Positions 1 to 64,000 of a stretch of DNA of 64,000 nt are shown here, one piece after another. Location of the stretch: the NCBI GenBank assembly GCA_963775425.1, contig CAVZJB010000011.1, positions 1,024,001-1,088,000 of the forward strand, written 5' to 3'. The stretch comes from an uncultured delta proteobacterium (GTDB lineage Bacteria; Myxococcota; UBA727; VGSZ01). Numbering within the stretch: position 1 is the first letter of the stretch; the number at the start of each line of letters is the position of its first letter. The position numbers and the translations under genes were made by a program. The notes below the pieces were generated by a model. The model was not told where the DNA came from, ran no database searches, and saw only the letters and a program-made list of their open reading frames with translations.

Positions 1-1290
1 CGGCATCGCCTCCGGCACCGTCCACGCCCGCCCGAGCTCGTCTACGCTCCGCGGCGGGACCGGACGCATCACGGGCTCGGCGAACGCCAACAGCGCCTCG
101 TCGAGCGGCGCCGCGAGCCCGATCTCGACCGTCTCGTCGTCGACGGCGTGGGCGTCCAACAGCCCCGGGTCGAACGCGAGGTCCTGCTCGGGCAGCCACG
201 CGCGCGCCCCGGGATCGTCGACGCGCTCCACGAAGTACCAGCGGCGCTCGCGCACGGTGTCGTCGAGGTTCGCCGACGACAGCCAGCCCGAGATCCCCGT
301 CTTCACGTCGATGGCGAGGCACGTCGGCGCCGCGGCGTCCGCGAAGCGGTCGTTGCCGCGCTCCACCACCTCCACGACGTCGTCGTCCGCGAGCAGCGCG
401 CGCGCCGGCGCGTCCTCGTCGGGTCCCACGCGCAACGTCGGTGAGACGCCGCCGCGATCGACGACGTGCACGAGCCCCACCGCCGGGATGTGCACAGCGA
501 CGTCGCTCGCCCGCGCCCACCCCGTGGCTCCGCCCGCCGCCCGCAACTGCACCAGCGTCACCGCCGGCTGCCTGCCGTGCCGCGGCAGCTCGCGCATGCC
601 CGCCACCACCGCCGTCTCTCCGGCGAGCAGGGCGCCCACCGCCGGCGCGTCGAGGTCCGCCGTGGAATGAAGCGGCACCGCGACGCCACAGCAAGGGGTG
701 CGCTCGTTGGTGTCGAACACGCGCACCGCGGTGCCGGCCGGGAGCTCCGCGTCGGAGACCACGGCCCCCGGCCCCTCGGTGAACACCGAGTAGGGCGCGG
801 GCCTGCCGTGCGCGCCGCCGTGCGCCACGCGCAACAGCGCGCCGCGCGCGAGGTCGGCGCCGTTCTTGATCACCGACAGCGGCGTCGGGTCCGCCGTCCC
901 CGTCGACGGGCGCAGGGCGCGTCGCCATGACCAGACCACCTCGGGCGCGCCGAGGTGCGTGTTGTCCGAGAAGCGCGCGTCCTTCTCCAGGTGCAGGCGC
1001 AGCCGGTCGCCGACCACCTCCCACGACGTCGCCAGCGAGGGGCGCGGCTCCCCGCCGGCAGGCTCCACGAGGGCCGCGAAGAGCTGTCGCGCGAGCGCGC
1101 GCTCCACCGGCGTCGTCGCGCGCGCGGGGTCGAGCTCGGCAACGTCGTCGACGATGTGCAGCCGCAGGCGATCCGTCCGCGCGCCCGCGCGCCCGAAGCG
1201 CTCGCCGGGCGCCAGGCCGCAGGCGACGACGGCGAGCGCGGCCAGGACGACACCGCAACGGGCGGGCCGGACGAGGGCAATGCGGCGCAT
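1..1290 (-). CDS. ABC transporter family-5 (OppA-like) substrate-binding lipoprotein with a large SH3-like insertion; runs off the left window edge
   Basis: Translated by hand (not in the ORF track): MRRIALVR...LAVVAC lipobox, ELDPA, LATSWEV..LHLEKDARFSDNT..APEVVWSWRRAL..IKNG, then after a ~225 aa insert HAVDDETVEI..RPVPP..GRAWTVP, all OppA-like. Confidence 0.8.
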   Translation of the reverse strand, partial: MRRIALVRPARCGVVLAALAVVACGLAPGERFGRAGARTDRLRLHIVDDVAELDPARATTPVERALARQLFAALVEPAGGEPRPSLATSWEVVGDRLRLHLEKDARFSDNTHLGAPEVVWSWRRALRPSTGTADPTPLSVIKNGADLARGALLRVAHGGAHGRPAPYSVFTEGPGAVVSDAELPAGTAVRVFDTNERTPCCGVAVPLHSTADLDAPAVGALLAGETAVVAGMRELPRHGRQPAVTLVQLRAAGGATGWARASDVAVHIPAVGLVHVVDRGGVSPTLRVGPDEDAPARALLADDDVVEVVERGNDRFADAAAPTCLAIDVKTGISGWLSSANLDDTVRERRWYFVERVDDPGARAWLPEQDLAFDPGLLDAHAVDDETVEIGLAAPLDEALLAFAEPVMRPVPPRSVDELGRAWTVPEAMP

Positions 1291-1425
1291 CTCCCCGGAG
1301 CATGCGTCGTCGACACGCCCCCGCACAACTCGACGGCCCGCACGGGGTAGAGTCGACGCCGACCGGAGGGAGCGGCGACGCTCACCGCCTTCGCAGGCGG
1401 CGCGTCGGGCCGCAGGTGATCGGTG

Positions 1426-4400
1426 ATGAGGATTGCGACGTCGGCCATCCAGGAGCGCGATCGCGTCCTCGCGGACGCGCGGGCGCGCGTGCCTCGCCGC
1501 GGCGCGGGAAACGACGCCCGCATCGGAGACCTCCTCGACGTCGTGCACCGCGCCTTTGTCGCCACGCTCTCCGGCGCGGGTGTGCACCCGGGCACCGTCG
1601 ACGGGCTGCGCGGCAGCTTCGGGGCGGGCGCGCTCGTCGCCGGCGCGCAGGCGGTGGCCGACGCGCTGCGCGGCCTGGCCGAGAGCCTCGACGAGAGCCC
1701 GCCGGCGCTGCAGGCGGAGCGCGCGGCCATCAGCGACGCCCTCGACACGCTGCTCGGCCTGTTCGATCCCGACGGCGGCGATCTCCTCGACATCGACGTC
1801 GTCGAGGCGCGGCCGACGCTGGTGCAGGCGCTCTCGGAGCTCGCCAAGGGTCCGCCGTCGTCGCTCGAGGCCGCCGCCGTGCGCCCGCGTGCGCTCCTGC
1901 GCGTGCGCGCCGGGACCGCGGCCGCGGCGCGCGCGCTCGAGAGCGCGAGCATCGCGACGCTCGCCTCCACCGGCTTGCTCGCCCAGCCGAGCGCCCCCGA
2001 CGAGGCGCTCTTCGGCGCCGCCGGCGACGCCGCGGACGCCGTCGACCGCCTCGTGCGCGCCGCGGGCGTGCTGGCGGCGGGGGCGGGCGCGCACGCCGCG
2101 GAGCTCTGCTTCGCCGTCGTCGTCGTCGGCGACGAGCCCCCCGGGCCCGACGGCATCAGCGCCGTCGACGCCGTGGTGCGCGCGGGCGGGCTCCTCAGCG
2201 AGCCGGGGCTCCTCGCCCTCGACGCCGCCGCGTGGAGCGCCGCCGGCGCCGGCCTCGCGGCGGTGCCGGGCAAGCCGGGCATCGTCGAGCCCACGGCGGC
2301 GTTCGGGTACGACCGCTGGGAGCTGTCGACGCTGCTCGTGCGGCCGCGGCTCGTCGGCCGCGACGACGAGATTGGCCGCCTGACGCGGCTGTTGACGGAG
2401 CCGTCGGCCAACGACGCGCCGATGCTCGTGTCCATCCATGGGCCCGCGGGCATCGGCAAGACCTCGCTCGTGCGCGCCGCCCTGGCGGCGGCGGGGTTCG
2501 ACGACGACAGCGCGGCGGTCCTGTGGGGCGCGGCCGACGCGCTGTCGCCGACGCCGTACGCGGCGGTAGCGGCGATGCTGCGCGCGCTCGCCGGGGCGCC
2601 GGCGGGACTCAGCCGCGCCGCCGAGCGCGTGCGCCGCCTGCTCGAGGGGTTGGCCGCTCACCTGCCTGCGCGCGACGCGGCCGAGCTGGGCTCGCTGGTG
2701 CCCGTCGTCGTCACGCTGCTCGGCGCCGGCGACGACGACGCCACGGACCTCGACGACCGCGCGCCGCGCGCGCTCCGCACGGCGCTGCGCCGCGCGTTGC
2801 TCCTCGTCGCCGAGGGCCTGCTCGCCCGCGCGGACGACGAGCGCCCCGCCGTGTTCGTGGTGCCGGGCGCAGAGGCCGTCGACGGGCCCACGCGCGACGC
2901 GCTGGCGTTCACCGCGGCGCGCCTCGGGGGGCGCGCGCGGGTGGTGCTGTTGTCGTCGACGAAGGCGAAGCAGCCTCCGGGCTTCGAGAGCGGCTTTCGC
3001 GCGGAGCGCATGGAGCTCGGCGGGCTCTCGGCGGCGGTGGGGCGCGAGCTGTGCGGCCTGTTGCTCGATCGCCCCGGGCACGACGACGAGCTCGGCGCGC
3101 TCGTGGAGCGGGCGCGCGGCTCGCCGCTCGCGTTGATGCACGCGGTGCGCTTCGCCGTCGAGGGCGGCCTGTTGCGGCGCCGGGACAACCGCTGGGACGC
3201 CGGCGGCGTCGACGCGCGGGACATCCCGGCGCGCCTCGATCGCCTGCTGCGCGGGCGCGTCGAGCGGCTGCCGGTGCACGCCCGCCGGCTGCTGGCCGGG
3301 TGCGCGACCTTGGGGCTGACGCTGCTGCCGGCGGCGGTGGAGCTCGTCGGCGTGCGGCTCGGGCAGTCGCGGGACGAGGTGGCGCGCTCGCTGGCGTTCC
3401 TCGTCGACACGGGCTTCCTCGTGCGGACCTCGGTGCGGCCGGCGGCGCCGGTGTTCAAGGACGCCGTCGACGACGATCGGCCGCTGGCGTTCGAGCACCC
3501 GCTGTTGCGCGCGGCGGCCATCGCCGCCGTCGACGACGACGAGAAGCGCCGGCTGCACGCGTACGCCGCCGCCGCGCTCGAGGCGGTGGCGCCGTCGGGC
3601 GCGCAGGCGCTCGCGCCGGCGCTCGCGCGCCACCACCGGCTCGCGGGGAACGCCGACGACGCACGGGAGCGCCTGGCGGCGGCGGCGCGGCGCAGCGCGC
3701 GGCTCGACGACCGCCGCGGGGCGGCCGCGCTCGCGCGGGAGGGGCTCGCGCTGTGCGGCGACGATCCCGCGGCGTCGTTTCCGTTCTACCTGGAGCTGTG
3801 CGCCATCAAGGAGGACGGCTCGCGCGCGCAGCGGGACGCCCTGCGCGCGCTGGTCCGCTGCGCCGAGCGCTCCGGGGATCCGCGCCTGCGCGGCGAGGCG
3901 CTGATGCGCGTCGCCCGCTTCGACCTCGCCTCGGGCGACCTCGCGCTCGCCGAGAGCGCCGCCGCCGGCGCCGTCGCCGACCTCGCCCCCGACGTCGCTC
4001 CCGCCCTCGCCCCCGACCTCGCTGTCGCCCGCGCCCCCGCGGCGCCGCGCTCCTTGGAGGCCGGCACGCCGGACGCCCCCAGCGCGCCGCCGCGTGCGCC
4101 GCCGCCGCGCCCCCTCGAGGCCGGCGCGCCCGGGCGCAGAAAGCTCGCCCAGGCGCTGCGGCTCCTCGCGCTCGTGCGCTTCCACCGGCGCGACCTCGAG
4201 GGCGCCGCCGCGGCGCTCGCGGCGGCGCGGGCGTACACCCCGGCGAGCGACCGAAGGGGCCTCGCCGTCCTCGAGCACAACGAGGGGCTCGTGCTCCTCG
4301 AGCGCGGCGACGCGGTCGGCGCCGTCGAGCACCTCCTGGTCGCCCGCGCGCACCGCGTGGCCACCGCCGACGTCGCCGGCGAGGCCGCGTGCCTCGACGG

Positions 4401-5208
4401 CATCGCCGGCGCCTACGTCCGCCGCGGCCGCGCCGCCACCGCGCTGGCCCTCCTCGAAAACGCCGTGCGTCTGCGCGAGCGGATCGGAGACGGCGCCGGC
4501 CGCGCCTACTCGAAGCGCACCCAGGCCGACGTCCTGCTCACCGTCGGCGACGCGTCCGCCGCGTCCGCCGCCGCCGACGAAGCGCGCGCCCTCGCCAGGG
4601 AGCACGGCATCGATCGCCTCGAGGTCGGCGCCGCCCTCGCCGGCGTCCGCGCCCGCCTCGCCGCCGGCGAGGTCCAGGGCGCCGAAGCGCTCCTCGAGTC
4701 CGTCCGCCGTCGCGCGCGCGATCCGGCGGCGAGCGCCGAGGTCTGTCTGCTCGCGGCGCGCGTGCGCTTGTTGCGCGCCGCGTCGGCCACCGGCGCGGCG
4801 CGGGATCGGCTGTTGAAGACGGCGCTGTCGCGGGCGCAGGAGGCGGTCGCCCTCGGCGAGGAGCACGGCCTCGCCGCCGTCCAGGCCTGCGGCATGGCCG
4901 CCGCGGGCGAGGCCTTGCTCGAAAGCGGCGACAAGAACGGCGCGCTGACCTTTACGCAGCGCGCCGCGGAGCTCCTGGACGACGCCGGGGGCGCCCTCCC
5001 GCCCATCGAGGACGTCCTCGGCGCCTACGCCCGCGCCCTCGACGCCCTCGGCGACGAAGAGGAGGCCGCCGACGTCCGCTCCCGCGCCGCCGCGGCCCTC
5101 GACGAGCGCTGCGCCCGGCTCCCGCCCGCGGCGCGGGCCCGCTTCTGGGCGGCGCCGTCACGCGCTGCGTTGCGGGGTGAACGAGCGGACCCTGCGGGCG
5201 TGCGTTAG
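1426..5208 (+). CDS. Large STAND-type AAA ATPase with C-terminal TPR/helical repeats
   Basis: LVGRDDEI, Walker A GPAGIGKT, GSPL motif, IPARLDRLL..RVERL, FEHPLLR winged-helix motif, then TPR-like helices. The N-terminal region looks like a degenerate class III cyclase. Confidence 0.8.
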   Translation: MRIATSAIQERDRVLADARARVPRRGAGNDARIGDLLDVVHRAFVATLSGAGVHPGTVDGLRGSFGAGALVAGAQAVADALRGLAESLDESPPALQAERAAISDALDTLLGLFDPDGGDLLDIDVVEARPTLVQALSELAKGPPSSLEAAAVRPRALLRVRAGTAAAARALESASIATLASTGLLAQPSAPDEALFGAAGDAADAVDRLVRAAGVLAAGAGAHAAELCFAVVVVGDEPPGPDGISAVDAVVRAGGLLSEPGLLALDAAAWSAAGAGLAAVPGKPGIVEPTAAFGYDRWELSTLLVRPRLVGRDDEIGRLTRLLTEPSANDAPMLVSIHGPAGIGKTSLVRAALAAAGFDDDSAAVLWGAADALSPTPYAAVAAMLRALAGAPAGLSRAAERVRRLLEGLAAHLPARDAAELGSLVPVVVTLLGAGDDDATDLDDRAPRALRTALRRALLLVAEGLLARADDERPAVFVVPGAEAVDGPTRDALAFTAARLGGRARVVLLSSTKAKQPPGFESGFRAERMELGGLSAAVGRELCGLLLDRPGHDDELGALVERARGSPLALMHAVRFAVEGGLLRRRDNRWDAGGVDARDIPARLDRLLRGRVERLPVHARRLLAGCATLGLTLLPAAVELVGVRLGQSRDEVARSLAFLVDTGFLVRTSVRPAAPVFKDAVDDDRPLAFEHPLLRAAAIAAVDDDEKRRLHAYAAAALEAVAPSGAQALAPALARHHRLAGNADDARERLAAAARRSARLDDRRGAAALAREGLALCGDDPAASFPFYLELCAIKEDGSRAQRDALRALVRCAERSGDPRLRGEALMRVARFDLASGDLALAESAAAGAVADLAPDVAPALAPDLAVARAPAAPRSLEAGTPDAPSAPPRAPPPRPLEAGAPGRRKLAQALRLLALVRFHRRDLEGAAAALAAARAYTPASDRRGLAVLEHNEGLVLLERGDAVGAVEHLLVARAHRVATADVAGEAACLDGIAGAYVRRGRAATALALLENAVRLRERIGDGAGRAYSKRTQADVLLTVGDASAASAAADEARALAREHGIDRLEVGAALAGVRARLAAGEVQGAEALLESVRRRARDPAASAEVCLLAARVRLLRAASATGAARDRLLKTALSRAQEAVALGEEHGLAAVQACGMAAAGEALLESGDKNGALTFTQRAAELLDDAGGALPPIEDVLGAYARALDALGDEEEAADVRSRAAAALDERCARLPPAARARFWAAPSRAALRGERADPAGVR

Positions 5209-5313
5209 TCTCGGATGTGACGGACGCAACTTCGTGCGGATCCCGTCGACAATGTGGGTGTCGCTCCTACGTGACCCCACCATGAGAGGCCCCAGGGTGG
5301 GGCCGGAGGCAGC

Positions 5314-6330
5314 ATGCGCTTGTTTTCGATCTTCGCTCTTTTGACCCTCGGGTCGACCGCCGCCCTGGCGCAGACCACGCCGCCGGCCGAATGGACGTGC
5401 ACGGCGAGCTTCTTCGGCAGCGACGACGGCTGCGACTGCGGGTGCGGAGCGCAGGATCCGGACTGCGCGGACAACACGGTCGCGTCCTGCGAGTTCAACC
5501 AGTGTCCGAACGACACCGAGGGCCCGACGACCGCCGACGCGACGCAGTGCGCCGCCGGCACCTGCGGCGACGGCATCAAGGACAAGGGCGAGACCTGCGA
5601 TGACGGCGACGCCGCCGCGGGCGGCGGCTGCTCCGCCGACTGCCAGACCGTCGAGGACGGCTCCACCTGCACCGTCGGCGCCGGCTGCCACACGAGCAAC
5701 ACCTGTGGTGACGGCTTCAAGGACCCCGACGAGGAGTGCGACGACGGCAACGCCACCGCGAACGACGGCTGCTCCGACACCTGCGCCGTCGAGGACGGCT
5801 TCGTCTGCGGCCACCACGCGCTCGGCGGCCCCTGCCATGCCGTGGTCTGCGGCGACGGCAACAAGGAAGGCGCCGAGGAGTGCGACGACGGCAACACCGC
5901 CGACGGCGACGGCTGCTCCTCCACCTGCACCCGCGAGGTGCCCGCGGGCTGGACCTGCGACGCCAGCTTCTTTGGCGCCGACGACGGCTGCGACTGCGGC
6001 TGCGGCGCCGTCGACACCGACTGCGCCAGCCCCGCGCTTGCCGACTGCGAGTTCGGCAGCGCTTGCGGCACCATCGACCAGGTCGATCCCAACGACACCA
6101 CCCAGTGCCTCGCCGGCGGCGAGGGTGAGGGCGAGGGCGAAGGCGAAGGCGAAGGCGAAGGCGAGGGCGAAGGCGACACCGGCGGCGAAGGCGAAGGCGA
6201 AGGCGACACCGGCGGCGGCGGCTGCTCCGGCATCGGCAGCGGCCACGCCGACGGCGCGCTCCCGTGGGCCGCGCTCGGCCTCGGCCTGCTCGGCGCCGCC
6301 ACGACCGTGCGCCGCCGTCGACGGCGCTGA
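5314..6330 (+). CDS. Secreted cysteine-rich protein with DUF4215 (Myxococcus Cys-rich) repeats, GE linker and MYXO-CTERM-like anchor
   Basis: Signal peptide, GGAGG RBS, three CGDG..E.CDDG....DGCS..C repeats, two WTC.ASFFG.DDGCDCGCGA repeats, C-terminal GGGCS-TM-RRRRRR. Confidence 0.85.
   Translation: MRLFSIFALLTLGSTAALAQTTPPAEWTCTASFFGSDDGCDCGCGAQDPDCADNTVASCEFNQCPNDTEGPTTADATQCAAGTCGDGIKDKGETCDDGDAAAGGGCSADCQTVEDGSTCTVGAGCHTSNTCGDGFKDPDEECDDGNATANDGCSDTCAVEDGFVCGHHALGGPCHAVVCGDGNKEGAEECDDGNTADGDGCSSTCTREVPAGWTCDASFFGADDGCDCGCGAVDTDCASPALADCEFGSACGTIDQVDPNDTTQCLAGGEGEGEGEGEGEGEGEGEGDTGGEGEGEGDTGGGGCSGIGSGHADGALPWAALGLGLLGAATTVRRRRRR
6118..6207 (+). repeat. (GGCGAR)n hexamer repeat encoding a Gly-Glu linker
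   Basis: Visible tandem GGCGAA/GGCGAG units translating to GEGEGEGE. Confidence 0.9.
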
Positions 6331-6355
6331 GCCGAAGGGCTAATGCGGCGCGTGC

Positions 6356-7312
6356 ATGCCTCGCACGCGCCGCATCGCCCTGGTGGGACATCCGCACGTC
6401 GTCGTGGCGCGCGGAAACAACGGCGAGCCCGTGTTCCACGACGACAGTGATTACGAGGCGTACCTGGGGCTGCTCCGCGACATGGTTCGGGAGCAGCTCT
6501 TCGTGCTTTATGCCTGGTGCTTGATGAAGAGCGAGGTGCGGCTCGTCATCTCGCCGCACCGCCTCCCGCTCGCCCAGGTGGTGCAGCGTCTGCACACCGC
6601 GCACGCGCGCCGCATCAACCAGCGCACCCGCCGCTCCGGCCACCTCTTCGAGGGGCGCTTTCGCTCCATGCTCATCCCGCGCGCGCGCATCGCCGACGCC
6701 GTCCGCTGGGTGCACCTGTGGCCCGTGCGCGTGGAGCGCGTGCGGCGCGCCGAGACCTATCCGTGGTCGAGCCACCGCAGCTACGTCGCGCGCGGCGACG
6801 AGTGGGGCGACCTCGTCGACGCCTGGGCCGTCCTCGAGACCTGGGGCGCGACGCTGCCTGCCGCCCAGCGCGGCTTCGGGCGCTTCGTCGAGCAGGCGGC
6901 GCTCGACGACGACGAGCTCGGCATCCGCGAGGTGATGGCCGGCGTCGGCGGCGACCGGCAGTTCGCCGAGGACGTGCTCGCCGAGGCCGGCGTCGTGTGG
7001 CGCGGGCGGCGGCGCCCGGCGCTGCAGACGCTCGCGCGGCGCGTCTCGCTCCTCATGAACGTCCACGTCGACGACCTCGTCAGCCCCGCACGCCAGCAGG
7101 AGCTCGTCATGGCCCGCCGGCTCCTGGCGACGAGCGCCGTGCGCGAGGCGGGCAGGTCCGTCACCGAGGTCGCGGACTTCCTCAAGCGCGACAAGGGGCA
7201 GGTCTCGCGCCTGGTGGCGCAGGGCATGTCGCAGATGCGCAGCGACCCCGCGTTCCGCGCGCTCCTCGGCGCCATGAAGCAGCGCGGGAACGTCGCCGCC
7301 ACCGTCGAGTGA
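6356..7312 (+). CDS. RAYT/Y1 (IS200-like) transposase-fold protein fused to a DnaA domain IV-like HTH; catalytic residues substituted
   Basis: MPR..R, ARGNN..VF, YAWCLM, GHLFEGRF and YPWSSHRSY match RAYT family motifs. NHxH is replaced by SEVR and YIHxNP by WVHLWP. The C-terminus (DDLVSPARQQELVMARRL..SVTEVADFLKRDKGQVS) is Bac_DnaA_C-like. Confidence 0.8.
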   Translation: MPRTRRIALVGHPHVVVARGNNGEPVFHDDSDYEAYLGLLRDMVREQLFVLYAWCLMKSEVRLVISPHRLPLAQVVQRLHTAHARRINQRTRRSGHLFEGRFRSMLIPRARIADAVRWVHLWPVRVERVRRAETYPWSSHRSYVARGDEWGDLVDAWAVLETWGATLPAAQRGFGRFVEQAALDDDELGIREVMAGVGGDRQFAEDVLAEAGVVWRGRRRPALQTLARRVSLLMNVHVDDLVSPARQQELVMARRLLATSAVREAGRSVTEVADFLKRDKGQVSRLVAQGMSQMRSDPAFRALLGAMKQRGNVAATVE

Positions 7313-7363
7313 CGCCGACCTCGCGGTCGCTCCGCCGCGGCGGCGGCGGCAAACGCCTGAGAA

Positions 7364-7379
7364 TGTCGCGCGCGCGACA
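7364..7379. repeat. Perfect 16-bp palindrome TGTCGCGCGCGCGACA inside an imperfect ~95-bp inverted repeat (7317-7411)
   Basis: Read directly from the sequence; outer arms GACCTCGCG / CGCGAGGTC. Confidence 0.6.
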
Positions 7380-7431
7380 AAGCCGCCGTCGCGCGGTGTG
7401 CGCGCGAGGTCCCGCGTCCTATCGAGGACGC

Positions 7432-8676
7432 ATGCCTCCCCGCACTTCCTCCGCGCGCGCCGCCCTCGACCTCGTCATCGGCGTCTCGCTGGCGCTGGCG
7501 GCGGCGGCGTGTGCGCCCGCCGACCCGAGCGACGATCCCGCCGACTGGGACGTGGACACGTCCGTCGCCTGGGAGCCCGCCGTCAGCGCCGCGCACTTCG
7601 TGGTGCCCTCGGACGCGCTGCCCGTCGTCACCAACGCGTCCAACAACAACGTCGCCATCGCGTTCTTCGAAGGGCGCCTGTTCCTCGCGTGGCGCACCGC
7701 GCCCACGCACTGGGCGTCCGACGCCACCGAGATGCACATCGTCTCGTCGGGCGACGGCGGCGTCACCTGGCAGGACGAGGCGTCCTTCTCGCTCGGCACC
7801 GACATGCGCGAGCCGCAGCTCTTCGTCGTCGACGGCGTGCTGCACTTCACGTGCTTTCAGGCGGGCACCAACACGTTCGCGTTCGAGCCGAAGCAGAAGT
7901 GGAAGAGCCGCCGCACGAGCGACGGCGCGTGGGCGGAGCTCGAGAAGTGGGGCGACGACCCCACCGAGGTGCCCTGGGAGATCAAGGTGCGCGGGGGCCG
8001 CGCGTTCATGACCTCGTACTCGGGCAACCACTACGGCTCCGGTCCGTCCGACGTGCGCGTCCACCTGAAGGTCTCGGACGACGGCGAGCGCTGGAGCGAC
8101 GTCGGCGCCGCCGACGTCTACGCCGGGGGCTGCTCGGAGGCAGGCTTCGAGATTGACGCCGACGGCTCCGCGTGGACCGTGCTGCGCAACGAGGACGGCG
8201 ACGACACCGGCTTCGGCTCGCTCGTGTGCCACGCGCCCGCGTCCGACCTGTCGGCGTGGGACTGCCCCGCCGCCGCCGACCCCGAGCGCTACGACTCGCC
8301 GCGGATGCTCCGGCACGGCGACGACATCTACCTCGTCGCCCGCCGCGACATCGACGGCCCCTTCGACGAGGGGCGGACGGACCTCGATCTGCAGCAGCAG
8401 CGCGACGTCTACGCCGCCGACTACTGGACGCGGCCCAAGCGCACGTCGCTGTATCGCATCGACAAGGCGCAGCGGAGGGTCGTCCGCGTCATGGACCTGC
8501 CGTCCGCGGGCGACACCGCCTTCGCCTCCATCCGCCGCACGGGACCGGACTCGTTCCTCGTCGCCAACTACACCTCGCCCGTCGACGACCCCAATCGCAC
8601 GTGGCTCGAAGGCCAGGGCGCGCCCGACGGTACGAGCATCTATCTCATCCAGCTCGTCTTCACGCCCTCCGGCTGA
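7432..8676 (+). CDS. Lipoprotein with BNR/Asp-box repeats (sialidase-like beta-propeller)
   Basis: LAAAAC lipobox; Asp-box-like SSGDGGVTW and SDDGERW; GAGGA RBS. Confidence 0.65.
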   Translation: MPPRTSSARAALDLVIGVSLALAAAACAPADPSDDPADWDVDTSVAWEPAVSAAHFVVPSDALPVVTNASNNNVAIAFFEGRLFLAWRTAPTHWASDATEMHIVSSGDGGVTWQDEASFSLGTDMREPQLFVVDGVLHFTCFQAGTNTFAFEPKQKWKSRRTSDGAWAELEKWGDDPTEVPWEIKVRGGRAFMTSYSGNHYGSGPSDVRVHLKVSDDGERWSDVGAADVYAGGCSEAGFEIDADGSAWTVLRNEDGDDTGFGSLVCHAPASDLSAWDCPAAADPERYDSPRMLRHGDDIYLVARRDIDGPFDEGRTDLDLQQQRDVYAADYWTRPKRTSLYRIDKAQRRVVRVMDLPSAGDTAFASIRRTGPDSFLVANYTSPVDDPNRTWLEGQGAPDGTSIYLIQLVFTPSG

Positions 8677-8791
8677 CACGGGCGAGTGGGAGGGTGTGCC
8701 CCGACGTGCGCCGGACGCGCGCGGCCGTCGTGGAGTAGCCTCGGTGGTTCCCCGCAGGGCGGGCTCGTGCCCGCTTCGAGGAGGCGCCAGG

Positions 8792-10438
8792 ATGAACCGC
8801 ATCGCCGTCGTCGTCGGCCTCGCTCTCGCTCCGCTGTCGTCATGCGACTGCCTCGGGCCGGCGGCGGCTCCGCCGCCCCCGACGCCGCCCGCGGTGAACA
8901 CCAATCCGCTCACCACGGCGCTGCCCAGTGAGGCGCGGCGGCTGTCGCAGGCGGAGATCGATCGCACGCTGCGTGACGTGTTGAAGGAGCCGTCGCAGGC
9001 GGGGTCGCGGCTGCTCGACACCGACAAATTCACGCCCTACGACAACGACTACACCGTGCAGCAGACGTCGGCGGCGCTCGTCGACTCGCTCGAGGCGCTC
9101 TCCGTCGACGTCGCCCAGCGCACGCTCGCCAACCCCGATTCGCGCGCGGCGGTCATCCCGTGCACGCCGGTGGCGCCCGACGACGCCGACTGCTTCCGCC
9201 AGGTGGTCACCACCGTCGGCAAGCGCATGCTGCGCCGCCCGCTCGACGCCGACGAGGTGGAGACGTACATGCCGCTGCTCGCGTACGCCACCGAGGAGAG
9301 CCCGTACTACGAGACCGGGTTCGACACGGCCGTCGAGGTCCTCCTGCGCGCGTTCCTCATGGACCCCGAGTTCCTCTACCGCATCGAGGCCGGCGTCCCC
9401 ACCGGCGAGGAGGGCGTGGTGCGCCTCACGCCGTACGAGATCGCGACGCGCATGAGCTACACGCTGTGGGGCTCGGCCCCGGACGACGCCCTGCTCGCCG
9501 AGGCCGACGCGGGCCGCCTCGACGACGCCGACGCGCGCAAGGCGTCCGCCGAGCGCATGTTGCAGGACGACAAGGCCAAGGAGCAGATGGAGCGCTTCCA
9601 CGCCATGTGGCTCGGCTACCGCGCCATCCCCACGCCGCCGGACCTCGCATCGCGCTTCGCGCAGGAGACCAACGCGCTGATCGACCGCGTCGTCTTCGAC
9701 GACAAGCGCGACTACCTCGACCTCTTCACGCTCGAGGAGACCTTCGTCGACGACACGCTCGCCGACCACTACGGCCTGCCGCACCCCGCGACGTCGCCGG
9801 AGCCGGGCTGGGTGAGCCTCGAGGGCACGCAGCGCGCCGGCATCCTGTCGCAGGGCGCGGTGCTCGCGAGCTTCTCCAAGTTCGCCGACACGAGCCCCAC
9901 GCAGCGCGGGATCCTCGTGCGCAACCGCCTGCTCTGCAAAAACATCGATCCGCCCCCGCCGGGCGTGAACGTCGATCAGCCGCCGCCGCCGGACGGCGAC
10001 GTCGTGTGCAAGGTCGATCGCTACAAGACGCACACGTCGTCACCGTCGTGCAACGCCTGCCACAGCCAGATGGATCCCATCGGCTTCGGCCTCGAGAACT
10101 ACGACATCGAGGGCCGCTTCCGCGAGCACGACGACGACAACCCCGACTGCGCCATCGACGGCGTCGGCGAGCTCCCCGGCTACGGGCAGTTCTCCGGGCC
10201 CAAGGAGCTCGCGCACCTGCTCGTGGACAACTCGCTCGTGGGCCCGTGCTTCGTGAAGCAGCTCACCTCGTACGAGGCCGGCCGCCCGCTCACGGACGAC
10301 GAGCAGAAGGTCGTCAACGCCTGGAACGACGACTTCGACGCCGCAGGACACAAGCTCGATCAATTGCTCGTCGATCAGATCGGCGGGGAGCAGTTCGCCA
10401 CCAAGAGAGAGCCCGCCGACGAGGGAGGTGCGCCATGA
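8792..10438 (+). CDS. DUF1592/DUF1588/DUF1595/DUF1585-family lipoprotein with CxxCH motif
   Basis: RRLSQAEIDRTL, FLYRIE, YEIATRMSY.LW.SAPD, RAGILSQG, TSPTQRG, SCNACHSQMDPIGFGLENYD; GAGGAGG RBS. Confidence 0.85.
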   Translation: MNRIAVVVGLALAPLSSCDCLGPAAAPPPPTPPAVNTNPLTTALPSEARRLSQAEIDRTLRDVLKEPSQAGSRLLDTDKFTPYDNDYTVQQTSAALVDSLEALSVDVAQRTLANPDSRAAVIPCTPVAPDDADCFRQVVTTVGKRMLRRPLDADEVETYMPLLAYATEESPYYETGFDTAVEVLLRAFLMDPEFLYRIEAGVPTGEEGVVRLTPYEIATRMSYTLWGSAPDDALLAEADAGRLDDADARKASAERMLQDDKAKEQMERFHAMWLGYRAIPTPPDLASRFAQETNALIDRVVFDDKRDYLDLFTLEETFVDDTLADHYGLPHPATSPEPGWVSLEGTQRAGILSQGAVLASFSKFADTSPTQRGILVRNRLLCKNIDPPPPGVNVDQPPPPDGDVVCKVDRYKTHTSSPSCNACHSQMDPIGFGLENYDIEGRFREHDDDNPDCAIDGVGELPGYGQFSGPKELAHLLVDNSLVGPCFVKQLTSYEAGRPLTDDEQKVVNAWNDDFDAAGHKLDQLLVDQIGGEQFATKREPADEGGAP

Positions 10439-12104
10439 AGTCCCTGAAGCTTCGCCGTCGCACGTTCCTGCGGGGCGCCCTCGGCGCCGCCGTCGGCCTC
10501 CCCGTCCTCGAGTGCATGCTCGACGGAAACGGCAACCTCCTCGACCGCGCCCTCGGCGGCAAGGCGCGCGCGCAGTCCACCGGGATCCCGCGGCGCTACG
10601 GCATCGTGTTCGCCGGACAGGCCATCGGCGCCGACGGCACGCAGCGCAACAAGCAGCGCCTGAACGGCACCATCACCACCGAGGACGGGCACTTCATCGT
10701 CCCCGGCTCCACCGACGCAAACGGCGACTTCATCGCCGACACCAGCGGCTCGCTCGCGCCGGGCGGCGCGGTGCCCACGCCGCTGTTGCCGCTGCAGGCG
10801 GCGGGGCTCCTGGGCGACGTGTCGCTCGTCTCCGGGCTCGCCATCCCCTGGGTGCGCGGCGGCACCTTTGCCTCGGACGGCAGCGACGTGCCGCCCGGCG
10901 GCGCGTTCCGCGACTTCCACGGCGGCGGCGCGAGCCCGCTGTTGTCCGGCGTGCGTTCGCGCTCGTCGTCGTTCACGGCGCAAGGCGCGACGTCCGATCA
11001 GATCGTGGCGGCGCTGTCGGCGGCGGAGACGCCCACGTTCCCGAACGGCCTGGTGCTGCGAGCGCAGCCGAGCTTCTACCTGTCGGGCTTCGACTTCGCC
11101 GGCCGCGAGTTCATCTCGTACACGAGCGCGGGCAACGGCGGGCGCATCGCGGCGCAGACCAACCCGCGGGTGGCGTGGAATTCGCTGTTCTCCGGCTTCG
11201 TCCCCGACGACGCCGCGGCGGCGGCCATCCAGGACTTCACGCAGCGCAAGCGCATCAGCGTGCTCGACCTCGTCACCGCCAAGCGCGAGCGCATCCTGTC
11301 CAAGGTGGGCGCGGCCGACAAGATCCGGCTCGGCGCGCACTTCGATCAACTGCGCGCGCTCGAGCAGCGCATCCAGGCCATCCCGCCGCCGACGACGGGG
11401 ACGTGTCAGCCGCTGCCGGACCCCGGCGATCCGCCGGGCGTCGGCGGCGACAACAACGGCAGCGGCTTCGACCCCAACGACCCCACCAACCAGATCGGGC
11501 AGAACACCGGGTTCTCGGGCGAGGACGTGCGCACGCAGGTGATGGTGGACCTCATCCACATGGCCTTCGTCTGCGACCTCACGCGCACGGCCACGCTGCA
11601 GATCACCGCGTTCCAGTCGCACATGAACGTGCGCGCCATCGTGCCGACCGTGCAATCGCTCATCGGCCGCAGCGACGTCGACATCCGCGCCGACATCCAC
11701 GAAAACGGCCACAACGGCGACCCGGACAACAAGGGGCAGCTCCACGTGAGCGGCGTGCTCGCTTGGCACCTGTCGTTCTACGCGCGGCTGCTGCAGAAGC
11801 TGAAGGACACACCGGAGGGGGCGGGCAACGTGCTCGACAACACGTGCCTCGTGTTCATGCCCGAGGCCGGTCACGGCACGCAGCTCAACGACGACACCTC
11901 ACCGTTCGCCACGCACTCCGTCGAGGACATGGTGCTCCTCGTCGGCGGCCGCGCCGGCGGGCTCGCGCCGGGGCGCCACATCAGCACGCTGGGCGCGGCG
12001 ACGCCGGTGCACCCGGCGCAGGTGCTGCTCGCCTGCATGCAGTCCGCAGGGTTCACCGGTGACACCTTCGGCGAGGTGAGCGGCGCCTTCGGCGGTGTGT
12101 TCGG

Positions 12105-12108
<4 letters not shown>
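10435..12108 (+). CDS. DUF1552-family protein with Tat-type leader
   Basis: LRRRTFLRG..VGLPVLECML leader, SVLDLV, LIHMAFVCDLTR, EGAGNVLDN. It is the usual partner of the DUF1592 gene, with an ATGA overlap. Confidence 0.85.
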
Positions 12109-13527
<1,419 letters not shown>

Positions 13528-13621
13528 CGGCGGCTGCTCCGGCGGCTCGACGAAGAACGTGCCGTCGGAGGCGACCGGGCCGCTGTTGGTGGGCACCGCG
13601 CGCGCGGGCCGGTGACCTGCA

Positions 13622-13856
13622 GTGGTAGCGCCCCGCACGCGGCCGCACCCCGCGCCCAAGGCGCTCTACTTCACCGTGCGCGACCTCGACGCCGTGCACG
13701 CGCGCGCGGCCGCCCTCGGCTGCCGCTCCAACGTGGAGGTCCACGGCGTGCGCGGCGGCGACCTCACCGTGCGGGGGCGAGCGCTCCTTCTACGTCGACG
13801 ATCCGTGCAACGACCAGCTCTGCTTCGTGGAAGAGGGCACCATCTACCCGGGCTGA
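13622..13856 (+). pseudogene. VOC/glyoxalase-family remnant (C-terminal half only, frameshifted)
   Basis: ALYFTVRDLDAVHARAAALG...LTVR, frame change, GERSFYVDDP..QLCFVEEGTIYPG*. The expected PW of RPWGERSFY and the N-terminal half are missing. Confidence 0.65.
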
Positions 13857-14593
13857 GACGGCGCGGGCTCCTCGGTGCGCGGCCCGGCGTTGCGCGCGCG
13901 ACGGACGAGGACCGCCAACACCCACACGACCAGGCAGACGAGGTTCACCGCGCCGAGGAGCCGCGGGTGTCCGGCGCCGGCGGCGACGGCGACGCGGTAC
14001 AGGCCCGTCGAGAGCAGGCCGAGGTTGCCGAGCGTGGCCGACGCCCACGCGCCCGCGGTGGTGCGGATGCCGTCGTCGTCGACGGCGTGGGGGACGCCGA
14101 AGAAGCGAGGCACCGCCGCCGCGTACCGGTCCCAGGGCTCGCCGAGCTCCTCGCGGAGCGCGCCCTCCTCGTAAGCCGCCACGGCGACGAAGCTCGCGGT
14201 GAAGGCGACGACGAGCACGGCGGCGACGACGGGTGCGAGGTAGGGGACGACGGCGGCGGCGTAGAACAGCGACGCCCCGACGTAGAGCGGGTGGCGCATC
14301 AAGCGGAACGGGCCGCCGGTGACCACGCGCTTGCTGGCGCCCTGGCCGTAGACCACGCTGCCGAGCCGCGCCTCGCCCGAGGCGCGAAACAGGAACGCCA
14401 CCAGCGAGACCACGCCCGTGGCGAGGAACACGGGCTTGATGCCAAGGAGCACGTCGGTGGACGCGAGCACCCGATGCTCCGCGCCGAGCTGGGGGTGGCG
14501 CAGCATGAAGAGCGCGACGGCCACCGCGGCGCCGAAGAAGCCCACGATGACCGCGAGCCGGTAGCGGAACAGGGCGGCGCCGAGGCCGTTCAT
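13844..14593 (-). CDS. Isoprenylcysteine carboxyl methyltransferase/PEMT-family membrane protein
   Basis: VVTGGPFRLMRHPLYVG, EEGALREELGEPWDRYAAAVPRF; several TM segments. Confidence 0.8.
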   Translation of the reverse strand: MNGLGAALFRYRLAVIVGFFGAAVAVALFMLRHPQLGAEHRVLASTDVLLGIKPVFLATGVVSLVAFLFRASGEARLGSVVYGQGASKRVVTGGPFRLMRHPLYVGASLFYAAAVVPYLAPVVAAVLVVAFTASFVAVAAYEEGALREELGEPWDRYAAAVPRFFGVPHAVDDDGIRTTAGAWASATLGNLGLLSTGLYRVAVAAGAGHPRLLGAVNLVCLVVWVLAVLVRRARNAGPRTEEPAPSQPG

Positions 14594-16116
14594 GACGCCC
14601 CCGCGAGGGATCCGCTGCGCAACGCCTCGCGCGTGCGCGAAGCGACGATGAGGCCGATGGGGCCGAGCACGACGAGCACGCTGACGAGCGTGAGGTACGC
14701 GGCCGGCGCGTGCACGATCGGTGCGAGCAGCACGGGAACGCCGCAGCCGACGACGCCGACGGCGAGGAAGGCGGCGGTGGCCACGAGGTCCATCCCCTGG
14801 ATGCGCACGCCGTGCTTGCGCAGGCCGTGGCCCATCACGAGGGCGCCGACGAGCGCTCCCCCGGAGTTTCCGATCATGAAGCCCACGACGGGGCCGTAGT
14901 GCTCACCGGCGAAGGGGAGCTGTGCGCCGAAGTGGAAGCCGACCGCGGTGAAGGCGACGGTGGCGGCGACGCGCACGAAGTTGGAGATGGCGAGCGGCGC
15001 GCTGTCGCCGAGGGCCATCAGCGCGCGCGCCGAAGACTCCTGGAGGAACATGCACCACGAGGTGACGACGAGGAACTGCACCATCCAACCGGCGTCGACG
15101 TAGACGTCGCGGTACAGGAGCTGGAAGAACGCGGGCGCGGTCATGGCGGCGCCGAGGAAGAGCACGGCGGCCGCGGGCAGGAGGATGGCGCGCGCGTGGC
15201 GCAGGTCGGCGGCGAAGCGCGCGGGCGACTCGCGGAAGCGCTCGGACAGCGCGGGCAGGAGCACGGAGTAGGTGACGCGCTCGCCCATCTGCGACGGCAC
15301 CTGCACGATCATCTGGGCGAGGCCGTAGATGCCGATGACGCCCATGCCCTCGAGGCGGCCGAGGGCGAAGACGTCGTAGCGGGTGCCGATGAAGAAGAAG
15401 ATGGTGGAGAAGAACACCCAGCGGCCGAAGGTGAAGATCTCGACGGCCGCGGTCTTGTCCCAACGCAGGCGGTTGAGCGGGCCCGGGAGGAAGAAGTGCG
15501 TCATGCCGCAGCGGACGGCGGCGCTCATGACGGAGGCGACGACGAGGGCGACCGCGGAGTGGGTGAGGAAGCCGACGGGGACGGACACGCACAGGCCGAC
15601 GACCTGGGTGGTGAGGTCCATGGCCACGATGCGGCCGACGTCGAGGTGACGGCTGGCCTGCGCGCTCTTGGTGGACTCGAGGCCGTTGAAGAGCGCCTGC
15701 GAGGCGCACAGCGGCAGGAGCCACAGCAGCTCCGAGCGGCCGTAGAAGATGGACGCGGGCCAGGCGACGCCGCACGCGACGGCGAAGAGGACGAAGCCGC
15801 GGCCGACGTGGAGCGTCCACGCCGTGTCGAGGAATTGCCGGTCGTCGCCGCGGGGGCTGCGGACGATGGCCTGCCAGACGCCCACGTCGGACACGAGCGT
15901 GAGCCCGGTGGTGACGGCGACGACGATGGCCATGAGGCCGAACGCGTCGGGGTCGAGCAGGCGCGTGAGGATGAGGTTCGACGCGAGCCGCAGCACCTGC
16001 GACACGAGCTGCCCGCCGAGGGAGAACGCGGTGCCCTTGGCCGCCCGCGAACCGAGCGCGCCCTTCTTGGCGGGTCCGGCGGGTCCGGCGGCGCCGGCCC
16101 CGGGCGCGCCGTTCAC
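14590..16116 (-). CDS. Wzx-like oligosaccharide flippase
   Basis: QVLRLASNLILTRLLDPDAFGLMA, SDVG, LDTAWTL, FGRWVF; about 12 TMs; GTG start inferred. Confidence 0.85.
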   Translation of the reverse strand: MNGAPGAGAAGPAGPAKKGALGSRAAKGTAFSLGGQLVSQVLRLASNLILTRLLDPDAFGLMAIVVAVTTGLTLVSDVGVWQAIVRSPRGDDRQFLDTAWTLHVGRGFVLFAVACGVAWPASIFYGRSELLWLLPLCASQALFNGLESTKSAQASRHLDVGRIVAMDLTTQVVGLCVSVPVGFLTHSAVALVVASVMSAAVRCGMTHFFLPGPLNRLRWDKTAAVEIFTFGRWVFFSTIFFFIGTRYDVFALGRLEGMGVIGIYGLAQMIVQVPSQMGERVTYSVLLPALSERFRESPARFAADLRHARAILLPAAAVLFLGAAMTAPAFFQLLYRDVYVDAGWMVQFLVVTSWCMFLQESSARALMALGDSAPLAISNFVRVAATVAFTAVGFHFGAQLPFAGEHYGPVVGFMIGNSGGALVGALVMGHGLRKHGVRIQGMDLVATAAFLAVGVVGCGVPVLLAPIVHAPAAYLTLVSVLVVLGPIGLIVASRTREALRSGSLAGAS

Positions 16117-17306
16117 GGATGCCCCTCGCCCGCCGCCGCGTCGACGGCGCCCGCCGGCGTGTTCCCCGGCGACGGCGGCGCGAGCCCGGTCGTCAGCGGG
16201 CCCGGGAAGCCCTCGACGACCGCGTGGTGCGCCTCGTGGCCGTTGCCGTCGACGTCGATGTCGAGCGGATCGACGTCCACCCACGCGGCGCCGTCGTGCA
16301 CCTGCGCCCACGTGCGCGCCGCACCGGCCGTGAGCCCGTCCCCGGCGACGCCGGACACCACGCGCGCCGGGTGGCCGAGCGCGCGCATGCACGCGACGAC
16401 GAGGGCGGCGCCGCCCTGGTCGTACGCCCCGACCTTCACGGTCCACAAGGCCGACGGCGGCCCCGCCCCGCGTTCGGCGGCGAGCCTGGGCTTTACCGCG
16501 AGCGCGACGGCTCGCGCGGCGTCGAGCACGGGCGCGTCCACGCCCGCCTGCAGCTTGCACCAACGCACCACGCTCCTCGTCGACGACTCGATGAACGGCG
16601 CGCGCGCCGTGTCGCGCGGCTGCACCGGGTCCGCCGCCGTCACGAGCACGGCCCCCGCGGGCGGCGCGCCCGCGGTGAGCGCGTTCGACGCACCGGGGGC
16701 GCCGGCGTCCCGCTCGGCGCGGCCGCCGACGGCGCCGTCGACGACGAGCGGCCGCCCGGCCGGGTCGGTGAGCGCGCCGCCCGCGGTGACGCGCGCCGGG
16801 ATGAACACGGCGTCCTCGAGGTCCACGAGCGTGACGTCGCGCGCGCGTGTGGGATGGAGGTGATGCAGCACGTCGAGGACGACCACGGACTTGTCCGGCA
16901 GCACCAGCGTCTCGTCGTCGCCGCGCGAGAACATCACGATCTTGCCCTGGTTTTCGCCGCCCTTGTCCCAGCGGCGCAGCTCCACGTAGCGTTTGCCCGA
17001 CGGGCCTTCGCGCCGGTAGCTGGCCGAGAGCACGAAGCCCTCGGCGTCGAGCTCCGCGAGCGACATCGCCGCGTCCTTCACGCCCACGATCTTGTGGAAG
17101 CGCTGCACGAGCTCGCCGCCCTCGGCGTTCTTGCGGAACACCTCGTGGACGTCGTCGGCCTCCTTGCCGTCGACGAAGACGACACGGTCGCGCTCCTCGA
17201 TCTTCTCGGTGTGACACGCCGGCAACAGCGCCATCACGAGCGCCGCCGAGAGCGGCGCGCACCGAAGCGCGACCGGAGGGAGCGGGCGCTTGCGGATTGC
17301 GTTCAA
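16113..17306 (-). CDS. Transglutaminase-like domain lipoprotein (catalytic Cys/His apparently substituted)
   Basis: LLPAC lipobox; RALGHPARVVSG...TWAQV..WVDVDP. Start uncertain (TTG 17306 overlapping the cysE stop, or ATG 17234). Confidence 0.65.
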   Translation of the reverse strand: MNAIRKRPLPPVALRCAPLSAALVMALLPACHTEKIEERDRVVFVDGKEADDVHEVFRKNAEGGELVQRFHKIVGVKDAAMSLAELDAEGFVLSASYRREGPSGKRYVELRRWDKGGENQGKIVMFSRGDDETLVLPDKSVVVLDVLHHLHPTRARDVTLVDLEDAVFIPARVTAGGALTDPAGRPLVVDGAVGGRAERDAGAPGASNALTAGAPPAGAVLVTAADPVQPRDTARAPFIESSTRSVVRWCKLQAGVDAPVLDAARAVALAVKPRLAAERGAGPPSALWTVKVGAYDQGGAALVVACMRALGHPARVVSGVAGDGLTAGAARTWAQVHDGAAWVDVDPLDIDVDGNGHEAHHAVVEGFPGPLTTGLAPPSPGNTPAGAVDAAAGEGHP

Positions 17307-18151
17307 GGCTTCACCCGGTCTGCTTTGGAGCCCACCTTCACCACGCTCTCGTGCTCCACCACCGAGTGGGGCGGCACGCTGTGCACCAGCCACACGTTGC
17401 CTCCGACGATGCTGTGGTGCCCCACCACCGTCTCGCCTCCGAGGATGGTAGCGCCTGCGTAGATGGTGACGTGGTCCTCGATGGTCGGGTGTCGCTTTTG
17501 ATCCTGCAGCCGCCGCGTGACGCTCAACGCGCCGAGCGACACACCCTGGTAGATCTTCACATGGTCGCCGATGACCGTGGTCTCACCGATGACCACCCCG
17601 GTGCCGTGGTCGATGTAGAAGCTCTTGCCGATGGTGGCGCCCGGGTGGATGTCGATGCCGGTGCGGCCGTGGACGTCCTCGCTCATCATGCGCGCGAGCA
17701 GGCGCACGTCGTGCTTCCAGAACCAGTGCGCCACGCGGTGCACGGCGATGGCTCGCGCGCCCGGGTAGGCCAGGATGATCTCTTCCTTGGTGCGCGCGGC
17801 GGGGTCCCCGTCGAGGAGCGCCTGGATGTCGAGCACGAGCTCCGCGCGCAGCTCGGGGAGCTGCTCGAGGAAGGCGATGGCGATGGCGCTCGGGTCGGGG
17901 GCGCCCCCCAGGCGCACCTGCTCCGTGAGCGCCTGCGCCACCCGCACCACGCGGCTGCCGGTGACGAAGTCGATGTTCTCCTCGGTCAGGTGCGCGTCGC
18001 GGATGAAACCCGGGAAGCAGAGCTCCTCGATCTCGAGCAGGATCTCCGCCACCTGCGCCCGCGACGGCAGCGACACGCCGCCGACGTGGTTCACGCCGCC
18101 CTCGCGATAGCTCTCGACGATGCGCGCCGTGATGTCCTTGAAGGAGCTCAC
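17303..18151 (-). CDS. cysE: Serine O-acetyltransferase
   Basis: GDPAA, AYPG, TGIDIHPGATIG..FYIDHGTGVVIGET, KRHPTIED; coupled to cysteine synthase. Confidence 0.9.
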   Translation of the reverse strand: MSSFKDITARIVESYREGGVNHVGGVSLPSRAQVAEILLEIEELCFPGFIRDAHLTEENIDFVTGSRVVRVAQALTEQVRLGGAPDPSAIAIAFLEQLPELRAELVLDIQALLDGDPAARTKEEIILAYPGARAIAVHRVAHWFWKHDVRLLARMMSEDVHGRTGIDIHPGATIGKSFYIDHGTGVVIGETTVIGDHVKIYQGVSLGALSVTRRLQDQKRHPTIEDHVTIYAGATILGGETVVGHHSIVGGNVWLVHSVPPHSVVEHESVVKVGSKADRVKP

Positions 18152-19146
18152 GCGATGAAGTCCAGGGTCTCGGCGCCCTTGGGCCGGACCTTCTGCGTGC
18201 GCAGCCACTCGTCGTTGAACAGGCGCGACTGATAGCGCGAGCCGCCGTCGCACAGCACGGTGACGACGGTGGAGCCCTTGCCGAGCTTGCGCGCGAGCTT
18301 CACGGCGCCGACGCAGTTGATGCCGGCGGTGCCGCCGACGAAGAGGCCGTCCTTGCGCAGGAGCCAATGCACCATCTCGGCAGCCTCGACGTCGGTGCCG
18401 CGGAAGGCGCCGTCGAGCTTGGCCCTCTTGAAGTTGGCGGTGATGCGGCGGATGCCGATGCCCTCGAGAAACGAGCTGCCCTCCGCGTCCAGGGTGCCCG
18501 CGGTGACGTGCGAATACAGCGACGAGCCGCCGCAATCGACGACGTAACACTGCACCTTCTCGCTCCGGCTCTTCAGATAGGAAGTGACACCACCGATGGT
18601 GCCGCCGGTTCCCGACGCGCAGATGAAGCCGTCGATCTTGCCGTCCGTCTGGGCCCAGATCTCGGGGCCGGTGCCCTGGAAGTGGGCGTCGGCGTTGTCG
18701 GTGTTCTCGAACTGGTTGGCCCAGAAGCCGCCGAGCTCCTCCGCGCGCCCGCGGGCGCGGTGGTAGTAGTTGTTGGCGTCGGCGAACGGCGCCGGCGCCA
18801 CCAACTCCACCTCGGCGCCGAGCGCGCGCAGGAGCGACACCTTCTCGTCGCTCTGGTTGTTGGGCATCACGATGACGCAGCGGTAGCCGCGGGCGCGCGC
18901 CATCAAGGCGAGGCCGATGCCGGTGTTGCCGGCGGTGCCTTCGACGATGGTGCCGCCGGGCGCGAGCTTCCCGCTCTTCTCCGCGCCTTCGACCATGAAC
19001 CTGGCCGCGCGATCCTTGATGCTGCCGCCGGGGTTCAGGTGCTCCGCCTTGGCGAGGATGGCGCAGCCGGTCTCCTTCGACAGGCTCGGGATCTCGACGA
19101 GCGATGTGTTGCCGACGCTGCCCGGAAAGCCATGCGCGATGTTCAT
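18148..19146 (-). CDS. cysK: Cysteine synthase (PLP-dependent)
   Basis: KAEHLNPGGSIKDRAA, EGTAGNTGIG, GTGGT, EGIG. Confidence 0.9.
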   Translation of the reverse strand: MNIAHGFPGSVGNTSLVEIPSLSKETGCAILAKAEHLNPGGSIKDRAARFMVEGAEKSGKLAPGGTIVEGTAGNTGIGLALMARARGYRCVIVMPNNQSDEKVSLLRALGAEVELVAPAPFADANNYYHRARGRAEELGGFWANQFENTDNADAHFQGTGPEIWAQTDGKIDGFICASGTGGTIGGVTSYLKSRSEKVQCYVVDCGGSSLYSHVTAGTLDAEGSSFLEGIGIRRITANFKRAKLDGAFRGTDVEAAEMVHWLLRKDGLFVGGTAGINCVGAVKLARKLGKGSTVVTVLCDGGSRYQSRLFNDEWLRTQKVRPKGAETLDFIA

Positions 19147-19153
19147 GTGACCG

Positions 19154-20020
19154 TCATAGCGCTTTGGTCTCCGCGAGCAACGACCGGTACGCGGCGTAGC
19201 GCTCCGCGGGCACGCGTCCCTCGTCGACTGCGCGGCGGACGGCACAACCAGGCTCTTCCTCGTGCAGGCAGTCGCGGAAGCGGCAGCCCTCGACGACGGG
19301 GGCGAAGCCGGGGAAGTACGCGGCGAGGTCGAGCGGCTCGATATCGACGAGGCCGTACTCGCGCACACCCGGCGTGTCCACGATCTCGCCCCCGCCATCG
19401 AGGCGCACGAGCGTCGACGCGGTCGTGGTGTGGCGGCCGGCGCCGGTGGCCGACGACAAATCACGCGTCGGAAGTCCGAGCGAAGGCACCAGCGAATTCA
19501 ACAGCGAGCTCTTCCCGACGCCGGACGGCCCGACGAACGCCCCGCGCCCGTGCTCGGCGAGGAACGCGCGCACGGCGTCCACGCCCTGTCCCGTCCTCGC
19601 GCTCACGAGGAACACCGGGAGCTCACCGGCCGCGCGCGCGGTGAGCGCGTCGCCGACGCCGGAGGCGTCCTCGAGGTCGATCTTGTTGATCACGAGCGCG
19701 GGCCGTACGCCCGCGGCGCGCGCCGCGACGCTCGCGCGATCGACGAGGCCGGCCTTGGCCGGCGGATCGAGCGCGGCCACCACGAGGAGGACGTCGAGGT
19801 TGGCGGCGACCACGTGCACGCCTCCCCCGGGGGAGCGACGGCGCAGCTCCGTGCGGCGCGGCACGAGCACGGGGGCGCGGTCGGCGCCCTCTGCGAGCTG
19901 CACTTCGTCGCCCACCACGAGCCCGCTCTTGCGTGGAACACGAACGCGCCGGCGCTCTCCGGAGCGCAGCTCGATCTCCACGGCGACGCCGAGGTGGGTG
20001 ACGATGGTTCCTTCAAGCAT
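19154..20020 (-). CDS. rsgA: Ribosome small subunit-dependent GTPase A
   Basis: Circularly permuted NKID, GPSGVGKSS, GRHTT, DTPG; C-terminal CRFRDCLHEEEPGC. Confidence 0.95.
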   Translation of the reverse strand: MLEGTIVTHLGVAVEIELRSGERRRVRVPRKSGLVVGDEVQLAEGADRAPVLVPRRTELRRRSPGGGVHVVAANLDVLLVVAALDPPAKAGLVDRASVAARAAGVRPALVINKIDLEDASGVGDALTARAAGELPVFLVSARTGQGVDAVRAFLAEHGRGAFVGPSGVGKSSLLNSLVPSLGLPTRDLSSATGAGRHTTTASTLVRLDGGGEIVDTPGVREYGLVDIEPLDLAAYFPGFAPVVEGCRFRDCLHEEEPGCAVRRAVDEGRVPAERYAAYRSLLAETKAL

Positions 20021-20179
20021 CCGTAATCTCTTGCGAATCGAAGCGGACGGCGCGCGCGGGAAAAAGGGGGGATTGCGTAGGGAGCTCCGCTTCACCGCGT
20101 CCGGACGCGAGTTTTCGGCTTGACGGCGAGGGCTGTTCGCGCCAAATGGGCGCACCTCTCAAGCGACCGGAGCCCTGCG

Positions 20180-20452
20180 ATGACCAAGAACGACCTTGTG
20201 GATCTCATCTGCCAGAAGAACGATCAGCTCACGAAGAAGGCGGGCGGCGAGATCCTCGACGCCATCTTCGACACCCTCGCCACGACCATCAAGAAGGACG
20301 AGAAGTTCACGTACCCGGGCTTCGGCACGTTCGTGGTCCGCAAGCGCAAGGCCCGCGACGGCATCGACCCGCGCACGCGCGAGAAGATCAAGATCCCGGC
20401 CTCCAAGACGGTGGGCTTCAAGCCCGCCAAGGCCTTCAAAGAGACGCTCTGA
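20180..20452 (+). CDS. hup: HU-family DNA-binding protein
   Basis: MTKNDLVD, GFGTF, RKARDGIDPRT.E.IKIPA..GFKPAKAFK. Confidence 0.95.
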   Translation: MTKNDLVDLICQKNDQLTKKAGGEILDAIFDTLATTIKKDEKFTYPGFGTFVVRKRKARDGIDPRTREKIKIPASKTVGFKPAKAFKETL

Positions 20453-20495
20453 ACGAGCGGTAGAACGAGCGACACATCACGAGCCCATTGTGGGG

Positions 20496-20527
20496 GAAGC
20501 GAGCGGCCTTTCGGGGCCGCTCGCTTC
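20496..20527 (+). terminator. Hairpin terminator downstream of HU
   Basis: 13-bp stem GAAGCGAGCGGCC/GGCCGCTCGCTTC with a TTCG loop; weak U tail. Confidence 0.65.
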
Positions 20528-20546
20528 GTCTGTAGCATGTGCGCCG

Positions 20547-20948
20547 GTGGGAGCGCTCGAAGACGCCCTGGCCCTCTCGCGCGACGGCGACGTCGCCGGC
20601 GCCGCCGACGTCTTGCGACAGGCGCAGCGGGCGGGGCCGCTGCCGGACGCCGCCCTCTCGCTGCTGTTCCAGCTCGTCACCAAGACGGCGCCCACCGACG
20701 AGGGGCTCGCCGTCGCCACCACCGCGCTCGAGGCGGCGACGACGCCGCGGGCGCGCTCGCAGTGGGCCGTGCGCCGGGGGCTCCTGCGCGTCGAGCGGGG
20801 CGACCGGGCGGGCGCGCTCGCGGATCTGCAGTGGGTGATGAAGCTGAAGGCCAACGAGGGTCACGTCGAGCAGGCGCGCGCCGCGTTGTTGCGGGTGGCG
20901 GCGTTGCCGAAGGGCCGCGACCGGACGGAGCGGCCTCGCGACAAGTGA
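20547..20948 (+). CDS. Small TPR-like protein
   Basis: Helical RRGLLRVERGDRAGALADLQ motif; GTG start inferred. Confidence 0.55.
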   Translation: MGALEDALALSRDGDVAGAADVLRQAQRAGPLPDAALSLLFQLVTKTAPTDEGLAVATTALEAATTPRARSQWAVRRGLLRVERGDRAGALADLQWVMKLKANEGHVEQARAALLRVAALPKGRDRTERPRDK

Positions 20949-20951
20949 CGG

Positions 20952-21383
20952 TCAATCCCCGAGCGGGATGGGGCGGCCGAGCACGTCGAGGGCCCAGCGA
21001 GCGGCCGACGGGACGTCGCCGAAGACCTCGTGGGCGCCCACGGGGGCAAGACGCACCACCGCCGACAGCACCGCGCGCTGCACCGGGCCGGGCAGCACGA
21101 ACGCGGTGCCCTTGATGTAGGCCTCGCGGCGCGCGGCCTCCGCCTTCAGCCACGCGCCGGCCTCGCGCACGCGCTCGAAGGGCAGGGCGGCGCCGTCCCG
21201 GGCGTCGATGATGAGGACGAAGGCCCGCGTCCGGTCCAGGAGCGCCGATGCGTGTGCGAAGAAGCCGGCGAAGGCTTCCTTGTCGGGGGCGCCGACGAAG
21301 CGCATGAGCACCACGGGGAACGCCGTGTCGTCGACGATGATGCCGTTGCGCTGGCCGGGATCGGCCCCCATCCTCGTGGTCAT
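20952..21383 (-). CDS. STAS/SEC14-like (SpoIIAA-like) small protein
   Basis: VDDTAFPVVLMRF, FVLIIDAR, GTAFV..PVQRAVL, VFGD..AARW resemble a myxobacterial family. Confidence 0.55.
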   Translation of the reverse strand: MTTRMGADPGQRNGIIVDDTAFPVVLMRFVGAPDKEAFAGFFAHASALLDRTRAFVLIIDARDGAALPFERVREAGAWLKAEAARREAYIKGTAFVLPGPVQRAVLSAVVRLAPVGAHEVFGDVPSAARWALDVLGRPIPLGD

Positions 21384-21513
21384 TCGTCCCGAGCTTTCCC
21401 CGGCCTGCACGCACACTCCAAGCGGCCCGCCGGCTGTCTCGCGGTGAGACGGCAGCGTCCGGCAGCTCCGCGCCTCCGCGCGCGAAGAGCGGATCTGTAG
21501 ACTCAAGCTCGCG

Positions 21514-22281
21514 TTGCGCTACGCCGACGATCTTGCTTACGTGCACCACACGGGCTTCGCCGACCTCGCACGCGGCGCCGCTCGCTTTGTCGTCGAGGAG
21601 CTCTTGCCGCGCGCAGGCATCACCGAGGGGACCGTCGTCGATCTCGGCTGCGGTAGCGGCATCGTCCTGCGCGCGTTGCAGGACGCCGGCTACCGCGCCG
21701 CCGGCGTCGACCTCTCGCCGGCGATGGTCGCGCTCGCAAAGAAGGCGGCGCCCCGCGCCAAGCTCGTGTGCGCCTCGCTCTACGACGTCGACCTGCGCGC
21801 GCTCGCGCCGGGCGGTTGCGCCGCCGTGCTCGCCGTCGGCGAGCCGCTGTCCTACGGCGACGAGCCGCTCGCGCCGTTGTTCCGCCGCGTGCGCGCTGCG
21901 CTCGCCGACGGTGGCGTCTTCACGTTCGACGTCATCGTCGACGGCCCCGGCCCGCCGCTCACCCGGCGCGCGTGGATGGCCGGCGCGGACTGGGCGTGCC
22001 TCGTCGACACGGTCGAGGACGCGCGGCGCACGTCGCTGTCTCGCGACATCACGACGTTTCGAGCAGCGCGATCGACGGCTCCCGCGGGTCGCCGCACGAC
22101 GCTGTACGAGCGCGCGCGCGAGGTGCATCACGTGCGCGTGCTCCGCCGGCGTGACGTCGAGCGCATGCTGCGCGCGGCCGGCTTTCGCGTGCGCGTGCTC
22201 ACGCGCTACGGCGCGCATCCCCTGGCAGTGCGGCGACGCGCCTTCCTGTGCACCGCCGCCGGGCGAAGAGGCAGAAGATGA
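21514..22281 (+). CDS. Class I SAM-dependent methyltransferase
   Basis: VVDLGCGSG, GVDLSPAMV, GGVFTFD. Confidence 0.85.
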   Translation: MRYADDLAYVHHTGFADLARGAARFVVEELLPRAGITEGTVVDLGCGSGIVLRALQDAGYRAAGVDLSPAMVALAKKAAPRAKLVCASLYDVDLRALAPGGCAAVLAVGEPLSYGDEPLAPLFRRVRAALADGGVFTFDVIVDGPGPPLTRRAWMAGADWACLVDTVEDARRTSLSRDITTFRAARSTAPAGRRTTLYERAREVHHVRVLRRRDVERMLRAAGFRVRVLTRYGAHPLAVRRRAFLCTAAGRRGRR

Positions 22282-23189
22282 CGAACCGGGCCTTGGCGCT
22301 GCCGCCGGAGCGCACCGTGCGCTTCGCGGCCTACGCCGTGCTCTACCTCGGCTGGGGCTCGACGTACCTCGCCATGCGCATCGCGCTGCAGACGATGCCG
22401 CCTTTCGTCGTCGCCGGCGCACGCTTCCTCGTCGCCGCGCTCATCCTGTTCGCCGTGCTGCACCTGCGCGGGAGCCCGTGGCCCACGCGGCGGCAGTGGG
22501 GCGTCGCGGCGCTGTCGTCGCTGTTCCTGCTCGTGCTCGGCAACGCCGGCGTCCTGTGGGGCCTCAAGATGGTGCCCTCCGGCGTCGCGGCGCTCTTCGT
22601 CTCCACGGTCCCGCTCTGGCTCGCGGTGCTCTCGCGCTCCATCAACGGGCGCGCGGCGGCGGGGCTCGGCCTCGGGCTGTGCGGCGTCGCCGTCCTCGCG
22701 GGGCCGACGCCGCTCGCGGGCGCCGACCGCTTCAACCCGGTGGGCGTCGTCATCCTGCTCCTGTCGTCGGTGTCGTGGGCCGCGGGCTCCCTGCTGCAGC
22801 GCAGGTCGACGGCGCCGGCGGGCACGGCCTCGGCAGCGCAGATGCTCTGCGGCGGTGTGATGCTCTGCGCGCTCGCGTTCGCGACCGGCGAGGCCCGCGA
22901 CGTCCACGTGCTCACGGGCGCGTCGCGCGCCTCGTGGATGGCGCTCGCATACCTGACGATCCTCGGGAGCCTCGTGGGCATGACCGCCTATACGTGGCTG
23001 ATGGCGCGCGAAGAGCCCGCGCGCGTCGGCACGTATGCGTACGTCAACCCCGTCGTGGCCGTGCTCCTCGGCAGGCTCCTCGCCGACGAAGCGTTCACGC
23101 CGCGCACGGCGGTCGCGGGCGCGCTCATCCTCGCGGGCGTCGTCGTCATCGTCAGCACGGCGCGCAGGCCACTCAACCGCGCGGCTTGA
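22278..23189 (+). CDS. EamA/DMT-family transporter (YedA-like)
   Basis: [31 protein letters not shown]; about 10 TMs. Confidence 0.9.
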
Positions 23190-24162
23190 ACGTCGAGACC
23201 TTCTGGAGCTCCTCGAACAGGCGCTTCTCTTCGTCCGTGGGCGTGGTGGGCACGACGATGCGCAGCTCGACCGTGAGGCTGCCGCGGCCGCCGGTGCGCT
23301 TGGGGAGCCCCTTGTCCTTGAGGCGCAGCTTGGAGCCGCCCTGCGTGCCCGCGGGCACTTTGAGCTGCACCTCGCCGTCGAGCGTGTCGAACGGGACCTT
23401 GGCGCCGAACACGGCCTCCCACGGCGCGATGTGCAGCGTGGCCTTGAGGTTGTGGCCGTCGACCTCGAAGCGCGCGTGGTGCGCGAGCGTCACCTTCAAC
23501 AGCAGGTCGCCGTCGGGCGCGTTGACGCCCTTTCCGCCCTGACCGGCGAGGCGGATCCTGGTGCCGCCGGTGGTCCCCGGCGGGATCTTGACGCTGAAGG
23601 AGCGGTTCTCGACGCGGCGCCCTCCGTCGGGCTGGATGATCGTCTCCTGGAGCGACACGGGCTTGGTGGCGCCCTGATACGCATCCTCGAGGCTGATCTC
23701 GATCTCGGCTTCGTGATTCTCGCCGCGTCGCCGCAGCTCCTGCTCGAAGCCCGCCGAGAACGGCGCCCGGCGCGCGCGCCGCCCGCCCCCGGCTGCAGCG
23801 CCGCCGCCGGCGCCGAAGAACGCCTCGAAGAAGTCGGAGAACGACCCGGGGACCTCGCCGCCGGCGCCGCCGGGGCCGCGGGCCCCGCCGAAGTTGAAGT
23901 CGACGTTCTGCCACCCCGGCGGCGGCCGCACCTCGTCGCCCGGGTGAAAGGAGCTGCCGAGCTGATCGTACTTCTTGCGCTTGTCGGGATCCTTCAGGAC
24001 CTCGTACGCCTCGCCAATCTGCTTGAACTTGTCCTCGGCGCCCTTCGCCTTGTTGATGTCCGGGTGGTACTTCTTCGAGAGCTTGCGGTAGGCCTTCTTG
24101 ATCTCGTCCTGCGACGCCGTCCGCTGCACACCGAGAGTCTCGTAGTAGTCTTGGAATTGCAT
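23173..24162 (-). CDS. cbpA: DnaJ-class co-chaperone without zinc finger (CbpA-like)
   Basis: J-domain with [13 protein letters not shown], DnaJ_C, no CxxCxGxG repeats. Confidence 0.85.
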
Positions 24163-24233
24163 AGACACGCGTAATCTAGGCGCCCGCCCCGCTTCGACAA
24201 TCCCCTGGCGCGGTCGTGTGCTAATCCCCTTCG

Positions 24234-24611
24234 GTGCGCGTCGCGTCCGGTTCCCCCTACGAGGACACCATCGGCTTCTCGCGCGCGGTGCGGGCGGGGG
24301 ACCGCGTCCTCGTGAGCGGCACCGCGCCCATCTGGCCCGACGGCTCGTGTGACGCTTCGCCCTATGCGCAGGCGCGCCGCTGCCTCGAGATCATCCTTGA
24401 CGCCCTCAGGGCGGCCGGCGCCGCGCCCGAGCACGTGGTTCGCACGCGCATGTATCTCGCCGACGCCGCGGACGCCGCCGAGGTCGGCCGTGCACACGCC
24501 GAGGTGCTCGGCGCCGTGCGGCCGGCGGCGACCATGGTGGTCGTGAAGGCGCTCATCGACCCCCGCTGGAAGATCGAGATCGAAGCAGAAGCGGTCGTTG
24601 GCCCTCGATGA
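24234..24611 (+). CDS. RidA/YjgF-family protein
   Basis: GFSRAVR, VSGTAP, VVRTRMY, RPAATMV, IEIEAEA. Confidence 0.9.
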
Positions 24612-24917
24612 CGTCGGCCAACGCGCTCGCGCACCACTGGGGCATGCCCATCCACCTCGCCATCGCGGTGGCGTCGGCGGCGTCGTGGGTCGTGGTGTTT
24701 TGGGGCGTGTCGTCGCGGCTGCCGGCGCTCGAAGGTTGGCGCGCGCGGCTGGCGGCGGTGTTGTGGCCGGTCGGCCTCGTCGCGTCCTTCCTCGTCGCCA
24801 TCAGCCGAGCCCACCGCCGACGCTCTCCGGCTGCTCATCGGCACCGACGAGAGCGTCTACCTCTTCGTCGTCGACCCGGCTTCCGGGCGCGTCCTCCACG
24901 AAAGCGCCCTGTACTGA
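24608..24917 (+). CDS. Small hypothetical membrane protein (possible frameshift near 24800)
   Basis: Two hydrophobic segments; protein-like sequence continues in another frame (EPTADALRLLIGTDESVYLFVVDPASGRVLHESALY*). Confidence 0.35.
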
Positions 24918-24951
24918 GCGCGCCCTCTGCGCGAGATGCGCGAGTCAGCCA

Positions 24952-27900
24952 TCAGAGCTCGTCGAAGCCAACGTCGAAGAGGCCGCTGGCGGCGTCGGGG
25001 CGCGGGTCGCCGTCGAGGTCGGTGGCGGTGGCGCCGGCGGCGTCTTCGGCGTCGATGCAAGCGTTGGCGACGTCGTCGACGAGGTGGAAGTCCGCGGTGA
25101 ACAGGCACGCGCGCCCGAAGGCGTCGTCGAGCCCGACGGCGCTGCACGTGCTCGGGTCGACAGGATCGAACGCGACGCCGGCGCACGTCGACGCGCCGGC
25201 GACCGCGTCGGCGACGGCGCACGTCGTGAGGTCCACGCCGTCGCCGCCGTCGTCGAGGACGGCCGCGGCGGCGAACCCGGTGACCACGGTCAGCTCGAGC
25301 GTGGCCGACGCCGAGACCGCCGCCGCGTCGGTGCGCAGGCCGGCCCCGTCGGCGGCGCCGAGCGCGCCCGTGGATCCGAGCGTCGAGCGCGTGATCACGG
25401 CGGCGCCGTCGACGATGCCCAGGCCGTCGCCGCTGTCGACGGCGACGCGCGAGTCGTCGAGCTCCAGCGCGCCGTCGAGATCGAGGTCGAGCGCCGCGCC
25501 GCCGAGCGCAACGCCCGTGGTCACCGCCGCGTCGAGGCGCGCCCCGGTGAACGCACCGGCGCGCACGCGGACGGCCGACGCCGACGCCTTGACGCAGTCG
25601 GTGCGCGTGAAGTCAGCCGTCACGACGAGGTCCGACGCCTCCACGTCGGCGCCCGCCCCGACCGAGACACCAACCGGATCGCACGTGCCGGTGACGGCCA
25701 TGGACCCTCCGAAGAAGATGGGCGCGGCCGTGCCGTCGATGATCAACGCCGTCGCCGACGCCGGTCCCGCGTCCGGCGCCGCGAGCCCTGCGGCGAGGTC
25801 GACGTCCGTGAACGTCGCGGCGCAGCCGTCGCAGTGAAGCGCCACCTGCGCGCCCGGCACCGCAGGGTCCACGGCGAAGGACGCGTCGTCCACCAGCACC
25901 GTGTCGTCGGCGGCGGCGTCGAGCGTCACGCAGGTGACGTCGCCGGTCCCGGCGCCGCCGTCGGCGCAGGTGATCGACGTCGGCGCACCGGCGACCCGCG
26001 CGAACGTCGCGGGGTTACGGCCGCCCCACAGCGTACGCCGCAGCGCCAGCGTCGCCGGCCCCGGCGCCGCCGGCGGCGCGGGCGTCTCGGTGAACGCGCC
26101 GCCGACGGCGACGAGGTCCCTGGCCTGCGCGTCGGCGAGCGCGAACGCGTTTTCGAAGGTGAGGCAGGGCGCCGCGACGCTGCCGCAGGCCGGGTCGTCG
26201 GTGGCGCCGGCGTCGTCCGGGGCGACCACGATGTGCTCGGCGCCGGGGAGCACGAAGAGCGTGACGCTCACGGGCGGCGACGTCTTGCCGCGCGGATCGG
26301 TGGCCACCACCTCATAGGTCGCGCTGTTGTCGCCGCCGTCACCGCGCGTGTCGTCGAGGAGCGCCTTCAGCGACGGCGCGGTCGGCGCGGGATCGGTGCC
26401 CGAGAGCGTGGCTGGGAAGAGCGCGGCGTCGCCCGCCGTCAAGGTCCACGCGACGCCGACGTTGTCGAAGTCGGGGTCGCTGGCGTCGACATGCAGCGCG
26501 AAGTCGTCGCCGGCGACGGCTGTGAACGTCGAGACCGGCGCGCTCACGACCGGCGGCTGGTCCACGAAGTCGACGACGACGGTGACGACGTCGGGCGCGC
26601 TCGTGTCCTGGCCGTCACTCACCGTGAGGGAAAACGCGTACGCGCCCGCCACCGGGGCCTGGAAGGTGACGAACGCCCCCGAGAGCGCGCCGGCGCCGCC
26701 CGTGACGTCGGGGCCCTGCGTCTGCGTCCACACGAAGCTCGCGGGATCAATGGCATCGCCGTCGGGGTCGAAGGAGGCCGAGCCGTCGAGCGCCACCGTC
26801 TCCACGGCGTCCGGTTGATCGGCGCCCGCGTCGGCGACGGGCGCGCGGTTGGCGCTGGTGACGGTGACGGTGGCCGACCCCGTGTCGAGGCCGTCGCTCA
26901 CCGTCACCTGGAGCACGTAGCAGGCGCCCGCGGTGCAGAGCGCGGGATCGGTCACCGCGGTCTTCTCCGTCGGCGTGAACGTGGGCGTGGCGGTGGCGCC
27001 GCCGGTGAGGACGCCGCCGCCGCCCGCGGGCGCGTCGACGATCTGCCACTGGAAGGTGAGCCCCGCGACATCGAAGGGGTCGACGTCCGAGGCGAACGCC
27101 TGCAGCGCCACCGCCGTGCCGTTTTGCACCGCGACGCCCGCGGCGGCGTCGGCGCCGTCGGCGGTGACGGTGTCGACGGTGGGGGCGGCGTTGTCGACGC
27201 CGATGCTGACCGTGGCGGGCGCGCCGGTGGCGCCGTCGCCGTCGGTGACGACGAGCTGCACCGTCCAGGCGCCGCGGCCGCGGAGCGTGAGCGCCGGCGC
27301 CTCCACGTCGGCGGAGGCGGGCGAAAAGATCGAGACGCCGCCGGCCGGGCCGTCGATCACGGACCACGAAAACGACGCGATGCCGTCGGCGTTGACGCCC
27401 GCGCCGCCGGCGGTGTCGGGATCCGTGGACGCGCTCCCGTCGAGCTGCACGGTGCCGCCGCTCGCGATCTGCGCGGCGTCGACGGAGATGACGGCGACGG
27501 GGCGCACGTTCTCCGGCGGCGGCCCCGCGGCCGCCTCCACCACCAGCGACGCCGTAGCCGTGCCCCCAAGCGCGTTGTTCGCGGCGTCGACGTCGGCGAC
27601 GGTGACCTCGACGAGGTAGGTGCCCGGGACCGGCGCGGTGAACAGCGGCGTGGCCGTGGCCGCGCCCGAGAGGCACGCGTCCGGCGACGCGAGGCACGCC
27701 TCGCCGCCGGGCGTGGCGTCGGCGACGCGCCAGGACAACGTGACGCCGTCGCCGTCGGCGTCGTCGGCGGCGGCGGACAGGGCGCTTGCGGCGCCGGCGG
27801 TGGCGGCCAGCGGCGAGGGCGTGACGACGGTGACGGTGGGGGCGCGGTCGGTGGCGACGAGGAACACGTCCGCGCTCGCGACGAGGGCGCCGTCTCCCGC

Positions 27901-29202
27901 GGTGACGCGCAGCAGGTAGCAGGCGTCGGCGTTCGTCGCGCACTGCGCGGGATCGCTGACGGTGGTGCGCGCGCTCGGTGTGACGCGCACCTGGGCGGTG
28001 TCGGCGCCGTCGAGGGCGGCGTCGGCGCCCGCGGGGGCGTGCACGAGCGACCACAGGAACGAGACCGGGTCGCCGTCGATGTCGACGGCGGAGGCCACCA
28101 CCGACACGGCGCTGCCCGCCACCGTGCTCGCGACGTCCGGCGCGGTGAGCACGGGAGGGCTGTCGTCCACGGCGACGGTGACGCTGGCGTCGGCGCTCAC
28201 GCCGTCGGTGTCGGTGACGACGAGCCCCACGGTGTAGACGCCGGGCCGCTGCGCCGTGAAGCCGGTCTGTTCGGCCTCGGGGGCGTCGAGCTGGGCGACG
28301 CCCGCGGCAGGCCCGACCGGATCGTGCCAGGACAACGTGAGCGCGTCGCCGTCGGGATCGCTCGAGCCCGCGGCCGACAGCGTGACGACGTCGCCGCTGT
28401 GCACGCGCACGCCGGCGGCGGACGCGGAGCTCACGGCGACGGCGACGGGGGCGCGGTTTTCGGCCGTGAGCGTGAGGCGCGCGGGCGCGCTTTGCAGGTC
28501 GCCGTCGTCGACGACGAGCTCCACGGCGTAGGTGCCCTTGTGGTCCGGCGTGAACGCCACGGCGGACGCGGCGGCGTCGTCGAAGCAGGCGCTGCCGTCG
28601 CCGGCGGCGCAGGCGGAGCCGGCGGGCGCGGAGGCGGCGCGCCAGGAAAACGCGAGGGTGGACCCGGGCTCGTCGTCGGCCGAGCCGATGAGCGCGGCCG
28701 CGACGTGATCGGGCGTGGAGGCGGGGCCGCTGACGGCGGCCACGGGCGCGGCGTTCACGTGCACGTCGACGAGCGCGGGCGCGCTCTCGTCGGTGCCGTC
28801 GTCGACGACGAGCTGCACGAAGATGTGCCCGCCCGTGGCCGGCGCCACGAAGCTCGCCTTGGCCTCCGAGGCGTCCGTGATGGCGACGACGCTGCCGCCG
28901 GCCGCCGACCACTGGAAGGTGAGCGTGTCGCCGTCGGGGTCGACGGAGCCGCTGCCGTCGAGGGCGACGACGTCGCCGGCGTGGGCCTCGAGGTTGGCGG
29001 CGGCCGTCTTGGCGATGGGCGCCTGGTTGGGCTGCGCCTCGGCGGCCAGCCGCGGACAGCCCGCGCCGAGCGCGACCAGCGCGACGAGGCCCGCGACCGC
29101 GGCCGCGCCGAGGGGCGCGCCCGGCGCGGCCGGCGACGGAGCGCGGCGCGAAGCTTCGAAGTGCGGCGATGGGGAGGGCGAAGTGCGCATGATCGATCTC
29201 AT
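24952..29202 (-). CDS. Large surface lipoprotein with multiple PKD/Ig-like repeats and a C-terminal beta-helix
   Basis: LGAGC lipobox; repeated N.APxA..LDGS.S.DPDGD.LTF.W..G.Y...L.V.DG units; C-terminal DFHL..CIDA..TDLDGDPR..DVGFDE. Start is 29202 or 29190. Confidence 0.85.
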   Translation of the reverse strand: MRSIMRTSPSPSPHFEASRRAPSPAAPGAPLGAAAVAGLVALVALGAGCPRLAAEAQPNQAPIAKTAAANLEAHAGDVVALDGSGSVDPDGDTLTFQWSAAGGSVVAITDASEAKASFVAPATGGHIFVQLVVDDGTDESAPALVDVHVNAAPVAAVSGPASTPDHVAAALIGSADDEPGSTLAFSWRAASAPAGSACAAGDGSACFDDAAASAVAFTPDHKGTYAVELVVDDGDLQSAPARLTLTAENRAPVAVAVSSASAAGVRVHSGDVVTLSAAGSSDPDGDALTLSWHDPVGPAAGVAQLDAPEAEQTGFTAQRPGVYTVGLVVTDTDGVSADASVTVAVDDSPPVLTAPDVASTVAGSAVSVVASAVDIDGDPVSFLWSLVHAPAGADAALDGADTAQVRVTPSARTTVSDPAQCATNADACYLLRVTAGDGALVASADVFLVATDRAPTVTVVTPSPLAATAGAASALSAAADDADGDGVTLSWRVADATPGGEACLASPDACLSGAATATPLFTAPVPGTYLVEVTVADVDAANNALGGTATASLVVEAAAGPPPENVRPVAVISVDAAQIASGGTVQLDGSASTDPDTAGGAGVNADGIASFSWSVIDGPAGGVSIFSPASADVEAPALTLRGRGAWTVQLVVTDGDGATGAPATVSIGVDNAAPTVDTVTADGADAAAGVAVQNGTAVALQAFASDVDPFDVAGLTFQWQIVDAPAGGGGVLTGGATATPTFTPTEKTAVTDPALCTAGACYVLQVTVSDGLDTGSATVTVTSANRAPVADAGADQPDAVETVALDGSASFDPDGDAIDPASFVWTQTQGPDVTGGAGALSGAFVTFQAPVAGAYAFSLTVSDGQDTSAPDVVTVVVDFVDQPPVVSAPVSTFTAVAGDDFALHVDASDPDFDNVGVAWTLTAGDAALFPATLSGTDPAPTAPSLKALLDDTRGDGGDNSATYEVVATDPRGKTSPPVSVTLFVLPGAEHIVVAPDDAGATDDPACGSVAAPCLTFENAFALADAQARDLVAVGGAFTETPAPPAAPGPATLALRRTLWGGRNPATFARVAGAPTSITCADGGAGTGDVTCVTLDAAADDTVLVDDASFAVDPAVPGAQVALHCDGCAATFTDVDLAAGLAAPDAGPASATALIIDGTAAPIFFGGSMAVTGTCDPVGVSVGAGADVEASDLVVTADFTRTDCVKASASAVRVRAGAFTGARLDAAVTTGVALGGAALDLDLDGALELDDSRVAVDSGDGLGIVDGAAVITRSTLGSTGALGAADGAGLRTDAAAVSASATLELTVVTGFAAAAVLDDGGDGVDLTTCAVADAVAGASTCAGVAFDPVDPSTCSAVGLDDAFGRACLFTADFHLVDDVANACIDAEDAAGATATDLDGDPRPDAASGLFDVGFDEL

Positions 29203-29223
29203 GTTGTATCGTGCTCGACGTCG

Positions 29224-30463
29224 ATGCGACAAAACGCGGCACTCGTAGGACCCATTGCGGGTCTCATCGTCTTGTCCTTCTGCCCCGGCGCGCGCGCCGC
29301 CGCGTCGGCCACCTGTACGCTCAGCGGATCCCTCCGGGTCGCCACCGAGGCGCCGTTCGGCCCCAAGCGCACTGTGTGGAGGACGCTGCCCAAGGGCGCG
29401 CACGTCGAGGTCACCGACCAGGATCAGCTCGAGGTGCGCGTCGAGTCGGGGCGCGTGAAGGGCCACGTGCGCGCGGAGGTGTTGGAGGCCGTCTGCTCGC
29501 TCAGCATCGAGCCGCTCGATGCGCCCGCGCCCGCGCCCGCGCCTGCGCCGCCGCCGCCGCCGCCGCCGCGCCCACTTCGCCGATCGCGCGCGCGTGGTGG
29601 TGCTCGGCCTCGCCGCGGCGGGCCTCGACCCTGCCGCCCAGCGCGCCGCCGACGCCGCGCTCCTGTTCGAGGCCCGGCGCGACGCGCACATTGACGTCGT
29701 CGGGCCCGCCGACGCCGGCGCCGTCATCGACGCGGCAGCGCTCGAGAAGGCGCGGTCTTGCGAGGAGGTCGCGTGCGTCAAGCCCGCGGCCTCCGCGTTC
29801 GGCGCGCATCAGGTGCTCACGGCCGCGCTCCACGAGGGGCAGCTCACCATGACGCTCCTCGACGTCGTCAACGACAAGGTCAGAAACCGCGTGGTGCGCG
29901 CCGCCAAGGGCAATCTCGACGCCGCGGTGCGCTCGTCGACGGCGGCGGTCTACGGGGTGGCCGGCCACCTGCGCTTGTCGGAGCAGCCCGCCGGCGCCGA
30001 GGTCCTCGTCGACGGTGTCCCCGCGGGGCTCGCCCCGGTCGCCGACATCGCCGTCGAAAAGCCCGGCCCCCACGTCGTCAGCGTGCGGGGCGCCGGCCTC
30101 GTCCCCTTCGAAGAGACCGTCGAGGTCCGCGGGGGGGCCGACGTCGACGTCATCGTGCGCTCGGCCTCCGTCGCGTCCCTCGAGGACGAGCAGGTGTGGT
30201 GGCGCATCGGGGCCGGAGCCCTCGGCGCCGCGGGCGTCGTGGCGGCCGGCGGCGCGGGCGCGTTCTACGCGAGCGCCCTCGCGAGTGATCAGCGGCTCGA
30301 CAGCGTCGGGCGCAAGGCGTCGCAGGCGCAGCTCGACGCCATCACGAGCGAGACCGCGGCCGACGTCACCACCGCCGTCATCCTCGGGGCCGCGTCCGCC
30401 GTCCTCCTCGGGGGCGGCGCCGCCGCGTGGTTCCTGAACCCGGCGACGACGTCCTTGCCGTAG
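29224..30463 (+). CDS. Secreted/membrane SH3-like plus PEGA-domain protein; apparent frameshift near 29570
   Basis: Signal peptide, LPKGAHVEV..KGHVRAEVL, Pro-rich linker, frame change, then PAGAEVLVDG..G.APV..PGPHVVSV and C-terminal TMs. Confidence 0.65.
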
Positions 30464-30495
30464 CGCCGGAGCGCCGGCGCTTCAGCTCGTCACGC

Positions 30496-31578
30496 TCAGC
30501 GTCCCGCGGCCTCGGCCGGCGCTTCGGCGTCGGCGGGCGCGGCGCCTTCGGCGGGTTGGTCGCCGGTGGCGAGGACGACGCCCGTGCCGATGAGCAGCGC
30601 CCCCACGCCGACCGCGGCGATGCCACCGCCGATCCAGGCGCTCGAGTCGGACTCAAATGGCCCGCGTCCCCCCCCTTGCGAGTAGATGCCGAACAGGAGC
30701 GGCACGTTGGGCACGCAGCTGTCCGCGTTGTCCTTGCCGCAGGGGATGCGGTTGAAGAAGCGGTCGTAGATGGCGGCGCCGGCGAAGACGCTGCTCACCG
30801 CGGCGATGACGCCGCCGCCCGCGGCGAGCGACCAACCGACGACGCTCGTGTCCGGTGCTTGCGGCGCCGCGGTCGGCGGCAAGGCCGGCTCGGTCTTCAC
30901 GACGTGATCGGGCTCTCCCACCGTGGGCGTCACCCCCACCGCGGGGCCCGCCGCCGACAGCGGCACGATCTCCGACGTCAACACGCCCGGCTTCACCTTG
31001 ATGGTCTTGGTGTAGGGCGCGCGGCCCTCCGCGGACACGATGAGCCTGTGCTCACCCGCGTCGACGAGCTCCTTCCATGGGGTCTTGCCCCTGGCGGCCC
31101 CGTCGAGGCTGACGTCGGCGCCGGGGACGTCGCTGTCGACGAGCAGGTAGCCGGAGCGCTGCGCCTTCTGGTTCTTGACGAAGTCCTTGGCGAACTCGAG
31201 GTCCTTGTCGGTCCGCCCCGGCAGCTCGAGCCGCTCCTCGCTGCCCAGGTTGGCGCCGTTGGACTTCACCGCCTGCACGATGAGCACGACCCCCGGGTCC
31301 TTGGCCTCGACGTCGATGACGAGGGCGACGGCGGCGCCGGTCATGGCCGCGATCTGGCCGGCGCACTGGTGCGTCCAGCCGGAGCAGCCGAGGGCGAGCT
31401 GGGCCTCGTCGAGCGTCACCGCCGGCGGCGGCGCCCACGAGCCCCCCTGCTTGTTCAGCTCCGCCGCTTCCCGCAGAGACTGCCGCCAGGAGGAAGGGAC
31501 GTCGCCGGTGGTGTGAACCAGGGCGACCCACTTCGACGGGGCGCCGGACAGCGCAAGCATGACCACCAGCGGAAGCAT
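30496..31578 (-). CDS. PEGA-domain protein
   Basis: VDSDVPGADVSLDG..GKTP..AGEHRLIVSAEG; two C-terminal TMs. Confidence 0.8.
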   Translation of the reverse strand: MLPLVVMLALSGAPSKWVALVHTTGDVPSSWRQSLREAAELNKQGGSWAPPPAVTLDEAQLALGCSGWTHQCAGQIAAMTGAAVALVIDVEAKDPGVVLIVQAVKSNGANLGSEERLELPGRTDKDLEFAKDFVKNQKAQRSGYLLVDSDVPGADVSLDGAARGKTPWKELVDAGEHRLIVSAEGRAPYTKTIKVKPGVLTSEIVPLSAAGPAVGVTPTVGEPDHVVKTEPALPPTAAPQAPDTSVVGWSLAAGGGVIAAVSSVFAGAAIYDRFFNRIPCGKDNADSCVPNVPLLFGIYSQGGGRGPFESDSSAWIGGGIAAVGVGALLIGTGVVLATGDQPAEGAAPADAEAPAEAAGR

Positions 31579-31591
31579 CGGCCGCAGTGTG

Positions 31592-32308
31592 TCACAACCG
31601 TCCCGCGAGGGGCCACACCTGGACCGGCTCGAAGCCGAGGCGGTCGCAGGCGATGAGGCGATACACGACGCCGTTCCGCTCCCCCTCGAAGGCGGTCTTG
31701 TGGGCGCGGGCCCCGTGGAGGTGGCCGTAGACGCACAGCTTGACGCCGTGCTCCTCGATGAGCCGGGAGTACGCCGTGTCCTTCTGCGCGCGATCGAACG
31801 GGGGGTAGTGGATGGCGGCGATGAGCGGGCGCTCCCCGGCGAGGGCCCGGCCCGCCTCGAGAGAGCTCTTCAGGCGTCCGACCTCGCGAAGGTAGATCTT
31901 GTCGTCGGCGGCGTCGAAGTCGAGGGCGCCGGGGCACGCCCACAGCCGGCTCCCGGCGACCACGACGTCGCCCAGGTCCACGGCGTCGTTCTGGAGCGCG
32001 ACCAGGGTGGGCGGGAGCGCGCGGCGGACCTTGCCGATGGCGGACCACCAGTAGTCGTGGTTGCCACGGGTGAGCACCTTGACGCGTCCGGGGCGCGCCG
32101 CGATCCACGCGAGGTCCTTGGCTGCCTCTTCGAGCTTCATGGCCCACGAGAGGTCGCCGGGGCAAAGCACGACGTCGTCGGCGCCCACCATCTCGTCCCA
32201 CGCCGCCGCCATCTTCTCGTGGTGGCCGCGCCAGTGCTCGCCGAAGACGTGCATGGGCTTGTCCGTCGAGAAGGACAGGTGCAGGTCCGAGATCCCGTAG
32301 ATCCTCAT
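31592..32308 (-). CDS. Metallophosphoesterase (calcineurin-like)
   Basis: ISDLHL, PGDLSW, RGNHDYW, HYPP, YGHLH. Confidence 0.9.
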   Translation of the reverse strand: MRIYGISDLHLSFSTDKPMHVFGEHWRGHHEKMAAAWDEMVGADDVVLCPGDLSWAMKLEEAAKDLAWIAARPGRVKVLTRGNHDYWWSAIGKVRRALPPTLVALQNDAVDLGDVVVAGSRLWACPGALDFDAADDKIYLREVGRLKSSLEAGRALAGERPLIAAIHYPPFDRAQKDTAYSRLIEEHGVKLCVYGHLHGARAHKTAFEGERNGVVYRLIACDRLGFEPVQVWPLAGRL

Positions 32309-32371
32309 GACGTCGGCGGGCTATCAAATGTCCCGATGGTTGGCGATGCACCAAGAGACGACCACGGCCGG

Positions 32372-32959
32372 ATGCCCGCGGTCCTGCCCACGATCTTCCC
32401 CGCGCCGGTGTCGTGGCCCGCGGTGTTCGGCCGGCGCGCGCCGCTCGAGGTGGAGCTCGGCTTCGGCCGGCCGCACTTCCTCCTCGAGAGGGCGCGCGAG
32501 GCGCCGGAGCGCGACATCGTCGGCATCGAGTGGAAGGGCCGCTGGCCGCGCGCGGTGTGGGAGAAGCAGGCGCGCGGCGAGGCGCCCAACGTGCGCGCGG
32601 TGCACGGCAACGCGTGGCTGCTGTTCGGGGCGCTGTTTCAACCGTCATCGCTGTCGTCCATCTTCATCAACTTCCCGGACCCCTGGTGGAAGGCGCGCCA
32701 CAAGAAGCGGCGCATCGTGAGCGACGCCTTCGCCTCGCTGTTCGCCAGCCGCCTCGTCCCCGGCGGCATGGTGCTGGTGCAGACGGACGTGGCGTCCCTC
32801 CTCGAGGAGATGCTCGAGCGGCTCGAGGTGCAGCTCGACAACCCCTGGGGACGTGGGCGTTTGTGCCCGAAAAAGCCGGTCGGCGCGTCGTCGCACCGCG
32901 AGAAGCGCTGCCGCGCCGACGGTGTGCCGATCTTTCGCGCCGTCGTCGTGAAGCGCTAA
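32372..32959 (+). CDS. trmB: tRNA (guanine-N7)-methyltransferase-like
   Basis: EVELGFG, GIE, INFPDPWWKARHKKRRI, QTD, SHRE. Confidence 0.8.
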   Translation: MPAVLPTIFPAPVSWPAVFGRRAPLEVELGFGRPHFLLERAREAPERDIVGIEWKGRWPRAVWEKQARGEAPNVRAVHGNAWLLFGALFQPSSLSSIFINFPDPWWKARHKKRRIVSDAFASLFASRLVPGGMVLVQTDVASLLEEMLERLEVQLDNPWGRGRLCPKKPVGASSHREKRCRADGVPIFRAVVVKR

Positions 32960-32971
32960 CGTCGACGCGAG

Positions 32972-34514
32972 ATGCGCCCGCTCGCCCTCCTCGCGCTCCT
33001 CCTCGCGCCCGCCGCGCCCCCGCCGGTGGGCGCGTCGGCGGCGTCTTCGCGCCACGCGCTTCACCTGCTGCTCACCACCGACGAGCACGGCTGGCTCGAG
33101 CCGCTCAAGGACAACAAGGCCAAGGTCGCGCGCGGCGGCGTCGTCAACCTCTATGACACGCTCCGCGCCGAGGGCTACCCCGGCGCCGGCTTCGTGCTCC
33201 TCAGCGACGGCGACATGTGGACGGGCCCGTACGAGAGCACGGTGCGCGAGGGCGCCCCCATGGTCGCGGCCATGAGCCGCATGGGCTACGCCGCCGCCGC
33301 CGTCGGCAACCACGAGTTCGACTTCGGCGTCCGCGCGCTCGACCAGCGCGCCAAGGCCTCGAAGTTCCCGTTCCTCGCGGCCAACCTCGTCGAGCGCGCC
33401 ACCGGGAAGATCCCGTCGTGGGCCAAGCCGTTCGTCGTCCTCGACGTCGACGGTGTGAAGCTCGGCGTGGTGGGCCTCGCGTGCATCGAGTCGCCCGAGA
33501 CCACCGATCCGAAGAACCTTACGGGCCTCGACTTCCTCCAGTACGCCGCGAGCCTTGACCGGTGGATCCCCAAGGCGCGCGCGGCCGGCGCCGAGGAGAT
33601 CGTCGTGCTCGTGCACGAGTCGATGTCGGCGGAGCAGGCGCTCATGCCCACGCTGCGCAAGCACCACGTGCGCGCCGTCGCGTTCGGCCACCACCACGTG
33701 CAGGGCACCGACATCGACGACAACGGCACCGCCGACGTCGACGACGACGTCGTCGCCTGCAACGCCGGCGCGTACATGCGCAGCTTCTGCCGCATCGACC
33801 TGGAGCTCGAGGGGCGCACGCTCGTGTCGCGCAAGGTCGAGATCAAGCAGGTGACGAGGCCGCTCGGCGAGGCGCCGCCGCCGGTCGCCGATCACCCGCC
33901 GGCCGGCGATCCGCGCCTCTCGGCCATCGTCGCCGATGCGGAGAGGTCCGCCGAGAAGATGGGCGGCGAGGTGCTCGTCGAAAACGCCGCGCTCCTCGAG
34001 CGCGGGCCCGACGGCCCGCTCGGCCAGCTCGTCGTCGACGCGTGGCGGAGCGCGCTGCCCTACGCGCAGGTGGCGGTCACCAACGCGGGCGGCCTGCGCC
34101 AGGACCTGCCCGCGGGCCCGGTGCGGGTGCGGGACGTCGTGAGCGTGCTGCCGTTCAACAACACGCTGCTCGTCGTCGATTCTCACGGGCAAGCAACTGC
34201 GCGAGATCCTCTCGCTGCCGTACTCCGTCGTGAGCGGCGTGCGCTTCACGTACAAAGACGACGGCGAAGCCCGCGCCGTGACGTCCCTGGTGGACGAGAC
34301 CGGCAAAGCGGTGGCCGACGACGCGCGGCTCAAGGTCATCATCAACGACTTCATGTTCCGTGGCGGCGACGGCTATCCCTTCCAGGCGTGGCACACCGAG
34401 CCCGAGGAGACCGCCATCGACTGGCGCGAGCCGGTGCTGCGCGCGCTGCGCCAGATGGGGAAGGCCAGGAAGAAGCTGGTGGTCAGGGCCGATGATCGGG
34501 CGAAGAAGCTGTAG
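32972..34514 (+). CDS. Secreted 5'-nucleotidase/UshA-like metallophosphatase; one-base insertion near 34180
   Basis: TDEHG, GDMWTG, GNHEFD, GHHH, NAGGLR, LPFNN. Removing one T gives VVDLTGKQLREIL and continues to NDFMFRGGDGY. Confidence 0.85.
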
Positions 34515-34890
34515 ACGCGGCGCCTGCCGGCTTCTGCTTCGCCTCGACGACGATCCAGTCGCTGCCGTCGGTGGTCATCCCCTCGAAGCTCACCACGCGC
34601 CACGGGACGCCGCCGGCGGTCTCGCGCCACAGGTCCGAGCCCTGCGGCCGCACCACCACGCCCCGCTGTTTGCCGCCTTCTTCGACGACGACGTGGAAAG
34701 CGCCGGCGCCGGCCGCCTCCCAGCGGTCGTACCGGAAGGTGGCGCCGTACGGGGAGGACCAGTCGTCGCCCACCGCGATGCGACCCGAGCGCGACGACGG
34801 CGGCGGCGGCGACAGCGCCACCCACGCGCCGGCGCCGAGCGCGAGCACCGCGAGCGCTGCGCCGGCGAACAGCGCGGGCTTGCGCGTCAT
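34483..34890 (-). CDS. Hypothetical membrane-anchored protein, paralogous to the C-terminal domain of the upstream gene
   Basis: N-terminal TM followed by a WSSPYGATFRY..VEEGG..GVPW..WIVV domain; ATGA coupling. Confidence 0.65.
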   Translation of the reverse strand: MTRKPALFAGAALAVLALGAGAWVALSPPPPSSRSGRIAVGDDWSSPYGATFRYDRWEAAGAGAFHVVVEEGGKQRGVVVRPQGSDLWRETAGGVPWRVVSFEGMTTDGSDWIVVEAKQKPAGAASTASSPDHRP

Positions 34891-36113
34891 GGCTTGCGCG
34901 CCAGGACGACGATCCACGTCGCCTGGGTACCCGTGTCGTCCCAGCTCGAGAGCTTGAACGGGACCCCGACCGCGGTGCGCTCGCCCCTGGCCTCGTGCGC
35001 GCCGAAGCGCACCGTCTGCGTGTCGCCGCCCTTCTCGACGTCGATGATGAAGCCGAGATCGGGCACGTCCGCGATGCCCGCGTCGTACGTGCCGGCGTAG
35101 GTGAACGTGGCCCCGTACGGCGACGTCCACGACTCGTGGAAGTGGAGCAGGTGCTCGCTGGTGTCCGGGCGGCGCAGCCGGTTGAACGCGATGAGCGCCA
35201 CGAGCAGCGCCGCCACCGTGCCCGCGGCGACGAGCATCTTCCTCTTTCGCGCGCGCTCCGCCGGCGTGGGCGGCAGCTTGTCGCGCCAGCTCACGCGGGG
35301 CAGCGGCGCCGGCGGCGGCGCGGAGGGCTCGCCGACCTCCTCCGGCAGCGTGGCGCTCGGATCGTGCGCCGCGCGGCGGGGATCCACGGCGAGGTCCAGG
35401 CTCGGCAGCGGCGCCGGTTGAAACGGCGCCGGCTGCTGCCCCGCTTCGCGCTTCGGCGGAGGGAACCTGCGCATGAGCCACGCGGCCACCACGCCGGCGT
35501 GCGCGAGATCGGCGGTGCCCACCTCGTCGAGCCCGGAGAGCTTGGCGCCGTGGCGCTCGAGCCCGCGCTCGATGTGCGCGTGCTTGGCGCGCTTGTGGAC
35601 GAAGTCGACGAAGGCCTCCACGACGTCGTCGGGCTCTTCGGCGTGCTTGACGATCTTGCCGAGCTCGGCGCCGGGGATGCGCACGATGACGGCGCCGGGG
35701 CCGTCGCGCAGCCCGAGCACGACAAAGAGCCGGCGCGCGCCGGCCGCCGACTGGCCGCCGGTGACGACGAGCCGGATGCTCGACGAGCCCACCTTGAGCT
35801 CCTCGCCGCTCGGGCCGATGAACAGGAGCCCGTCGCCCTGCGGCTCGGCCCAGGTGGCCTCGAACGCTTGCTCGACGGCCTCGGCGACGTCGTATTGCTG
35901 AACGACGTGCGGGACCAGGCCCGCTGCGGCGAGGCGGTCGGCGATGGCGGTGGCCTCCCGCTGCGTCTGCGCGCTCAGGACGACGCGGCCGAGCGACGGC
36001 GCGACGAGCGCGCGGCGCCACTCGGCTTCGGGCTTGCGCGTGTCCCTGGCGAGGCGCTCGATGAGCTCGTCGTCGAGGTTGGTGACGCCGTCGATGGCGA
36101 CCAGGAGCTTCAT
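34887..36113 (-). CDS. Hypothetical single-pass membrane protein
   Basis: Protein-like 408 aa ORF with a Pro-rich linker, one TM and a C-terminal WTSPYGATFTY domain. Confidence 0.7.
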   Translation of the reverse strand: MKLLVAIDGVTNLDDELIERLARDTRKPEAEWRRALVAPSLGRVVLSAQTQREATAIADRLAAAGLVPHVVQQYDVAEAVEQAFEATWAEPQGDGLLFIGPSGEELKVGSSSIRLVVTGGQSAAGARRLFVVLGLRDGPGAVIVRIPGAELGKIVKHAEEPDDVVEAFVDFVHKRAKHAHIERGLERHGAKLSGLDEVGTADLAHAGVVAAWLMRRFPPPKREAGQQPAPFQPAPLPSLDLAVDPRRAAHDPSATLPEEVGEPSAPPPAPLPRVSWRDKLPPTPAERARKRKMLVAAGTVAALLVALIAFNRLRRPDTSEHLLHFHESWTSPYGATFTYAGTYDAGIADVPDLGFIIDVEKGGDTQTVRFGAHEARGERTAVGVPFKLSSWDDTGTQATWIVVLARKP

Positions 36114-36192
36114 GAGCGGAATCTACATCAGCGCGCGCGCCCCGGGCACGTCGCCGACCCGTCGCCGACCCGTCGCCGCCGGCCCGCGGGGC

Positions 36193-37403
36193 TCACGCTC
36201 GAACCGCGCGCCAGGCGGCGCCGACGGCGACGAGCGCGAGGGCGGCCAACGCGCCCCACGTCGCCGCCGCGCCGGCGTGTTGGAGCAGCGCGCCGCACAG
36301 GAGCGCACCGAGCGCGCCGCCGACGCCGAACGACGACGACACCACGGTCCCCTGCGCGGCCTGCCGCATGTGCGCCGGCGACCGCTGGGCGACGAGGCCG
36401 ACCAGCGCCGCAAAGAACAGGCCGAAGGTGATGCCATGAAGTCCGTTGAGCGCGACGAAGGCGACAGGAGAGGTCGTGATGGCGGTGAGCGAGAAGCGAA
36501 CGAAGGCGAGCGCGGTGGTGGCGACGAGCACCCTCTTGCCGCCGAAGCGCCCGATCACGAGCCCGCTCATGCGAAGCGCGGCCACCTCGACGACGATGGC
36601 GGCGGCGAGGCTGCCGGCGACGCTCCACGTGGGCAGCCCGCGGGCCGCGGCGAGCGGCAACAGGAAGCTCACGTAGCCGATGTGGCTGCACCACAGGATC
36701 GTGGTGGTGAGGAACAGCCCGCGCATGTCCTTTCCGAGGAGGACGGGCAGGACGTCGCGCGCCCGGCCGAGCGCCGGCCGCGCCAGGCGCGGCACGAACA
36801 AGACGGCGACGCCGGCGGCGCCCGTGAGCACGGCGCAGGCGGGGAAGACGATCGAGGGGAGCGGGACGAAGGTGCCGCGGTCGACCAGCATCGTCGACGA
36901 AAACGACGTCACGCCGAACCCGACCGTGCCCCACAGGCGCCAACGCCCGAAGTGGCGCGCGGCGCTCGGCTTCCCCTCTCGCGAGGCGGGGGCTCGCTCC
37001 CCGCGTCCTGCCGGCTCCCCGCCGGTGAGCGCCGTCAACGTCAGCCCGTCGAGCATGCTCCCCGACGGGCCGCACAGCAGGCCGTAGAGGCCGAACACGA
37101 CGACGGCGGCGGGGGCGCGCGTCACGAACGACAGCGCGGCGAGGAGCGCGGCGCCCGACAAGAGCGCGGCCGCTGCGAAGGGGCGCGCGTCGCCGCGCTT
37201 GTCGGCGAGGATCCCCCACAGGCCGGGGCCGACGACGGCGAGCACGCTGCGCGCGGCCCACATGGCGCCGACGGCGGACAACGAGAGGCCGGCGTTCATC
37301 ATCGCGGCGGACGTCAGCGGGAGTTGGAGCCCGCTCGATGAGAACGCGAGCGCGTAGGCGACGGCCAGGACGAGGAGGGCAGGGTTGTTCAGGCGACGGG
37401 CAT
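36193..37403 (-). CDS. MFS transporter (MFS_1-like); start uncertain
   Basis: LWGILADKRG, FGRWRLWGTVGF, LHGITFG. The frame is open upstream of the listed ATG; the ATG at 37403 is out of frame by one base. Confidence 0.8.
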
Positions 37404-37452
37404 GCTAGCGTCCCCCGAGGCAGGAGGCCTCATCCATGAGGGTACAACCAAC

Positions 37453-38799
37453 ATGACGGCGAGGGAGACGGCCGAGAGCTTGTTCGCCAAGGGCGACGCG
37501 TCCTTCAAGCGTGGCCAGTGGCGGCCGGCCATCCAGGCGTTCGCCGGCGTGGTGAAGGCCGTGCCCGGGCACCTGCGCGCCCGCTTTCGCGTGGCCGACG
37601 CGCTCCTCAACATCGGGCGGCGCGACCTCGCCGTCGACGTCTACAAGGCCATCGCCGCGCACGCCACCAACGGCGGCTACCCGCTCGTCGGCCTGGTCGC
37701 GGCCAAGATGGTCCTCCTGCTCGAGCCGGCCGACGAGGAAGTGGTGCTCGCGCTCGCGGAGCTCTACGCCAAGGAGAGCGCGCGCGTGGACGGCCTCTGG
37801 GACGGCCCGGCGCTCGTCGCGGCCGGCGAGCAGCCCGCGTCGTCGTTGACGCTCGACGGGGACGAGCTCCTGGCGCACGCGGCGCGGATCGCGGCGGGGG
37901 CCGAGGGGACACCGCCGCACCCGGATGCGGCGCGGCCGCTCCCTGCGGTCGCCGAGCGCCTGCCGGCCATCCCGCTGTTCTCGTTCTTCGACGAGGACGC
38001 CTTCGTGGAGGTGCTCGGCAACCTGCGCCTGCGCCGCTTCGCCGACGAGGAGATCATCATTCGCGAAGGCGAGCGCGGCGAGAGCTTCTTCATGGTCGCC
38101 GACGGCGACGTGCTCGTGAAGCGCGACATCGACGACGACGAGGGCGGCGTCACGCTCGCCCATCTGCACCGCGGCAGCGTGTTCGGCGAGATGGCCCTCA
38201 TCTCGGACGAGCCCCGGCAGGCCAGCGTGGTGGCCAAGGGCGACGTCGACGTCCTCGAGATGAAGCGCAGCAATCTCATCGTCGCCGCGGCGCACCACGA
38301 GGGCGTGTCGCAGGCGCTCAAGCTGTTCACGCGCGAGCGCTTCCTGCGCAACCTCACCGCCACCCACCCGTTCTTCTCCGGGCTCTCGCGCGAAGATCGC
38401 CACGAAGTGATGGAGAGCTTCCGCATCGTCACCTGCGCGCAGGGCCACGAGCTCATCCAGGAGGGCGCCGCCGCCCCTGGGCTGTTCCTGCTCCTCGGCG
38501 GCTCCGCCAGCGTCGACAAGCAGGCCGGCGGCGATCGGGTTCACCTCGCCACGCTCCGCGGCGGCGACGTCTGCGGCGAGATGTCCCTCATCGGCGATCA
38601 GCCCACCACGGCCACCGTCACCGCCGAAGAGGACCTCGAGGCGTTGTTCCTCGCGCGCGAGGACTTCAAGGCCGTGGTGCGTCGTCACCCCGAGCTGATG
38701 AAGTACCTCGCCGGTCTCACGGACGAGCGGCTGCGGCAGAACCGCGCGCTCCTCCACGCGCGCGGCCTCCTCGAGGACGACGAGCACGTGATGATCTGA
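37453..38799 (+). CDS. TPR plus tandem cyclic-nucleotide-binding domain protein
   Basis: N-terminal TPR; IIREGERGESFF..FGEMALI..PRQASV and LIQEG..CGEMSLI..PTTATV. Confidence 0.9.
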   Translation: MTARETAESLFAKGDASFKRGQWRPAIQAFAGVVKAVPGHLRARFRVADALLNIGRRDLAVDVYKAIAAHATNGGYPLVGLVAAKMVLLLEPADEEVVLALAELYAKESARVDGLWDGPALVAAGEQPASSLTLDGDELLAHAARIAAGAEGTPPHPDAARPLPAVAERLPAIPLFSFFDEDAFVEVLGNLRLRRFADEEIIIREGERGESFFMVADGDVLVKRDIDDDEGGVTLAHLHRGSVFGEMALISDEPRQASVVAKGDVDVLEMKRSNLIVAAAHHEGVSQALKLFTRERFLRNLTATHPFFSGLSREDRHEVMESFRIVTCAQGHELIQEGAAAPGLFLLLGGSASVDKQAGGDRVHLATLRGGDVCGEMSLIGDQPTTATVTAEEDLEALFLAREDFKAVVRRHPELMKYLAGLTDERLRQNRALLHARGLLEDDEHVMI

Positions 38800-38866
38800 G
38801 CCGAACGGGCTCGCGTCGCGGCCGGGGGGCTCGTCCCCCGGCGCCGCTATCGGTACATTCGGCGGG

Positions 38867-40267
38867 ATGGAGGGCACCCCGAACGGCCTCGCGTATTTCG
38901 CGCTCTTCGCCTTCATCCCGTTCGGCCTGGGGCTCTTCTCGCTCGCTCGTCCGTCCATCGCCGCCCTGCTCGTCTTCCTGCTGTCGTACATGTTCCTGCC
39001 GGAGATCGTGTCGCTCGACCTGCCGGGCTTCCCCGGCTTCGGCAAGCAGGAGGTGGCGGCGCTCACGGCGTTGCTCGGCTGCCTCCTGCGCGCGCGCCGG
39101 AAGCTGTGGGCCGCACGTCCGCTGCGTGGTCCCGACCTGCTCATCCTGCTGCTGTTCGTCGGCGACATCCTCACGGCGCTCACCAACCGCGACCCGATCG
39201 CGCACGGCCCGACGCACCTGCCGGGGCTGTCGCTCCACGAGGGCATCAGCCTCATCATCTACGACTCCTTTCACTACTTCATCCCGTTCCTCCTCGGGCG
39301 CGCGCTGTTCGTCACCACCAAGGACGTGCGGCAGCTCCTGGCGGCGATGGCGCTGGCGGCGGCGGCGTACACGCCGTTTCTCTTCATCGAGATCATGATG
39401 TCGCCGCAGATGAACGTGTGGATCTACGGCTTTCACCAGCACAGCTTCCTCCAGACGCTGCGCGGCGGCGGTTACCGGCCGATGGTGTTCATGCCGCACG
39501 GCCTCGCCGTCGGGCTGTTCATGGCCCAGGGCTCCATGGCCGCCCTGCTGCTGTTCCGCCTGAGGAAGGCGGTGTTGGGCTTGCCCTCGGCGTTCGTCGG
39601 CGCCTGGGACTTCGGCTTCCTCATCGCCTGCAAGAGCCTCGGCGCCGCCGTCTACACCCTCGCCATGGGCCCGGTGCTCTGGTTGCTCCGCCCGAAGGGC
39701 ATGGTGCGCATCGCGAGCATCCTCGCCGCCCTGGTGCTGACCTATCCCGTGCTGCGCGCCACGAGCATCTTCCCCGAGCAGGGGCTCGTGAGCGTCGCCA
39801 AGAGCGTCGCCGGAGGCGCGCGGGCGCAGTCGCTGGCGTACCGCTTCCACATGGAGACGGTGTTGTCCGATCACGCGCGCGAACGGCCGCTCTTCGGCTG
39901 GGGCCGCTTCCGCCGCAACATGGTGTTCGACGACTACACGGGCCGCGACGTCTCGGTCAGCGACGGCTTTTGGATCGTCACCTACTCCATCCGCGGCGCG
40001 TGGGGCTTCATCTGCTCGTTCTTGTTGATCCTGTCGCCCATCTTCTATTTGCGCCGGCGCCTGCGGCGCATCACCGAGAAGGACGAGCGCTTGATGCTGG
40101 CGGGCCTCGCGTGCATCTACGCCGTGGGAGCCGTCGACCTGTTGCCGAATGCGCTTCAGAACGTGATCACGCTGTTCGTCGGTGGCGCCCTCTACGGCGC
40201 CACGCGTTCGTTCTCGCTCGCACGGTCCGAACCGCCTGAACCGCCACTCGAGGAGTCGCCGTCGTGA
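38867..40267 (+). CDS. O-antigen ligase/Wzy-like membrane protein
   Basis: About 11 TMs; GYRPMVFMPHGL, RAQSLAYRF, RPLFGWG..RN, SDGFWI. Confidence 0.8.
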   Translation: MEGTPNGLAYFALFAFIPFGLGLFSLARPSIAALLVFLLSYMFLPEIVSLDLPGFPGFGKQEVAALTALLGCLLRARRKLWAARPLRGPDLLILLLFVGDILTALTNRDPIAHGPTHLPGLSLHEGISLIIYDSFHYFIPFLLGRALFVTTKDVRQLLAAMALAAAAYTPFLFIEIMMSPQMNVWIYGFHQHSFLQTLRGGGYRPMVFMPHGLAVGLFMAQGSMAALLLFRLRKAVLGLPSAFVGAWDFGFLIACKSLGAAVYTLAMGPVLWLLRPKGMVRIASILAALVLTYPVLRATSIFPEQGLVSVAKSVAGGARAQSLAYRFHMETVLSDHARERPLFGWGRFRRNMVFDDYTGRDVSVSDGFWIVTYSIRGAWGFICSFLLILSPIFYLRRRLRRITEKDERLMLAGLACIYAVGAVDLLPNALQNVITLFVGGALYGATRSFSLARSEPPEPPLEESPS

Positions 40268-41700
40268 AGATCGCCGTTGCCGCCATCGTCGCGCTGTCTT
40301 GCGCGTGTACGCCGAGCAAGGCGCGCTCGGCGGAGAAGCACGACGTGGGCACGAACCTCGCGCCGGTCCGCGACTGGAGCCCGGAGCGACCCTTCGCAGA
40401 CTTGATGAAGCAGTCGCGAGCGTGGATCTCGAACACGTCCGAGACCTGGGACGACGGCCGCCCGCTCGCCGTCGACGCGCACGGTTGGGTCCGCTCGCTC
40501 CTGCCAGGGCAGCGCGCACGGACGTTGGTGATGTGGGGCGAGCCCATCGAAAAGGGCGACTACGTGGTCACCTGGAGCGGGCACGGCACGCTCGACTTCT
40601 GGCCGCAGGACACGCCGTCGTCGTCGTCGGGCCGCGCGGTCATCCACGCGGATCCCGCGCGGGGCGGGCTGGCCGTGACCGTCACCGCCCTGGATGCGAA
40701 GGATCCGGTGAGGGATATCCACGTGGTCCGTTCCGGCGACGAGGGGAAGGAATTCTCGCCCAGGTTCCTCGAGAGCTTGCACGGGTACTCCACGCTGCGC
40801 TTCATGGACTGGATGGAGACCAACGACGCGAAGGCCGTCCACTTCAGCGAGCGCCCCACGGTCGCCGACGCCCGCTGGAGCGAGCGCGGGGTGCCGCTCG
40901 AGGTCATGGTGGATCTCTGCAACCAGACGAAGACGGACATGTGGCTCACCATCCCCGACACCTGGGACGCCGACGCCGTCGCCCGCGCCGCGGCGCTCGT
41001 CCACCAGCGCCTCGACCCCAAGCGCACGCTCTACGTCGAGCACTCGAACGAGGTCTGGAACGGCATGTTCCAGCAGGCCAAGCGTGCGCAAGCCGCGGGG
41101 CTCGCGCGCGGCCTCTCGAAGAACCCGTTCGAGGCACAGTTGCGCGAGCACGCACAGAAGAGCGGGGAGGTCTTCGCCGCCTTCGCCAAGGTGTTCGCCA
41201 AGGATCGGTATCGCCTCGTGCGCGTGTTGGGGTCGCAGGCAGCGACGCCGTGGGCCTCCGAGGTGCTCTTGTCGGAGAAGGGGGTCTCGGCGGACGCGGT
41301 CGCCATCGCCCCCTACTTCGGCGCCGGCGTGCGCGGCGGCACCGTCGACGAGATCATGAAGCAGCTCGGCAAGAGCATCGACGAGCAAAACGAGCTCATC
41401 CAGAAGCACAAGAGGATCGCGGCGCACTATGGCGTCCGTCTGCTCGCGTACGAGGGCGGCCAGCACCTGGTCGGCGACAACAAGGCGTTCATCGACGCCA
41501 ACCGCGACCCGCGCATGAGGGCGCTCTACCTGCGTTCCCTGAAGGGTTGGAGCGAAGGTGGCGGCGGGCTCTTCCTGCACTACTACGACGTCGGCATGCC
41601 GGGTAAGTTCGGATCCTGGGGCGCGCGCGAGCACGTCGATCAACCGCGGGCCCAGGCGCCCAAGCTCGATGCCCTGATGACGTTCGCGGAGAATCGATGA
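40264..41700 (+). CDS. Putative glycoside hydrolase-like ('cellulose-binding' family) lipoprotein
   Basis: Cys-containing signal peptide; LRFMDW, YVEHSNEVWN, AIAPYF, LAYEGGQHL, FGSWG. Confidence 0.7.
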   Translation: MKIAVAAIVALSCACTPSKARSAEKHDVGTNLAPVRDWSPERPFADLMKQSRAWISNTSETWDDGRPLAVDAHGWVRSLLPGQRARTLVMWGEPIEKGDYVVTWSGHGTLDFWPQDTPSSSSGRAVIHADPARGGLAVTVTALDAKDPVRDIHVVRSGDEGKEFSPRFLESLHGYSTLRFMDWMETNDAKAVHFSERPTVADARWSERGVPLEVMVDLCNQTKTDMWLTIPDTWDADAVARAAALVHQRLDPKRTLYVEHSNEVWNGMFQQAKRAQAAGLARGLSKNPFEAQLREHAQKSGEVFAAFAKVFAKDRYRLVRVLGSQAATPWASEVLLSEKGVSADAVAIAPYFGAGVRGGTVDEIMKQLGKSIDEQNELIQKHKRIAAHYGVRLLAYEGGQHLVGDNKAFIDANRDPRMRALYLRSLKGWSEGGGGLFLHYYDVGMPGKFGSWGAREHVDQPRAQAPKLDALMTFAENR

Positions 41701-42650
41701 GCACCGTCCTCGCGTGTCTGCTCAATTGGCGCACCGCCGAGATGACCGTGCGCTCGCTCGAGCGCGTGCTGCAAGAGCTCGTGCGCATCCCCGGCGCGCG
41801 CGCGTGCGTCGTCGACAACGACTCCGGAGACGGCTCCTTCGAGAAGATCTCCGAGGCCGTGCAGTCGCGCGGGTGGTCGAAGCTCGTCGACGTCGTCGCG
41901 TCCGGCTACAACGGCGGCTTCGGCTACGGAAACAACGTGGCGCTGCGCCGCGGGCTGTCGTCCGCGGACCCGCCCGACTACTTCTACCTGTTGAACTCCG
42001 ACGCCTTCCCCGACGACGGCGCCGTCAAGCGGCTCATGGAGCACCTCGACGAGCACCCGCGCACGGGCCTCGCGGGCAGCTTCATCCACGCCCTCGACGG
42101 GCGGCCGCAGGAGTCTGCTTTCCGCTTCCCGAGCGTCCTCGGCGAGGTCGAGCGCACCGCCCGCTTCGGCGCGCTGAGCGCCGTGTTGAACGACAAGAGC
42201 ATCGTCATGCCCATCCCGGAGCAGACCGCGCCGGTGGATTGGGTGGCGGGCGCCTCGATGATGATCCGGCGCCGGGTCCTCGAGCAGATCGGGCTCTTCG
42301 ACGAGACCTTCTTCCTCTACTACGAGGAGACGGACCTCTGCCTGCGGGCGCGGCGGGCGGGATGGGACATCGACTACGTGCGCGACTCGTCGGTCGCCCA
42401 CATCGGCGGTGCCTCCACCGGCGTGCAGTCCCACACCGTCGTCAAGAAGCGAATGCCCGAGTACATCTGGGCGTCCCGGCGTCACTACTTCCTGAAGAAC
42501 CACGGGCGCGCGACGCTGTGGGCGGCGAACGCCGCGATGTTCGTGGGTGGCGCGTCCTTCCGCGTGCGACGGGTGCTCCAACGAAAGCCGGATCCCGAAC
42601 GTCCGCGCGAATGGCTCGACGGCGTCCTCTATAACATGCGCCACCCCTGA
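41697..42650 (+). CDS. GT2 glycosyltransferase (rhamnosyltransferase-like)
   Basis: VVDNDSGD, NGGFGYGNN, LLNSDA, DWVAGAS, FFLYYEETDLC. Confidence 0.9.
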   Translation: MSTVLACLLNWRTAEMTVRSLERVLQELVRIPGARACVVDNDSGDGSFEKISEAVQSRGWSKLVDVVASGYNGGFGYGNNVALRRGLSSADPPDYFYLLNSDAFPDDGAVKRLMEHLDEHPRTGLAGSFIHALDGRPQESAFRFPSVLGEVERTARFGALSAVLNDKSIVMPIPEQTAPVDWVAGASMMIRRRVLEQIGLFDETFFLYYEETDLCLRARRAGWDIDYVRDSSVAHIGGASTGVQSHTVVKKRMPEYIWASRRHYFLKNHGRATLWAANAAMFVGGASFRVRRVLQRKPDPERPREWLDGVLYNMRHP

Positions 42651-42664
42651 GCTAGCGTGAGCGC

Positions 42665-43537
42665 ATGAAGGGCATCATCCTCGCCGGCGGCAGCGGCACT
42701 CGACTCCATCCGATCACGAAGGCGGTGAGCAAGCAGCTCATGCCCGTCTACGACAAGCCGATGGTCTACTACCCGTTGGCGGTGTTGATGCTCGCGGGCA
42801 TCCGCGAGGTGCTGATCATCTCCACCCCGCACGACCTCCCGCTGTTCAAGCGGTTGCTCGGCAGCGGGGCCGACGTCGGCATGGACTTCCGCTACGCCGA
42901 GCAGGCCGCGCCCAACGGCCTCGCCGAGGCGTTCATCATCGGCCGCGAGTTCATCGGCACCGAGAGCGTGTGCCTGGTGCTCGGCGACAACGTGTTCCAC
43001 GGCCACGGGCTGGCCACGCTCCTGCAGCGCGAGGTGGAGGCGCTCTCGGGCTGCACGCTCTTCGGCTACGCGGTGAAGGACCCGGAGCGCTACGGCGTCG
43101 CCGAGGTGGCCCCCGGCGGGAAGATCCTCTCCATCGAGGAGAAGCCCAAACAGCCCCGCTCCAACCTCGCCGTCACGGGCCTCTACATGTACGACAACGA
43201 TGTCGTCGACATCGCCGCCAAGCTGGCGCCGTCGCCGCGCGGCGAGCTCGAGATCACCGACGTCAACAACCACTACCTGCGGCGTGGCGGGGCCCGCCTG
43301 GTCACCCTCGGACGCGGGATGGCATGGCTCGACACCGGCACCCACGACAGCCTGCTGCAGGCGGCGACTTTCGTTCAGGTGCTGGAGCAGCGCACGGGCA
43401 TCCAGATCGCCTGCATCGAGGAGATCGCGTACCGCATGGGCTACATCGACGAAGCGCAGCTCCAGAAGCTCGGTTCGGCCCTGGGCAAGTCCGGCTATGG
43501 CGAGTACATCCTCCGGCTGGCCAAGCACGAGGAGTGA
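42665..43537 (+). CDS. rfbA: Glucose-1-phosphate thymidylyltransferase
   Basis: [40 protein letters not shown]. Confidence 0.97.
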
Positions 43538-44079
43538 GCGTGGAGCTCGTCGACCTTCCCCTGTCCGGATTGAAGCTCCTGAAGCCCAAGGTGCTGAAGG
43601 ACGCGCGAGGCTTCTTCGTGGAGTCGTTCCGCAGCGAGTGGCTCGACGTGAATTTCGTCCAGGACAACCACTCGCGCTCCGTGAAGAACACCATCCGCGG
43701 CCTCCACTTTCAGCGGGCGAGCGACAAGGGCCCGGGCCAAGCCAAGGTCATGCGCGTCGCGCGCGGCCGCATCTTCGACGTCGCCGTGGACATCCGGCCG
43801 GGCTCGCCCACCTTCGGCAAGTGGCACGCCGAGGTGCTCGACGACGAGAGCCATCACCAGCTCTTCGTCCCCATCGGCTTCGCGCACGGCTTCTGCGTGC
43901 TCTCTGAGGCGGCCGACGTCCTGTACAAGGTGAGCTCGTACTACGACGCGGAGAGCGAGAGCGGCTTCGCCTTCGACGACCCCGCCGTCGGCGTCGCCTG
44001 GCCGGTGACGCGCGAGCAGGCGCTGTTGTCCAAGCGCGACGTCGAGGCGCGTCCGTTGCGGGACGTGGTCGCGCGCTGA
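43534..44079 (+). CDS. rfbC: dTDP-4-dehydrorhamnose 3,5-epimerase
   Basis: [34 protein letters not shown]. Confidence 0.95.
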
Positions 44080-44086
44080 GGTGGCG

Positions 44087-44635
44087 ATGCCGTTCGGTCT
44101 ACTCGAGCTGCTGGACACGGTGCGCGAGGACTGGGAGGCGCACGAGCGCGACTGGACACGGCCCGGCTTCCGCGCCGTCGCCGTGCATCGCTTCGGCAAC
44201 TGGCGCATGGGCATCAAGCCCTTCGTGCTGCGCGCGCCGATGTCGGCGGCGTACAGCGTGATGGCGCGCCACTGCCGGAACAACTACGGCATCGAGCTGC
44301 CGTGGTCGGCCAAGCTCGGCCGCCGCGTCAAGGTGGAGCACCAGGGCGACATCGTCGTGCATGGCAGCACCGTCATCGGCGACGATGTCGTGCTGCGCCA
44401 GGGCGTGACCATCGGCATGCGCGACAAGACCAACCACACCGAGGCGCCGCACATCGGCAACGCCGTGGACATCGGCGCGGGCGCCAAGATCCTCGGGCCC
44501 GTTCACGTCGGCGACGGCGCCGCCATCGGCGCCAACGCGGTGGTGCTCGGCGACGTCCCCGCCGGGGCGCTCGCCGTCGGCGTCCCCGCCCGCATCATCG
44601 GCGCCGAAAGGCGCGGCAAGAAGGAGCCCGCATGA
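44087..44635 (+). CDS. Hexapeptide-repeat (WcaB-like) polysaccharide O-acetyltransferase
   Basis: Left-handed beta-helix repeats IGDDVVLRQGVTIG, IGAGAKILG, AIGANAVV, VGVPAR; lies inside the polysaccharide operon. Confidence 0.8.
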   Translation: MPFGLLELLDTVREDWEAHERDWTRPGFRAVAVHRFGNWRMGIKPFVLRAPMSAAYSVMARHCRNNYGIELPWSAKLGRRVKVEHQGDIVVHGSTVIGDDVVLRQGVTIGMRDKTNHTEAPHIGNAVDIGAGAKILGPVHVGDGAAIGANAVVLGDVPAGALAVGVPARIIGAERRGKKEPA

Positions 44636-45714
44636 GCCCCGAGGTCCTCGACAGCCCGCGCGCAGCGCGCAGGATGCTCGTCACGGGAGGCGCCGGGTTC
44701 ATCGGGTCGTCGTTCGTGCGCTCGCTGTTCGCCGCCGCCGCGGTGGATCGCGTCGTCAACCTCGACCTGCTCACGTACGCGGGCAACCTCGACAACCTCG
44801 AGGGCCAGGTGGATCTCGACCGCTACGTCTTCGCGCGCGGCGACATTCGCGATCAAGCCCTGCTCGAGAAGCTCATCGTCGAGCACGACATCGACACCGT
44901 GGTGCACTTCGCCGCCGAGAGCCACGTGGACCGGAGCATCCACGGGCCGCGCGACTTCATCGAGACCAACGTCCTCGGCACGTTCGCCATCCTCGAGGCC
45001 ATGCGCGCGCGCAAGGCGGCGGGGCAGGTGGTCCACCTGCACCACGTCTCCACCGACGAGGTCTTCGGCTCCCTCGGTGACACCGGGTTCTTCGTCGAGA
45101 CCACCGCGTACGATCCGCGCTCGCCCTACTCCGCGTCCAAGGCCGCCAGCGACCACCTCGTCCGCGCCTACGCGCACACCTACGGGCTGTCGACGACGGT
45201 GTCCAACTGCTCCAACAACTACGGCCCGTACCAGTTCCCCGAGAAGCTCATCCCCTTGATGATCGCCAACTGCCTCGAGGGCAAGCCGCTCCCGGTCTAC
45301 GGCGACGGCCAGAACATCCGCGACTGGCTCTACGTGGACGATCACGCCGAGGCCATCCGCGCGGTGCTGGCGCGCGGCGGCCCGGGCACCACGTGGAACG
45401 TCGGCGGGCGCAACGAGTGGAAGAACCTCGACCTGCTCCATGCGCTCATCGACGTCGTCGCCCGCCTGACCGGCAAGCGCGCCGAGGACCTGCGCGGCCT
45501 CATCACGTTCGTCAAGGACCGCCCGGGGCATGACCGCCGCTACGCCATCGACTGCGAGAAGATCGAGACCCACCTCGGGTGGAAGCCGCGCCACGACTTC
45601 GTCGCCGGCATTGAAAAGACGGTGCAGTGGTATCTCGACAACGCCACCTGGATCGCGCGCGTGAAGTCCGGCGCCTACCGCGAGTGGCTCGAGAAGAACT
45701 ACGGCACCCGCTGA
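44632..45714 (+). CDS. rfbB: dTDP-glucose 4,6-dehydratase
   Basis: VTGGAGFIGS, HFAAESHVDRSI, STDEVFG, YSASK, DRPGHDRRYA. Confidence 0.97.
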   Translation: MSPEVLDSPRAARRMLVTGGAGFIGSSFVRSLFAAAAVDRVVNLDLLTYAGNLDNLEGQVDLDRYVFARGDIRDQALLEKLIVEHDIDTVVHFAAESHVDRSIHGPRDFIETNVLGTFAILEAMRARKAAGQVVHLHHVSTDEVFGSLGDTGFFVETTAYDPRSPYSASKAASDHLVRAYAHTYGLSTTVSNCSNNYGPYQFPEKLIPLMIANCLEGKPLPVYGDGQNIRDWLYVDDHAEAIRAVLARGGPGTTWNVGGRNEWKNLDLLHALIDVVARLTGKRAEDLRGLITFVKDRPGHDRRYAIDCEKIETHLGWKPRHDFVAGIEKTVQWYLDNATWIARVKSGAYREWLEKNYGTR

Positions 45715-45729
45715 TCAAAGCGCGGCCGC

Positions 45730-47259
45730 TCAGCCGTGGCAGCTCGCGTACACGGCCGTCACGTAGCCCGTGACCTGGCCGTCGGTGATCTTGAACCAGG
45801 TGGTGTTGCCGTCGATGTCCTGTCCGCTGTCGACGGTGTCGAGTCGGTCGACCAGGCTGCCGTCGTCGAGGGTGCCGACCGCGGCGTGGCTGGTGTTCGG
45901 CTGCGGGCGGATGTTGAGCACGCTGCCGGTGTCGTGGACGAGGATGCGCGGGCACGGATCCGGCGGCGGGGGCGGCGGCTCGGGGTTGGCGTCGTCGAGG
46001 CGCGTCACGCGCATGCCGTCGAACGTGAGCTCGCGGCCGAGGGAGCTGTGCTCGCCGGTGTTGTCGTTCAAGCGCACCTGCTGTCCAGCGCCCGTGCGCA
46101 GGTGGTACGCGCCGATGGAGACCCAGCCCTTCTGCGACGACTGATCGATCACCGCGTCGGTGGCGCCGTCGGCGTGGGTGATGGCGTAGCGCGCCTGCTG
46201 CGACGTTCCGTGATCGGGGTCGACGTAGACCTCGAGCTCGTAGGTGCCGTCCACGGTCACGTTCAGCGTCCACTCGCCGTAGTTCTCCGTCCGCGACGCC
46301 GCCGTGGTCCCCGTGGTGATGAGGTCGCCGTCGTTGCCCGCGCCGGTGACGCCGTGCAGCCACTGCTGGCCGCCGCCGGCGTGGAAGCAGGCGTCGCCGT
46401 CGTCGATGACGCCGCCGTCCGCCGGGAGCGCGGTGCACTCGCCGCTGGACGCCGGCGGGGGCGGCGGCGCGGGCGGGGGCGGCGGCGGATCCGCGGGCGG
46501 CGCCTCCTGGCCGATCTCGAGGGCGTGCAGATCGGCGAGGGTGCCGTTAAAGACGTCCATGTCGACGCTGTTGCCGCCGATGCCGCGCACGTGGCCGGAC
46601 TCGCTGTGCTGATGGAACGTCCACATCGCCCAGTGCGGCGGGACGAACGGGCAGCTCGTGCCGTAGTGGGCGATCCACAGCGGCGAGCGGGTCTGATCGG
46701 CGCCGCCCACCGAGTCGCGCCAGAAGTACGGCCCCGTGTACACGATGGGGCGCACGCCGAGCGCGGCCTCGACGTGATCGAGCCAGCGGTTGACCTTGCT
46801 CGCGATGGTGGAGGCGCTCTGGCCGTCGGCGCTCTCGACGTCGATCACCGGCGGGAGATCGCCCGGCCCGAGGGTCCCCACCTTGTCGATCAGCAGGTCG
46901 GCCTCCGCGATCGGATCCTGGTTGCTGCGGAAGAACTGGTAGGCGCCGCGGAGGACGCCGGCGTCCCGGGCGCCCTGCCAGTTGCGGTCGAACTGGCTGT
47001 CGTTGAAGTGGGCGCCGTCGGAGACGCGGATGAAGGCGAAGTCGACGCCGTCGGACTTCACCTGGTTCCAGTCGATGGTGCCCTGGTAGTAGCTGACGTC
47101 GATGCCCTTCACCGTGGTCCCGGGCGCGCAGCTGCGGGTGAAGGCCTTCTCGTCCTCGCCGACGAGGCCGGCGCCCATCACGGCGCCTTCGTCATCGACG
47201 CCGTTGACGCAGGACATGAGCGGGATCAGGCCGATAAACGCGATGGTGAGCTGGCGCAC
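45730..47259 (-). CDS. GH25 lysozyme lipoprotein with a CBM-like (golvesin-like) domain and C-terminal SH3
   Basis: LMSC lipobox, GIDVSYYQG, RGAYQFF, VIDVES, LWIAHY; then VIDQS..GWVSIGAY and LNIRPQP..WFKI..GYV. GGGAGG RBS before the GTG start. Confidence 0.85.
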   Translation of the reverse strand: MRQLTIAFIGLIPLMSCVNGVDDEGAVMGAGLVGEDEKAFTRSCAPGTTVKGIDVSYYQGTIDWNQVKSDGVDFAFIRVSDGAHFNDSQFDRNWQGARDAGVLRGAYQFFRSNQDPIAEADLLIDKVGTLGPGDLPPVIDVESADGQSASTIASKVNRWLDHVEAALGVRPIVYTGPYFWRDSVGGADQTRSPLWIAHYGTSCPFVPPHWAMWTFHQHSESGHVRGIGGNSVDMDVFNGTLADLHALEIGQEAPPADPPPPPPAPPPPPASSGECTALPADGGVIDDGDACFHAGGGQQWLHGVTGAGNDGDLITTGTTAASRTENYGEWTLNVTVDGTYELEVYVDPDHGTSQQARYAITHADGATDAVIDQSSQKGWVSIGAYHLRTGAGQQVRLNDNTGEHSSLGRELTFDGMRVTRLDDANPEPPPPPPDPCPRILVHDTGSVLNIRPQPNTSHAAVGTLDDGSLVDRLDTVDSGQDIDGNTTWFKITDGQVTGYVTAVYASCHG

Positions 47260-47359
47260 GGGAACCTCCCTCTGACGCGCACAGCCTCCTCCCGACCCCG
47301 ACCTGTGTGCGTCCGTCACACGACGGTGCGACGTCGGCCGGGCCGTCCGCCCGCTGACG

Positions 47360-47387
47360 GAGCGGGGCGCCCCAGGGCGCCCCGCTC
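47360..47387 (-). terminator. GC-rich hairpin between the two GH25 genes
   Basis: 12-bp stem GAGCGGGGCGCC/GGCGCCCCGCTC with a 4-nt loop; no clear U tail. Confidence 0.5.
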
Positions 47388-47426
47388 GTCCTCCCGATGT
47401 CCGAGCCAGGCGGCCGGGACCGCGGC

Positions 47427-49388
47427 CTAGCGCGCCCAGATCGGCACGAGGCCGCGGTCGTGGGCGCGCACCGCGAGGGTCGCCAGCATCGAGCGGGTCG
47501 CCTCCATCCCGCCCTTGAAGACGCGGCCGCCGTGGCCGTCGTCGTAGCCCGTGAACAGCCCGGCCTCGGCGACGCGGTTGTGGGCGGCCTCGTTGGCGGA
47601 GCCGTCGTCATCGGTGAAGTAGTCGCGCGTGGCCGGCGGCAGCGCATACATGCGGCTCAGGACGACCGCGAGCGTGTTGCGCGTGGCGATGGTCCCCGGG
47701 CGCACGTCGCGGTTGCCGAAGCCGACCATGACGCCGTAGTCGCTGGCGGCGTTCAGGTAGCGCTCGTAGCGCGTGCCGTCGTCGTCGTCGAAGGCGTCGG
47801 CGTGGCCGGCGAGCGGGACGCCCGCCGCCGCGCCCAGGACGTACATCAACTGCGCGCGGGTGGCTTTCTTGTGCGGGCAGAACGCGGGCTGCCCGGCCAG
47901 ATCGCGGCAGGAGAAGTCGACGCCGAGCTCACCCACGAGCCGATCGTGGTTGCCGGCGGCGGAGCTGCCGTCGTCGTCACAAAACGCGCCGTCGAAGTTG
48001 CCGCTCAGGCAGCGCGCGGGGATGTTCCAGACCGGCACCAGCGCGCGTTGGTGGGCGCGCACCGCGAGCACCGCCAGCGTCGAGCGCGTGGCCTGCTTGG
48101 AGCCCCGGAACGCGCGGCGCGTGTGGTGCGCGTCGGCGAACCCGGACATCAAGCCGGCCGCGGCGACCGCGTTGTGGATGTGCTCGTTGGCGGAGCCGTC
48201 GTCGTCGTAGAAGTAGTCGCGCTGGACGTTCGGCAGCTTGTACATGCGGTAGAGGAACGCCGCGAGCTGGTTGCGGTCGGTGACCGCCGTCGGGTGCACC
48301 TGCCGATCGCCGTAGCCGACGATGATCCCGTACGCCTTCATGGCGTCGAGGTAGCGCTCGTGCGGATCGTTGTTGTCGTCGCGGAAGGCGTTCGGGTGGC
48401 CGGCGAGCGGGATGCTGGCGGCCTTGCCGAGGACGAACGCGGCCTGCGAGCGCGTCGCCTTGTCGCCGCCGCAGAAGGCGGGTGAGCCCGCGATCTTCGC
48501 GCAGTGGAAGTTCACGCCGAGCTGGTTCTTCAACTGGTTGTGCGCCTGCTCCGCGCTGCCGCCCTCGTCGTCACAGAAGGCGCCACGGTAGTGGCCGCTG
48601 ACGCACGCGCGGGGAAGGCCGGCGCCGGCGAAGGTGCTCTTGAGCTGCGCGAGGGTGCCGTTGAAGTGGTTGGTGTCGACGTTGCCGCCGATGCCGGCCA
48701 CGCGGCCCGACGACGTGAACTGGTGGAACGTCCAACGGCTCCACGCGCCGGGGACGAGCGGGCACTGCGTGCCGTAGTGGGCGACCCACAGAGGGTGGCT
48801 CGACAGGTTGGCGCCGCCGACGGAGTCCTGCCAGAAGTACGGGCCGGTGTAGACGATGCCGTTCACCCCGAGCTTGTCGTGGATGCGGTTGAGCCACGCC
48901 TTCACCTTGGTGGCGATGGTGTGCGCGCTCTGACCGTCCGCGGACTCGACGTCGATCACCGGCGGGAGATCGTCGGGGCCGAGGTGCCCGCCGATCTTGT
49001 TGATGAGGAGATCGGCCTGAGCGACCGCGCTCTCGTTGCTGCGGAAGAACTGGTAGGCCCCGCGCAGGACGCCGTGGGCCTTGGCGCCGCTCCAGTTCGC
49101 GCCGAACCTGCTGTCGTGGTAGCCGAGGCCGTCGGAGACGCGAATGAACGCGAACTTGACCCCGTCATTCTTGACGCGGCCCCAATCGATTGCGCCCTGG
49201 TAGTAGCTGACGTCGATGCCCTTCACGGTGGAGCCGCCGGCGCACTTCGCCGTCATGGCTTCCTCGTCTGTGCTGCCGACGAAGCCGGCGCCCATGAAGC
49301 CGCCCTCGTCGCCGACCTCGTTCACGCAGCCGAAGAGGCCAAGCGGGATGGCGGCGAGGAGCAGGAGTGAGGTGCGTTGCGTGCGCAT
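47427..49388 (-). CDS. GH25 lysozyme lipoprotein with six SLH-like repeats (2x3)
   Basis: LFGC lipobox, GH25 DVE motif; repeats F.DD.......GI..GY...P...TR.Q.A; AAGGAGG RBS. Confidence 0.85.
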   Translation of the reverse strand: MRTQRTSLLLLAAIPLGLFGCVNEVGDEGGFMGAGFVGSTDEEAMTAKCAGGSTVKGIDVSYYQGAIDWGRVKNDGVKFAFIRVSDGLGYHDSRFGANWSGAKAHGVLRGAYQFFRSNESAVAQADLLINKIGGHLGPDDLPPVIDVESADGQSAHTIATKVKAWLNRIHDKLGVNGIVYTGPYFWQDSVGGANLSSHPLWVAHYGTQCPLVPGAWSRWTFHQFTSSGRVAGIGGNVDTNHFNGTLAQLKSTFAGAGLPRACVSGHYRGAFCDDEGGSAEQAHNQLKNQLGVNFHCAKIAGSPAFCGGDKATRSQAAFVLGKAASIPLAGHPNAFRDDNNDPHERYLDAMKAYGIIVGYGDRQVHPTAVTDRNQLAAFLYRMYKLPNVQRDYFYDDDGSANEHIHNAVAAAGLMSGFADAHHTRRAFRGSKQATRSTLAVLAVRAHQRALVPVWNIPARCLSGNFDGAFCDDDGSSAAGNHDRLVGELGVDFSCRDLAGQPAFCPHKKATRAQLMYVLGAAAGVPLAGHADAFDDDDGTRYERYLNAASDYGVMVGFGNRDVRPGTIATRNTLAVVLSRMYALPPATRDYFTDDDGSANEAAHNRVAEAGLFTGYDDGHGGRVFKGGMEATRSMLATLAVRAHDRGLVPIWAR

Positions 49389-49531
49389 TGATGGCCTCCT
49401 TGGAGCGCGCGAGCAAAATGCGCGCATTCCGCCGACGGCACGTCGGACGTGTGGAGTAGGTCGACTCCGTCGACAATCCGATGCGCGATTCGATTCTCCC
49501 CGCTCCTAGGACGGACGTCGTACGTCCGTCG

Positions 49532-50752
49532 TCAGACCGCGGCGAAGGCGGCGGCGAGCAGGCGCGCGGCCTTGTTGGCGTCGTGGCGCTCGAGGACCCG
49601 TCGCCGTCCCTCGGCGCCGAGGCGCTCGAGCTCCTCCGGCGCCGCGGACAACGCCGCGCGCATGGCCTCGACGAGCGAGGGCACGTCGCCGGCGGGGACG
49701 AGCCAGCCGCACTTGCCGGTCTCGACGAGCTCGGGGATGCCGGCGACGTACGTGGAGATCACCGGGCGGCGCAACGCGAGCGCCTCCATGATCACGACGG
49801 GCAGCCCCTCGGCGAAGCTCGGCAGCACCAGCGCGCGCGCGGCGTTCACTTCGTCGCGCACGCGCTCGCCGGTGGCCCAGCCCGTGATGCGCACGGTGCG
49901 CTCGAGGCCGCGGCGGGCGATGAGCTCCTCGGCCTGCGCCCGCATCTCGCCGTCGCCGACGAGGACGATCTCGAAGGGCGCCTCGCCGGACTCCTTGAGC
50001 TGTGCCGCGGCCTCGAGGAGGAGGAGCTGGCCCTTCTGCTCGCAGATGCGCCCGACGCACACGAGGCGGCGCGCGTCCGGGATGGGCCGCAGCCAGCTCT
50101 CGCCGAGGTACCCCTCGTCGACGCCGCACGGCACGACCTTCACCTTGTCCCACGCGCGGGCGGCCGTGCGCCGCATGAGCTGGCTCCGCCCGAAGCTGCT
50201 CACGCCCACGACAAAGCGCGCGCGCGCGATCTTGTCGGCGAGGCGGATGGAGTCCGGCTTGTCGAACTCCTCGGGGCCGTGGGCGGTGAAGGAGAAGCCC
50301 GGGCCGCCGAGGGCCTGCGTGAGCAAGGCCACGGTGGCGGAGTTGGTGCCGAAGTGCGCATGCACGTGCTCGACGCCGTCGCGCTCGAGGAGCTCGGCCA
50401 GCCGCGCGGCCTCCGCGAGATAGGCGAGGTGGACGAGGGGGCCGCGCTCGGACGCGCGGCCGAGATCGAGCGCGAGCCGCAGCGCCGCGAACGCGGCCCG
50501 CGGATCGCGGCGCGCGCGTGCGGCGGCCGCGCGCAGCAGCGAGAGCGCGCCGCGCGCGGTGCTCTCCAGCAGGACCCGGGTGCGGCCGGCCTCGTCGACG
50601 TCGGCGGCGTCCGTGACGTCGTCGCGCGTGTCCCGCACGGAGAAGCGTTCGACCTCGAGGCCCTCGCGCTCGAGCGCCTGGATCTCGCGCCGGATGAAGG
50701 TGTGGCTCACCTTCGGGTATTGGTTCACGAGGTACGCGATCTTCTTGGCCAC
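49532..50752 (-). CDS. GT4 glycosyltransferase (WcaL-like)
   Basis: YLVNQYPKVSHTFIRREI, HVHAHFG, VGRICEQKG, EGLPVVIMEA. Confidence 0.9.
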   Translation of the reverse strand: MAKKIAYLVNQYPKVSHTFIRREIQALEREGLEVERFSVRDTRDDVTDAADVDEAGRTRVLLESTARGALSLLRAAAARARRDPRAAFAALRLALDLGRASERGPLVHLAYLAEAARLAELLERDGVEHVHAHFGTNSATVALLTQALGGPGFSFTAHGPEEFDKPDSIRLADKIARARFVVGVSSFGRSQLMRRTAARAWDKVKVVPCGVDEGYLGESWLRPIPDARRLVCVGRICEQKGQLLLLEAAAQLKESGEAPFEIVLVGDGEMRAQAEELIARRGLERTVRITGWATGERVRDEVNAARALVLPSFAEGLPVVIMEALALRRPVISTYVAGIPELVETGKCGWLVPAGDVPSLVEAMRAALSAAPEELERLGAEGRRRVLERHDANKAARLLAAAFAAV

Positions 50753-50816
50753 GATGCTTCCCGAGCGCGCTCGGCACAAAACCGGTGCATGATGCCCGAG
50801 GGATGACGTCCGCACC

Positions 50817-51801
50817 ATGACAAAGACAGTCGGCATCGTCGTCATCGGCCGCAACGAAGGGGAGCGGCTCGCGGTCTGCTTGCGGTCGGTCATCGGGCGC
50901 GGCGCTCCCGTGGTCTACGTGGACTCCGGCTCCCGTGATCACAGCCCCGCTCGCGCGCGTGAGCTCGGCGCCGACGTCGTGGAGCTCGAATCCGTCCCGG
51001 CCTTTCACCGCGGCGCGCGGGCGCAACGAGGGCTTCGCCCGGCTCGTCGAGCGCGCCCCGGAGACGCGCTTCGTGCAGTTTCTCGACGGGGACACCGAGG
51101 TCGTCGACGATTGGCTCGAGCGCGCCTGGGCCGTGCTCGCCGGCGACGACGGCGTCGCCGCCGTGTGCGGGCGCCGGCGCGAGCGGTACCCCGAGCGGAG
51201 CGTCTACAACCGCCTCTGCGACATCGAATGGAACACCCCGGTGGGGGAGACCACGGTCTTCGGCGGCGACGTCATGATCCGCGCGTCCGACTTCGTCGCC
51301 GCGGGCGGATACGACGCCGCGCTCATCGCCGGCGAGGATCCGGACCTGGCCGTTCGCTTGAAGAAGACCGGGCGGCGGATCCTGCGGATCGACGCCGACA
51401 TGACGTGGCATGACGCCGCAGTGACCCGCTTTTCCCAGTGGTGGACGCGCGCGTTGCGCGGCGGGCACGCCTTCGCGGAGGGTGCGCAGCGCCATGGCGC
51501 GGATCGCTTCTGGGTGAAGGAGGTCAGGAGCAACTGGGCCTGGGGCGCGGCGCTCCCCGCCGTCGGCCTCGGCATGGCGCTCCCCACGCTCGGCGCGAGC
51601 GCCATGGTGGCCGCCGGCGGCTACGGCGCGCTCTTTTCGAAGATCCTCCGCGACGCGCGAAGGCGGGGGCTGTCCGACGACGATGCGCGGCTGTACGCGG
51701 CGTACACGACCCTCGCCAAGATCCCACAGGCCGTGGGCCAGGCGAAGTATTGGTGGTCCCGCGCGCGGCACCGCCGGTCGCGCATCATCGAGTACAAGTG
51801 A
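50817..51801 (+). CDS. GT2 glycosyltransferase; one-base insertion near 50990
   Basis: VVIGRNEG, YVDSGS. Removing one A gives ELDPSRPFTAARGRN, then QFLDGD, IAGED. Confidence 0.85.
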
Positions 51802-51874
51802 CGGCGCCGCCAAAAACGGCACATACGCTCGCTCCCGTTGGCCGCCGAGGGTGGGACTGATAGAAATCCCGCCA

Positions 51875-53875
51875 ATGGGCAAGCGACGGAAGGTCCCGGA
51901 GGACGTGGAGCTGTCGAATCCCGGCATGGCCGTGGGCGCCCGCGATCCCGAGCCCATCGAGGCCACGCTCGAGCCGCCCGACGACGACGAAGAGCCCACC
52001 AACACCACCAAGCCCGCGCGCGACACCGTCGTCATCAACGTGCAGGCCAAGGAGACCGAGGGCTCGCAGTACATGCTCGTGCGGCAGGAGCGGCCGCCGC
52101 CGGCCCACCTGCTCGTCTGCATGGGGGCCAACGTCGGGCACCGCTACCCGGTGGGCGATACCGAGGTGGTGATCGGCCAATCCGACCGCTGCGACATCCG
52201 CCTCGACGACGACCGCGTCTCGAGCCGGCACGCCGAGCTGGTTCGCCGGGGTGGCCGCTACCGCATCTACGACCTCGGCTCGTCCAACGGCACGCTGGTG
52301 AACGCGCAGCGCATCGACGAGATCGACCTGCGCGACGGCGACCTCATCCAGGTCGGCTACACGGTGTTCCGCTACGTCAGCGGCGACGCGCTCGACGTGC
52401 CGCGGCCGCAGCAGATGCAGGAGCGACCGCCCCCGGGGCCGCCTGTCTCGGCGGCCACCACCACTTCGCCCATGGCGCAGCACGACCTGCGGATGCCCGG
52501 GCAGGTGCGTGCGCGCGTCCGCGACGACGACGAGGACGTCTCCTTCGACGAGATGCTGTCGCAACTGCGGCGCATCATCGCCTTCTTCTGGCCGTACCGC
52601 TGGGTCATCACCGGGCTCGGTGCGCTCGGCGTGGTCGCCGGCGTCGTGAGCGCCGTCGCGATGCCGCCGCGCGTGGCCGCGTTCTTCGACGTGCGGCTGC
52701 ACAGCAAGGCGAGCGAGAACCCGCTCGAGAAGTTCGAGGCGTCCAACGTCGAGTTCTTCCGCTCCGCCGCCACCACCTTCCGCAGCACCGGCCTCATCAC
52801 CAAGACGCTGGAGGCGCTCGGGGAGAAGGACCCGTCGCCCGCGGAGGTGCAGTCGGTGCAGGACTCGCTCTACTTCGTGAACACGGGCAGCGAACAGTCG
52901 TCGCAGACGTACACGGGCAACTACCGCGGGCCCACCCCGGAGCGGAGCCTCAAGTTCCTGCAGAAGCACGTCGAGCTCTACCTGCAGGGCGAGATCGACA
53001 AGACGCTCAAGATCATCAAGGCCCAGATCGACTTCCTGCAGTCGCAGCTCGACGACAACGAGAAGGAGCTGCGCTCCACCGAGGAGAAGCTCCTCGCGTT
53101 CAAGAAGAAGAACATCGACGGCCTGCCGGACCAGGCGCGCCAGTACTACGACTACCTCTTCGAGCTGCAGAAGAAGGAAGGCGACCTCGAAAACCAGGCC
53201 AGCCGGCTCGAGGCCGAGGCCTCCGTCAACCAGCGGCGCGTGGCGGCGGAGACGCCGATGGTGGAGAGCCGCTCGCTGGCCACGCGGCCGTATCAACAGG
53301 CCATCGTCGAGGTGAACCGCCAGCTCGCGGAGGCGCGCGCCCGCGGCCTCGCGGACTCCCACCCGGACGTCGTCCAGCTCAAGACCAAGCTCAGCGAGCT
53401 GAAGCGCCTCGCCGAGGAGGCGGCCAACGGGACGGACGACACCGAGGTGGAGCGCACCCGCAACCCCAACTACGACTCCGCCGTCGACCGCGTCGGCCTG
53501 CTGCACGCGCAGGCGGCGGCGGCGCGCCAGGAGCGCAAGCGCTTGCTCGAGGACCAGGAGCGGGTCAAGGGCATCGTCGACAAGCTGCCCAAGCTCGAGG
53601 CGGACTACGCGGACCTTACGCGCTCCTACGACGCCACCAAGCAACTGCACACCCGCATCTTCGACCAGCTCAAGACGGCGCAACTGCAGTACGAGCTCGA
53701 AAAGGCGTCGGCGTCGGCGCGGTACGAGATCATCACGGCGCCGCGCCTCGAGTACGTCTCGCAGGTGCGCATCGTCGGCAAGCGCGGCGGCCTGCTCGGC
53801 CTCGTGGGGCTCGCGCTCGGCGCGATGCTCGCCACCGCGCTCCAGATGCGGAAATATCTCCTCCCCCAGGGGTGA
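51875..53875 (+). CDS. FHA domain fused to a Wzc/GumC-like polysaccharide co-polymerase (no kinase domain)
   Basis: FHA: IGQ..CDIRLDDDRVSSRHA..DLGSSNGTLVN..LRDGDLIQVG. Then TM1, long coiled coils with HPDVV, YEIITAP and TM2. Confidence 0.8.
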   Translation: MGKRRKVPEDVELSNPGMAVGARDPEPIEATLEPPDDDEEPTNTTKPARDTVVINVQAKETEGSQYMLVRQERPPPAHLLVCMGANVGHRYPVGDTEVVIGQSDRCDIRLDDDRVSSRHAELVRRGGRYRIYDLGSSNGTLVNAQRIDEIDLRDGDLIQVGYTVFRYVSGDALDVPRPQQMQERPPPGPPVSAATTTSPMAQHDLRMPGQVRARVRDDDEDVSFDEMLSQLRRIIAFFWPYRWVITGLGALGVVAGVVSAVAMPPRVAAFFDVRLHSKASENPLEKFEASNVEFFRSAATTFRSTGLITKTLEALGEKDPSPAEVQSVQDSLYFVNTGSEQSSQTYTGNYRGPTPERSLKFLQKHVELYLQGEIDKTLKIIKAQIDFLQSQLDDNEKELRSTEEKLLAFKKKNIDGLPDQARQYYDYLFELQKKEGDLENQASRLEAEASVNQRRVAAETPMVESRSLATRPYQQAIVEVNRQLAEARARGLADSHPDVVQLKTKLSELKRLAEEAANGTDDTEVERTRNPNYDSAVDRVGLLHAQAAAARQERKRLLEDQERVKGIVDKLPKLEADYADLTRSYDATKQLHTRIFDQLKTAQLQYELEKASASARYEIITAPRLEYVSQVRIVGKRGGLLGLVGLALGAMLATALQMRKYLLPQG

Positions 53876-53947
53876 CGGCGCGGCGCCGCCGGGCCGCGCG
53901 GATCCTCGGGGTTGATCGCCACCACCGGATCGGGCGAACGTGCAGCA

Positions 53948-54298
53948 ATGTTCGCGCAGGAGCACCTCGTCGACGCGCACGGCTGTGACGAACGGCTGTT
54001 GGCCGACGTCGGCGCCATGAGCGCGGTGTGCGCGCGGCTGGTGCGCGACCTCGAGCTCGTCGTCATCGGCGCGCCACAGTGGCATCGCTTCCCGGACACC
54101 AGCGCCGGTCCCGGCGGGACGACCGGGCTGTATCTACTGAGCGAGTCGCACCTCGCGGTGCACACGTGGCCCGAGCACCGGGCGCTCGCGCTCAACGTCT
54201 GCTGTTGTCGGCCGCGCGCGGCCTTCCCGTTCGAGAGCGTCCTCACCGATCTGCTGCGCGCGGAGGGCGTGGTGGTCCGCACCCTGGAGCGCGGGTGA
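53948..54298 (+). CDS. speD: S-adenosylmethionine decarboxylase proenzyme
   Basis: EHLVDA, GG.TGLYLLSESHLAVHTWPE (intact E/S autocleavage site), RTLERG. Confidence 0.9.
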   Translation: MFAQEHLVDAHGCDERLLADVGAMSAVCARLVRDLELVVIGAPQWHRFPDTSAGPGGTTGLYLLSESHLAVHTWPEHRALALNVCCCRPRAAFPFESVLTDLLRAEGVVVRTLERG

Positions 54299-56208
54299 GC
54301 GCCGCCGGCAACTGCCCGGGCTGCGGCGCGCAGCTCGTCTTTCGCGTGGCGACGTCGGTGGTCGCCGTGTGTCCCTATTGCTCTTCGGTGGTCGCCCGCG
54401 GCGACGCAGGCCTGGTCGATCTCGGCAAGACCAACGAGGTGCTCTCGACGGGCTCGGCGCTGGCCATCGGGCGCAAGGCAACGTTCCGGGGACGCGCCTT
54501 CGAGGTCGCCGGCCGCACGCAACTGCGGCACCAGCTCGGCGGCACCTGGGACGAATGGTACCTCGCCTTCGACGACGGACGCTGGGCCTGGCTCGCGGAG
54601 CACCAGGGGCGCTTCGCGCTGACGCTCGAGGCCGATCCGGCGGCCGCGCCGCGCATCGCGTCGCTCGAGGACGCACAGCCGGGCAAGCGCGTCACCTCCA
54701 CCAAGGGCACGCTCGTCGTGTCCGAGCGCGGCGTCGCAGCCGTGGCGGCCGAGGAGGGGGAGCTGCCGTGGCGGGCGGCGCCCCAGGAGCGCCGCGCCTA
54801 CGTCGACCTCTCCGCCCCCGGCGGCTTCTTCGCCACCCTCGACTTCGGCGTGGTCGACGACGACGACAAGCCGCAGGGGCCGCTGCGCTTCTACTGGGGG
54901 CGCGAGGTCTCCCTCGAAGATCTCGGGCTCGCCTCCGCCGCCGTCTCCGAGCCCAAGCTGCGGCAGGCCGGCGGGCGGGCCATCAACTGCCCCAAGTGCA
55001 ACGGCACCCTCGAGCTCAAGAGCGGCGACGCGCAGAGCGTGGGCTGCCCCTACTGCGGCGCTCTCCTCGACGTGAAGGAGAACGGCGAGCTGGCGTTCCT
55101 GTTCGCGCAGTCGCCAAAGAACAAGCCGCACATCCCGCTCGGCAACAAAGCGCACATCGACGCCGCCTTCCATCGGTACGCGCCGGCGGGGTTGGGGATC
55201 GAGCTCGACGTCGAAGTGGTGGCCTTCGTCGTGCGCTCCGTGAAATTCGACGGCTTCCGATACCAGTTCTCCGAGACCCTCCTGTACGACGAGAAGCAGG
55301 GCTTCTTCTGGCTCGTGGAGAGCGACGGACATTGGACGTTCGTGAAGAACGTCCCGGCGGCGGCGCTCTCCAAGACCATGCTCGGAGGCGACGTCCGCTA
55401 CCAGGGCATGCGCTTCCGTGCGTACCAGGACTCCGAGCCGCGCGTGGAGCAGGTGACGGGCGAGCTGTACTGGAAGGTCAACGCGGGTGAGGAGAGCACC
55501 ATGCGCGACTTCATCCGGCCGCCGTTGATGTTGTCGCGCGAGGTGACCGAGGACGAGGTCAACTGGACGCTCGGCTGGTACGTCGACAAGAGCGACGTCG
55601 AACGCGTCTTCGGCGTCACGCTCGACAAGCCGACCGGCGTCGGCGCCAACCAGCCCTCGCCGTACCTCGACGTGCTCAAGCGCGGCTTCCTCCCGATGGT
55701 GGTGGCGGCGGCGCTCTGCCTCGTGGTCGCCGCGGTCATTCCCGTGCGCAAGCTGGCCGATCAGTGGCTCGCGCTCGAGGCGTCGGCGGCCTCGCCCACC
55801 GGCCGCGACCCGGGGCACGCCTTCTCGCTGTCGCCGCTCCAGATCAGGGACCACAGGAACGTGGTCGTCGATCTCCACACGCCGGACCCGGGCTGGTCGT
55901 ACGTCGAGGGCTCCCTCTTCAAGAGCAGCACCGGCGCGCTTCACAAATTCGACGTGGCCCTGCCGGACACCAAGCACCAGGCCACGCGCTTCAGCGCCAT
56001 GTCGAGCGGCGACTACGCCTTGAACCTCAAGGTCTTCCGCTCGAACTACACCACCGCGGGCAACATCCACGTCACCGTCGCCCAGGGGCGGCCGGGCACC
56101 GGCTGGATCCCGCCGCTCGTCCTCCTCCTCCTCGGCGGCTACGCCGTCGCCCTCAGCGGGCACAGCAAGTTCGAGGCGCTTCGCAACGAGAGCTCGACGT
56201 TCCAATGA
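54295..56208 (+). CDS. DUF4178-domain membrane protein with zinc ribbons
   Basis: CPGC/CPYC and CPKC/CPYC ribbons; two DUF4178-like units (GTWDEWYL..WAWL; FSETLLY..FFWLVES..GHW); two C-terminal TMs. Confidence 0.8.
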   Translation: MSAAGNCPGCGAQLVFRVATSVVAVCPYCSSVVARGDAGLVDLGKTNEVLSTGSALAIGRKATFRGRAFEVAGRTQLRHQLGGTWDEWYLAFDDGRWAWLAEHQGRFALTLEADPAAAPRIASLEDAQPGKRVTSTKGTLVVSERGVAAVAAEEGELPWRAAPQERRAYVDLSAPGGFFATLDFGVVDDDDKPQGPLRFYWGREVSLEDLGLASAAVSEPKLRQAGGRAINCPKCNGTLELKSGDAQSVGCPYCGALLDVKENGELAFLFAQSPKNKPHIPLGNKAHIDAAFHRYAPAGLGIELDVEVVAFVVRSVKFDGFRYQFSETLLYDEKQGFFWLVESDGHWTFVKNVPAAALSKTMLGGDVRYQGMRFRAYQDSEPRVEQVTGELYWKVNAGEESTMRDFIRPPLMLSREVTEDEVNWTLGWYVDKSDVERVFGVTLDKPTGVGANQPSPYLDVLKRGFLPMVVAAALCLVVAAVIPVRKLADQWLALEASAASPTGRDPGHAFSLSPLQIRDHRNVVVDLHTPDPGWSYVEGSLFKSSTGALHKFDVALPDTKHQATRFSAMSSGDYALNLKVFRSNYTTAGNIHVTVAQGRPGTGWIPPLVLLLLGGYAVALSGHSKFEALRNESSTFQ

Positions 56209-56426
56209 AGCGCTTCTTCTCCACGCGCCCCATGAGGGTCTTCACCGCGTACGCCGGCGTCGTCGCAGGCGGCATGTTGTTCCTGCTCATCAGCGGCACG
56301 GAGGCGTGCCCCGGCCGCCTCGACAGAGACCCCGCGTTCGCCCCTCCCGTCGCCAGCTCCGGCGGCTACAGCGGTGGCCGACACGTCTGGTCCACCGGGG
56401 GCAGCGGCTGGGGCTTCGGCAAGTAG
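56205..56426 (+). CDS. Small membrane protein with Gly-rich tail
   Basis: ATGA-coupled; one TM; ends GGSGWGFGK. Confidence 0.6.
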   Translation: MKRFFSTRPMRVFTAYAGVVAGGMLFLLISGTEACPGRLDRDPAFAPPVASSGGYSGGRHVWSTGGSGWGFGK

Positions 56427-56460
56427 AAACAACCTCTCGCACGAACCAGAAGGAAAGCGC

Positions 56461-56682
56461 ATGGACATCCTCGAGCAGCTCGGCAGGCAGTTCCTGATCA
56501 CGCTCGCGTACACGGTGATGGGCCTCGCGGCCTTCGGCGTCGCCTTCGCCGTCATCGTTCGCGTGACACCCTTCTCCATCAAGAAGGAGATCGAGGACGA
56601 CCAGAACGTCGCGTTCGGCATCGTCATCGCGTCCGTGATCATCGGCATCGCGATGATCGTGGCGGCTACCGTGCATGGTTGA
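56461..56682 (+). CDS. DUF350-family membrane protein
   Basis: TM, VTPFSIKKEIEDDQNVAFGI, TM; AAGGA RBS. Confidence 0.85.
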   Translation: MDILEQLGRQFLITLAYTVMGLAAFGVAFAVIVRVTPFSIKKEIEDDQNVAFGIVIASVIIGIAMIVAATVHG

Positions 56683-58204
56683 CGGCAAGCGGCGGGCCGT
56701 ACCGCTGCTGTTCCTGAACGTCCTCCTGATCGCCGTGTGCGGTCTCGTCTACGAGCTCCTCGCGGGCACGGTGGCGAGCTACCTCCTCGGCGACAGCGTC
56801 ACGCAGTTCTCGCTCGTCATCGGCGTCTACCTCTCGGCCATGGGCGTGGGCGCGTGGTTGTCGCGCTACCTCGACAAGAGCCTCGGCCGCCGCTTCGTCG
56901 ACGTGCAGCTCGCGGTGGCGCTCGTCGGCGGGCTGTCGGCGCCGTTGTTGTTCCTCGCCTTCGGCCGCTCCCACGCCTTTCGCATGGTGCTGTTCCTCGA
57001 CGTGTTCTCCATCGGGGTGCTCGTCGGCCTCGAGCTGCCGCTTTTGATGCGTATCCTCGAGCGCGACCTCGAGCTCAAGGAGCTCGTCGCCCGCGTGCTC
57101 ACGTTCGACTACCTCGGCGCGCTCTTCGCCTCGCTCCTGTTTCCCCTCTTCCTGGTTCCGCACCTCGGGTTGGTGCGCACGTCGTTGGCCATCGGGCTGG
57201 TGAACGCCGGCGTCGGCCTGTGGGCCACGTCGCTGCTCGCGGAGCAAGTGGGCCCGCGGCAGGCCGGCTTGCGCGCGCGGGCGGTGGTGGTGGCGGCGTT
57301 GTTGGTGGCGGGTCTGGTGAAGGCGGACACGCTGTCGCACCTCGCCGACGAGCAGCTCTACTCGGACGCCGTCGTCTACGAGAAGACCACGCCGTATCAG
57401 CGCATCGTGATGACGCAGGGCCGGCAGGGGTTCTCGCTGTTCTTGAACGGCAACCTGCAGTTCGCGAGCGCCGACGAGTACCGCTACCACGAGTCGCTGG
57501 TGCACCCGGCGTTCGCCTCGGTGAGCGACGCCCACGACGTCCTGGTGCTCGGCGGCGGCGACGGCCTCGCCTTGCGCGAGATCTTCAAGCACCCGTCGGT
57601 GCAGCGCGTGACGCTCGTGGATCTCGACCCGGCGATGACGGGGCTGTCCCAGGCGTTTCCGCCGCTCGCGGAGCTCAACCACCACAGCTTCGACGACCCA
57701 CGTCTCACCGTGGTGCACGACGACGCGCTGGTGTGGCTCGAGGATCGCCCCCCGGATGCGCCGAAGTTCGACGTTGCCATCGTCGACTTCCCCGACCCCA
57801 ACCACTACGGCCTCGGCAAGCTCTACACGCGTCGCTTCTACGCGCTCTTGTCGCGTGTCCTCGCCGACGACGGCTGCGCCAGCGTGCAGGCCACGTCGCC
57901 CTTGTTCGTGCGCAAGAGCTACTGGACGGTGGTGACCACGGTGGAGGCCGCGGGCTTCTCGGTCCACCCGTACCAGGCCACGGTGCCCTCCTTCGGCGTG
58001 TGGGGCTTCGCGCTCGCGAAGAAGCACCCGTTCCCCGTCCCGCTGCACGCGCCGTCGGGCCTGCGCTTCCTCGACGACGGCGCCCTGGCGGCGATGTTCG
58101 TGTTCCCTGCGGACATGTCGCGCGTGGACGCCGAGGTGAACCGCCTCGACAACCAGGCGCTCGTCACCGTGTACGAAGCAGAGTCCGCGCGATGGGAGCG
58201 CTGA
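56675..58204 (+). CDS. speE: Membrane-fused polyamine aminopropyltransferase
   Basis: N-terminal multi-TM domain (CGLVYEL, GLELPLL, DYLGAL); DEYRYHESL, VLVLGGGDG, VDLDP, IVDFPDP. Confidence 0.9.
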   Translation: MVDGKRRAVPLLFLNVLLIAVCGLVYELLAGTVASYLLGDSVTQFSLVIGVYLSAMGVGAWLSRYLDKSLGRRFVDVQLAVALVGGLSAPLLFLAFGRSHAFRMVLFLDVFSIGVLVGLELPLLMRILERDLELKELVARVLTFDYLGALFASLLFPLFLVPHLGLVRTSLAIGLVNAGVGLWATSLLAEQVGPRQAGLRARAVVVAALLVAGLVKADTLSHLADEQLYSDAVVYEKTTPYQRIVMTQGRQGFSLFLNGNLQFASADEYRYHESLVHPAFASVSDAHDVLVLGGGDGLALREIFKHPSVQRVTLVDLDPAMTGLSQAFPPLAELNHHSFDDPRLTVVHDDALVWLEDRPPDAPKFDVAIVDFPDPNHYGLGKLYTRRFYALLSRVLADDGCASVQATSPLFVRKSYWTVVTTVEAAGFSVHPYQATVPSFGVWGFALAKKHPFPVPLHAPSGLRFLDDGALAAMFVFPADMSRVDAEVNRLDNQALVTVYEAESARWER

Positions 58205-58286
58205 CGCCGCGGCCCCTCGTCCGCTTTAGCGGCCCGCGCGGGCGCGTCGCGGGGCGGCGGCGTGTCCGCCGCCGGGGGCCGCGCTC

Positions 58287-59997
58287 ATGAACGGCGCCAC
58301 GCGCCGCGACGTGCTTCGCTACGCCCTTGGCGCGCCTTGGTTCCTGGCGGCCTGTGAGGCAGGCGCCGGCGCGCGCGTGCCCGACGGCGAGCTGCTCGAA
58401 TCCAGGGATGTCGCTCGGTCACGCGTTGCGCGACGGGGTGCCGCCGTCGCCGTCGGCGCTTCCGCCGCCGGCGGAGCTCGCGCGCGTCGTCATCGCCGGC
58501 GCCGGCGTCGCGGGTCTCGCGTGCGCGCGGGAGCTGCGGCGGTCGGGCGTCGACGGCGTTCGCATCTTCGAGATCGCCGGCGCCGCCGGGGGCACCGCGC
58601 GCGGCGGCAAGAGCCCGCTCACGCGCTACCCCTGGGGCGCGCACTACATCACGGCGCCGATGCGCGAGAACACGGACCTCGTCGCGTTCCTCGACGACCT
58701 CGGCCTGTTCGACGCTCCGGCAGCAGGCGCGGGCGCCGGCCACGCGACACCCGATGTGGGGCGCGCCCGTGCGGCGCGCGCGGATCGGGACCCCGTGCCT
58801 CGCGAGGAGATCGCGTGCCGCGCGCCGGAGGAGCGGATCTTCTTTCGCGGGCGGTTCTACTCCGGGCTGTATCTGCGCGAGGGCGCCACGTCCGACGACC
58901 TCGCGCAGCTCGCGCGCTTCGGTGAGATCCTCGGCGCGCTCTCCGGGCTCGTCGACGGAGGTGGGCGCGCTTTCGCGATCCCGCGGGAGCGCGAGAGCGC
59001 CGGCTTCGCCGCCCTGCGTCGCGCGCTCGACGGCGTGAGCTTCGCCGCGTGGCTCGACGCCCAGCGCTTCACCTCATGGCGTCTGCGCTGGCTGTGCGAC
59101 TACGCCTGCCGCGACGACTACGGCCTCACGCTCGAGACCACGAGCGCATACGCGGGCCTCTTCTACTTCTGCTCGCGCCGCCGCGCCGCGGAGGCGCAAG
59201 AGCGCCCGGTGATGACCTGGCCTCAGGGAAACGCGTTCCTCGTCGACGCGCTGCGGACGCAGGCGGGCGCGACGGGGCCGGCCTCGCCCACGCCGGTGGC
59301 CCTCGATGACGCCGTCCTCAACGTGGTGCCGGCGGGCGACGCCGTCGACGTGGTGGTCCGCGACAAGGCCGGCCATGTGCGCGTAGTGCGCGCCGAGCAC
59401 GTCGTCCTCGCCGTGCCCCGCTTCATCGCCGCGCGCGTGGCGGCCCCGCTCCGCGAGCGCCCGCGCGACGTCGTGACAGACGAGCTGCGCCGCTTCGACA
59501 CCACGCCGTGGGTGGTGTGCAACCTTCATCTGCGCGAGCACCCGAAGAGCCGCGGCTTTCCGCTGGCGTGGGACACGGTGTTCCTCGAGAGCAAGAGCCT
59601 CGGCTACGTCACCGCCACCCACCAGCGCGGCGCCGACATCGGCCCCACGGTGCTCACCTGGTATATGCCGCTCGTCGAGGGAACGCCCGCGGACGCCCGG
59701 CGCAAGCTCGTTTCACTCTCGCGCGCCGAGTGGGCCGAAGCCGCCGTCTCCGACATCGCCATCGCGCACCCCGGCGCGCGCAACCTCGTCGAGCGCGTCG
59801 ACGTCTGCCGCTGGGGCCACGCCATGATTCGCCCGGAGGTCGGCCTGTTTTCCTCGGGCGTCCTCGAGAGCGCGCAGCGGCCGACGGGCCGCATCCACTT
59901 CGCGCACACGGACCTCTCGGGGGTGGCGCTCTTCGAGGAGGCGTTCTTTCACGGCGTGCGCGCGGCCCGCGAGATCGTCGCGGCGAGGTCGGCGTGA
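58287..59997 (+). CDS. Tat-exported FAD-dependent oxidoreductase (amine oxidase-like); one-base insertion near 58400
   Basis: TRRDVL..FLAAC leader; removing one A joins it to IAGAGVAGL, PWGAHY, CRDDYG, RWGHAM, FAHTDLSG..FEEA. Confidence 0.85.
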
Positions 59998-61055
59998 CCG
60001 GCACCGACGGCGAGCGGGCGCCGTGGTTGTTCTCCCGGAACCTCGACGTCGCCGCGTTCGGCGGCAGCGCACTCCTGTCGCTCGCGCTCGTGGCCGTGGG
60101 CGTCCCGCTCGGCATCGTGGACAAGGACACGCCCGAGTGGACGTGGATCGCCACCGTGCTGCTCGTCGACGTCGCGCACGTGTGGGGCTCGATCCTCCTC
60201 GTGTACACGGATCCGCAGGAGCTGCAGCGCCGCCCGCTGCTCTACGGCCTCGTGCCGGTGCTGTGTTACGGCCTCGGCGTCGCCGTCTGCACCGAGAGCA
60301 GCGCGTGGTTCTGGCGCGCGCTCGCGTACCTGGCGGTGCTTCACTTCGTGCGGCAGCAAACGGGGTGGGTGAAGCTCTACCGCGCCCGCGCCCGCGACGA
60401 CGGCGGCGCCTTCATCGACCTCGGTGCCACCTACGCCGCCACGCTCGGTCCCCTCGTGTGGTGGCATGCGCACCTGCCGACGTCGTTTCAGTGGTTCGTC
60501 GACGGGGACTTCGTTTGCGGCCTCCCCGCGGTGTGCGGCACCGTCGCCCTCGTCGTGGAGGCGGCGTTCCTCGTTGCCTACGGCGTCCGCGCCGCGCGGT
60601 CGTGGGCGCGCGGCCGCGGAAACCCGGGCAAGGACCTCGTCGTCGTGACCACGGCCCTTCTGTGGTGGCTCGGCATCGTCGCGCTCGGCTCCGACTACGC
60701 CTTCACCGTCACCAACGTCCTCATCCACGGCATCCCCTACGCGTTCCTCATCGCGTGGACGGCCCGGCGCCGCCGCGAGCAAGGGCTCTCGGTCGCGTTT
60801 CCGCTGCGGCACGCGGTCGTCGTCCTGGTGCTCGCGCTGTGGACGTGCGCGTTCTTCGAAGAGGGCTTGTGGGATCGACTGGTGTGGCACGAGCGCCCTT
60901 GGTTGTTCCCCGGTGCCGCCGTCGACCTCGAAGACCTGCGCGCGTACGTGGTCCCGTTGCTCGCGCTCCCGCAGCTCGTGCACTACGTCCTCGACGGCTT
61001 CTTGTGGAAGCGCCGTGACAACAAGGTGCTCGCGTCCGCCGTGTCGGCGCCCTGA
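59994..61055 (+). CDS. Hypothetical polytopic membrane protein with His motifs
   Basis: DVAHVW, LHFVRQQ.GW, IHGIPY, HYVLDGFLWK; about 8 TMs; GTGA coupling. Confidence 0.75.
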   Translation: MTGTDGERAPWLFSRNLDVAAFGGSALLSLALVAVGVPLGIVDKDTPEWTWIATVLLVDVAHVWGSILLVYTDPQELQRRPLLYGLVPVLCYGLGVAVCTESSAWFWRALAYLAVLHFVRQQTGWVKLYRARARDDGGAFIDLGATYAATLGPLVWWHAHLPTSFQWFVDGDFVCGLPAVCGTVALVVEAAFLVAYGVRAARSWARGRGNPGKDLVVVTTALLWWLGIVALGSDYAFTVTNVLIHGIPYAFLIAWTARRRREQGLSVAFPLRHAVVVLVLALWTCAFFEEGLWDRLVWHERPWLFPGAAVDLEDLRAYVVPLLALPQLVHYVLDGFLWKRRDNKVLASAVSAP

Positions 61056-61061
61056 AGCTCA

Positions 61062-61533
61062 GAGGCTGGCGCGTAACGTGATCCATCGGGATCCGCGTCA
61101 TCGAGAGCGCCGCGAGTGGCGACGAGGGCTCCGAGCCACCCGGAAGGGGACGGTGCTACGGCCACACGGCGGAGCGGAAAGGAGCTCCGGCGGTGGCGAC
61201 GTTGTCTCGCCTTCGCTGATTCCGAGCGCCCAAGCTGAAGACCCAGGCCGTGGACGACCTCATCGGCCCCGAGCACCCGGCTCGCCTGATCGACCGCGTG
61301 ATCGGTGGGCTCGACCTCGACACTACGTAGGGGGCAGCGAAGGTGACGACGGTCGCCCTGATGGCAGCCGTGGCCTTCAACCTGCTGCAGAACCTCGCGA
61401 AGCTCACCGCCTGAAGTCCGCGCCGACGTCGCATCGAGGCACGTCGGCGCGCACACGACCCGCACGAACCCGCCACGTGCGCTGATAGCGGGATCACAAC
61501 ACCGCTCGGACCCGCCGTTTCCTCACAACCTGC
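61062..61533 (+). mobile_element. Internally deleted IS1182-family-like remnant
   Basis: VDDLIGPEHPARLIDRVIGGLDL (DUF772-like N-terminus) is joined through a TAG to GAAKVTTVALMAAVAFNLL (DDE C-terminus); imperfect terminal IRs GAGGCTG.. / ..CTCACAACCTG. Confidence 0.6.
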
Positions 61534-61639
61534 AGCGGCTCTTGCGCGCCGACGTGCCTCGCCACGTACTCCGCGCGGCGAGCCACCTTGTGGGCGGCTT
61601 CGCCGAGTGCTGCTACGAGCCCTATTTTTCGTCAGCCTT

Positions 61640-62783
61640 TCACTCGAGCAGGCGCGCGCCCGGACCGTGGTGCCGCCACAACAGCCAGCTCTCCTCGCGC
61701 TCGAGGTCGCGCATGGATCGATAGCGAGGGAGGGCGCGGCCGTCGGCGCAGGCGAGCACGCCGCGCCCGGCGGCGGTCGCGCGGGGGATGGCGCGGGCGA
61801 CGTCGGCGAGGCGCGCGCGCAACAACTGCATGTGGTCGCGCCCGCGCTCCTCTTCGCCGAAGACCGCGCGGCTCAGCATGAAGCGGATGCGCCGCAGGGG
61901 CTCGAGCAACACAATGTCGACGATGGCCTCTTCGCTGTCCACGAGGCGGTGCTGCGCGTCGCGGGACCAGTCGGTGGGGTCGCGCACGAAGCCGGTGAGC
62001 TTGAGCGAGCTGCGTCGCGCGATGCCGGCCGTCACGGCGGCCACCGCCGGCCAATGGTAGGTCACGAGCGTGTCCTCGCGCCCGAGCACCAGGACGTCGT
62101 CGGTGGCGACGAAGTTGTTGGTGGTTGCGGGCGGGGGCAGTGCGCTCCAGGTGTCCTCGGCCACGGCCGCCGCGACGCCCTCTCGCGACAGCGCTTCGGC
62201 GACGAGCCGCGCGGTCTCCTCGCTCACGCCGGCCAGGACGACGCCGTTGTTGTTGCGCGCGAGCGCGTCGGCGTCCTGCGCGGTGAGGCCCGGACACTCC
62301 GCGAAGGCCGCCGCGACCTTCGCGCGTTCAAGGGGCTCGAGCGACGCGAGGAAGACGGCGTGGCGCGCAGAAGCCGGAATCCGCCGCTCCCGCGGAGACG
62401 GCGGCCGCCCGCGCGTCGTCGTCGTGCGCGGCGCATGGGGTGAGCTCCTCGAAGCGGCCGTCGCTCACACGCGACAGCTCGCCGGCGTCGAGCCAGGCGC
62501 CGCCGCAGCCGCCGCACAGGTCGATGCGGACCCCGCGCAGATGGACCGGGCTCATCTTCGACGCGCAGGAAGGGCACACCAGGCGCTCCTTGCTCGCGAA
62601 CAACGCCATGAGCTCCCTCAGCATCGCGTGCGACACGCCGTGCTGCTCGACGACGATGCGCTCGACCGTCTCCGCGCCGACGAACCGTCCGCGGCAGGCG
62701 GGGCAGACGTCCTCGCGCAACGCGCCGAAGGCGAGCGCGAGGGGCGCGGCGCGGCAGCGGGGGCACTCGGGTTCATCGGCCAT
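61640..62783 (-). CDS. Double zinc-ribbon (zf-TFIIB-like) protein; one-base insertion near 62378
   Basis: CPRC..CPAC and CPSC..CGGCGGAWLDAGEL. Removing one base joins it to ARHAVFLASLE..GVVLAGVSEETARLV (ORF 61640-62227). Confidence 0.65.
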
Positions 62784-62947
62784 CCGACGCCGAAGATAGT
62801 CGACCGCGGGGGACGCCGCTCCGGCGGCGACGCCGGCTGCGCCCGTTCGGCGTCGTCGCAGGCGTGTTCCGGCGCAATGCATGGGTGCATTGACGCAAGC
62901 GACCGCGGGGCTGTGCGTCCGGACGAAGCCCGCGCCATCGCGCCAAG

Positions 62948-62963
62948 TGGCACGTGGAGTGCA
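62948..62963 (+). promoter_or_regulatory. Putative sigma-54 promoter (-24/-12)
   Basis: TGGCACG-TGGA-GTGCA with exact GG-N10-GC spacing, upstream of the MacA-like gene. Confidence 0.55.
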
Positions 62964-62976
62964 GTTTGCGCTGCCG

Positions 62977-64000
62977 ATGGTTTCCGAGACTGCCAGCACG
63001 AAGACACGAGCGTTGGCTCCCGCGGCCAGGCGCGGGATGCATTGGCTGCGCAACGGTGCCATCGCCGCCGCCGCGGTGGTGGCCGGCGTCGCGGTGATGT
63101 GGGCCGTCTCCCGCCGCGGCGGGCCGGAGGTCGCCTTCGAGACAGCCGGGATCGATCGCGGCGGCGTGGCCGCGAAGGTCACCGCCACGGGGACGGTCTC
63201 GGCGCTCGTCACGGTGCAGGTCGGCAGCCAGGTCTCCGGGCGCATTCAGGCGCTCTACGCCGACTTCAACGACGCCGTGCACAAGGGCGAGATCCTCGCC
63301 AAGCTCGACCCGCAGCTCTACGACGCCGCGCTCGAACAGGCGCGCGCCAATGAGCTCGCGGCCGAGGCCAACCTCGCGAAGGCCAAGACGCAGGCCGCCG
63401 ACGCCGACCGCACGCGCGACCGCGAGCAGGCGCTCTTCGACCGGCAGCTCATCGCGAAGGCCGACCTCGACACGGCGCAGACCGCCGTCGACGTCGCGAA
63501 GGCGAACATCGGCGCCGCGCGGGGCGCGGTGTCGCAGGCGACGGCGGCGCTCCACCAGGCGCAGGTGAACCTCCGGTACACGACGATTCGCTCGCCCATC
63601 GACGGGGTGGTGGTCTCGCGAAACGTCGACGCGGGTCAGACCGTGGCGGCCGCGTTTCAATCACCGACGCTCTTCGTCATCGCGGAAAATCTGCGCCGCA
63701 TGCAGGTCGACACCAGCGTCTCCGAGGCCGACGTGGGCAAGCTGCGGGGCGGCATGCCGGCCTCGTTTCACGTCGACGCGTATCCGGAGGAGACGTTCAC
63801 CGGCAAGGTGCGCGAGATTCGCTATGCCCCGCAGACGGTGCAGAACGTCGTCACGTACGACGCCGTCATCGACGTGGAGAACGACGGGCTCAAGCTGAGG
63901 CCGGGCATGACCGCCAACGTCGTGTTCGTGGTGCGCGACGTCAAGGACGCGGTGCGCGTGCCGAACGCCGCGCTGCGCTTCACGCTGCCGCCAGAGCTTC
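62977..64000 (+). CDS. Efflux periplasmic adaptor subunit (MacA/HlyD-like); runs off the right window edge
   Basis: Translated by hand: TM, VTATGTVSALVTVQVGSQVSGRI..DFND.V.KG, YTTIRSPIDGVV, GQTVAAAFQSPTLF, VSEADVG, KLRPGMTANV. Confidence 0.9.
   Translation, partial: MVSETASTKTRALAPAARRGMHWLRNGAIAAAAVVAGVAVMWAVSRRGGPEVAFETAGIDRGGVAAKVTATGTVSALVTVQVGSQVSGRIQALYADFNDAVHKGEILAKLDPQLYDAALEQARANELAAEANLAKAKTQAADADRTRDREQALFDRQLIAKADLDTAQTAVDVAKANIGAARGAVSQATAALHQAQVNLRYTTIRSPIDGVVVSRNVDAGQTVAAAFQSPTLFVIAENLRRMQVDTSVSEADVGKLRGGMPASFHVDAYPEETFTGKVREIRYAPQTVQNVVTYDAVIDVENDGLKLRPGMTANVVFVVRDVKDAVRVPNAALRFTLPPEL

Follow-up and report, generated by a model that had tools for sequence, protein, structure and literature searches.

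The gene at positions 6356-7312 of the window (the whole 64,000-nt stretch of delta proteobacterial DNA analysed here) probably encodes a non-catalytic, sequence-specific DNA-binding protein of the host that descends from a TnpA_REP-like transposase, a reading to which we assign a probability of about 0.7. The RAYT/TnpA_REP family is the classic example of "domesticated" transposases in bacteria, and to our knowledge all described members are still thought to cut DNA. Judged by its sequence, the protein described here is related to this family but fails its defining catalytic features, and the case points to a second, catalysis-free route by which hosts make use of transposases. At least one group of proteins lacking both the HuH pair and the catalytic Tyr is no set of pseudogenes, being old, vertically inherited, and under purifying selection.

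Gene and predicted fold

Open reading frame analysis of the window confirms an uninterrupted, full-length frame on the forward strand that encodes 318 aa, and the frame is a real gene. Its start codon is backed by the orthologues, since these begin alike with a common M/V-P-R-x-R-R N terminus, and its codon use is host-like, as the initial annotation held (GC3 of 0.953, against 0.917-0.959 in five neighboring genes). The structural RAYT motifs said to be retained (ARGNN, CLM, GHLFEGRF, and YPWSS) are all present. Weak as the sequence signals are, the description of the protein as having two domains is correct: the Pfam Y1_Tnp match (residues 17-104; E = 2.9e-5, 24.6 bits) barely passes its cut-off of 23 bits, the Pfam Bac_DnaA_C match (residues 227-284; E = 2.2e-4, 21.6 bits) lies under its cut-off of 31.5 bits, and the NCBIfam REP_Tyr_transpos match (E = 2.9e-10, 40 bits) lies under its cut-off of 80 bits. 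Among the 17 clade members scanned, 14 match Y1_Tnp (E <= 0.01) and all 17 match Bac_DnaA_C. The features of the gene and its product are collected in Table 1.

Table 1. Positions of the gene, its domains, and its key motifs in the window
Feature	Position	Strand	Basis
Whole gene; 318-aa RAYT-like protein, catalytically dead as predicted from sequence, with a DnaA-domain-IV-type HTH	6356..7312	+	ORF; single copy; AlphaFold2 pLDDT 86.8
N-terminal Y1/HUH-fold domain, aa 1-145, putatively catalytically disabled	6356..6790	+	Pfam Y1_Tnp; Foldseek 4er8_A; dN/dS 0.06-0.17
E60-V61-R62 at the H-u-H metal-binding site	6533..6541	+	Alignments
W118-V-H-L-W122-P-V at the Y-I-H-L-N-P-V site; Tyr and Asn(+4) both replaced	6707..6727	+	Clade alignment
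Middle helical region, aa 146-219, common to canonical subclass-2.1-like relatives	6791..7012	+	Alignment; dN/dS 0.04-0.12
C-terminal DnaA-domain-IV-like HTH domain, aa 220-310	7013..7285	+	Foldseek 3pvp_B, 1j1v_A; Bac_DnaA_C; alignment to host DnaA
Presumed recognition helix R-D-K-G-Q-V-S-R-L-V-A-Q-G, aa 278-290	7187..7225	+	Aligned with DnaA RDHTTV segment; clade conservation

Structure prediction recovers both the Y1 fold and the DnaA-type HTH. An AlphaFold2 model of the 318-residue protein, built from an input alignment of 17 orthologues, has a mean pLDDT of 86.8, and a Foldseek search of the PDB places first, for the N-terminal domain, the structure of Escherichia coli TnpA_REP with a REP hairpin (4er8_A; E = 2.8e-5, TM(target) 0.74 over 151 columns, 16% identity), followed by TnpA structures of ISDra2, IS200, and IS608. 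With Y1_Tnp above its cut-off and this structural match, the protein has the Y1/HUH core fold of TnpA_REP/RAYT proteins. The C-terminal 90 residues superpose in Foldseek on domain IV of DnaA in complex with the DnaA box (3pvp_B and 1j1v_A; TM(target) 0.88, rmsd 1.3-1.4), which, together with the Bac_DnaA_C matches in 17 of 17 members, corresponds to the C-terminal HTH found in subclass 2.1.2 (TIRYT) proteins. A search of the PDB sequences with the clade profile gave no match at E <= 0.1.

The closest structural counterpart of the N-terminal domain, E. coli TnpA_REP of the REPtron (4ER8), is likewise a single-copy domesticated gene, but according to its published description it is an active, REP-flanked nuclease with no HTH domain (PMC3479197), and it has only the 16% identity given above to the window protein.

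Substitution of the catalytic residues

The active site of E. coli TnpA_REP is described as comprising the nucleophile Y115, the HuH pair H59 and H61, the metal ligand N119, H123, and E161 (PMC3479197), and Y---NP is given as the signature of class 2 (PMC6006769). Canonical relatives of the window protein read x-x-Y-H-V-x-x-R-G-N, N-H-[VI]-H-L, and R-Y-I-H-L-N-P-V-R at the corresponding motifs, where the window protein reads H-P-H-V-V-V-A-R-G-N, S-E-V-R-L (residues 59-63), and R-W-V-H-L-W-P-V-R (W-V-H-L-W-P-V at residues 118-124). The alignments thus bear out the substitutions first noticed in the single sequence (NHVH to SEVR, YIHLNP to WVHLWP, and YHV to HVV). Four TnpA_REP active-site positions are all changed, the H-x-H pair to E-V-R, the Tyr to Trp, and the Asn at +4 to Trp, so that E-V-R stands at residues 60-62 in place of the HuH metal-binding site of TnpA_REP/RAYT proteins and W-V-H-L-W-P at residues 118-123 in place of the class-2 Y---NP.

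These changes extend across a clade. We aligned the best 120 matches of the protein search, 118 of which belong to the clade of the window protein and two of which (P0119 and P0120) are canonical. The HuH stretch reads E-[VIL]-R in 111 of 116 clade members and A-[VI]-R in the other five, and H-x-H in none. At the nucleophile position (n = 118) we find W in 52, S in 42, N in eight, A in six, G in four, D in two, and T in one, with a Tyr still in place in three members; at +4, Trp occupies the Asn position in 112 of the 118 and Asn in none. Because the residue at the Tyr position varies freely across the clade, it does not act as a nucleophile, and because an Arg is invariant at the second His position, no metal is held there. 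On this pattern of substitutions, the protein is most likely unable to cut and rejoin single-stranded DNA via a phosphotyrosine intermediate.

An active nuclease or recombinase with a rebuilt site, for example one in which Glu60 and His120 hold the metal and another Tyr or a Ser serves as nucleophile, would account for an intact fold under selection, for the conservation of His120 and Tyr143, and for the Ser (42/118) or Tyr (3/118) at the old Tyr position. We consider it very improbable, however: different orthologues have W, S, N, A, G, or D where the nucleophile used to be, unlike a catalytic residue; the Arg that replaces the second His in 116 of 116 members speaks against metal binding, as does the change of Asn to Trp in 112 of 118; and canonical relatives share the conserved His120 and Tyr143, which have therefore not been newly recruited.

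To trace the origin of the clade, 1.84 billion representative proteins were searched with a profile made from 17 orthologues, which retrieved 31,700 relatives at E <= 1e-3. Among the matches listed, full-length clade members score at least 283 bits and the next protein 192 bits. Nearly all of the 138 listed non-clade representatives carry the three canonical motifs, and at least six of them (P0148, P0154, P0156, P0200, P0211, and P0238) lack one or both His. In a 74-row tree of 20 dead, seven degenerate, and 47 canonical rows, the last being a partial sample made up of the first 20, 25 random full-length picks, P0119, and P0120, a branch with SH-aLRT support of 100 separates all 20 dead rows, together with P0144, from all 47 canonical rows. 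The form without HUH and Tyr is thus a clade, with H-x-H in 0 of 116 members. The other six degenerate rows fall in three separate places within the canonical part of the tree, and this placement argues for one loss event in the clade and at least three independent losses elsewhere.

By sequence comparison, the nearest relatives are canonical subclass-2.1 (TIRYT-like) proteins, their assignment to subclass 2.1.2 being one by architecture, made without re-running the classification of its authors. Quentin et al. (2018) described subclass 2.1.2 as carrying a Bac_DnaA_C extension and took subclass 2.1 to be the same as the TIRYT proteins of Di Nocera et al. (2013) (PMC6006769; PMC3733652). The window protein shares with these proteins the Y1/HUH core, the helical middle, the C-terminal Bac_DnaA_C-type HTH, a length of ~310-320 aa, and the motifs RGN, GHLFxGRF, and YPWSSH, and they are its nearest sequence relatives among the matches listed, from 192 bits downwards. 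Since the nearest canonical relatives have the same architecture, the HTH was already part of the ancestral protein and has not been newly fused to it. The initial annotation was therefore right about the two domains, a Y1 domain and a DnaA-type HTH, but not in treating their union as novel, as it is already described for subclass 2.1.2/TIRYT (PMC6006769). In contrast to subclass 2.1.2, the clade of the window protein lacks the canonical YHV, N-H-x-H-L, and R-Y-I-H-L-N-P-V, is distributed order-wide by vertical descent, and sits on a long, fully supported branch. The protein is best classified as a derivative of TnpA_REP subclass 2.1 that does without catalysis. We found no published description of conserved members without HuH and Y in the full-text literature, a coverage that leaves out most subscription journals.

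Inheritance, selection, and genomic setting

The gene is present as a single copy in its 8.26-Mb genome, in which the Bac_DnaA_C domain occurs elsewhere only in DnaA, two other Y1_Tnp matches are both weak, and no second protein combines Y1 with DnaA_C. In a profile search of 401 Myxococcota genomes, 120 match at E <= 1e-5 (a count that includes one unpublished genome, G195, used nowhere else). Of the 37 further genomes of its own order, 28 give a match at E <= 1e-84, which is near full length in 27 of them; almost all have one copy, and the carriers include a family (f2) with genomes of 1.3-3.4 Mb; streamlined genomes of 1.3-2.5 Mb keep the gene. The profile search did not find it in nine of the 37 genomes: seven gave no match, among them the three smallest (0.3-0.6 Mb), a pair of 1.4-1.5 Mb, and a pair that are incomplete, while the remaining two gave weak matches at E = 3.7e-6 and 1.1e-10. 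Because of these absences the gene is not indispensable. Outside the order, 89 of 363 genomes match, in the N-terminal part only (best E = 1.2e-39, profile positions 1-159).

The gene is vertically inherited within the order. When 19 orthologues are placed in a tree with six canonical proteins as the outgroup, family f1 (SH-aLRT 95) and family f2 (87) each come out as monophyletic, and the family labels require six changes, the minimum possible. The GC content of the orthologous loci spans 32-75%.

All three parts of the protein are under purifying selection, a check that the initial annotation had proposed. Six pairs with unsaturated dS (0.27-0.92) give Nei-Gojobori dN/dS ratios of 0.059-0.119, and when the domains are taken one at a time, the dead Y1 domain has a ratio of 0.06-0.17, the middle region one of 0.04-0.12, and the HTH one of 0.06-0.11; distant high-GC pairs give an omega of ~0.3, which is unreliable, the dS being compressed by extreme GC3. 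The gene is full-length and stop-free in every orthologue read. We discarded TGA recoding as an explanation for the single TGA within the match in six small-genome orthologues, which is the natural stop, overrun by the profile. The catalytic residues have thus been lost without pseudogenization, as intact orthologues and low dN/dS together attest, and the gene is no lone decaying allele, dead orthologues occurring order-wide with dN/dS of 0.06-0.12.

The view of the gene as a decaying, non-functional transposase remnant would fit the loss of all catalytic motifs and the practice of Quentin et al. (2018), who, as far as their account goes, set aside sequences without core motifs as probably non-functional and analyzed only proteins bearing HuH and Y (PMC6006769). 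It is already refuted by the selection and conservation data and retains practically no probability: every orthologue read is full-length and stop-free, dN/dS is 0.06-0.12, the protein is conserved from 32% to 75% GC, and the gene tree tracks taxonomy.

The gene lies in housekeeping or otherwise ordinary chromosomal settings. Upstream of it in the window are genes for a 1261-aa STAND/AAA_16-TPR protein (a STAND NTPase; 1423-5208) and a cysteine-rich secreted DUF4215 protein (5314-6330), and downstream is one for an unknown 414-aa protein (7432-8676). A STAND gene also adjoins the orthologue at locus L023 and lies near it at L003, and at L003 and L004 the downstream gene begins 4-8 nt after the stop of the orthologue. 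Synteny, which the initial annotation had asked about, is evident in the low-GC subclade. In most of ten loci there, a class-I W/Y-type aminoacyl-tRNA synthetase gene and then a divergent acyltransferase precede the gene, and alanine racemase comes directly after it; beyond that lie FtsK with an FAD oxidase at some loci and IMPDH/GMP reductase with HMG-CoA reductase and a GHMP kinase at others. High-GC relatives have a membrane protein upstream and an NAD-binding protein, a CHAD protein, and polyphosphate kinase downstream. Across the orthologous loci we found no partner gene conserved clade-wide, and PADLOC and PHROGs gave no match that would associate the gene with defense or phage.

No element ends surround the gene. 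Between ~5200 and 8800 there are no credible inverted repeats, the best arms being 70-78% complementary GC-rich matches, and flanking terminal inverted repeats or REP hairpins of the kind expected for subclass 2.1.2 are thus missing; TIRYT genes, as characterized by Quentin et al., differ in being flanked by terminal inverted repeats (PMC6006769). Nor does the gene resemble an IS200/IS605 element, which is multi-copy, has subterminal hairpins, and often has a tnpB partner, for it is single-copy with non-IS neighbors. A 16-bp palindrome at 7364-7379 was rejected as a binding site: it occurs once in the genome, and it lies in an intergenic gap that the closest relatives lack, their stop codon and the following gene being 4-8 nt apart. 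These results uphold the earlier statement that neither IS ends nor REP arrays flank the gene. The genome does contain a dispersed 30-bp repeat with a 17-nt core (329 copies with <= 2 mismatches vs. 47 for the reversed control). We rejected it as a cognate REP, as it flanks no Y1 gene and is not enriched in the other genomes of the order, and because it is specific to this genome it is not an order-wide conserved target.

Truncated or inactive transposase derivatives act as inhibitors in other elements, and the window protein has kept its DNA-binding parts. A dead copy might compete for the terminal repeats of active subclass-2.1 transposases and so repress transposition or REP proliferation, a reading in line with both. 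It is nevertheless highly unlikely here, given that the genome has no canonical Y1 + DnaA_C paralogue, that a second, weaker N-terminal match occurs in only three genomes of the order (G089, G099, and G145), that streamlined genomes of 1.3-2.5 Mb keep the gene, and that the abundant dispersed repeat is genome-specific and does not track it. Genomes that bear the gene while having no active relative or cognate repeat would speak against such competition, and this is largely the situation already.

Recognition helix and candidate role

Residues 220-309, which hold the HTH, align at 26% identity (E = 0.002) with the DnaA of the host itself (L042, contig C14), and a canonical relative matches DnaA domain IV structures by sequence (E = 7.9e-4). 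The likeness to DnaA is one of the domain IV fold only (1J1V and 3PVP; TM 0.88): DnaA is defined by an AAA+ domain III and a domain IV with RDHTTV, whereas the window protein has no AAA+ domain and the base-contacting RDHTTV reads RDKGQVS in it, with RDK[AG]Q[VI]S as the clade form. In all 116 gap-free clade members, R246, V251, A253, R254, and R255 are identical, as are K280, Q282, S284, R285, L286, V287, Q289, and G290; this second set, from K280 onwards, is variable among the 138 listed non-clade relatives. The mean top-residue frequency over residues 276-290 is 0.87 in the clade vs. 0.41 in those 138 relatives, while over the catalytic helix it is 0.78 vs. 0.83. We infer from this conservation that the DNA target is the same throughout the order and differs from the DnaA box.

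The protein descends from TnpA_REP-like (RAYT/TIRYT, subclass 2.1) single-stranded DNA transposases that end in an HTH of the DnaA type. Before a single order of Myxococcota diversified, the His pair became Glu and Arg, the nucleophilic Tyr was lost, and the Asn ligand became Trp, the fold and both DNA-binding modules being kept. In the role proposed here, the HTH would dock on a conserved double-stranded DNA site other than the DnaA box, and the dead HUH domain may hold a hairpin or single strand, or serve as a scaffold. The protein could thereby control transcription, or it could mark a site on the chromosome, and the part of regulator that the initial annotation gave the protein would be one such role.

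More speculatively, and with the odds in our estimate leaning against it, the dead Y1 transposase could be a core, order-wide DNA-binder of these Myxococcota, its invariant helix reading one conserved site or small regulon across 32-75% GC, and subclass 2.1 could be a recurrent source of host DNA-binders, given the independent motif losses in the family. If true, subclass 2.1 would be the transposase-side counterpart of the TnpB-derived TldR repressors. TldR offers an analogy, in that a nuclease of an IS200/IS605-type element lost catalysis and was kept as a DNA-binding host factor (PMC13622181). The protein families are unrelated, a RuvC-type RNA-guided nuclease on the one side and an HUH/Y1 transposase on the other; the window protein involves no guide RNA, and repression would be no more than a candidate activity for it. 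With 318 aa, a well-predicted fold, and an invariant recognition helix, the window protein is a concrete experimental target, and its binding sites, once found, would tell what the host gains.

The superposition of the C-terminal domain on DnaA-box-bound DnaA domain IV (TM 0.88) also bears on a role in modulating replication initiation, in which the HTH would bind oriC or its vicinity while the unwound strand is held by the dead HUH domain. Single-stranded DNA is bound by HUH domains, at least as reported for TnpA_REP (PMC3479197), and the gene is order-wide and single-copy, which also speaks for this role. Two observations make this reading distinctly unlikely, namely that RDK[AG]Q[VI]S in place of RDHTTV renders the DnaA box an improbable target, and that the gene is distant from dnaA, 651 kb away (26% of 2.515 Mb) in G042, a genome assembled as one contig, and not on the same contig in the present genome, where dnaA lies on C14.

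A conserved operator was sought with k-mers (9- and 10-mers, one mismatch) in the 250 nt upstream and 200 nt downstream at 27 orthologous loci. The upstream search gave nothing above shuffled controls. The lack of a DNA target in this search of 27 loci, and an N-terminal domain that is under selection without a catalytic function, would suit a protein whose dead, RRM-like HUH domain has a role away from DNA, in binding RNA or protein, with the HTH as an anchor or itself repurposed. This is very unlikely in our judgment, as the most conserved segment is the DnaA-type recognition helix with its flanks, for which a fixed double-stranded DNA target is the simplest explanation. Downstream, one 10-mer is shared by 10 of the 27 loci and probably belongs to the first codons of alanine racemase, the conserved next gene.

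Motif loss in the wider family and the other Y1_Tnp-like genes of the genome

Several members of the wider TnpA_REP-like subclass-2.1 family, other than the catalytically dead protein studied here, are without one or both histidines and/or the tyrosine, and these occupy three separate places among the canonical proteins of our tree (P0154, P0156, P0200, and P0238; P0211; and P0148). Motif loss therefore recurs in the wider family. The 8.26-Mb genome that contains the window (G000) carries two further Y1_Tnp-like genes, one at 22.8 kb on contig C18 (locus L002/L044) and one at 259.6 kb on contig C3 (locus L045). The product of the first retains D-H-V-H-L and has a cysteine at the expected tyrosine position, and its gene follows a repetitive peptide-coding stretch; that of the second retains H-V-H and looks degenerate elsewhere.

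Repeats in the window and across the genome

The 119-nt gap following the gene holds a perfect, GC-rich palindrome that occurs only once in G000, and this gap is missing in the closest relatives. A dispersed repeat with a unit of about 30 bp is spread genome-wide; some copies stand alone, and others are joined in short direct tandem arrays whose period is 29–31 bp. With at most 2 mismatches allowed, its 17-nt core is found in 329 copies in G000, and a reversed control in 47. In a comparison of 38 genomes from the order the repeat is specific to G000, where it never adjoins a Y1 gene. The commonest 16-mers of the genome, at more than 300 copies, belong to (Gly-Glu)n-coding repeats, which in the window encode the linker of a cysteine-rich secreted protein. 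Beyond the window, contig C12 carries a CRISPR-like array from about 96,500 (105 repeats with a 61-bp period), the repeat core of which is palindromic.

Positions in the window of the repeats and neighboring genes discussed
Feature	Position	Strand	Remarks
Dispersed repeat, 17-nt core	1360–1376	-	
Dispersed repeat, 17-nt core	17270	-	
Dispersed repeat, 17-nt core	20918	-	
Dispersed repeat, 17-nt core	37935	+	
STAND NTPase	1423–5208		1261 aa; AAA_16, nSTAND1, TPR_12
DUF4215 protein	5314–6330		cysteine-rich, secreted
(Gly-Glu)n-coding repeats	6120–6215		linker of DUF4215 protein
Palindrome	7364–7379		16 bp

Upstream neighbor and distribution of the gene

The STAND NTPase encoded upstream gave no PADLOC match. 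A STAND NTPase gene also lies immediately upstream of the orthologue in locus L023 and nearby in locus L003. A profile search returned no match to the gene in three genomes of the same order (G104, G064, and G094), which are only 0.3–0.6 Mb in size and have completeness ratings of 87–91%; such a size is odd for Myxococcota. An orthologue with 45% identity is present on a contig labelled as a Methanobacteriota archaeon (locus L014), where the gene order (a class-I W/Y-type aminoacyl-tRNA synthetase gene, an acyltransferase, the gene, and alanine racemase) matches that of Myxococcota loci; this contig is probably mis-binned.
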